DNA of 30,185 nucleotides, taken from NCBI GenBank assembly GCA_965112735.1, contig CBCOSG010000005.1:1-30185 (forward strand), given 5' to 3'. The notes under the pieces are model-generated. The model had not been told where the DNA came from. It did no database searches and was given only the letters and a program-made list of their open reading frames with translations. The position numbers and the translations under genes are program-made. This stretch comes from Phaeosaccion multiseriatum (taxonomy: Eukaryota; Protista; Ochrophyta, other classes). Positions within the stretch are counted from its first letter, which is position 1, and each line of letters starts with the position of its first letter. Shown here in pieces: positions 1 to 30,185 of this stretch.

Positions 1-371
1 CGATTTTGATCTAAAAGATAATTCAAGAATTTATATGTATGGACTGAGAATGATTCCCCAAAAATGGTTTCAAGAGTTAATCTTTTATCTGAAGGTCTGA
101 CTAAAGGATGATTAAAAAAATTCATTACTATATTTTCATTACCCTCATTATTTTCTAAGTAACTTAAAAATAGTTGTAATTCTTTAATTGTCTTACCCAT
201 TAAAATAATCTTTGTGTTCTCTCTATTATCCCCTTTCGGAGCTTCACCAGTACCAGGACTTAGAAGCTCTAGACAACTAAAGTCTGCATCGCGATCAAGT
301 TCAAAAATAACAATATCTAACATATATTCAAAAAAGGCCTCAGCATAAGGTAAAGCAATTTTTCTACTCAT
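1..371 (-). CDS. atpD: ATP synthase CF1 delta subunit (5' part; runs off the window start; divergent, with insertion)
   Basis: Not in ORF track. Manual translation from ATG at 371: MSRKIALPYAEAFFEY...NFFNHPLV...KFLNYLLDQN. IA.PYAEA motif; ATGA overlap with the atpF stop; canonical atpI-H-G-F-D order. Confidence 0.88.
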   Translation of the reverse strand, partial: MSRKIALPYAEAFFEYMLDIVIFELDRDADFSCLELLSPGTGEAPKGDNRENTKIILMGKTIKELQLFLSYLENNEGNENIVMNFFNHPLVRPSDKRLTLETIFGESFSVHTYKFLNYLLDQN

Positions 372-928
372 AAAGTTTCTCCTTTGTCGGCTTTATATAT
401 ACAGAATGTAAGAAGGTTATCCAACGCTTTCTTCACACAGGCATCACTTTCCATAGTCTTTTTTAAATAAGATTGTAATTGTAAAGGGATTTTCTTAACA
501 ATTGCATTTTCTATTTTGTTATCTTCTTCATTTTTAAAAGATTCTTCTAAATTTTCACACTTTGTCTTCGTTACTAAAGAAATTTCTTGAAACTTTTTTA
601 TCCCTTTTTCACGACATTCTAAAAATTTTTCTAATTCTTTTTTCGAAGCTTCTTTTTTATTTTCAGCAATTAAAATTTTTACTTGCTTTGCTTTTTCTGT
701 TGCCTCAACTAAAGAATTGCGTGCATCTGTTAATCGTTTTTCTGCATTTTCGATCTTTTGGCAAACAACTGTAGCTCGATCATCAATCATTTGTTTAACT
801 GCTTTACCAGCTGTTGCCAATATCACAGGAACAAATATACCAATATTAATTATATTTGTTTCAAATAGATTAGTGTTAATACCAAAACCTTCATTTGATA
901 AAATAAAGAAAGTTACCCAATTTTGCAT
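368..928 (-). CDS. atpF: ATP synthase CF0 subunit b (I)
   Basis: FGINTNLFETNIINI motif, one TM then coiled coil; position in atp operon. Confidence 0.93.
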   Translation of the reverse strand: MQNWVTFFILSNEGFGINTNLFETNIINIGIFVPVILATAGKAVKQMIDDRATVVCQKIENAEKRLTDARNSLVEATEKAKQVKILIAENKKEASKKELEKFLECREKGIKKFQEISLVTKTKCENLEESFKNEEDNKIENAIVKKIPLQLQSYLKKTMESDACVKKALDNLLTFCIYKADKGETL

Positions 929-1095
929 ATTTACTTTTACCTTTACTAATTAAAAAATCATAGAAATAAGTTATTTAATTTGTCGTATCTCATCGACAGC
1001 ATTATATCGAAGGCTTTTAATACATTTAATACAGTGTTGATAAATATTAATATATTATTTTAAATTTAGAAAATAGCTACATACATATCATAATA

Positions 1096-1135
1096 AATTT
1101 TTAAGTAAAAAACCCAAATTTTTTACTTAAAAATT
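1096..1135. repeat. Perfect 17-bp inverted repeat (stem-loop) between atpG and atpF
   Basis: aatttttaagtaaaaaa-cccaaa-ttttttacttaaaaatt. Confidence 0.85.
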
Positions 1136-1158
1136 CTATTTTTATCCATATTAGATAA

Positions 1159-1635
1159 TTATTTCAAATAATTATCTAATATAGATCTAGCAGCTTGCTT
1201 ACTTGCTTCTGTTATATTTGGTTCTTCATCAATTAGTTTTTGTTCAAGTTTTTGTTCAAGCTCTTTAGTAAGTTTAACAATTACTAAAGAATTAGAATTT
1301 TCTAAATTTTTTATTTTTTCTTCCACAATACCTTGATAAAATTTATCAATAGTATCTCCAGTAATGTCAACCTGTTTTTTTGCTCTAATTCGTAAGTTAT
1401 CGTAACGCAGATGATGCTTTGTTGCTATCTCTAAAATATAAACAGCTTTCATTAAAGTTTTTCGGATATAGTCCTTACGGTCATCAAAAATAGTAAGTAA
1501 AGGGTTATATAAAATAGGTTGGAGAACAAATGTTAAAATCAGAAACTGTACTGCGATTAATATTAATGTACCGTCAAAATCAAATAATCCCCCAGTTTTT
1601 TCTGTTGTAAGAATTAAAAATGTGCTATTTATCAT
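1159..1635 (-). CDS. atpG: ATP synthase CF0 subunit b' (II)
   Basis: GGLFDFDGTL...AVQFLIL...ILYNPL motif. Confidence 0.93.
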   Translation of the reverse strand: MINSTFLILTTEKTGGLFDFDGTLILIAVQFLILTFVLQPILYNPLLTIFDDRKDYIRKTLMKAVYILEIATKHHLRYDNLRIRAKKQVDITGDTIDKFYQGIVEEKIKNLENSNSLVIVKLTKELEQKLEQKLIDEEPNITEASKQAARSILDNYLK

Positions 1636-1753
1636 GAGGATATTATTTATATTCTATAAATTTAAGTTTTATCTAAGAAAACCATCTTAATATTTTATTA
1701 GTTAAGAAAAAAACATAATAAAGTTTTCAATTTTAGAAATTTTTATATAGGTT

Positions 1754-2017
<264 letters not shown>

Positions 2018-2075
2018 TTATAATTGTAAAAAATTTAATTGACAGATTTCAAATGAATATTAAAAGATAGTGTTG

Positions 2076-2807
2076 TTATTCTAGAGCTTCCGCAATATAC
2101 GCCGCTGCTAGAGTCGAAAAAATTAAAGCTTGAATAGAACTTGCAAAAAGTCCTAAAGCCATAATAGGTAATGGAATAATTAAAGGAACAAGCATAGTTA
2201 ACACTGAAACTGTTAATTCATCGGCTAAAATATTTCCAAATAACCGGAAACTTAATGATAGAGGTTTTGTAAAATCTTCTAAAATATTAATAGGTAAAAG
2301 AATTGGCGTTGGTTGTAAATAACGACCAAAATAACCTAAACTTTTTTTCTTAATACCGGCGTAAAAGTAAGCTCCAGATGTTAATAATGATAATGCAACA
2401 GTAGTATTAATATCATTAGTGGGTGCTGCTAACTCGCCTTCTGGAAGTTCTATTAATTTCCAAGGCACTAAAGCACCAGACCAGTTACAACCAAGTACAA
2501 ATAAAAATAATGTTCCTACAAAAGGAAGCCATTCTTTGTAGTGACTATGCGGCAACTGACCCTCAGCAATCTCTAGAACAAATTCAACTATAAATTCCAT
2601 AAAGTTTTGTAGTCCTTTAGGAACAAGTTCGACATTTTTTGTTCCTAGTAATGAAAGTAGTAAAAGTATTAAAATAACAAACCAACTGACTAAAAGTACT
2701 TGCCCGTGAAATGTAATTCCTTGAATTTCCCAATAAAAATGTTTTCCGACTTCTACTCCAGATAAAAAAATAATTGAATTCAAGTCTAAGTTTTGTGTAA
2801 GATTCAT
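2076..2807 (-). CDS. atpI: ATP synthase CF0 subunit a (IV)
   Basis: [37 protein letters not shown]. Confidence 0.99.
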
Positions 2808-2943
2808 GGTTAGATTTAATTAGATATTGAAATGGTACCTCATGCGAAAATATGCATATAGATATATTTAGTATAAATCATTTTGATATTTATGCATAGG
2901 GTTATAAATACTATAGTATTTTTTTAGTAGTACTAAAAAATAA

Positions 2944-3276
2944 TCAATCCCAACCTTTTTTACTTTGACCTAAAACATAATTTGCAACATCTTCAATATC
3001 TGTATCAGCTAATCGTCCACCAAAAGCCGGCATAGCATTTTTACCGTTTGTTACTTGATATGTAATAGCATTAACACTATCCATACCATTTGTTTCTAAA
3101 GCTTCTTTTTTTAATGTTTTCTCAGGCATGATTACATTATTTCCACCAGCATGGCAAGCAGCACAATTTGCTGTAAAAATACGTTCACCATTCTCAACGT
3201 CAGCTGCATGACTTTGGGTAGAAAAAACATTTAATGCGAATAAACAAATAAGCAAACTTGAAATATATTTTTTCAT
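2944..3276 (-). CDS. petJ: Cytochrome c6
   Basis: Signal peptide, CAACH heme motif, [12 protein letters not shown]. Confidence 0.98.
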
Positions 3277-3378
3277 TACAAACTCAACTATGGTTAATTA
3301 TAAATGGACTCTAAAATTTTGACTCTAATTAAGAATCTAGCAGATATTTTAATTTTTAAAATTCTTTAATTCTATTAT

Positions 3379-3870
3379 TTAATAATAAATTTTACCACCA
3401 CCCCATTTTTCTGAAGCAATTTTAGGTTGTAATAAAATATGTCCTGCAATAGCTTCTAAATCTTCTTCACTTAAAGAACGCATTTTTGGAAAAATATCAG
3501 CACTCTTAATACTAGGATGAATTTCAGCAATAGATTCTAAACCATCATAAGTAGTAGGATTTTTCATATAATCTACTAAAGATTCTATGTTATTACGAGC
3601 GGGTGTCGCTAGACTTAAAGCTTCAGGATCTAAACCTACGTTGGGGTTCGTTTTTGTAATACCACCAGTATGACAGATACCACAACTTGCATTAAATAAA
3701 CGTTTACCACGTTTCACTTGTTCTTGGCTTAAAACTAAAGTTTTTCCTTTAGAATCTACTGATACTGTTCTACTAGCTTCATCTAATTCGATTGCAACTG
3801 CATTAAAATTAAAGACTCCGATAGTAAAAAAACAAAAAGACACAAGAAAGTAAAATACTTTTTTTAACAT
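3379..3870 (-). CDS. psbV: Photosystem II cytochrome c550
   Basis: CGICH, GGITKTNPNVGL, KWGGGKIYY C-terminus. Confidence 0.99.
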   Translation of the reverse strand: MLKKVFYFLVSFCFFTIGVFNFNAVAIELDEASRTVSVDSKGKTLVLSQEQVKRGKRLFNASCGICHTGGITKTNPNVGLDPEALSLATPARNNIESLVDYMKNPTTYDGLESIAEIHPSIKSADIFPKMRSLSEEDLEAIAGHILLQPKIASEKWGGGKIYY

Positions 3871-3944
3871 AATTTTTTTAACATAATTTTTTTATAAAGA
3901 GGAAACCAAGAAGATAAAGAATTTTACTTAGTTTAATTTTTTAA

Positions 3945-4253
3945 CTATTCTTTTTTTGTTTTTTTCAATTGTTCTTTAATCTTTTTACCTAATAAACCAC
4001 GTAAACGTATATTCTCCCATCCTGCTGCTAAACTAAGACTTATAATTAGGACTTGACTAAATAATAATATAGGATCTAATCTCCACCCATGAATAATAAG
4101 AATACAGCTATAAATTAACCCTATAGTTGTAAAAAAAATATCTTCATCTCGCGATAATTCTGGTCTAATAATACGTATTAAATAAAGGAGCGTAACACCA
4201 ATAACCAAAATACACCCTAATAATAAATTTGTGCCGAAACTTATATTAACCAT
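3945..4253 (-). CDS. ycf66: Ycf66 membrane protein
   Basis: RPELSRDEDIFF...HGWRLDPILLFSQ...WENIRLRG. Confidence 0.95.
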   Translation of the reverse strand: MVNISFGTNLLLGCILVIGVTLLYLIRIIRPELSRDEDIFFTTIGLIYSCILIIHGWRLDPILLFSQVLIISLSLAAGWENIRLRGLLGKKIKEQLKKTKKE

Positions 4254-4274
4254 AACCTTAAGTATTTTTTATTT

Positions 4275-4403
4275 CTACACTTCAGGCCCACGGACTAATT
4301 TATCTTTTGTAGCTACAAAAGATAATGCTAATGTAATTGGAACAATAACTACAAGTGTTCCAGCTACTAAACTAAATAAAAAGCTTGATAAAGATGGTGT
4401 CAT
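4275..4403 (-). CDS. psbX: Photosystem II protein X
   Basis: Manual translation [42 protein letters not shown] (42 aa). Confidence 0.92.
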
Positions 4404-4549
4404 AATTTTATTTAAAGAATAAAACTGGAATTAATATTTATAATTATTTAAGATAAATTTTAAAGAAGACTTGGGATACTACAGTAATATTATAATACAA
4501 ATAATAAAAATTTTTTTTTTTATTAATAACGAAAATTTTAAGCTAGATA

Positions 4550-6298
4550 TTAGAGATTGTAAAATCTTAAATGCTCCGTATCAAATCTTAATTTTGCAAC
4601 ACCGACTGGACCATTTCTATGCTTTGCAATAATAATTTCTATAATATTTTTTTCAAGAGTTTGAGGATAATAATACTCGTCTCGGTATAACATCATAACT
4701 ATATCAGCATCTTGTTCTATAGAATTATGAATTAAAATTTTATTAACAATATAATTTGCTAAACTATAAACTTTTAAATCATATAAATAGTTTAATTTAG
4801 AATATAATAACATATTTACACTAACCCATGTAAAAGAGATTAATGTATAAAAACTTTCAGGAAGACTGAGTTTTAAAAAAATTTTATCTTTTCGAGTTAA
4901 TTGATCAACTCTTTTCCAACCTGTATTTGTTAAAATTTTATGATTACTACTTATTTTTAATTTCCATGTTAAATTTGTCTGAAGACGGTAAATTGGTTTA
5001 TACCCAGTATGTTTAATTTTATTAATAACTGTAGGAATAATTTCTTTTCCATTCCACCCTAACACCATAATATTTTTTCTTTTTACCCAGAAATTTTTTT
5101 TTCTTTGTAAATAATTTTGTAAAATCAAACTAAAGCAACCACTTTCTCTTAAATCTGAAAGCAATGGACGTTTATTGATCCGACTTTCTACACCTCGACT
5201 TAATTGGGATAAAGCTAATATGGGTACATTTAAATCCCGGGCTAATTTTTTTAAAATCCTAGTAATCTGTGATAATTCTTGAGCACGGGTTTCATTCCGT
5301 TGTCCTGTTTCAAGCAATTGTAAATAATCAATAATAATTAACCCTAAATTTTTTGTATATTCTTGTTGTAATTGCTTCACTTTAAGAGATAATTCATAGA
5401 CTAATGTATTTGGTGTATCTTCAATATAAATAGATAACTTAGATAATTCTTTTATTATTAAATTTATTTTAACCCACTCATTTTTTGATAAGCGACCAGA
5501 TCGTAGTCTTAAATTATTAATTCCAACTTCATTAGCTAATAAACGGTAAATGAGTTGTTCTTTACTCATTTCTAAACTAAAAAAAACTATATCAGTATTA
5601 AATTTTTTAGCCATATTTTTTGCCAAGCTTAAAGCAAAAGCTGTTTTTCCCATCGAAGGTCGGCCAGCTAAAATTATCATATCAGATTTTTGAAATCCTT
5701 GAATTAAACTATCTAATTGTTCAAATCCTGATGTAAGTCCTGGGTATTTTTTTAATTTTAATTTATATTTAATTTCCACTAAAATTTCATTTAAACCTTG
5801 AGATAACGTAATAAAATTATTACGTTGTTTTTTTTGAGCAATACTGGACAATTTCTGTTCAATAACCAAAAGACTATTGTTAAGTGGGGTACTTGTTAAA
5901 AATCCTAAATCAATAATTTCATATCCTAATTCAATTAATAATCTTCGTAAATATTTTTCATAAACTAAAGAAATATAGTCTTCTAGATAACTAATACTTA
6001 TAACTTGATTAACAAAATCCGCAATAATGGATAAATCCTCTATACAATTTACGAGGCCTTCATCTTGTAAACATGTCACTAGAGTAACATAGTCAATAAT
6101 TTTATCTTTACCATATAAAGATAATGCTGTTTTATAAATAATTTGATGTGATATAATATAGAAAGCCTCTACTGGCAGATATTGACTAACCACTGATATA
6201 GAAGTAGAATTTATTAATATACTACCTAAAATTATTTTTTCGGCAAGAATGCTGTAGGGAAGTGCTTTTTTAGAGGAATCTAGTTCAGACCTGTTCAT
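4550..6298 (-). CDS. dnaB: Replicative DNA helicase DnaB containing an intein
   Basis: ILAGRPSMGKT Walker A, IIIDYLQL, LSQLSRGVESR, LSDLRESG//SIEQDAD, AKHRNGP. Confidence 0.98.
   Translation of the reverse strand: MNRSELDSSKKALPYSILAEKIILGSILINSTSISVVSQYLPVEAFYIISHQIIYKTALSLYGKDKIIDYVTLVTCLQDEGLVNCIEDLSIIADFVNQVISISYLEDYISLVYEKYLRRLLIELGYEIIDLGFLTSTPLNNSLLVIEQKLSSIAQKKQRNNFITLSQGLNEILVEIKYKLKLKKYPGLTSGFEQLDSLIQGFQKSDMIILAGRPSMGKTAFALSLAKNMAKKFNTDIVFFSLEMSKEQLIYRLLANEVGINNLRLRSGRLSKNEWVKINLIIKELSKLSIYIEDTPNTLVYELSLKVKQLQQEYTKNLGLIIIDYLQLLETGQRNETRAQELSQITRILKKLARDLNVPILALSQLSRGVESRINKRPLLSDLRESGCFSLILQNYLQRKKNFWVKRKNIMVLGWNGKEIIPTVINKIKHTGYKPIYRLQTNLTWKLKISSNHKILTNTGWKRVDQLTRKDKIFLKLSLPESFYTLISFTWVSVNMLLYSKLNYLYDLKVYSLANYIVNKILIHNSIEQDADIVMMLYRDEYYYPQTLEKNIIEIIIAKHRNGPVGVAKLRFDTEHLRFYNL
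4724..5137 (-). mobile_element. DnaB mini-intein (138 aa, no homing endonuclease)
   Basis: In-frame insert between LRESG and SIEQDAD; starts with Cys, block B SSNHKILT, block F LYDLKV, ends HN followed by +1 Ser. Confidence 0.95.
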
Positions 6299-6308
6299 TA
6301 ATTATATC

Positions 6309-6758
6309 TTACTTAGAAAGAACTTCTAATTTAATTTGGGCTGTAACTTTTGGGTGTAAAACAATATTTACTGGGTAAGTACCTAATTGTTTTATTGTAA
6401 TAGGTAAAACTTTAAGAATATCTGGTATATCGCATTTTTCTTTTATGGCACCGATAATATGTTTATTAGTTACAGTACCAAAAATTTTATCACTTTTTCC
6501 CGAAGCTTTTTTTATTGAAAATTTTCCAAAATTCTCTATAATTTTTTTATGCGTAAGCGCTACTTCAAAATTTTTTAATTCTTTTTGCTTTAAATTTTCT
6601 ATTCCAGTTGTTAATACTTTTAAGTTTGCTAATTTATTCGGGATTAGATAGTTTCTAACATACCCTGAATTGACTTTCAGGAGTTTCTCTGTTTGACCAA
6701 GTTTTTGAATATTTTGTAATAATATTATTTCTGTAAATTTTTTTGTTTTTTTTGTCAT
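6309..6758 (-). CDS. rpl9: 50S ribosomal protein L9
   Basis: LLKVNSGYVRNYLIP, KIFGTVT, IKQLGTY; adjacent to dnaB. Confidence 0.93.
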   Translation of the reverse strand: MTKKTKKFTEIILLQNIQKLGQTEKLLKVNSGYVRNYLIPNKLANLKVLTTGIENLKQKELKNFEVALTHKKIIENFGKFSIKKASGKSDKIFGTVTNKHIIGAIKEKCDIPDILKVLPITIKQLGTYPVNIVLHPKVTAQIKLEVLSK

Positions 6759-6933
6759 TCGAAATTAATTCTAAGAGTATTTATTAATACTATGGATAAA
6801 TATACATAGCTAAAGTATACTTTAAATCAATTTACTCAGGAATGTCAAATATTAATTTAATTAAAAAAATTCGAAATTTAATTTTCTTTATTTTTAGGTT
6901 TTAGAAAATATACATGTAATATAATATTGTTGT

Positions 6934-6956
6934 TATATATATATATATATATATAT
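6934..6956. repeat. (TA)n microsatellite
   Basis: About 11 TA units in the rpl9-psb28 spacer. Confidence 0.8.
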
Positions 6957-7005
6957 TATTCTAAATAGAAAAAATTTAATTAGTAATAAGGAATAGAAAA
7001 AATTT

Positions 7006-7359
7006 ATGATCGCAAATATTCAATTTATCGAAGGTATAAATGAATTAGTTATCCCTGAAATTAAACTAACACGTTCACGAGATGGGAGTACTGGAACAGC
7101 CACTTTTATTTTTGAAAATCCGAATATATTTAAGAAAAACACAACAAAAGAGGGTGAAATCGATGGGATGTATTTAGTTGATAAAGAAGGAATGATCAAA
7201 ACAACTGATGTTCAAGTTAAATTTATTAATGGAAGACCTACTTCATTAGAAGCGGTCTATATTATGAAAAGTCCTTCAAGTTGGGATAGATTTATAAGGT
7301 TTATGGAGAAATATAGTAAAGAGAATGAATTAACATTTGTACAACCTTTTAAAATTTAA
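7006..7359 (+). CDS. psb28: Photosystem II assembly protein Psb28 (Ycf79)
   Basis: [29 protein letters not shown]...[11 protein letters not shown]. Confidence 0.96.
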
Positions 7360-7404
7360 ACTTTACTAAAAGTATTTAAGATAATTATTTATATTTACTA
7401 AATT

Positions 7405-9549
7405 ATGTATGTTTCCTTAAATTGGTTAAAAACCTTGATTAACATTAAGCAACTAACCTTACCTAACCTTTGCAATAGATTAACATTAGCTGGGTTTGAA
7501 ATTGATAGTATAACTAAGAAAAAATTGCTTGATACTAATGACTATAGTTTAGATATTAGTATTACAGCAAATCGAGGAGATATGTTTAGTGTTTATGGAA
7601 TCGCCAAAGAGATTAGACTATTATTCCAAACTGAACAAACCCAAATAATTTCTTCGTTTAGTCTTTGGCACTACTTTATTCAAAAAAATTATTTTATAAC
7701 GTGTAGTTCACAAAATTTTTCTAAAAATAAGTTTTCAGGCTGTTCATTTTTCGGTTTATTAAATGGTATAACTACTAAACCTCTGGTATCCGCAAAATGG
7801 GTACAAAAACGTTTACTCACTGCTAATATATTTCCAACAAGTAGTATTATAGATATTACTAATGTAGTTTTATTAGAAACTGGCTATTTATTTACTGTTT
7901 ATGACAAAAAAAAATTACAGAATGTAGTTAAAAATAAAGAACTCTTTTTTACAGTACAATGGTCGCGATCCCAGGTCTCATTTGATAATGTAAATAATGA
8001 AAAAATAAATTTAACAAAAAAAAATTTATTAGTTTTAGTAAATAAAATTCCAATTAAAGTTATTGGGTTAAACCAAATTTATAGTTCATTACCAGACCAA
8101 TCAACTAAAGAAATTATTATTGAATGTAGTTTATTTAATCCGATCCAAATCCGTAAATCTACAAATAGTTTAGGATTTCGAACAGAAAGTTCACAGCGTT
8201 TAGAAAAAGATTTAACTTTGGTTGGGTTAGAGCGGGCCCTAATTCGATTAATTTATTTATTTTCTTCTCAGGGTATAAAATGTAATCCTGAGTTTCAAAC
8301 TTCTTTAGTACATTTAAATTTGCATTCTTCATATAAAAATAAATTTTATATTCAACAGCAGAATAAAATAATCAAATTAAAATACAAAAGTATAAATCAA
8401 ATTTTAGGCGAGATTAATAATACAAGTAAAATAACAAAAAAAACAATTTTTACAAGTCTAATTAATCTTAATTTTAAAATTTTGAAAAAGTCCCTGTCTA
8501 ACTGCTATATACTTATTCCTTTCTCACGTTATAATGATATAAACCAAGAAATCGATCTATTAGAAGAAATTGGTAGAAAAATTGGTTTTAATAAATTTAT
8601 TTCAATTCTTCCACTTTCAAACTCCCCTGGTCAATTTTCTCAATTAGAAAAATTAAAACGCAGGTTTAGGGGATATTTATTAAACATAGGGTTAAATGAA
8701 TTATTTCAATATACATTATGTAACAAACATATTAATTTCCAACCAACATTACAAAATCCTATTTTACGTGAAAGTAATGCTTTACGTTCTACGTTATTAG
8801 ATGGATTATTAAACCGCTTACAGTTTAACTTTTTTTCTAGAAAAAGTGTATTAGAAGGATTTGAGATAGGACGTACCTATTCCTATAGTCTTAAAAAAGA
8901 TATAATAGAAAAAGAAATTCTTAGTGGAATTTTCGGAGGGCAAAGTTATAAGTCAAATTGGAATACTTTAGGAAAGGATTTAAATTGGTTTGAAGCCAAA
9001 GGATTATTTGAAGAAATTTTTTGTAAACTTAATTTAAAAATTTATTGGGTATTAGACAAATCTAATTTATCACAAGTTTTCGACCCAGGAAAATTGGGAC
9101 ATTTATTTATTGAAAAAACATATATCGGGCTATTCGGACAGATCCACCCAATCTTAGCAAACAAAAAAAATTTAACAAATAAAATTTTTTTATTTGAGTT
9201 AAACCTAGAAATAATTGAACAATTTTGGCAACCACAAAAATTATTTTCATATAATTTCTATTCTATTTATCCTAGTTCTTCTATTGATTTATCAATTATT
9301 CTAAGCAAACAAATTTCTTTTAAAAGAATTCAAAATTTTATTTATGGCTTAAATCAACCTTTATTAAAAAAAATTTACCTATTTGATTTTTATTCAGGTT
9401 CCCCAATTCCAAAAGGTTATCAAAGTTTTGGTTTTAAATTAAAATTTCAATCCCAAAATCGAACATTAACAAATTATGAAATTGATAAAGAAATTCAATT
9501 TATTAAACAAAAATTAAAAAAAGAGTTTATTCTTATTTTTCGTTATTAA
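7405..9549 (+). CDS. syfB: Phenylalanyl-tRNA synthetase beta subunit
   Basis: MYVSLNWL, LTLAGFE, ITANRGD, RTESSQRLEK, DLLEEIGR, LFDFYSG, RTLT anticodon-binding domain. Confidence 0.95.
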   Translation: MYVSLNWLKTLINIKQLTLPNLCNRLTLAGFEIDSITKKKLLDTNDYSLDISITANRGDMFSVYGIAKEIRLLFQTEQTQIISSFSLWHYFIQKNYFITCSSQNFSKNKFSGCSFFGLLNGITTKPLVSAKWVQKRLLTANIFPTSSIIDITNVVLLETGYLFTVYDKKKLQNVVKNKELFFTVQWSRSQVSFDNVNNEKINLTKKNLLVLVNKIPIKVIGLNQIYSSLPDQSTKEIIIECSLFNPIQIRKSTNSLGFRTESSQRLEKDLTLVGLERALIRLIYLFSSQGIKCNPEFQTSLVHLNLHSSYKNKFYIQQQNKIIKLKYKSINQILGEINNTSKITKKTIFTSLINLNFKILKKSLSNCYILIPFSRYNDINQEIDLLEEIGRKIGFNKFISILPLSNSPGQFSQLEKLKRRFRGYLLNIGLNELFQYTLCNKHINFQPTLQNPILRESNALRSTLLDGLLNRLQFNFFSRKSVLEGFEIGRTYSYSLKKDIIEKEILSGIFGGQSYKSNWNTLGKDLNWFEAKGLFEEIFCKLNLKIYWVLDKSNLSQVFDPGKLGHLFIEKTYIGLFGQIHPILANKKNLTNKIFLFELNLEIIEQFWQPQKLFSYNFYSIYPSSSIDLSIILSKQISFKRIQNFIYGLNQPLLKKIYLFDFYSGSPIPKGYQSFGFKLKFQSQNRTLTNYEIDKEIQFIKQKLKKEFILIFRY

Positions 9550-9569
9550 TCGTTATTAAAAAAGTTGTT

Positions 9570-10361
9570 ATGAATTACATTGATAAATATCGTCCAGACT
9601 ATGGCTCATCGCAATTTATTGAAATTTTAAAAAAATATAAATATAATCCTAAAATTGGTGATATTTTAATAGGTATAGTAATGGGTTTTGAACAAAAGCA
9701 TATTATCTTAGATATTGGTCTACCTAAAATGGCTTTATTACCCTACACAGAAGTTAATATTAAAAAAGTACCACATCCAGAGCAACTTTTAAAACTTAAC
9801 GATCTTATTGAAGTAACTATTATAGTTTTTCAAACAAAACAATTCCTTGTGTCTTTAAAAAAAACTCATTATCTCTATTTATGGGAACGAATTAAACAAA
9901 TGGACTATGCTAGAAGCTCTATCTATGGAAAAAATGTAGAGTCAACGAGATATGGAAAAATTTTAGATTTTGAAGGGCTAAACGTGTTTGTTCCAAACTC
10001 CCACTTACCAAGATACTATAGAAAAAAAGTTTATAAAAAAGAATTTTTACCTATAAAATTCATATATGTAAATACCAGAATAGAAAAATTATTGGTTAGT
10101 TCAAGACTAGCTATATTACAAAAACAGAATTATCTATTAAACGTAGGGATGGTAAAAATAGGCTGTGTGAGTAAAGTTGTTTCTTTTGGTTTATTTATAA
10201 ATATTCATGGGATAAAATGTTTATTACATATTTCTGAAATTTCTAATAAACGAATAGTAAATATAAAAGATTCATATAGAAGAGGAATTCATATTAAAGT
10301 AAAAATTATTTATTATAGTATTTCTCAAGGACGTGTAGCTCTTTCTAGTAAAAGACTTTAA
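9570..10361 (+). CDS. rps1: 30S ribosomal protein S1
   Basis: S1 domains (IGDILIG, FVPNSHLP, FGLFINI..LLHISEIS, RVALS). Confidence 0.92.
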   Translation: MNYIDKYRPDYGSSQFIEILKKYKYNPKIGDILIGIVMGFEQKHIILDIGLPKMALLPYTEVNIKKVPHPEQLLKLNDLIEVTIIVFQTKQFLVSLKKTHYLYLWERIKQMDYARSSIYGKNVESTRYGKILDFEGLNVFVPNSHLPRYYRKKVYKKEFLPIKFIYVNTRIEKLLVSSRLAILQKQNYLLNVGMVKIGCVSKVVSFGLFINIHGIKCLLHISEISNKRIVNIKDSYRRGIHIKVKIIYYSISQGRVALSSKRL

Positions 10362-10585
10362 CCTCCACCTACAATTGTAATAACTTCGATTTCATCATTA
10401 TTCCTTATAGGAGTTATTGACCATTTATTATAAGTACAAAGTTGTTTATTGTGTTCAATTACAATTAAATTTTTATTATAATTAAATAATTTAATAACTT
10501 CTAATATCGTGATTGGATAAACACTAGATATAGAATAAATTTCGTCGTTTAAAGCAAAGAAGGTTAATAAATTTTTTGTAAGCAT
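10358..10585 (-). CDS. thiS: Thiamine biosynthesis sulfur carrier ThiS (Ycf40)
   Basis: IVIEHN...DEIEVITIVGGG C-terminus; stop overlaps the rps1 stop (TTAA). Confidence 0.95.
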   Translation of the reverse strand: MLTKNLLTFFALNDEIYSISSVYPITILEVIKLFNYNKNLIVIEHNKQLCTYNKWSITPIRNNDEIEVITIVGGG

Positions 10586-10660
10586 TAGTAATTGTATTAT
10601 ATTATTATTTGTTCCAATATATTATACTCTTCTTAGTAGAGTACATAATATTCTACGTAA

Positions 10661-10734
10661 GGCGAATGTAGCCAAGTGGTTAAGGCATTGGGTTGTGATT
10701 CCAACATTCGCGGGTTCAAGTCCCGTCTTTCGCC
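10661..10734 (+). tRNA. trnH: tRNA-His(GUG)
   Basis: G-1, D arm GCCAAGTGGTTAAGGC, anticodon arm TTGGG-TT-GTG-AT-TCCAA, T arm GCGGG-TTCAAGT-CCCGT. Confidence 0.96.
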
Positions 10735-10860
10735 CCTATTCAATTTAAAGTTTAGATTTATTATATAGGAAATAATTATTAAATTTTTTTGAATACGGCA
10801 TTATTGTCTTGTTTATTATGATAGTAATTGATTTCTTTAATATATGTTGTATTAAAAAAC

Positions 10861-10889
10861 TTTACAAAATGGAAAAAGTATAATATACT
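10861..10889 (+). promoter_or_regulatory. Putative sigma70-type promoter for psaA-psaB-rps14
   Basis: TTTACA-17 nt-TATACT about 90 nt upstream of the psaA ATG. Confidence 0.5.
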
Positions 10890-10979
10890 ATAGTATTGAA
10901 AACTCATTTTCGAATTCTAAAAAAATTCTTCAAATCTTGAGCGTTTCTTATTTTTTTGTTACTAATAAGGAGAACTACA

Positions 10980-13229
10980 ATGAGCTCAAAAGGGCAAGCA
11001 ACAAAAATTAAAGTTTTAGTAGATCGTGATGCTGTTGAAACAAATTTTAAAAAATGGGCAGAACCAGGGCATTTCGCGAGAACCCTAGCTAAAGGTCCAA
11101 AGACAACAACTTGGATTTGGAATCTGCATGCAGATGCACATGATTTTGATATTCAAACAAGTTCTTTAGAAGATGTTTCGAGAAAAATTTTTAGTGCACA
11201 TTTTGGACAACTGTCAATCATTTTTTTATGGTTAAGTGGAATGCATTTTCATGGCGCATATTTTTCCAACTATTTAGCCTGGCTAAATAACCCAACAACT
11301 ATTAAGCCAAGTGCGCAAGTAGTTTGGCCTATTGTTGGACAAGAAATATTAAATGGAGATGTTGGAGGAAATTTCCAAGGTGTACAGATAACATCAGGAT
11401 TCTTTCAACTATGGCGTTCAGAAGGAATTACAAGTGAAATTGAATTATACTGGATCGCAATTGGAGCTTTAGTTATGTCCGGATTAATGCTATTCGGGGG
11501 CTGGTTTCATTACCACAAAGCAGCTCCTAAATTAGAATGGTTTCAAAATGCTGAATCTATGTTAAATCATCATTTATCTGGATTACTTGGGCTTGGTTGT
11601 TTATCATGGGCTGGTCACCAAATCCATATTGCACTTCCAATTAATAAATTGTTAGATGCTGGAGTAGCCTCACAAGAAATTCCTTTACCTCATGAATTTT
11701 TAATTAATAGAGAATTAATAGCACAACTATATCCAAGTTTTTATAAAGGGTTAGTTCCATTTTTCTCTGGTCATTGGAATGATTATTCAGATTTTCTAAC
11801 GTTTAAAGGAGGATTAAATCCTATAACAGGTGGACTGTGGTTGAGTGATATTGCGCACCATCATCTGGCGTTAGCCGTATTATTTATTTTTGCTGGACAT
11901 ATGTACCGAACAAATTGGGGTATTGGTCACAGTATGAAAGAAATTTTAGAATCTCACAAAGGGCCTTTTACAGGTGATGGACACTTAGGGTTATATGAAA
12001 TTTTAACGACATCATGGCATGCTCAATTAGCTATTAATTTAGCTATGTTAGGTTCTTTAAGTATTATTGTTGCACATCATATGTATGCAATGCCGCCATA
12101 TCCGTATATTGCTACAGATTATGCGACACAATTGTCTTTATTTACTCACCATATGTGGATTGGTGGATTTTGTGTTGTTGGTGGAGCTGCACACGGAGCT
12201 ATTTTTATGGTTCGTGATTATAACCCAGCCCAAAATTACAATAATCTATTAGATCGAGTAATTCGTCACCGAGACTCCATTATCTCTCATTTAAATTGGG
12301 TATGTATATTCTTAGGGTTTCATAGTTTTGGACTATACATTCATAATGATACAATGCGTGCTCTAGGTCGTTCACAAGATATGTTTTCTGATACTGCTCT
12401 ACAATTACAACCAATTTTTGCTCAATGGGTTCAAAATATTCATTTATTAGCTCCTGGAAATACAGCTCCTAATGCTTTAACAACAGCAAGTTATGTTTTT
12501 GGAGGAGATATTGTTTCTATTGGATCCAAAATTGCTATCATGCCAATTAAACTGGGCACAGCAGATTTTTTAGTACATCATATTCATGCTTTTACTATTC
12601 ATGTAACTGTTTTGATATTATTAAAAGGTGTTCTTTATGCGCGAAGTTCTAAACTAATTCCGGATAAAGCAAATTTAGGTTTCCGTTTCCCATGTGATGG
12701 TCCTGGTCGTGGTGGTACATGTCAAGTTTCAGCTTGGGATCATGTCTTCTTAGGTTTATTCTGGATGTATAATTCATTATCAATAGTAATTTTTCACTTC
12801 AGTTGGAAAATGCAATCGGATGTTTGGGGTTCAGTTACTCCTACAGGAGTTGTTTCCCATATTACGGGTGGTAATTTTGCACAAAGTGCATTAACTATTA
12901 ATGGATGGTTACGTGACTTTTTATGGTCACAAGCTTCACAAGTTATTCAATCATATGGATCTGCTTTATCAGCTTATGGTTTAATTTTCTTAGGAGCGCA
13001 TTTTATTTGGGCATTTAGTCTTATGTTTTTATTCAGTGGTCGTGGCTATTGGCAAGAGCTTATTGAATCTATTGTGTGGGCACATAATAAATTAAAAGTT
13101 GCTCCGGCTATTCAACCTCGAGCATTAAGTATTACACAAGGTCGTGCAGTAGGTTTGGCACATTATTTATTAGGTGGTATTGGTACGACATGGGCATTCT
13201 TTTTAGCAAGAATTATTTCGGTAGGATAA
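10980..13229 (+). CDS. psaA: Photosystem I P700 apoprotein A1
   Basis: [28 protein letters not shown]; start placed at ATG 10980 behind the AAGGAG Shine-Dalgarno. Confidence 0.99.
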
Positions 13230-13251
13230 AAATAAAAAGATAAAAATTATT

Positions 13252-15456
13252 ATGGCAACTAAATTTCCAAAATTTAGCCAAGCCCTTGCACAAGATCCAA
13301 CAACACGAAGAATTTGGTACGGAATTGCAACGGCGCATGACTTTGAAACTCATGATGGTATGACGGAAGAAACTTTGTATCAAAAAATATTTGCTTCTCA
13401 TTTTGGGCATTTAGCAATAATATTCCTTTGGACATCCGGTAATTTATTTCATGTAGCTTGGCAAGGAAATTTTGAACAATGGGTACTTAATCCATTAAAA
13501 GTTAAACCTATTGCTCATACGATTTGGGATCCTCATTTTGGTGAACCAGCAATTAAAGCATTTACGAAAGGAGGAGCATTTTATCCAGTAAATATTGCTT
13601 ACTCTGGAGTTTATCATTGGTGGTATACAATTGGGATGAGAACAAACAATGATTTATATAGAGGTTCTTTAGGACTAATATTATTATCAATATTATTATT
13701 GTTTGCTGGATGGGTACATTTACAACCTAAATTCCGTCCTAGTTTATCTTGGTTTAAGAATAATGAATCTCGATTAAATCATCATCTTTCTGGCTTATTT
13801 GGAGTGAGTTCACTTGCTTGGACAGGCCACTTAGTCCATGTAGCAATTCCTGCGTCACGTGGGATTAGAGTTGATTGGAACAATTTTTTAACAACTCCTC
13901 CTTATTCTGAAGGATTAACACCCTTTTTTAATGGTAACTGGAGTATTTATGCTCAAAACCCTGACAGTGGAAATCATATTTTTGGAACTAGTACAGGTGC
14001 AGGAACAGCAATTTTAACTTTTTTAGGTGGATTTCATCCTCAATCACAATCACTTTGGTTAACTGATATTGCACACCATCATTTAGCAATTGCTGTTGTT
14101 TTCATTGTTGCTGGACACATGTATCGTACTAATTTTAATATTGGACATGATATGAAAGAAATCTTAGATGCACACCGTCCTCCAGGTGGTCGTCTAGGAG
14201 CAGGTCATAGAAATCTATTTGTTACAATTACAGAATCTTTACATATGCAGTTAGGTTTAGCGTTAGCATCTTTAGGAGTTGCTACTTCTTTAGTAGCTCA
14301 ACATATGTATGCAATTCCTCCTTATGCTTTCATGGCCAAAGATTTTACAACTCAAGCAGCGTTATATACACATCATCAATATATAGCTGGATTTTTAATG
14401 GTAGGGGCATTTGCCCATGGTGCAATTTTCTTTGTCCGAGATTATGATCCTGAGCTGAATAAAAACAATGTGTTAGCTAGAATGCTAGAACATAAAGAGG
14501 CTATTATTTCTCATTTAAGTTGGGTGAGTTTATTTTTAGGTTTTCATACATTGGGGCTTTATATTCATAATGATACGGTTGTGGCTTTTGGTCAACCTGA
14601 AAAACAAATTTTAATCGAACCAGTATTTGCACAATTTATTCAAGCAGCTTCGGGAAAAGCTTTATACGGTTTTGATGTTTTATTATCTTCTTCACAAAGT
14701 CCAGCAGCTAGTGCAAGCAGTGAAATTTGGCTTCCTGGTTGGTTAGACGCTGTAAATAATGATAAAAATAGTTTATTCTTAACTATTGGGCCTGGAGATT
14801 TTTTAGTCCATCATGCCATTGCGTTAGGTTTACATACTACTACATTAATTCTAGTTAAAGGTGCTCTTGATGCGCGTGGATCAAAATTAATGCCAGATAA
14901 AAAAGATTTTGGTTATAGTTTCCCTTGTGATGGTCCAGGGCGTGGTGGTACATGTGACATTTCTGCATGGGATGCTTTCTATTTAGCTATGTTCTGGATG
15001 TTAAATACTATTGGATGGGTAACTTTTTATTGGCATTGGAAACATGTAACTATATGGCAAGGAAACGCTGCTCAATTTAATGAATCCTCAAATTATTTAA
15101 TGGGTTGGTTACGTGATTATCTATGGTTAAATTCATCGCCATTAATTAACGGTTACAATCCATATGGAATGAATAGCTTATCTGTGTGGGCTTGGATGTT
15201 CTTGTTTGGTCATTTAGTTTGGGCAACAGGTTTTATGTTCCTAATTTCATGGCGTGGCTATTGGCAAGAGTTAATTGAAACTTTAGTATGGGCTCATGAA
15301 CGAACTCCATTAGCTAATTTATTACGTTGGAAAGATAAGCCAGTTGCTTTATCTATTGTTCAAGCTCGATTAGTTGGATTAGCTCACTTCACAGTAGGTT
15401 ATATCTTAACTTATGCAGCTTTTGTAATTGCATCAACAGCTGGTAAATTTGGTTAA
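13252..15456 (+). CDS. psaB: Photosystem I P700 apoprotein A2
   Basis: [35 protein letters not shown]. Confidence 0.99.
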
Positions 15457-15481
15457 CTTTTTTTACTAATTGAAATTCGAA

Positions 15482-15510
15482 CCAGATAAAAAAATAAAAA
15501 TTTTATCTGG
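15482..15510 (+). terminator. Stem-loop 3' of psaB
   Basis: ccagataaaa / ttttatctgg, 10-bp stem. Confidence 0.55.
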
Positions 15511-15542
15511 GTAAAATAAATATAAATAAAAACAAATTTTAA

Positions 15543-15845
15543 ATGGCAAAAATATCGATAGTACGGCGCAATAATAAAAGAAAAAAATTAGTTCAAAAAT
15601 ATTCTTTAGAAAGACAATCTCTTTTAAAAAAATTAAAAGAAACAGAAACGCTCCGATCGAAATTAAATATTCAAAAAGCTTTACAACAATTACCTAGAAA
15701 CAGTTCTAAAGTTCGGGTAAGGAATAGATGTTGGTTAACAGGCCGAGGAAATGGTGTTTATCGTGATTTTGGATTATGTCGCCATATGATTAAAAAAATG
15801 GCTCATAATTGTTTTTTACCTGGTCTCCGCAAAGCAAGTTGGTAA
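15543..15845 (+). CDS. rps14: 30S ribosomal protein S14
   Basis: LPRNSS..RVRNRCWLTGR..GVYRDFGLCRH..LPGLRKASW. Confidence 0.98.
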   Translation: MAKISIVRRNNKRKKLVQKYSLERQSLLKKLKETETLRSKLNIQKALQQLPRNSSKVRVRNRCWLTGRGNGVYRDFGLCRHMIKKMAHNCFLPGLRKASW

Positions 15846-15931
15846 ATATTAGAATAAAAAAATTTAGATAGTCAAATTAAATGAAAATGTAGAAAGTATT
15901 TATTATACTTTTTCATTTCTATATTTAATAA

Positions 15932-16063
15932 TTAGAATAAACCAAATTGGTCTAAACCAATCTGATCTGAACGGCGGTATTGTAAATAAGCAACAACAAA
16001 TAAACCAATTAAAGTGACTGGAATAAGACCAAGAACCATTCCAAATAAAAGAGGTTCAATCAT
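15932..16063 (-). CDS. petG: Cytochrome b6f subunit V (PetG), C-terminally extended
   Basis: Manual translation [43 protein letters not shown]. Confidence 0.96.
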
Positions 16064-16161
16064 AAAAAAGTAAGTATTATAACTATCGAGTAATCGATTT
16101 ATTGTATAGACAAAAATTTAATATCGACTCATTAATTTTATATTAAAAATTTTATTTTTTA

Positions 16162-16296
16162 TTAACGGAAACCTACAGCAGCTTGCCAGACAAAAGCTAA
16201 TAATAAGAAAAATACTGGAACAGCCGGTAAGATATCAACAATAGGACTAAAAATTACATAAGCGTCAGGCAATTTCGTTAATACTATACTTTCCAT
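16162..16296 (-). CDS. psbK: Photosystem II protein K
   Basis: Manual translation [44 protein letters not shown]. Confidence 0.98.
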
Positions 16297-16469
16297 AATA
16301 ATTTGACCCTAATTAGAAAAAAATAATTATAATAATTTGTTTAATGAAATAAACTTATGTATGAATATACTACCCTTAAAAGTTATTAAAGAATAAAAGA
16401 AACGGATGTTATTTTTTAAATAACCAACTATATTATATAACATACTACATTATTATTATAAAACCCTAT

Positions 16470-16670
16470 ATGTCATCGGCAATTGTTATTCAAATTTTAA
16501 CAAGTCTATTTATTTTACTATCTATAGGTTTAGGTCTTACAGTTCCAGTAGCTTTAGCAATTCCAGGTCGGTGGAATCCTACCTATAAAAGTAGACTTAT
16601 AAAGTCTACAAGTGTTTGGACTTTATTAATTATTTTAATTACGTTCTTTAACACTTTCGCAACTACTTAA
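16470..16670 (+). CDS. psbZ: Photosystem II protein Z (Ycf9)
   Basis: Two TM helices, VPVALAIPGRW loop, SVWTLL; 66 aa. Confidence 0.82.
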   Translation: MSSAIVIQILTSLFILLSIGLGLTVPVALAIPGRWNPTYKSRLIKSTSVWTLLIILITFFNTFATT

Positions 16671-16946
16671 GCTTAGCTTAGATGGGAATTTTTTAGGAAT
16701 CCAGTATTAAAATTATTATATTTGAATAATTAAAAAACGTACAATTTAGTACTACGTAATAAATATATAATGTATACGAACAATATTTGCTAAATATTAA
16801 GGGAAAATTAAATTTAGAAGCTTGTCTAAGTAATTAAATACTTAATAAAAAAAAATTTAAACATACAGGAAAGGAAAAATAAATTATACAAATAATTGTT
16901 ATTAAAATAACTAATTATAAATAATAGATAGTCTGGAGAAATAATT

Positions 16947-17264
16947 TTGAATAATTCTATTTTATTAGTTAAAATACTTAAAAAACCACAGCAAGTTTTT
17001 TTCAGCAACGATATTATGTCTGCGGAAGTTCTTGTACGTTTTCGTTGCCCAATAAATTATCAAATTTATAATATTGGTCTTGCTGTGTTCTGGGGTAGCT
17101 CAGCTACTATCCTTTTAGAATATTATAAAAAAAATGATTATATCATACTAGAGGGTACTGTTGGATTTAAAAAAGTTTTTTTAGATGATAATGGTAAGAA
17201 CAGCCCAAAAGATTTAGAAATATCAGTCTTAAATTTTCACCCTTTTCTGATTAGTAGTTATTAA
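16947..17264 (+). CDS. ycf41: Ycf41 (SSB-like OB-fold protein), TTG start
   Basis: [15 protein letters not shown]..., [17 protein letters not shown]; GGAG 8 nt upstream of the TTG. Confidence 0.85.
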
Positions 17265-17314
17265 AAAGAATAATAATAACAGTATCGGTAATAAAAAAAA
17301 TAATAAAAAAAAAT

Positions 17315-17763
17315 ATGGATTTTATCAAACCTTATAATAATGATCCTTCTGTAGGACATTTATCTACACCTATTACAACATCGGCAGTAACAAATATAAT
17401 TTTATCAAATTTACCAGCATATCGTCCTAATATGTCACCAATTCTTCGTGGTTTAGAAGTAGGTATGGCCCATGGGTATTTATTACTTGGTCCATTTAAT
17501 ACATTGGGACCGTTAAGAAATTCTAAATTTAGTCTTATGGTTGCTGTTTTATCTACTATTGGCCTAGTAACAATTTTAACACTTTGTTTAGTTATCTACG
17601 GAAAAGTGACATTTAAACCTGAGGATGAAAAAGTCGTTGGCATGAGTTATTTAATACTCGACCATGGGAAAATTTTACTTCTGGTTTTCTAATCGGAGCC
17701 TATGGAGGAGTTGGTTTTGGCTATGTAATATTATTAACTTTACAATCAGGGGGTAATTCATAA
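17315..17763 (+). CDS. psaL: Photosystem I subunit XI (PsaL), interrupted by a 1-nt frameshift at about 17628-17632
   Basis: [32 protein letters not shown]; last TM helix [20 protein letters not shown] lies in another frame, ending TAA 17761-17763. Confidence 0.93.
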
Positions 17764-18065
17764 TGAATACGGCAACAAATAAAAAAACGCCTACTCAAAA
17801 CAGTAGTAAAGAATATATTTTTACAGAAATCGCTCGCATTGTGTCAGCGCATTTGTGTGTAGAATCGTCATCTATTGTCTCAGATTCTAACTTCTCAGAT
17901 TTAGGTGCTGATTCTTTAGATATTGTAGAAATGGTGATGTCTATGGAAGAAGCCTTTGGTATTCCAATGCGAGACCTGAAAGCATTAGATATTGAAACTG
18001 TTGGTCAGGCTGTTTCTTTTGTGCAAAAAAGATTAACCGCGAAAATTGTTAATGAGACGAAATAA
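17763..18065 (+). CDS. acpP: Acyl carrier protein
   Basis: DLGADSLDIVEMVMSMEEAFGI phosphopantetheine-site motif. Confidence 0.96.
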   Translation: MNTATNKKTPTQNSSKEYIFTEIARIVSAHLCVESSSIVSDSNFSDLGADSLDIVEMVMSMEEAFGIPMRDLKALDIETVGQAVSFVQKRLTAKIVNETK

Positions 18066-18094
18066 TAAGACGAAAAAAAAATAATTCAATATGC

Positions 18095-18122
18095 TTGACA
18101 TATCAAAGATAACCAATATACT
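18095..18122 (+). promoter_or_regulatory. Sigma70-like promoter with no intact downstream gene
   Basis: TTGACA-16 nt-TATACT. Confidence 0.45.
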
Positions 18123-18140
18123 GATATAACGCTTTACAGC

Positions 18141-18174
18141 ACTATACATACAAAATATTATTTGTATGTATAGT
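18141..18174. terminator. Perfect 14-bp hairpin
   Basis: actatacatacaaa-atatta-tttgtatgtatagt. Confidence 0.65.
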
Positions 18175-18681
18175 AAAAATTCATTAAATTAAAAAAATAA
18201 GTATTTCTGCAAAATTCATAAAGAAATGGGATACTAGTAAAGCTTCACTTCATTCAAGATACGAATATTAATAATTTAAAGTATGTTTATTCTTTGTAAT
18301 AAATTAGTAATATTAGTCTAATCGTATTGCTGAAATAGCTTTACGGATTGAAAAAATATTTTTTAATTTTGGTTTTCTATTGATTAGGTAAGTAAGGGAG
18401 GCATGTGATTTTGAAAAAACTCTTTAAATAAAAAAAATATTTTGAGTTTTATAGGACTAAAAGTTTTGAAAGCTTTAACTCCAACTTCAAACTCATGTTA
18501 AATTTTGATCTATTTTTGAAAAAAAAAAACAGGTCTTTTTTTTAGGTGAGAAATCAATGCATTATATCCTTAATTTCCCCGCAGTACAAGACTTTAATAG
18601 AATTGGAAGATGCTTCTATCTATTTAAAACTGAAAAGAAAATTCTTCAATAGTCTAACCATGAATAGATTTTTAATATTTT

Positions 18682-20220
18682 CTAGAATATTTCGTAGAAT
18701 CATATGATCTTACTTTGTCCAATTCTTAGAGGAACGAGTTTATTAGTTTCGTATACTTTTCGAGATTTAGTAACTAATTTAAATTTATTTTTGATTCAAT
18801 TATCCTGTTGTAATTGATGAAATAATTCAACAATTAGTTTTTTATTTAATGTTTGCTTGGTTTTGTGTAGAAACATTGAATTGGTCTAAAAAGTCTGTTG
18901 CATGGAATACCTTTTCTAAACTATTAGTACTCATACACTGGATAATTTGAAGCTTTACTTGCAATTGGTAATTTGTTTGATAAATAATAAACGAAGAGGG
19001 GGAAAGAAAATGGATAGTGATACCAATACAACTGCTCGGCTATAAGAATTTTGGTAACCAAATACTTATGTTCTTTTTATATTTCTACAAAAGTAGTGGA
19101 CGCTACACTTCGAAAGTAATCATCAGAAAAAATAGTAATATCAGGAGTGTTATGCTTAAGATCTTGTAAAAAGTTTCAAATTTGTGTTGAGTGGTAGTTA
19201 TTATTGTTCTTGATTTTGGTAAAATCCATAAACTCTTTTACTGGTAACTGTATAAGATAATATTTTTGTGATAATAAATATTTTATAAAATATGGTCTGC
19301 GTCGACTAAAAGATAAGAATTGAAGTAACCAGAAAACAGATTTCTGATTCTCAATAATCTACAAATTATTGCTTGGTAAATAACTAGTAACTAAAGAATC
19401 AATAGATTTGTGAGTTTTTCTAGAATAATGAATAAGCCAATTAGTATATAAATCATCAAGAACTAATACTTTCTTGGAATGTTCATAAAAATATTATGTT
19501 AGTATGTCTTCGAAATTATTTGGATGATTCATAAATAAAAAATCTTGTAAGATTGTTTTTTTCATTTCCAATCCAAACCGTAAACCATTTCGTTTCTCAT
19601 AAACACGATAATAATTTGGGCTTTTTCTAAACCCGATTCGTAAAATGAAGCCTTGATGATTTCGAGTATATTCAACAATATTTTTTTTTTGATCTAAGAA
19701 ATGCTTTCCGACAACACTTATTCATAAATGATTCTAAATCACCTTTTTACTCATTAGACTTTCTTTCTCAAAAATAACAAAGATCAAATCGACTAAAACT
19801 GAGCCTATATAATTTAAAAATATTCCAATCGAATTTTTGTGCCCGTAGAGCTTTGTAAATTTGAGTAGCATTCTTTCCAGAGAAATCTATTTTGGTTCCA
19901 ACCTAAAAACTTTTGGCTTCAGGGTTATATTCGTGCTGCCTAAAAAAAACTTTAAATTGATTTTGTCTAGCATAATTGGAAGACTCCGATTTTCATTTGC
20001 TGTTGATTCTTTTTACAACAGTAAAATTAAATCCGAAGTTTTGAAATAAATAGTTTGCAATTGATTTTGGATTTATCAAACCTTGAATGTTGAAAAGAAG
20101 ATAATCAACTTGTAAATTTGTAGATTCGAAACTTAATTTTTTTTTTTTAATAAGTTTACTTAGGGATAAATGAGTCTGAATAACTAATTGATCTATATTC
20201 TTTTTCTCGTATTTTATTAA
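18682..20220 (-). pseudogene. Decayed plasmid-type replication initiator (Rep_trans-like), about 500 codons
   Basis: Manual translation through about 10 stops and 3 frameshifts: LSFESTNLQVDYLLFN..GTKIDFSGKNA..SRFDLCYF..LRIGFRKSPNYYRVYEKRNGLRFGLEMK..YTNWL..LLQFLSF..YHYPFSFP..FYEIF*; 5' boundary approximate. Confidence 0.8.
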
Positions 20221-20335
20221 TCCTGAGCTATAGGAAATATCTAAAAGTGAGCTGCTAATTTATTTATTGATTTATCCATGCGATAAGATTTAGACTTGTC
20301 TCTTTATTAAGATCACAAGATTTATTTTTCTATAA

Positions 20336-20407
20336 AGGCGGTACTCAGATTTGAACTGAGGAATTTCGGCTTTGCAGACCACTGCCTTACCACTTGGCTA
20401 TACCACC
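20336..20407 (-). tRNA. trnC: tRNA-Cys(GCA)
   Basis: GGTGGTA-TAGCCAAGTGGTAAGGC...CT-GCA-AA...CTCAG-TTCAAAT-CTGAG-TACCGCC-T. Confidence 0.93.
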
Positions 20408-20542
20408 ATTTATTTTTATATTTTAATCGCAGGGAAACTTACTAAAAAAAAAGACGTTGTGTCCAGTCTTGATTTGAATGGTTATAATAATTAAACACTA
20501 GAAGTAGTTTTTAATTATTATATTCACCATTTTATATATTAT

Positions 20543-20962
20543 TTAGTATCTTTCACCAGATGGACGACTTTGAACAGAATAACTGTTAAGAGTGTATTGA
20601 ATATTACGACCCGCAGTTTCAGTTCTATCTAAGTAGAAACCAGGTTCTTGTTGTGGGCGTGAAACAATATATGACATAACACAACTTTCAGTACCAATAC
20701 TTGCATCGAAAGCATTAATTTTGATGTAACCAGTAGTATTAACTCTACGGCACTCAGCTAATTCATACATTACTGCAGCAGAATCTTTAATATCAAACAA
20801 TGGAAGACCCCATAATTCCCAGTAGCAGTTACGTGGATGTGGATCATCTGTCCATTCAACACTAATTGCCCACCCGTTATTGATGGCATATTCTACTTGT
20901 TTTTTAATTTGTGCATCATCTAAATCGTTTAAAAATGAAAAACAACCTTGTGTAAGTCTCAC
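20543..20962 (-). CDS. rbcS: RuBisCO small subunit, form ID (GTG start)
   Basis: MRLTQGCFSFL, WTDDPHPRN.YWELWGLPLFD, C-terminal GERY. Confidence 0.99.
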   Translation of the reverse strand: MRLTQGCFSFLNDLDDAQIKKQVEYAINNGWAISVEWTDDPHPRNCYWELWGLPLFDIKDSAAVMYELAECRRVNTTGYIKINAFDASIGTESCVMSYIVSRPQQEPGFYLDRTETAGRNIQYTLNSYSVQSRPSGERY

Positions 20963-21136
20963 TATTCAAGTTCCCCTAGTTATTTATTTTATTAATTTTT
21001 TTTTATTTTGTTCTTTTTATTTAACTTTTCTATATCTTGCAATTATTATTTCATATAAAAATTGCAATTATCTAGTCTATAAGATGGTATTAAAAATTTT
21101 TATTTTGATTTAGTTAGTTATTACTATATTCTTTAA

Positions 21137-21937
21137 CTAGTTAATGAGATTAATTAATAAATTAGTTAATTCTATTATATCAACAGAGAAAGAGTTTTCT
21201 AGAGCGTCTTTTCGCATCTCAATTTCCTCCTTAAGAGTATAAATAAGATTTTCTTGTTCAGTAATAGTTTTAAAGAGATTTTTAATTACTATTGTTTGCC
21301 CTTCACTTTCTTTAATTTGTTCTTCAATTATTGAAATTTTCTCTTCAAGTATTGAATCAGTTGATAAAGCAGTTATTTTTATGTAAATCAGTAGTCCTAC
21401 TACTATTAAAAAAAAGAACCATACAATTTGTAGAGTGAATTCCTCACGTCGAGTAAGTTCGGTTTGTTGCCTAAAATAGGCCCTTACGTTTCGAAGATGA
21501 CGTTTTTCTCGTTTGTTTAATTCTTTGCCCTCTTTTCTCAGAACGCTAAGAAATAGTTTTCTTTGGATAGAAGCTCTTCCTAAATCTTTAAGAACTTCAT
21601 TTTCTCGCTTCTTAAGCTTTTTTCTTTGCTCAGAAAACTGTTTTTGTTGGTTTGAAATAGACAGCTTCTGGTCAGTAATGTCTAGAGTGTCTTTAAAAAT
21701 CTTTTCTTGTTCTTTGATAATTTCTTTTTTAAATTTTAAAAGTGTTGTTATTTGCGTTACAAAAAGTGCATTATAGTCTTGTTTTTTAATCTCTTCTTGA
21801 AGTTTCTTAGTACCCTCAGTTATTTCTCTTAATTTTTTATTCTTTTCTCTTTGTAATTTTATTTTTTCTATAGAAAGAATTAAAGATTTTGAGATTGACC
21901 TGCGTACCCGTCGTAATATCCAACTAATATTTATCAT
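21137..21937 (-). CDS. Orphan 266-aa coiled-coil protein with a single TM helix, in the rbcL-rbcS spacer
   Basis: Uninterrupted 801-nt ORF in very AT-rich DNA, ATG start, same strand as rbcL/rbcS; K/E/Q-rich helices flanking FTLQIVWFFFLIVVGLLIYI. Confidence 0.75.
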   Translation of the reverse strand: MINISWILRRVRRSISKSLILSIEKIKLQREKNKKLREITEGTKKLQEEIKKQDYNALFVTQITTLLKFKKEIIKEQEKIFKDTLDITDQKLSISNQQKQFSEQRKKLKKRENEVLKDLGRASIQRKLFLSVLRKEGKELNKREKRHLRNVRAYFRQQTELTRREEFTLQIVWFFFLIVVGLLIYIKITALSTDSILEEKISIIEEQIKESEGQTIVIKNLFKTITEQENLIYTLKEEIEMRKDALENSFSVDIIELTNLLINLIN

Positions 21938-22115
21938 AGGGCATAATTATATTTTAATTTAATGTTATACTTTATTTATAAATAAAACGAGATACCCTGT
22001 ACCTAAAAATAAATAATGAGTATCTATTTTATAGTATATCATAATGCTATTAATAAAAACTTTAGGTTAATTTTATCCAGTTTTAAGTTGTATTTAACTC
22101 AACTATTTAAAATAA

Positions 22116-23612
<1,497 letters not shown>

Positions 23613-23744
23613 TTACTGTAGATATATTTTTCTTTAAATAATAAGATTAATCAAGCAAGGACAAAATTTAAATTTATCAAAAAATTTTATTATTTTTTGT
23701 GTTTAATCTTTTAAGATACAGTTTATATTGTTACATTTAATTAA

Positions 23745-24362
23745 TTATAATAAACGTGAATAGTATTCAATTACAAAACGTTCATCTACTTGAAAACTGA
23801 AATCTCTTCTTTGGACTAACGAGTCTATTATAGTTCCAGTCAACTTATCTGAGTCGAATTCTAAATGATTCGGTAATCTAGTAAACCTAGGACTAAGCAA
23901 ATTTTTGGTAACAAGATTTTTTGAAGAATTTTTATTTCTAATACTAATTCTGTCATTTAATTTACACTGAAAACTAGGAATATTTAATTTCGAGTCATTA
24001 ACTGCAACATGACAATGGTTTATAAGTTGACGAGCGCCTGGAATAGTCTTCGATAAACCTAATCTGAAAACGACAGTATCTAACCTCATCTCTAATATTT
24101 GCATAAGTAAAAAACCAGTATTATCAGGACGCTTTCTAGCTTCTTTAATGTATGATAATAATTTTTTTTCCGTTATTCCATAATTATAGCGAAGTTTTTG
24201 CTTTTCGTATAAGCGGACTCTGTATGCTGAAGGTTGACTTTTTTTTTTAAAGCCTTTTGAATTTTTGTCAAGACCAAATCTTTCATTTTTTTTTACAGTC
24301 AGTCCTGGTAAATGTCCCAGTCTTCGAGTAACTTTTAGTTTTGGACCTCTATATCTAGCCAT
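23745..24362 (-). CDS. rps4: 30S ribosomal protein S4
   Basis: MARYRGPKLKVTRRLG.LPGLT, EKQKLRYNYG, LEMRLD, IEYYSR. Confidence 0.98.
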   Translation of the reverse strand: MARYRGPKLKVTRRLGHLPGLTVKKNERFGLDKNSKGFKKKSQPSAYRVRLYEKQKLRYNYGITEKKLLSYIKEARKRPDNTGFLLMQILEMRLDTVVFRLGLSKTIPGARQLINHCHVAVNDSKLNIPSFQCKLNDRISIRNKNSSKNLVTKNLLSPRFTRLPNHLEFDSDKLTGTIIDSLVQRRDFSFQVDERFVIEYYSRLL

Positions 24363-24463
24363 AGTAATAAAAAGAGTGTAATGTTGATAATTATAGTTAA
24401 TAACCTTAAATGAAATCAGAATAATAAAAATAATAAAGTATTTTTAGCTTTTACCACTTTTAC

Positions 24464-24537
24464 TGAGCTAGAAGGGATTCGAACCCCTGACACCGTAGTT
24501 CGTAGCCACGTGCTCTAGTCCACTGAGCTACAAGCCC
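24464..24537 (-). tRNA. trnR: tRNA-Arg(ACG)
   Basis: GGGCTTG-TAGCTCAGTGGACTAGAGC-A-CGTGG-CT-ACG-AA-CTACG...GGTTCGAATCC. Confidence 0.96.
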
Positions 24538-24727
24538 TAGTAATGGTGACGGGGCAACTGAACTACATGTATTTTATAAAGACTATTAAGGTACAAAACA
24601 AGACAGACTAGATCCTACTACAATTTAACTTGATTTGTCAAGACCAGACAAAAAATGTGATATTTCTGTTTAATTTATTGACAGCAAATATATATTGAAG
24701 ATATGTTAAGTAAGTATACCCACCGGT

Positions 24728-24801
24728 GGGATTGTAGTTCAATTGGTTAGAGCACCGCCCTGTCACGGCGGAAGTTGCGGGTTCGAGTCCCGTCAATCCC
24801 G
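24728..24801 (+). tRNA. trnD: tRNA-Asp(GUC)
   Basis: GGGATTG-TAGTTCAATTGGTTAGAGC-A-CCGCC-CT-GTC-AC-GGCGG...GGTTCGAGTCC..CAATCCC-G. Confidence 0.97.
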
Positions 24802-24808
24802 TTAATAC

Positions 24809-26386
24809 CTAATTATCAACAACTATACATTCAGTTGTTAAGATCATTCCTGCTATGGAAGATGCATTCTGTAAAGCAGAGCGACAGACTTTAGCTGGAT
24901 CAATAATCCCAAAATCGAACATGTTTCCAAATTGGTTTAAAGCCGCGTTATAACCAAAAGAAAATTCTTTTTCTTGGACAGTTTCAACTATAACGAACCC
25001 ATTCTTTCCTGTATTTTCTGCAATACGTTTTAATGGCTGAATAATTGCTGAAACCATAATAAGTGCACCCACTAGTTCATCTTTGACTAAATTTGTTTTT
25101 GCCCATGCTAGTAAAGAAGTCGATAAATGGACTAACATCGTACCACCCCCAGGAACAATACCCTCTTCTACGGCAGCACGGGTTGCGTTGATGGCATCTT
25201 CTAAACGTAATTTTTTATCTTTCATTTCTGTTTCAGTTACTGCCCCAACTTTGATTAGTGCTATTCCACCTGATAATTTAGCAATCCGATCTTGGAATTT
25301 TTCCTTATCATAAACTGAATCACTAATAGCCATTTGTTTTCGTAATTGTTCGCAACGGGCTTGAATATTTTGACTGTTAACATCTGATACTAAAATTGTA
25401 TTTTCTTTATTTATAATAACTCGACGAGCTGTTCCAAGCCATTCTAATTTAATATTATCTAATTTTAGACCTGTTTCTTCAGTTATTAACGTACCTCCTG
25501 TTAGAATAGCAATATCTTCCATCATTGCTTTTCTAAAATCTCCAAAACCAGGAGCCCTTATTGCCACGACATTCATAATCCCCCTTAATTTATTTAAAAC
25601 TAATGTAGCTAAAGCTTCTTTTTCAATATCTTCAGCAATAATTAATAATGGTCTTTTAGTAGCCGCTACTTTTTCTAATACAGGGATTAAATCTTGTTGA
25701 ACAAGCTTAATCCGTTTATCTGTAACTAAAATATAAGGATTGTCGTATTCTACTTCCATACGTTCCGTATTTGTTATAAAATATGGCGATATAAAACCTT
25801 TATCTAACCTCATACCTTCAGTTATTTCTAATTCAGTAGATACTTTAGTTCCTTCTTCTAAGGAAATGATTCCATCACGGCCTACTTTTTTTAGTGCATC
25901 AGCAATCATTATTCCAACTTCTAAATTATTACCAGCTGAAATACTTGCAACTTGAGAAATTGATTCGCTATTTTCAATCGGTCGAGCATATTCTAAAATT
26001 TGCTCTGTAAGATATTTTGTGGCTTTTTGAATCCCAATTTTTAAAGAAATCGGATTTGCACCGGCAGCCACATTTTTCATTCCTTGTTTTACAATAGCAT
26101 AAGCTAATACTGTAGCTGTTGTGGTGCCATCACCAGCTACATCATTTGTTTTTAACGCAGCTTGCCGCAATAATGAAACGCCTGTATTTTCAACATTATC
26201 TTTAAGTTTGACTTCCTTTGCAATACTGACCCCATCATTAATAATCTGCGGTGATCCAAGTCTTTTATCTAACACAACATTACGACCTTTTGGACCTAAA
26301 GTAACGGAAACTGCTTCAGTCATAATTTCCATACCTCGTTCTAAAGTTCGTCTTGCGTCTTCTTGATATAATATTCTTTTACTCAT
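24809..26386 (-). CDS. groEL: Chaperonin 60
   Basis: [34 protein letters not shown]. Confidence 0.99.
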
Positions 26387-26618
26387 TTTTTTATTACTAG
26401 TATTTATCTCAATAGTGTAAGCTACTAGTATTATATCTTATAAAAATTAGAAAATTAAAAATTTTAACTTCCTAGTTATATAAAACAATTTTAAAAATGT
26501 GAATTACCCCACTATACATAAGCTAATAATTTATTATATAATAATGTTTAAGTAGGTCTATTTAAAATATCAAAAAATTCATCTATATTAATAAATTAGG
26601 AGTACCTAAATTTAAAAA

Positions 26619-26644
26619 ATTATTATTATTATTATTATTATTAT
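26619..26644. repeat. (ATT)n microsatellite in the groEL-dnaK spacer
   Basis: About 8 ATT units. Confidence 0.7.
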
Positions 26645-26724
26645 AAAAAATAAAAATACATGTTGAATGTTAGTATTAATGCCATTTATAGGCTGTTAAT
26701 TATATATTATATAAAAAAAATACA

Positions 26725-28572
26725 ATGACTGAAAATACAGCATCAAAAAAAATTGATAAAGTTGTCGGAATTGATTTAGGCACTACAAATTCTGTAATTG
26801 CAGTTTTAGAAGGGGGCTTACCTAATGTAGTTCCGAATACAGAAGGCTTAAGAACTACACCATCAATTGTAGCTTATACAAAAAAACGTGAATTATTAGT
26901 TGGGCAAATTGCAAAACGACAAGCAGTTATAAATCCTGAAAATACATTTTATTCTATTAAACGTTTTATTGGTTCAAAATTTGATGAAATTAAAAATGAT
27001 TCTTTTCAAGTACCTTATGAACTTAAAGCTGATGCTAAAGGAAATATTAAATTAGTTTGTTCAACTCTTGAAAAAGAATTTAGTCCAGAAGAAATTTCTG
27101 CTCAAGTTTTAAGAAAATTAACTTCAGATGCAGAACTTTATTTACAAAAATCTATTAATAAAGCTGTCATTACAGTGCCAGCTTATTTTAATGACTCACA
27201 GCGTCAAGCTACAAAAGATGCTGGTAATATAGCAGGTCTTGAAGTTTTAAGAATTATTAATGAACCTACTGCAGCCTCATTAGCCTACGGTTTAGATAAA
27301 AAAGATAATGAAACAGTTCTAGTTTTTGATTTAGGTGGAGGAACCTTTGATGTTTCCATACTAGAAGTAGGCGAAGGAGTTTTTGAAGTACTTGCAACAT
27401 CTGGGGATACACATTTAGGCGGAGACGATTTTGATGCAGCAATTGTAAAATTTTTATTAGAAGATTTCAAATCCAAAGAAGGGATCGATTTAGCAAAAGA
27501 ACCCCAAGCATTGCAAAGATTAACTGAAGCCGCTGAAAAAGCAAAAATGGAACTTTCTACTGTTTTTGAAACTTCGATCCATTTACCTTTTATTACGGGA
27601 GACCAAAATGGTCCGAAACATATAGAAACAACATTAACAAGAGATCAATTTGAATCTTTATGTAAGGAACTTATACTGAAATGTAGAGTTCCTGTTGAAA
27701 GTGCTATAAAAGATGCAAAAATTAATAAAAATGAAATTGATGAAGTAGTTATGGTTGGGGGTTCTACCAGAATTCCTGCTATTGAAAATCTTGTCAAAGA
27801 ATTATCTGGAAAAACTCCTAACCAGACGGTTAACCCTGATGAAGTGGTCGCACTCGGTGCTGCGGTTCAAGGAGCAGTATTAGCTGGTGAAATAACTGAC
27901 TTACTTTTATTGGATGTAACACCTTTAGCTTTGGGTGTTGATACCGTCGGCGGTCTTATGAGTAAAATTATTCCACGTAATACCACAATACCGACAAAGA
28001 AAACAGAAGGATACTCAACTGCTGCTGATAACCAAACTAGTGTTCAAATTAAAGTATTTCAAGGGGAGCGGGACTTTACAGAATATAATCGATGTTTAGG
28101 AGAATTTGATTTAGGAGGACTTGAACCTGCTCCACGAGGAGTTCCTCAAGTAGAAGTTACTTTTGATATTGATGTCGATGGTATTTTATCAGTTAAAGCA
28201 AAAGAAAAAACAACACAGAAAGAACAAGCAATAACAATAACCAATTCTACAAGGTTAGACAAAGAAGATATTGATCGTATGATTAAAGATGCAGAAGCTT
28301 CAGCAGAAGCCGATAAACTTGAAAAAAGAAAAATAGAATTATTAAATCAAGGAAATTCATTAAAAGACAAAGCTCAAACACAAATTGATAATCTGAACAG
28401 TATAGATAAAGAAAATAATTCCGAACTTATAGAAAAAATAAAAAAAGCTGTTGAAGAATTAAGTCAATCAATTAGTAATAAAGATATTGATTTATTAGAG
28501 AATCAAATAAAAACATTGGAAGGATTATCATTTGAACTTAATTCAATTTTAAATACAAATAATAAAACATAA
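26725..28572 (+). CDS. dnaK: Hsp70 chaperone DnaK
   Basis: [40 protein letters not shown]. Confidence 0.99.
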
Positions 28573-29725
28573 TGACAACACTTATTTTTATTGCATTCGC
28601 AATAATTATTAATTTTTATACTCCAGAAATTAGATAGAGAACCAATCGAGACGGAAGAGTATACAAAAAATAGAGACGTAAAAGGTTTTCCTTATGAATA
28701 TTATAAAGATGAAGTTTTAACATATGAAATGTTAGAATTTCGTATCCGAGCAATGTATACATATTTTATGATGTATATTACCGGTATTTTTTCTGGCAGT
28801 TCGATGCTGAGTCAAGTAGTATTCACACCACCAACCTCGGTGGAAAAATTGATTCCGAATCAACTCGATTCTCAAATCAAGCAAGAAGAATTACTACTAA
28901 CCACACGGAGAGGTGCCATTAATCTTGAGACGTTTAAATTTCTGATTGAATTATATCTGGCATTGACAAGCCTCAAAAAATTCAGAAGGATTTCAGTCCT
29001 CAAGACCCCCAGGACAACACTTTAACTTTGGCCATCCAGGTCAAAGAATGCAACCAAACACACGGGTTGCAGTAAGATCAAATGAGAACCCCATTAATAG
29101 AAATAATGGGGGACCAGGGAATTGCCGGTCACAGAATGTTCCTAATCCTTCTATCCAGGAATTAGCAAACTCTATGAGTCCGGCCCATCGAGAATTTAAG
29201 AAGAAATTTCTCCCGGAACCGGCCCCAGAACGGTATGATACGAGAGAAGTTGCCCCTCCAGTATTTAAAGGATTGGCAACAAATACGAAAACCGGGAAAT
29301 CTGGAAAGACTTCCATGGAGGAGGCTTTAACAATAATTGAAGCCGAATCCAAAAATATGGCTATAGAACCAATTCGGCCGACTAAAGAAGAAATAAAATC
29401 AGTGGATTTAGACTTTAAAGTCCAAGGGCCAGCCCCGTTTACCTATACTGATGTAAAAACTCCGGTAGGATCGGAGATTTTACAGAAACAAGGGCAAACG
29501 GACAATCTAGAGACCGTAAGTTATAGACTCGGTCAAAATATTGTTAAGCAGAAAAGGAAGTTCATTGGTAAAGCCGATGATCTGCTGAGTGAAAAAAATG
29601 TTGGGCATATAGTAGATTTATACTACGTGCCCATTAATGAAAAATCATTCGTTAAAAATAAGATATTAGAAGGTGCCCGAGATGAGGGCAGTGATTCTGG
29701 AATCTCATTTTTAAATGAGAAATAA
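28572..29725 (+). pseudogene. Frameshifted ~383-aa foreign gene: hydrophobic N-terminus, low-complexity linker, PD-(D/E)XK-like C-terminal domain (putative toxin). Joins track ORFs 28729-29025 and 29048-29725
   Basis: ATG overlaps the dnaK stop (TAATG). Removing one T from T5 (28613-28617) and one A from A6 (28975-28980) gives one continuous frame. Motif EEA...DLDFKV...TDVKTP...HIVDL. Confidence 0.6.
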
Positions 29726-29754
29726 ATTATTTATTTTATGTAATACTAAGGTAA

Positions 29755-30168
29755 ATGGAAAAAAATAAACCACATATACTGGTTCAAAATCAATATTTTC
29801 TAAATGAATCGAGCTTAGAAGAGTATATTGCATGGGGTGCTTTGCCTAGAATCTCTTTCGTAGGTTGTCATTTTGAAAACGTTGATTTAATGGGACTAGT
29901 TTTTGGATCTTGTCGTTTTCAAAATTGCACATTTAACCATTTTAACGCTAGGAAAGGTAAGTTTTCAGCTTGTTATTTGGAAGATTGCAAAATGACTAAT
30001 TCGGATATGACAAGAACAGAATTTTACGATACCTATCTTAAAAACTGTGAGTTTTTAGGTGTTGATTTAGCAGCAAGTGATTTTGATAAATGCAAATTTA
30101 AGGGAACAAGGTTTTTAAAATGTAATTTGTATGTAATACTAATTGACGACGTCAAAATTTGGAACTAA
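29755..30168 (+). CDS. Pentapeptide-repeat protein (137 aa, possibly 3'-truncated); candidate immunity/partner protein
   Basis: Regular 5-residue periodicity CHFEN-VDLMG-LVFGS-CRFQN-CTFNH...CEFLG-VDLAA-SDFDK-CKFKG-TRFLK; AAGGT just upstream of the ATG. Confidence 0.85.
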   Translation: MEKNKPHILVQNQYFLNESSLEEYIAWGALPRISFVGCHFENVDLMGLVFGSCRFQNCTFNHFNARKGKFSACYLEDCKMTNSDMTRTEFYDTYLKNCEFLGVDLAASDFDKCKFKGTRFLKCNLYVILIDDVKIWN

Positions 30169-30185
30169 AAGTAATTTGTATGTAA
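30122..30185 (+). repeat. Direct repeat gtaatttgtatgtaa (30122-30136 and 30171-30185), 49-nt period, cut by the window end
   Basis: Exact 15-nt match, both copies preceded by an A4 run. Confidence 0.75.

Follow-up and report, generated by a model that had tools for sequence, protein, structure and literature searches.

A decayed plastid-plasmid gene in an ochrophyte plastome and the predicted replication-initiator function of its intact relatives

Introduction

What lies in the seemingly empty spacer between acpP and trnC(GCA) of this plastome, and what did it once encode? That diatom plastids can harbour small circular plasmids has been known since 1991-92, and recombinases are the sole recognised products of these plasmids. 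Their large ORFs have been treated as hypothetical, with function unknown (PMC2873285, PMC6608930, PMC8070900, PMC9235467), a label carried through many plastome papers over some 30 years. In diatom plasmids the large ORF sits beside serC on small circles (PMC2873285, PMC8070900); Haslea pHSC1, for example, has 3,534 bp and carries serC and orf480 (PMC8070900). Plasmid ORFs of this kind have also been published in the plastomes of non-diatoms, namely raphidophytes, a dinotom, and chlorophytes (PMC9235467). Here we analyse a stretch of 30,185 nucleotides, referred to below as the window, and the intact relatives of a gene that is buried in it.

Results

The fossil gene

Read through its breaks, the minus strand of the acpP-trnC spacer encodes a full-length relative of the large diatom-plasmid ORFs (Table 1). 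The reading follows four segments, 20157-19690, 19688-18996, 18994-18848, and 18846-18682, and ends in a TAG at 18684-18682; it is interrupted by 10 internal stops (19995, 19905, 19770, 19749, 19496, 19361, 19178, 19079, 18798, and 18702) and three frameshifting indels, and its start codon is lost. With an X placed at each break, the read-through was scored against a profile of 22 intact homologs and gave 477 bits and an E value of 4e-147, over profile positions 2-487 of 490. The separate stop-to-stop pieces match the same profile colinearly, with E values of 8e-22 to 1e-5; piecewise and read-through matches together exclude chance. No other match to the family was found in a profile search of the whole window. 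A preliminary description of this DNA had proposed a minus-strand pseudogene of a protein of about 500 codons with about 10 stops and three frameshifts, and these matches bear it out. It had drawn the range as 18682-20220; homology runs from 18682 to about 20157. On the minus strand SRFDLCY does lie at 19794-19774, LRIGFRKSPNYYRVYEKRNGLRFGLEMK at 19643-19560, and the putative catalytic Tyr codon (TAT) at 19601-19599, just where it had placed them.

Table 1. Features of the acpP-trnC region, in window coordinates
Feature	Positions	Strand	Remarks
acpP, left flank of the insertion	17763-18065	+	
acpP-proximal remainder of the spacer	18066-18491		no similarity to any plasmid locus compared
Non-coding plasmid DNA integrated with the gene, on its downstream side	18492-18681	-	78% identity over 208 nt to L018:9498-9701
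Full-length pseudogene of a diatom-type plastid plasmid large ORF	18682-20157	-	~490 codons; profile match E 4e-147
C-terminal half, corresponding to the predicted double winged-helix region of intact members	18682-19420	-	fossil colinear with profile
Third frameshift	18856-18864	-	+4 nt relative to L018:8001-9515, near 18862
Second frameshift	18988-18996	-	+1 nt relative to L018:8001-9515, near 18992
LRIGFRKSPNYYRVYEK...LRFGLEMK: G-x-R-x-S-x4-R-V-Y-x-K motif, then [R/K]-x-E-x-E-x-K strand	19560-19643	-	
First frameshift	19680-19690	-	one extra A in a homopolymer (A10 run) relative to L018:8001-9515
SRFDLCY, R-x-D motif, undamaged	19774-19794	-	family R119 and D121
QVDYL, N-terminal strand with family-invariant Asp	20098-20112	-	D16 of P0013
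Spacer from the fossil 5' end to trnC	20158-20335		without resolvase remnant; similarity to plasmid relatives ends here
trnC(GCA), right flank of the insertion	20336-20407	-	

The closest intact gene is metagenomic (P0126, at L018:8001-9515), with 82.5% nucleotide and 72.5% amino acid identity. Compared with it the fossil has, besides the frameshifts, two in-frame deletions of 6 nt, and every fossil stop is a sense codon in the intact gene (W, W, R, Q, R, G, I, Q, L, and R). The fossil keeps G..R-V-Y-E-K around the putative catalytic Tyr, and the piece with this motif alone matches the Pfam Rep_trans family with an E value of 0.017 (15.2 bits). The first Glu of the following strand had been suspected of being mutated, and indeed the fossil has GGA (Gly) at 19574-19572 on the minus strand, where the family has a nearly invariant Glu (E186).

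We conclude that 18682-20157 preserves, at full length but inert, the large gene of a plasmid, a small plastid circle of the type found in pennate diatoms (pCf1/pCf2 and Haslea pHSC/pHSM). After insertion the gene decayed through point mutations, giving the 10 stops, and small indels, giving the three frameshifts. We infer that it is a dead relic that does nothing now in this genome. That the locus still functions through recoding or editing, or that its breaks are assembly errors, deserves practically no credence. One frameshift does fall in an A10 run, and five of the 10 stops are TGA; however, all three stop codons are represented, in place of W, R, Q, G, I, and L codons, so that no single reassignment fits, and a reading with TGA as sense was ruled out on the same grounds. 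There are also two more frameshifts, one of +4 nt, no start codon, and the Gly in place of a nearly invariant Glu. Finally, short-read contigs from runs X1 and X3, which may be the window's own source, equal the window base for base over 17700-20600 except at one homopolymer base, 20137, and the breaks are therefore not errors peculiar to this assembly.

The nearest named relatives of the window's rbcL are Vaucheria, Chrysoparadoxa, brown algae, and raphidophytes, which supports a non-diatom ochrophyte as the host of this plastome, as opposed to the diatom hosts of pCf1/pCf2 and the Haslea plasmids. A non-diatom lineage had been proposed before on the sequence, and it agrees with these neighbours; the entry of such plasmid ORFs into non-diatom plastomes is itself already published (PMC9235467). 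Seven proteins of the window had no exact counterpart in the sequence collection searched.

The intact family and its plasmids

The intact family comprises more than 80 clusters at 90% identity, all of them unannotated. Two permuted contigs of 3,466 nt (L004 and L005) have a terminal overlap of 141 nt and hence represent a circle of 3,325 bp; encoded on it are ORF477, a resolvase, and two small ORFs. In L011 and L018, too, the rep-like gene is directly preceded by a resolvase gene, and further copies of the family were found within plastome contigs.

These properties recur in pCf1 ORF482, pCf2 ORF484, and the Haslea silbo ORFs orf480 (pHSC1) and orf513/515 (pHSC2/3). Like the family, these ORFs are of 477-515 amino acids, immediately follow a serine recombinase on circular molecules of 3.3-4.5 kb, and often decay after integration into plastomes, where remnants include ORF141 of K. 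foliaceum, a partial ORF484 in Halamphora, and ORF513 of Fibrocapsa. The model of the C-terminal half matches, with a TM score of 0.61, an ESM-Atlas cluster that takes its automatic name from the C. fusiformis pCF1 record (ORF482). The likeness to the pCf1/pCf2 ORFs, suggested in the preliminary description, thus finds indirect support in the recombinase neighbour, the circles of about 3.3 kb, and the pCF1-named cluster; it is by architecture, size, and the name of the Atlas cluster that the family is assigned to the type of the pCf1/pCf2 and Haslea plasmids. A tblastn search of PLSDB, a collection without algal plasmids, gave chance matches or none with the Tyr-motif piece and with an intact member (P0017).

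The N-terminal half

The Pfam family Rep_trans (PF02486) matched 34 of 50 intact members below threshold, with a best E value of 8.4e-6; the best whole-protein score seen, 22.2 bits, falls short of the gathering threshold of 29.6 bits. No other Pfam family was matched by more than two of the 50. Profile-profile alignment with hhalign against RepC of pT181 gave E values of 1.5e-5 and 5e-5 at a probability of only 67-80%, with the three motifs aligned in order: RFD was paired with RLD, GxRxSx4R[IV]YxK with GVRDSNRFIRIYNK, and xFELExK with RVEIELK. The template was a single RepC sequence, since a search with RepC gave only pT181 relatives of 86-100% identity among the 120 listed. HMM searches of PDB sequences with two family profiles (A1 and A2) returned nothing at E values up to 10; the relationship is visible only by profile-profile and fold comparison. 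In the latter, an AlphaFold model (pLDDT 89.5) gave Rep_trans structures (4CWE, 4CIJ, and 4CWC) as its best six Foldseek matches, with probability 1.0. Matches to LAGLIDADG endonucleases (Foldseek probability 0.1-0.45, TM about 0.1-0.2) were dismissed as noise.

Conservation within the family falls on the same motifs. At a mean column identity of about 39%, D16, R119, D121, R175, Y177, E188, and E210 are invariant in the 50 sequences and G166 and E186 nearly so; Lys is the consensus two residues past the Tyr, and the inner spacing of the Tyr motif is identical to that in RepC. The Tyr motif of RepC has G180, R189, Y191, and K193 at these places. R119/D121 align with RepC R140/D142, and E186/E188 with RepC E214/E216, whereas the position equivalent to R212 is R or K in only about two-thirds of members. 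Most of the invariant residues have counterparts with a catalytic role, demonstrated or proposed, in the work of Carr et al. (PMC4797284). The metal ligands of Rep_trans proteins are D142 and E214 in RepC and an N-terminal Asp, D46 in RepDE and D9 in RepSTK1 (PMC4797284). D16 lies in the first strand, and the structural match begins at residue 10 of the family against residue 3 of 4CIJ; D16 is a candidate counterpart of D46. The Rep_trans assignment proposed for the fossil is thus supported for its intact relatives by Pfam, hhalign, and Foldseek comparisons alike, and because the residues of R-x-D, Y-x-K, and R-x-E on which it hung (R119, D121, G166, R175, Y177, E186, and E188) are invariant or nearly so in 50 homologs, their conservation gives no ground for abandoning it.

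The evidence supports a Rep_trans-type N-terminal half in the intact family, predicted to form a crescent-shaped β-sheet catalytic domain, at some distance from the known members. Identity to RepC/RepD of the pT181 family and Geobacillus RepSTK1 (PF02486; 4CWC, 4CWE, 4CIJ) is about 13-19%; A144 and D146, which follow R-x-D in RepC, are not conserved; and the Tyr strand is joined to the Glu strand by a much shorter hairpin than in RepC. The family protein is about 180 residues longer than pT181-type Reps, and its predicted double winged-helix region stands in place of the small helical DNA-binding domain at the C terminus of RepD. Hosts differ too, Firmicutes for the pT181-type Reps and eukaryotic plastids for the family.

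Rep_trans also includes conjugative relaxases (PMC4797284, PMC6499999), and the elements clearly travel between plasmid and plastome and from one algal class to another (PMC9235467), as might be expected if the family acted as a relaxase in transfer or mobilisation, or as a nickase in integration, comparable to the MOBT relaxases of Tn916- and ICESt3-type elements. We regard this as distinctly improbable. A serine recombinase is the only other recognisable enzyme on the circles of 3.3-3.5 kb, so that a relaxase would leave them with no alternative candidate replication protein. Plastids are not known to have conjugation machinery.

The C-terminal half

Modelled alone (pLDDT 87.7), the C-terminal domain gave RctB, RepE54, and Pi as its first matches, and its named Atlas neighbours are all replication initiators of the Rep3, TrfA, or RPA groups (TM 0.43-0.58 by query). 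The model resembles the tandem winged-helix (WH1-WH2) fold of RepE, Pi, TrfA, and RctB, an arrangement that the family would share with RepE of mini-F, Pi of R6K, TrfA, RPA, and domains 2-3 of RctB. It is a likeness of fold: there is no detectable sequence similarity, the global TM score is only 0.4-0.6, and the Pfam families Rep3_N, TrfA, and RPA matched none of 10 full-length members scanned. The family also differs from iteron initiators in that its winged-helix module is fused behind a nickase-like domain, which they lack.

Could the Rep_trans likeness of the other half be convergent, or reflect a generic TBP-like β-sheet fold with an unrelated function? We consider this very improbable. 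Rep_trans structures score 3-4 Z units above TBP-like folds and cover the whole domain, the three motifs occur in order with identical spacing inside G-x-R-x-S-x4-R-[IV]-Y-x-K, and the C-terminal half points independently to plasmid replication.

Like the genes of iteron initiators, intact family genes have direct or palindromic repeat arrays beside them. In L013-L015 three direct repeats of 33 bp begin at the stop codon; in L004 a palindromic unit of 24-28 nt occurs three times downstream, in alternating orientation; and the downstream regions examined are rich in A/T tracts. Judged from sequence, these iteron-like arrays are candidate targets of the C-terminal half. They also suit a theta-type initiator, whose C-terminal half would bind the repeats and melt the origin as RepE, Pi, and TrfA do, with the Rep_trans-like domain in another or auxiliary role, such as single-stranded DNA binding, oligomerisation, or nicking for resolution only. 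The matches to RctB, Pi, RepE, and the Rep3, TrfA, and RPA clusters, the three 33-bp repeats adjoining the gene, and the A/T-tract-rich downstream regions all fit such an initiator, which we nevertheless think unlikely: in 50 sequences with a mean column identity of about 39%, the putative nucleophilic Tyr, the Arg beside it, and the carboxylates do not vary, which is hard to explain without catalysis. Nor is a DNA-binding half an argument against rolling-circle replication, since pT181-type Reps carry a separate C-terminal origin-recognition domain (PMC4797284).

Flanking and co-integrated DNA

About 190 bp of plasmid non-coding DNA were integrated together with the fossil gene, immediately downstream of it (Table 1). 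In this element AAATAGATCAA (18505-18515), beside an A/T-tract hairpin, forms part of a AGATCAAnnTTTAAC core that the element (18492-18681) has in common with the triple palindromic unit of L004 (L004:2230-2305). The window keeps a single degenerate unit of the downstream repeat, and the count of AGATCAAnnTTTAAC-type motifs is by itself not significant. The element is a candidate remnant of the plasmid origin or of a Rep-binding element. Neither it nor the iteron-initiator-like C-terminal domain figured in the preliminary description.

The search for other plasmid genes near the fossil, covering the resolvases of L001, L011, and L018, ORF270, ORF31, and others, found none. Two further ORFs of the window were compared with plasmid genes and set aside: the orphan ORF266, which lies between rbcL and rbcS, is distinct from ORF270 of the plasmid, and a 225-amino-acid ORF at 29048-29725 has no homology to the 231-amino-acid neighbour of the pentapeptide gene in L011. 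Apart from trnC, the acpP-trnC spacer gave no Rfam families or tandem repeats. A perfect 14-bp hairpin at 18141-18174, in the acpP-proximal part, is probably the 3' stem-loop of acpP.

Discussion

From sequence and models, the intact family is predicted to be the replication initiator of its plasmids, a protein of two domains; we hold it probable that the fossil and the family are jointly to be read in this way. Residues ~10-240 would form a Rep_trans-type, non-HUH catalytic domain, in which the Tyr of R-[IV]-Y-x-K would attack one DNA strand at the origin and stay bound covalently to the 5' end of that strand. The Asp of R-x-D, the Glu residues of the F-E-x-E strand, and the N-terminal Asp would hold a divalent metal that assists the Tyr. 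Residues ~250-500 would form a double winged-helix module, like those of RepE, Pi, TrfA, and RctB, that recognises the repeat arrays immediately downstream of intact genes. Plastid enzymes would then extend the free 3'-OH, by a rolling-circle mechanism or at least in a nick-primed manner. Resolution of multimers would fall to the serine recombinase encoded next to the initiator, which could also bring about integration into plastid DNA. With a nickase domain and an iteron-type binding domain in one protein, both rolling-circle and theta replication are conceivable. A fuller version, to which we give even chances, would make the large ORF a chimeric initiator, a Rep_trans tyrosine nickase joined to a RepE/TrfA-like iteron reader, and its plasmids the first Rep_trans rolling-circle replicons described for a eukaryotic organelle; the AGATCAAnnTTTAAC-containing downstream repeat would be their origin, and the replicons would have spread across ochrophyte classes, leaving fossils.

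If the family can be assigned with confidence to nicking initiators, with an active site that can be identified and an origin for which there is a candidate, the replication of these plasmids becomes a testable question. Such a function would also explain why decayed plasmid pieces in plastomes are most often of this gene, whether serC accompanies it or not, and it offers a rational basis for designing self-replicating plastid vectors for diatoms and their algal relatives. New here are the C-terminal likeness to RepE, Pi, TrfA, and RctB, the downstream repeat arrays, and the ~190 bp of co-integrated non-coding DNA.

A second group of plastid-associated plasmid proteins, the Pp6427 orf3 family of red algae, is of similar size (405-485 amino acids), plasmid-borne, and of unknown function, and it too recurs as decayed fragments in plastid genomes (PMC4814812). 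That family is reported as red-alga-specific by BLAST (PMC4814812). A reading of the window as a red-algal plastome with a link to the Pp6427 orf3 family was dropped, the nearest rbcL relatives of the host being ochrophytes.

The fossil extends the host range of these plasmid elements to a relative of brown and yellow-green algae, and it illustrates that long "empty" spacers in ochrophyte plastomes can be plasmid scars. In a further run, X5, read depth is 100-238 over the flanks of the insertion but about 3 over the fossil; a presence/absence polymorphism could account for this.

Degenerate gene in the acpP-trnC spacer

The acpP-trnC spacer (18066-20335) contains no ORF of at least 60 aa on its minus strand. 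This strand was split stop-to-stop, and the pieces were searched with a profile of 22 intact homologs from a family of large "hypothetical" ORFs, here called rep-like. Seven pieces matched, with E values of 8e-22 to 1e-5; weaker pieces interleave in strict colinear order, positions 2 to 482 of 490 in the profile are covered, and the profile had no match elsewhere in the 30-kb window. The preliminary description had read a broken protein of about 500 codons here, and its motifs and coordinates were all correct on rechecking. The read-through, masked with X at stops and joints, has 493 residues, 10 internal stops, and 3 frame joints, aligns to the profile end to end (477 bits, E 4e-147), and carries Gly (GGA) at the position of family residue E186, the Glu described as mutated.

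Among intact proteins P0126 (504 aa, 72.5% identity) is closest; it is encoded on the metagenomic contig L018 (8001-9515; 82.5% DNA identity). Relative to this gene the fossil has frameshifting insertions of +1, +1, and +4 nt and two 6-nt in-frame deletions, and its stops face codons for W, W, R, Q, R, G, I, Q, L, and R, which rules out codon reassignment. Runs X1 and X3, which are possibly the source data, yielded contigs that match the window throughout this stretch, apart from one base at 20137. As explanations, recoding, assembly error, and chance can effectively be dismissed. The gene copy at this locus is dead; a stretch of plasmid noncoding DNA was integrated with it, but no recombinase gene. 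The second sample of this organism, X5, gave an acpP contig (depth, ∼100) that stops at 18112 and a depth of 91 to 238 at the rbcS end; trnC is uncovered, and the fossil appears only as three short pieces at a depth of ∼3. The insert may be polymorphic for presence/absence, or the pattern may come from a minor haplotype, carry-over, or a filter hole.

Features of the window and of related metagenomic contigs (L numbers)
Feature	Location	Strand	Remarks
dnaB with intein	window 4550-6298	-	Pfam Intein_splicing, residues 409-525
rps14-psbZ interval	window 15846-16469		∼620 bp; no ORF of at least 60 aa, tRNA, or match to the rep-like profile
105-aa ORF, psbZ-psaL	window 16947-17264	+	TTG start; Pfam SSB subthreshold only (E 0.007, 16.8 bits)
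AGATCAAnnTTTAAC core	window 18497-18515
Fossil end and downstream flank	window 18699 to ∼18492		208 nt, 78% to the matching L018 stretch
Fossil	window 18682-20157	-
One-base difference	window 20137		X1 and X3 short-read contigs one base shorter, in the long T/A homopolymer immediately before the first conserved codons of the fossil
266-aa ORF, intact	window 21137-21937	-	no Pfam match
Region of the pentapeptide-repeat gene, beside dnaK	window 28729-30168
Palindromic array	L004:2230-2305		on the 3325-bp circle
33-bp repeats	L013:3893-3990		from the stop codon on
Repeat pair, 21 nt	L013:4111-4162		after the 33-bp array
Plasmid-type region	L011:4069-7004		counterparts in kind of the window's pentapeptide-repeat gene
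Composite region	L018:1-11751		see text

N-terminal half of the family

Of 50 members, 34 matched Pfam Rep_trans (best E, 8e-6); any other family was matched by at most two, the rare others including Rol_Rep_N and Phage_CRI. An hhalign comparison of the family profile with pT181 RepC (from NC_001393) gave an E value of 1.5e-5 and 79% probability (5e-5 with a 50-sequence N-terminal profile). It pairs the family RFD with RepC RLD, G-S-R-D-S-A-N-Y-Y-R-V-Y-E-K with G-V-R-D-S-N-R-F-I-R-I-Y-N-K without a gap, and L-E-F-E-L-E-M-K with W-R-V-E-I-E-L-K. In RepC the nucleophile is Y191, the conserved active-site residues are R189, K193, G180, R140, D142, R212, and E214, and the named metal ligands are D46, D142, and E214 (Carr et al., PMC4797284).

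Across the 50 sequences D16, R119, D121, R175, Y177, F185, E188, and E210 are invariant and G166, R168, and E186 nearly so; the R-x-D, Y-x-K, and R-x-E residues are largely conserved in intact homologs, as anticipated. The fossil retains the Asp, R-F-D, and R-V-Y-E-K. Four independent lines say that the N-terminal half is probably of Rep_trans type. The Rep_trans-like assignment is supported for this half but not as formal Pfam membership, since every family score lies below the Rep_trans gathering cutoff.

C-terminal half of the family

Residues ∼250 to 498 appear to form a second module, missed in the preliminary description. Modelled alone from 48 sequences, it reached a pLDDT of 87.7. Foldseek placed RctB, RepE54, and Pi first (probability, 0.91 to 0.97), and in the ESM Atlas all named neighbours were Rep3_N/Rep3_C, TrfA, or RPA initiators (TM, 0.43 to 0.58 by query). 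The match scores of this model are moderate, and their unanimity is persuasive. Predicted models underlie all of the structural evidence. The intact protein resembles a fusion of a nickase with a double winged-helix of the iteron-initiator type. A literature search, which was not exhaustive, found no paper giving the large ORF a Rep_trans or any replication function.

Plasmid context

A 75-aa query piece retrieved 93 proteins at E ≤0.001 from 1.8 billion representatives, many of 470 to 510 aa with the motif at residues ∼150 to 220; a profile search gave at least 80 clusters, all "hypothetical" and none with a precomputed Pfam domain. In a precomputed Pfam record, one L018 copy is labelled "Rep_trans (weak)". 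One member, on contigs of ∼3.4 to 3.6 kb, is indexed in 99 collection blocks; gene order is circularly permuted from contig to contig, and a 141-nt terminal overlap in two of them implies a 3325-bp circle, which carries a serine recombinase gene, ORF477, ORF270, and ORF31. On L011 and L018 a resolvase gene again lies directly upstream of the large ORF, accompanied by tyrosine recombinase and pentapeptide-repeat genes. Plastome contigs contain further copies, often broken into fragments by now, in the psaA/psaB to psaE/ftsH interval.

These loci share their architecture, a recombinase gene beside the large ORF, with Cylindrotheca pCf1/pCf2, where ORF218/217 adjoin ORF482/484 (PMC2873285), and Haslea pHSC1 (3534 bp; serC and orf480) (PMC8070900). 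One ESM Atlas cluster, auto-named after the pCF1 record, resembles the modelled C-terminal half (TM, 0.61), and both likenesses lend indirect support to the proposed link to the diatom pCf1/pCf2 ORFs.

L018 (15.6 kb) seems to combine several plasmid units. It carries a tyrosine recombinase gene and three rep-like genes, and for two of the latter the gene immediately upstream encodes a resolvase. L011 carries two pentapeptide genes within ∼4 kb of resolvase and rep-like genes. A 225-aa ORF partnering the window's pentapeptide-repeat gene is not homologous to the 231-aa neighbour on L011.

Repeats and proposed mechanism

Repeat arrays lie immediately 3' of intact rep-like genes. L013 to L015 have three perfect 33-bp direct repeats from the stop codon on, the unit holding a small palindrome, AAAAAGTGATACTTTTT; two copies occur in L011/L012 and one in L016. 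The L013 array is a candidate iteron array. On L004, ∼120 nt past the stop of the rep-like gene, there are three copies of a 24- to 28-nt unit, TTTTAAAAAAAATAGATCAATTTTTAACG, in orientations that alternate and with arms 100% complementary. The core of this unit, AGATCAAnnTTTAAC, recurs in L018 and the window, in both cases 3' of the gene. The alignment of the fossil flank with L018 terminates in an A/T hairpin and AGATCAAAATTTAAC, the core that the distant 3.3-kb circle also carries in its palindromic unit. The motif count in the window, taken alone, is not significant, so an origin remnant in the co-integrated element is a lead only.

In the intact protein the conserved Tyr would nick the origin, aided by a carboxylate-bound metal, and the C-terminal module would read the repeats next to the gene; the serine recombinase would resolve multimers and may promote integration. 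Replication may be truly rolling-circle or of theta mode with an accessory nickase. The intact protein is less likely to be a relaxase, as no other candidate for a replication protein is encoded on the smallest circles.

Host lineage

The window belongs to a red-lineage plastome and contains atpF/G/H/I, petJ, psbV, ycf66, dnaB with its intein, rpl9, psb28, syfB, an S1-domain gene, trnH, psaA, psaB, rps14, psbZ, psaL, acpP, trnC, rbcS, rbcL, rps4, groEL, and dnaK. The nearest named relatives of the RbcL protein are Vaucheria (91%), Chrysoparadoxa (89%), brown algae (87 to 89%), and raphidophytes (88%), which speaks against a red alga and places the host, by sequence, as a nondiatom ochrophyte near brown and yellow-green algae. 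rbcL and rbcS are adjacent as a rule; here the 266-aa ORF lies between them, and it is not a homolog of the 270-aa ORFs that the plasmid loci carry.

Plasmid-derived plastome remnants, including this ORF family, have been reported from diatoms, a dinotom, raphidophytes, and some green algae (PMC2873285, PMC3971590, PMC6608930, PMC8070900, PMC9235467), with red-algal analogues (PMC4814812). The suggested invasion of a nondiatom lineage agrees with the RbcL placement, but nondiatom spread as such was already published; the fossil extends integrated-plasmid remnants, known elsewhere, to a further ochrophyte lineage.

Follow-up and report, generated by a model that had tools for sequence, protein, structure and literature searches.

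What does the plastome of this ochrophyte encode immediately downstream of dnaK, and how did these genes come to reside there? In the window, by which we mean the whole 30,185-nt stretch of DNA analyzed here, dnaK is followed by three ORF pieces in three frames and then by a small gene; the initial annotation had rebuilt the pieces into a single protein of ~383 aa and interpreted the pair as a toxin-immunity or addiction module. The fold of the C-terminal domain, its conserved residues, the swapping of domains among relatives, the pairing of the two genes, their predicted complex and the plasmid context all support this reading, and we regard it as probable that the locus represents a toxin-immunity cassette of two genes that descends from polymorphic toxins and was brought into the ochrophyte plastome by a small serC-type plasmid.

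Reading frames of the locus

The window corresponds to contig C21, which redundantly duplicates C18:65919-~96100, C18 being the plastome copy of the same region. Upstream of the toxin ORF, a severed N-terminal remnant of the gene (28572-28637, forward strand), consisting of 21 codons and a TAG, encodes a hydrophobic leader in a frame different from that of the rest. In C18 the remnant is unchanged; it aligns to the N-terminal end of full-length homologs, the consensus of which is 'MWTLIxVxLALxINFYSPEI'. At 28632-28640 (forward strand), after ...NFYTPEIR, a one-base frame change and an in-frame TAG separate the leader from the gene body, and the homology switches from frame C (...PEIR) to frame A (REPIETEEY...). 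The same sequence is present in C18, and no indel was reported at this site in four runs from two samples. This first break is real and severs the first 21 codons; it lies elsewhere than the 'IINFIL' join originally proposed, which implies a T5 run. The open frame between the break and the first ATG (28641-28728, forward strand) retains homology to family residues ~25-52 (...KGFPYEYYKDEVLTYE).

The remaining disruptions are of a different nature. ORF calling in the window yields a 98-aa ORF (28729-29025) and a 225-aa ORF (29048-29725), both on the forward strand, which are split by an extra A in the homopolymer at 28975-28980 (forward strand). C18 has A5 in place of the A6 run in the window, and one base is omitted at 28975 in all four read-derived assemblies (X1, X2, X4, and X5, from two samples and two studies). 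The A6 run is therefore an assembly error of contig C21, and the correct toxin ORF (28729-29725, forward strand) is 331 aa long, as seen intact in C18 (L001:1183-2178). At the artefactual contig end (30167-30185, no strand assigned), the window carries a near-copy of 30117-30136, which creates a stop codon at 30166-30168. From 30167 onward, C18 and all four runs carry other sequence, and the stop codon of the small gene is therefore artefactual. The downstream ORF (29755-30166 in the window, forward strand) extends beyond this end and encodes 156 aa in C18, rather than the 137 aa initially assigned.

Forty close homologs, mostly of 381-396 aa (E values from 1.7e-95 to 9e-13), align colinearly with the three pieces, N-terminus included, so the ~383-aa rebuild reflects the ancestral gene, even though its exact frame joins were wrong. 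Matches to the toxin ORF also include 142 cluster representatives. Identity to the homologs is 38-58% over the matched stretch and 44-53% for the full-length ones. The initial annotation was thus confirmed in part, with corrections to the frame joins and to the length of the small gene. Of the two hydrophobic stretches it described, the leader stands, whereas the second stretch of this copy falls below the Kyte-Doolittle 19-residue mean of 1.5 that homologs reach. Across the toxin gene, the GC content is 0.40-0.45, vs 0.22-0.33 in the flanks.

Because the leader is cut off and the N-terminal module of the window copy is more diverged than its nuclease domain (for example, FLIELYLALTSL in the window vs FIIKILLIWTMS in the family), this copy may be decaying, as judged from the sequence. 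Under the preferred reading, the copy in this genome has lost the 21-codon leader to the real frame break, with the 331-aa ORF and the immunity gene staying intact. A possible, although doubtful, alternative is that a cassette of the same ancestry is a dead relic here, the leader having been lost after plasmid integration, such that the toxin has ceased to be made or to be toxic and the pair persists merely through recency. This scenario accords with the frame break and the in-frame TAG, which the two assembly copies and four runs have in common, with the divergence of the N-terminal module, with the state of the neighboring plasmid gene orf490 (18876-20148), which is riddled with stops, and with the fact that none of the listed read runs is on record as RNA. 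Nevertheless, the 331-aa and 156-aa ORFs have stayed intact, although random frames are quickly closed in a genome this rich in AT, and all nine near-invariant residues of the family are retained. Moreover, the internal ATG that opens the 331-aa ORF corresponds to a conserved Met of the family, from which the homolog P0002 was called, and an addiction module would enforce just this state, with the nuclease domain and the adjacent immunity gene both intact.

A PD-(D/E)XK-fold domain at the C-terminus

As judged from sequence and structure modeling, the toxin gene encodes a hydrophobic module at the N-terminus, followed by a basic P/N/G/Q-rich linker and, at the C-terminus, a PD-(D/E)XK-fold domain. 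The linker ends in the junction motif ...PRIAPKLQENPxxRNN..G.CR; in the alignment, the sequence upstream of this pre-toxin-like segment (RVAVRSNENPINRNNGGPGNCR; 29063-29128, forward strand) is common to the family, whereas the C-terminal domains differ downstream of it. The nuclease domain (29255-29722, forward strand; residues ~176-331) was delineated from an AlphaFold2 model, structural matches, and conservation. The model of residues 170-331 has a pLDDT of 94.9 and a pTM of 0.89, and its elements, in domain numbering, follow the order H24-38, short strands near 46 and at 59-61, E70-74, H91-108, E122-127, H133-150, and E156-159, which contains the alpha-beta-beta-beta-alpha-beta core of the PD-(D/E)XK superfamily.

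In an exhaustive VIA-align comparison with 48,161 PDB chains, the leading matches were PD-(D/E)XK-fold proteins with Z scores from 7.7 to ~4, where a Z below 8 may reflect just a common arrangement. The top match is the CdiA-CT nuclease 5j4a_C (Z 7.7, 109 aa, 3.4 A), and other CdiA-CT domains, 4g6v_A (Z 7.6), 4g6u_A (Z 6.8), and 4zqu_A (Z 5.9), bring this group to four of the five top matches, in line with the relationship to CdiA-CT structures that had been anticipated for the last ~150 aa. Further matches, many of them PD-(D/E)XK enzymes or nuclease effectors, include AF1548, 2okf, NucS, Card1, PaqCI, HamA, SdaI, and TseT. The ESM Atlas search also listed a PT-VENN pre-toxin cluster (TM 0.54).

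The candidate catalytic residues, all encoded on the forward strand and conserved in the homologs, map onto the model in the pattern typical of the superfamily, with an acidic residue in the first helix, an Asp where the second core strand begins, and a (D/E)-x-K in the third. E198 (29321-29323; 71 of 74 homologs) is placed in a helix, D228 (29411-29413; 72 of 74) at a strand start, and D241-x-K243 in the next strand (D241, 29450-29452, 70 of 74, with E in the other 4; K243, 29456-29458, 73 of 74), followed by Q274/K275 (29549-29554) in the subsequent helix and H293 (29606-29608) in the strand after that; R216 (29375-29377) is an additional candidate. E198, D228, D241, K243, Q274/K275, and H293 are kept in 70-73 of the 74 homologs. 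Accordingly, the E-x(n)-DLDF...DVK and HIVDL motifs highlighted in the initial annotation hold up as family features: E, DLDF, DVK, and HIVDL are all present in the window and near-invariant in the family, as are the D...DxK residues on which the nuclease assignment had been staked. In the proposed mechanism, this domain would cut nucleic acid, either DNA or tRNA.

At the sequence level, the domain stands apart. It matched no Pfam family at E<=1, none of its 74 family members matched a Tox-REase family, NCBIfam and PADLOC gave no match to it, and a PDB sequence profile search with it returned nothing relevant; the nuclease toxin domain belongs to a family that is absent from Pfam, NCBIfam, and PADLOC. 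It could be argued that the domain is no nuclease but a conserved alpha/beta domain, belonging to a membrane protein of the plasmid, with a chance likeness to PD-(D/E)XK enzymes, given that Foldseek found no significant match in the PDB (best E 0.059), that the VIA-align Z scores are middling and that no profile family was matched. We consider this very unlikely, because the near-invariant E, D, D-x-K, Q-K, and H lie on the very elements that hold the PD-(D/E)XK site, CdiA-CT nucleases and many other nucleases dominate the structural matches, and the domain occupies the toxin position of extracellular contractile injection system (eCIS) proteins (see below).

The best structural matches belong to the CdiA-CT/CdiI systems of Burkholderia pseudomallei E479 and 1026b, Escherichia coli TA271, and Yersinia pseudotuberculosis, in which, as in the window, a PD-(D/E)XK core forms the C-terminal toxin tip and the immunity gene lies directly downstream. 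There is no sequence-level match between the two, the likeness being in the fold only, and the systems differ in several other respects. The N-terminus of the window protein carries a hydrophobic leader and another junction motif in place of FHA/TPS or VENN pre-toxin modules, in agreement with the lack of Pfam hits to FHA, TPS, or PT-VENN in this protein and its homologs. Furthermore, the candidate immunity protein contains pentapeptide repeats rather than being of a CdiI type, and the carrier is a plastid plasmid or plastome rather than a proteobacterial chromosome.

Exchangeable C-terminal tips and a pentapeptide-repeat partner

The nuclease domain is found on different delivery scaffolds. 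Apart from the ~385-aa plastid and plasmid proteins, it forms the end of proteins from Chryseobacterium (944 aa) and Anabaena (1316 aa, with peptidase-like domains) and, at the extreme C-terminus, of three bacterial proteins with an N-terminal eCIS_core/DUF4157 domain (PF13699; E values from 5e-28 to 3e-26), P0138 (1722 aa), P0157 (1122 aa), and P0172 (1152 aa). This layout is the one described for toxins associated with eCIS, which combine an N-terminal DUF4157, a long linker, and a C-terminal toxin (Geller et al. 2021, PMC8213781). In the three eCIS-type proteins, the tip is a clear homolog of the window domain with the E, LDF, ADVK, QK, and VLHIVDL motifs kept, and each is followed by a pentapeptide-repeat gene, as in the window. 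However, proteins of this type, 1122-1722 aa long, are loaded into a phage-tail-like injector, whereas the plastid version is ~385 aa long, with a hydrophobic leader, and there are no injector genes in its vicinity.

Conversely, the N-terminal ~135-190 aa are shared with relatives that have other C-termini. P0141, P0177, P0147, P0119, and P0178 all contain the N-terminal module up to the junction motif and diverge after RNN..G.C(R). The C-terminus of P0177 is a Colicin_D domain (PF11429; 6.1e-9, 36.6 bits, cut-off 25), to which P0141 shows a weak match (1.2e-3), and P0147 and P0119 carry other, unassigned tips. The genes downstream of P0177 and P0141 encode colicin-type immunity proteins (PF09204; 27.8 and 23.1 bits, cut-off 22) rather than pentapeptide-repeat proteins, and the P0119 tip is followed by an unrelated 157-aa ORF. 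With a colicin-D tip accompanied by a colicin-immunity gene and a PD-(D/E)XK tip by a pentapeptide gene, toxin tip and antidote co-vary. A shared N-terminal module with alternative tips and a co-varying downstream gene, both of which had been predicted for this family, are, like the occurrence of one toxin domain on several delivery scaffolds, features by which polymorphic toxin systems were reportedly defined by Zhang, Aravind and colleagues in 2012. The relatives with colicin-D tips also connect the window's N-terminal module to the colicin D/ImmD system, from which the cassette differs in its PD-(D/E)XK tip, in having no recognizable lysis gene or receptor-binding domain, and in being hosted by a plastid.

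The candidate immunity gene follows the toxin gene after a spacer of 29 nt (29726-29754, forward strand) with a Shine-Dalgarno-like AAGG motif at 29748-29751, just as originally described; at homologous loci, the spacers between the toxin and pentapeptide genes measure 9-37 nt. Its 156-aa product is of the mildly acidic pentapeptide-repeat beta-helix type, with tandem A(D/N)LXX-type repeats scoring above the Pfam gathering thresholds for PF13599 (3.3e-15, 56.4 bits, cut-off 38) and PF00805 (8.8e-12, 44.8 bits, cut-off 20.2). It falls outside the Qnr, MfpA, and HalA equivalogs, to which it gave weak family matches with scores far under the cut-offs. A pentapeptide-repeat gene lies directly downstream of the nuclease domain in 12 of the 13 contexts examined, comprising this genome, P0006, the 366-aa protein of L022, P0172, P0138, P0157, P0072 (with two tandem pairs), P0058, P0137, Chryseobacterium, and a Flavobacteriales metagenome-assembled genome; the exception is Anabaena, where a DALR-domain gene takes this place. 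This distribution suggests that pentapeptide-repeat proteins are a widespread immunity class beside this domain, in Bacteroidota, metagenomic bacterial loci, and algal organelle elements.

In co-folding, the nuclease domain and the pentapeptide protein score 0.77, against 0.00 for the best control, as the initial annotation would lead one to expect. This mark is attained by 51 of 78 solved complexes, compared with 2 of 108 mismatched pairs. A pass is no proof of binding, and 7 of 44 blind neighbor pairs pass as well. The runs share at least 64% of contacts, with a partner pLDDT of at least 85. The predicted interface involves domain residues 77, 81, 84-89, 97, 101, 104-105, 108-109, and 111-112, and thus includes the near-invariant Q105 (Q274) and flanks K74 (K243). 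The model supports binding of the pentapeptide protein to the nuclease domain, and in the proposed mechanism, binding next to the active site would keep the carrier safe.

There is evidence that counts against an immunity function: conservation is higher in the pentapeptide proteins (65 homologs at 49-74% identity) than in the toxin, an unusual pattern for immunity proteins. Gyrase is protected by McbG, AlbG, and Qnr, and, to our knowledge, every self-protective pentapeptide protein that has been studied well acts on the target enzyme rather than on the toxin. By analogy, the pair could consist of a toxin and a protector that shields the target, be it DNA-bound enzymes or nucleic acid, and the higher conservation of the pentapeptide family would then reflect the fit to a conserved host target. 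We nevertheless find this alternative unlikely, considering that co-folding sets the pentapeptide protein directly on the nuclease with high confidence relative to all controls and that the strict adjacency of the two genes, across bacteria and plastid elements with differing targets, fits a cognate binder better.

A probable plasmid carrier and its implications

The plasmid-like carrier postulated initially has a tangible counterpart in L005, a 4,497-bp circle (119-nt terminal overlap, coverage 567) that encodes serC (217 aa) and orf490 together with a toxin of 387 aa and a pentapeptide protein of 160 aa. With its small circular form, serC resolvase, and ORF484/482-type protein, L005 is of the pCf1/pCf2 type, although orf490 matches the ORF484/482 type by its position beside serC and its size alone (PMC2873285). 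Within the window, the plasmid remains comprise the toxin/immunity pair and the decayed orf490. At the sequence level, the origin of the cassette from a small serC-type plasmid of the pCf1/pCf2 kind is supported, also by the GC content of the toxin gene, which exceeds that of its flanks.

The same plasmid world includes the diatom plasmids pCf1/pCf2, the Haslea plasmids pHSC/pHSM, and their fragments in diatom, dinotom, and raphidophyte plastomes, with serC (ORF217/218), ORF484/482-type orf490, and 'hypothetical' ORFs of ~350-390 and ~138-160 aa as common features. Climaconeis orf384 and orf299 are direct homologs, and orf350 and orf138 of Haslea pHSC3 correspond by size alone. Unlike the diatom hosts of pCf-type plasmids, the host here is an ochrophyte with an rbcL closest to that of Vaucheria. 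Chrysoparadoxa is likewise among the closest to the host in rbcL. In the literature consulted, published descriptions list the plasmid ORFs as hypothetical or non-conserved, with no toxin or immunity function assigned. The layout of the carrier, a multicopy-looking circle of ~4.5 kb that also encodes a resolvase, resembles that of small bacteriocin plasmids.

The constant company of the pair, always found with the serC recombinase and orf490 on the 4.5-kb circle, and its integration at many plastome sites might also be explained if the nuclease served the DNA transactions of the plasmid itself, as a homing- or restriction-like integration cutter or in the resolution of replication intermediates, with the pentapeptide protein as a DNA-mimic regulator. 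Resolvases and restriction enzymes are among the PD-(D/E)XK enzymes, and the pentapeptide proteins MfpA and Qnr are DNA mimics. Such a role appears quite unlikely, however, given that the domain tips eCIS effector-type proteins unrelated to plasmid maintenance, and that the N-terminal module of the relatives bears a colicin-D tRNase domain with colicin-D immunity, which has no integration role.

As a toxin-immunity cassette, the pair could act by addiction or killing, such that plastids or plasmid lineages losing it would be at a disadvantage. Precedents exist outside plastids. Yeast cytoplasmic killer plasmids encode tRNase toxins on a eukaryotic extrachromosomal plasmid. A bacteria-derived restriction-modification system reported in a protist mitochondrion (PMC8099122) provides a precedent for a selfish toxin/antidote-type module in an organelle genome. 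Both differ from the cassette in protein families, compartment, and logic, in that restriction-modification methylation protects DNA, whereas a binding antidote is proposed here. Going further, we tentatively entertain the possibility that small algal plastid plasmids are bacteriocin-like killer or addiction elements with nuclease tips that can be exchanged (of the PD-(D/E)XK, colicin-D tRNase, and other types) and matching antidotes, which are still active in plastids and bias plastid or plasmid inheritance or hit competing cells after release, with the pentapeptide beta-helix representing a new immunity class that blocks the nuclease by nucleic-acid mimicry.

Plastid genomes are seen as streamlined. 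The few foreign genes they contain are mostly recombinases derived from cryptic plasmids, which have been known since the early 1990s. For such foreign plastid genes, we know of no explained benefit or means of persistence. We found no report in the literature of a selfish killer module of this kind in plastids, and the cassette would be, as far as the literature found goes, the first toxin/antidote system assigned to a plastid. If the killer or addiction reading is correct, a polymorphic toxin-immunity module carried on plasmids and plastomes would supply the means of persistence, and would explain how cryptic plasmids and their insertions have persisted and spread across diatoms, raphidophytes, haptophytes, and a Vaucheria-like lineage. 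Organelle mobile elements would, in addition, be tied directly to bacterial conflict systems, namely eCIS, CDI, and colicins.

Structure of the cassette downstream of dnaK

The window comprises the whole of contig C21, one of the 22 contigs of a 67-Mb assembly, and duplicates positions 65919-~96100 of C18, the plastome contig of 108,425 bp, as a redundant 30-kb copy. In the window, the region following the dnaK stop at 28572 contains three plus-strand ORF pieces in different frames, at 28572-28637 (21 codons), 28729-29025 (98 aa) and 29048-29725 (225 aa), and a downstream plus-strand ORF at 29755-30168 (137 aa); the GC content is 0.40-0.45 in the middle of the cassette region vs 0.22-0.33 in the flanks. 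At 28975-28980, the window has a run of six A (A6) where C18 has five (A5), and the A5 version fuses the two larger pieces into a single ORF of 331 aa. The final 19 bases of the window are also unlike C18, being a near-repeat of 30117-30136 that creates a false stop, so that the small gene, initially annotated as encoding 137 aa, encodes 156 aa in C18. The contigs assembled from four public runs of this organism (two samples, two studies) all lack one base at 28975 and extend beyond 30170 in agreement with C18; the two differences thus arose in the assembly of C21, which carries at least two such errors. The first frame break (28632-28640), by contrast, has the same sequence in C18, with no indel reported in any run, and is accordingly real in the organism. 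The C18 and four-run comparisons thus rule against sequencing error as the cause of both frame breaks, the error being limited to the A6 run.

The toxin protein has 40 close homologues (E values from 1.7e-95 to 9e-13), the full-length ones being 44-53% identical to it. The diatom Climaconeis cf. scalaris contributes two of the 40, orf384 and orf299, which the paper describing its plastome places among the non-conserved ORFs. The N-terminus of the homologues, 'MWTLIxVxLALxINFYSPEI...', aligns with the 21-codon ORF of the window, and the homology then resumes in the next frame (...REPIETEEY...KGFPYEYYKDEVLTYEMLEFRIR), so that the ancestral gene encoded ~383 aa. The initial annotation had rebuilt a protein of this size, and the rebuild holds for the ancestral gene, as the colinear homologues are mostly 381-396 aa long; its frame join within the T5 run at 28613-28617 is rejected, however, since the homology puts the break after ...PEIR, at 28632-28640. 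The remaining 331-aa ORF begins at a methionine conserved in the family, and a Kyte-Doolittle scan gave no support for a strong transmembrane helix in the Phaeosaccion multiseriatum copy.

None of the public runs is on record as RNA, and one of them, X4, is of unrecorded kind. In X4, a single 3.3-kb contig spans the whole cassette at a depth of 580, short contigs of very high depth (up to ~20,000x, ~140,000x summed) cover 28300-28411 at the 3' end of dnaK, and a loose end consisting of 14 A residues, resembling poly(A), occurs at 28333 within dnaK. One possible reading is that X4 is an RNA library in which the 3' end of dnaK has been processed or polyadenylated.

A nuclease-like domain and its candidate pentapeptide-repeat partner

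When 1.84 billion cluster representatives were searched exhaustively without a profile, 142 proteins were identified, most of which match only the last ~155 residues of the toxin. Alignment of 74 copies of this domain revealed nine near-invariant residues (E198, R216, D228, D241, K243, G268, Q274, K275 and H293), including the Glu, Asp and D-x-K residues initially proposed to form an active site, and all nine are kept in the P. multiseriatum toxin. In the AlphaFold2 model obtained with the 74-copy alignment (pLDDT 94.9, pTM 0.89), E198 is located in a helix, D228 at the start of a strand, D241-x-K243 in the next strand, Q274 and K275 in the helix that follows, and H293 in the strand after that helix; the predicted placement is that of the PD-(D/E)XK arrangement.

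Exhaustive comparison of the model with 48,161 chains using VIA-align placed four CdiA-CT toxins at ranks 1, 2, 3 and 5, with Z scores of 7.7, 7.6, 6.8 and 5.9, in a range (below 8) where, by the tool's own warning, a match can mean merely a common arrangement. We give weight to this result, since nuclease toxins head the ranking and the motif falls on the expected structural elements. Other matches include AF1548, an XisH-like protein, NucS, Card1, PaqCI, HamA and SdaI, as well as the T6SS nuclease effectors TseT and PA3907, and a search of the ESM Atlas listed a PT-VENN pre-toxin cluster (TM 0.54). No PDB entry was matched significantly by Foldseek (best E value 0.059, with FokI and EcoO109I among the weak rows only). 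A sequence profile of the domain retrieved only spurious matches among PDB chains, and scans of Pfam (including Tox-REase), NCBIfam and PADLOC assigned the toxin to no family.

The same domain is found in bacterial proteins. In P0138 (1722 aa), P0157 (1122 aa) and P0172 (1152 aa), which have clear common motifs (...LDFKI.GPPPYKWADVKTPV...QKA...DVLHIVDL), it is located at the extreme C-terminus, with PF13699 (eCIS_core, formerly DUF4157) at the N-terminus. This is exactly the layout described for effectors of extracellular contractile injection systems (eCIS), in which an N-terminal DUF4157 is followed by a long linker and a C-terminal toxin (Geller et al., PMC8213781). An AAA ATPase gene lies upstream of the P0157 gene. 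Among named genomes, the domain forms the C-terminal end of a 944-aa protein of Chryseobacterium and of a 1316-aa protein of Anabaena.

The 156-aa product of the downstream gene is a pentapeptide-repeat protein (PF13599, 3.3e-15) with 65 homologues at 49-74% identity. A pentapeptide-repeat gene lies immediately 3' of the nuclease-like domain in 12 of the 13 contexts examined, including that of P. multiseriatum. The others comprise P0006, on plastid-type contigs and a plasmid; the PF13699-containing P0172, P0157 and P0138, the last with the pentapeptide part fused to LRRs; P0072, behind which a second tandem pair is found; P0058 and P0137; a 366-aa family member on contig L022; and Chryseobacterium and a Flavobacteriales MAG. 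In the sole exception, Anabaena sp. UHCC 0187 (L030:4513-5574), the toxin-tip protein is followed by a protein of 353 aa that contains a DALR anticodon-binding domain (PF05746, 1.4e-7) and may hint at a tRNA substrate or may be an unrelated neighbour. The second pair behind P0072 (L012:2398-3580), on a contig that also carries psaE, consists of a nuclease domain standing alone in 208 aa (hhalign 98.7%, E value 3.5e-16), with Met at the position equivalent to D241, and another pentapeptide gene, and looks like an orphan toxin-tip/immunity module.

When the nuclease domain was co-folded with the 156-aa protein, a check proposed in the initial annotation, the score was 0.77 in three runs vs 0.00 for the best of three controls. 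Of 78 solved complexes, 51 reach this mark, as do 2 of 108 mismatched pairs. The three runs share at least 64% of their contacts, the partner has a pLDDT of at least 85, and the predicted interface, at residues 246-281 of the 331-aa toxin, involves the loop and helix adjoining K243, Q274 included. These models support, but do not show, binding between the two proteins. The pentapeptide proteins are only mildly acidic (pI 4.7-6.5), which lends weak support to DNA mimicry.

Exchange of putative toxin tips and the probable plasmid carrier

Several representatives within the 142-protein set match just the N-terminal ~135 aa of the query. These relatives have in common the leader, the block 'LRGGG..SEFIIKILLIWTMSQN..GFQPKP' and the junction 'PRIAPKLQENPVDRNN..G.CR', beyond which they diverge. 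The C-terminus of P0177 is a Pfam colicin-D domain (6.1e-9, 36.6 bits against a cut-off of 25), to which P0141 has a weak match, and the genes 3' of the two encode not pentapeptide proteins but colicin-type immunity proteins (PF09204, 23.1 and 27.8 bits, cut-off 22). P0119 carries yet another tip, followed by a different 157-aa gene. Because the colicin-D, P0119 and pentapeptide-paired tips each have a different downstream gene, tip and downstream gene co-vary on a common N-terminal chassis, which is the outcome of a test proposed in the initial annotation; such co-variation is the signature of polymorphic toxin systems. The contig encoding P0141 is of plastid type and also carries psbA, ccs1 and a tyrosine recombinase. 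Three metagenomic contigs (L022, L023 and L024) each contain two different cassettes of the family, with a colicin-D tip and a colicin-type immunity gene on one strand, and a PD-(D/E)XK tip (366 aa) and a 223-aa pentapeptide gene on the opposite strand.

The plasmid-like carrier that had been suggested is supported by contig L005 (coverage 567), on which the same pair is present. Near P0006, a serC resolvase gene (217 aa) is followed in order by orf490, the toxin gene (387 aa) and the pentapeptide gene (160 aa), and L005 is a small serC circle, given its exact terminal overlap of 119 nt at 4,497-bp spacing. This arrangement matches that of the Cylindrotheca plasmids pCf1 and pCf2, which encode ORF217/218 and ORF484/482 (PMC2873285), as well as that of the Haslea plasmids, in which extra ORFs, such as orf350 and orf138 of pHSC3, are given as hypothetical only (PMC8070900); orf490 was likened to ORF484/482, and the extra ORFs were matched, by position and size rather than by alignment. 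ORFs of such plasmids are dispersed in the plastomes of diatoms, dinotoms, raphidophytes and haptophytes (PMC3971590, PMC9235467). The window itself contains a decayed orf490 homologue at 18876-20148 on the minus strand, with ~10 stop codons, which matches in two pieces (E values 1.3e-32 and 4.7e-14, 32-36% identity); orf490 has no match in Pfam. The host is not a diatom, as the P. multiseriatum rbcL is closest to those of Vaucheria litorea (91%) and Chrysoparadoxa (88-89%).

Two further ORFs lie in this part of the plastome. An intact ORF of 266 aa (21137-21937, minus strand) is located between rbcL (22116-23576) and rbcS (20543-20962). About 1.7 kb downstream of the cassette, across an interval with short ORFs only, there is an 856-aa ORF (L021:3855-6425, minus strand, equal to C18:~97854-100424) that by eye resembles thiamine-pyrophosphate enzymes of the ilvB (acetolactate synthase) type and has a long extension at its N-terminus; beyond it are rpl19-like, trnM and trnR genes.

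Proposed function and novelty

The best-supported interpretation is a toxin-immunity cassette of polymorphic-toxin ancestry, carried on serC-type plastid plasmids and here integrated after dnaK. The domain would cleave nucleic acid and would be toxic, and the pentapeptide protein would neutralise it by binding close to the active site, perhaps by mimicking nucleic acid. As for the substrate, the nearest structures include both tRNases and a DNase; the DALR neighbour hints at tRNA, and the pentapeptide partner at a duplex-binding cleft. Activity of the P. multiseriatum copy is uncertain: loss of the leader and divergence of the N-terminal module speak against it, whereas the two intact ORFs and the retention of all key residues speak for it.

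A literature search of incomplete coverage found no publication on a toxin or immunity role for these plasmid and plastome ORFs, nor on a PD-(D/E)XK toxin paired with a pentapeptide-repeat immunity protein. The nearest organelle precedent for a selfish toxin/antidote-type module is the restriction-modification system of bacterial origin that a protist mitochondrion carries (PMC8099122). Polymorphic toxin-immunity is already known as a kind of system; the new elements are the family of the nuclease domain, the immunity protein type and the setting in a plastid or plasmid, where the pair may act as an addiction or killer module.
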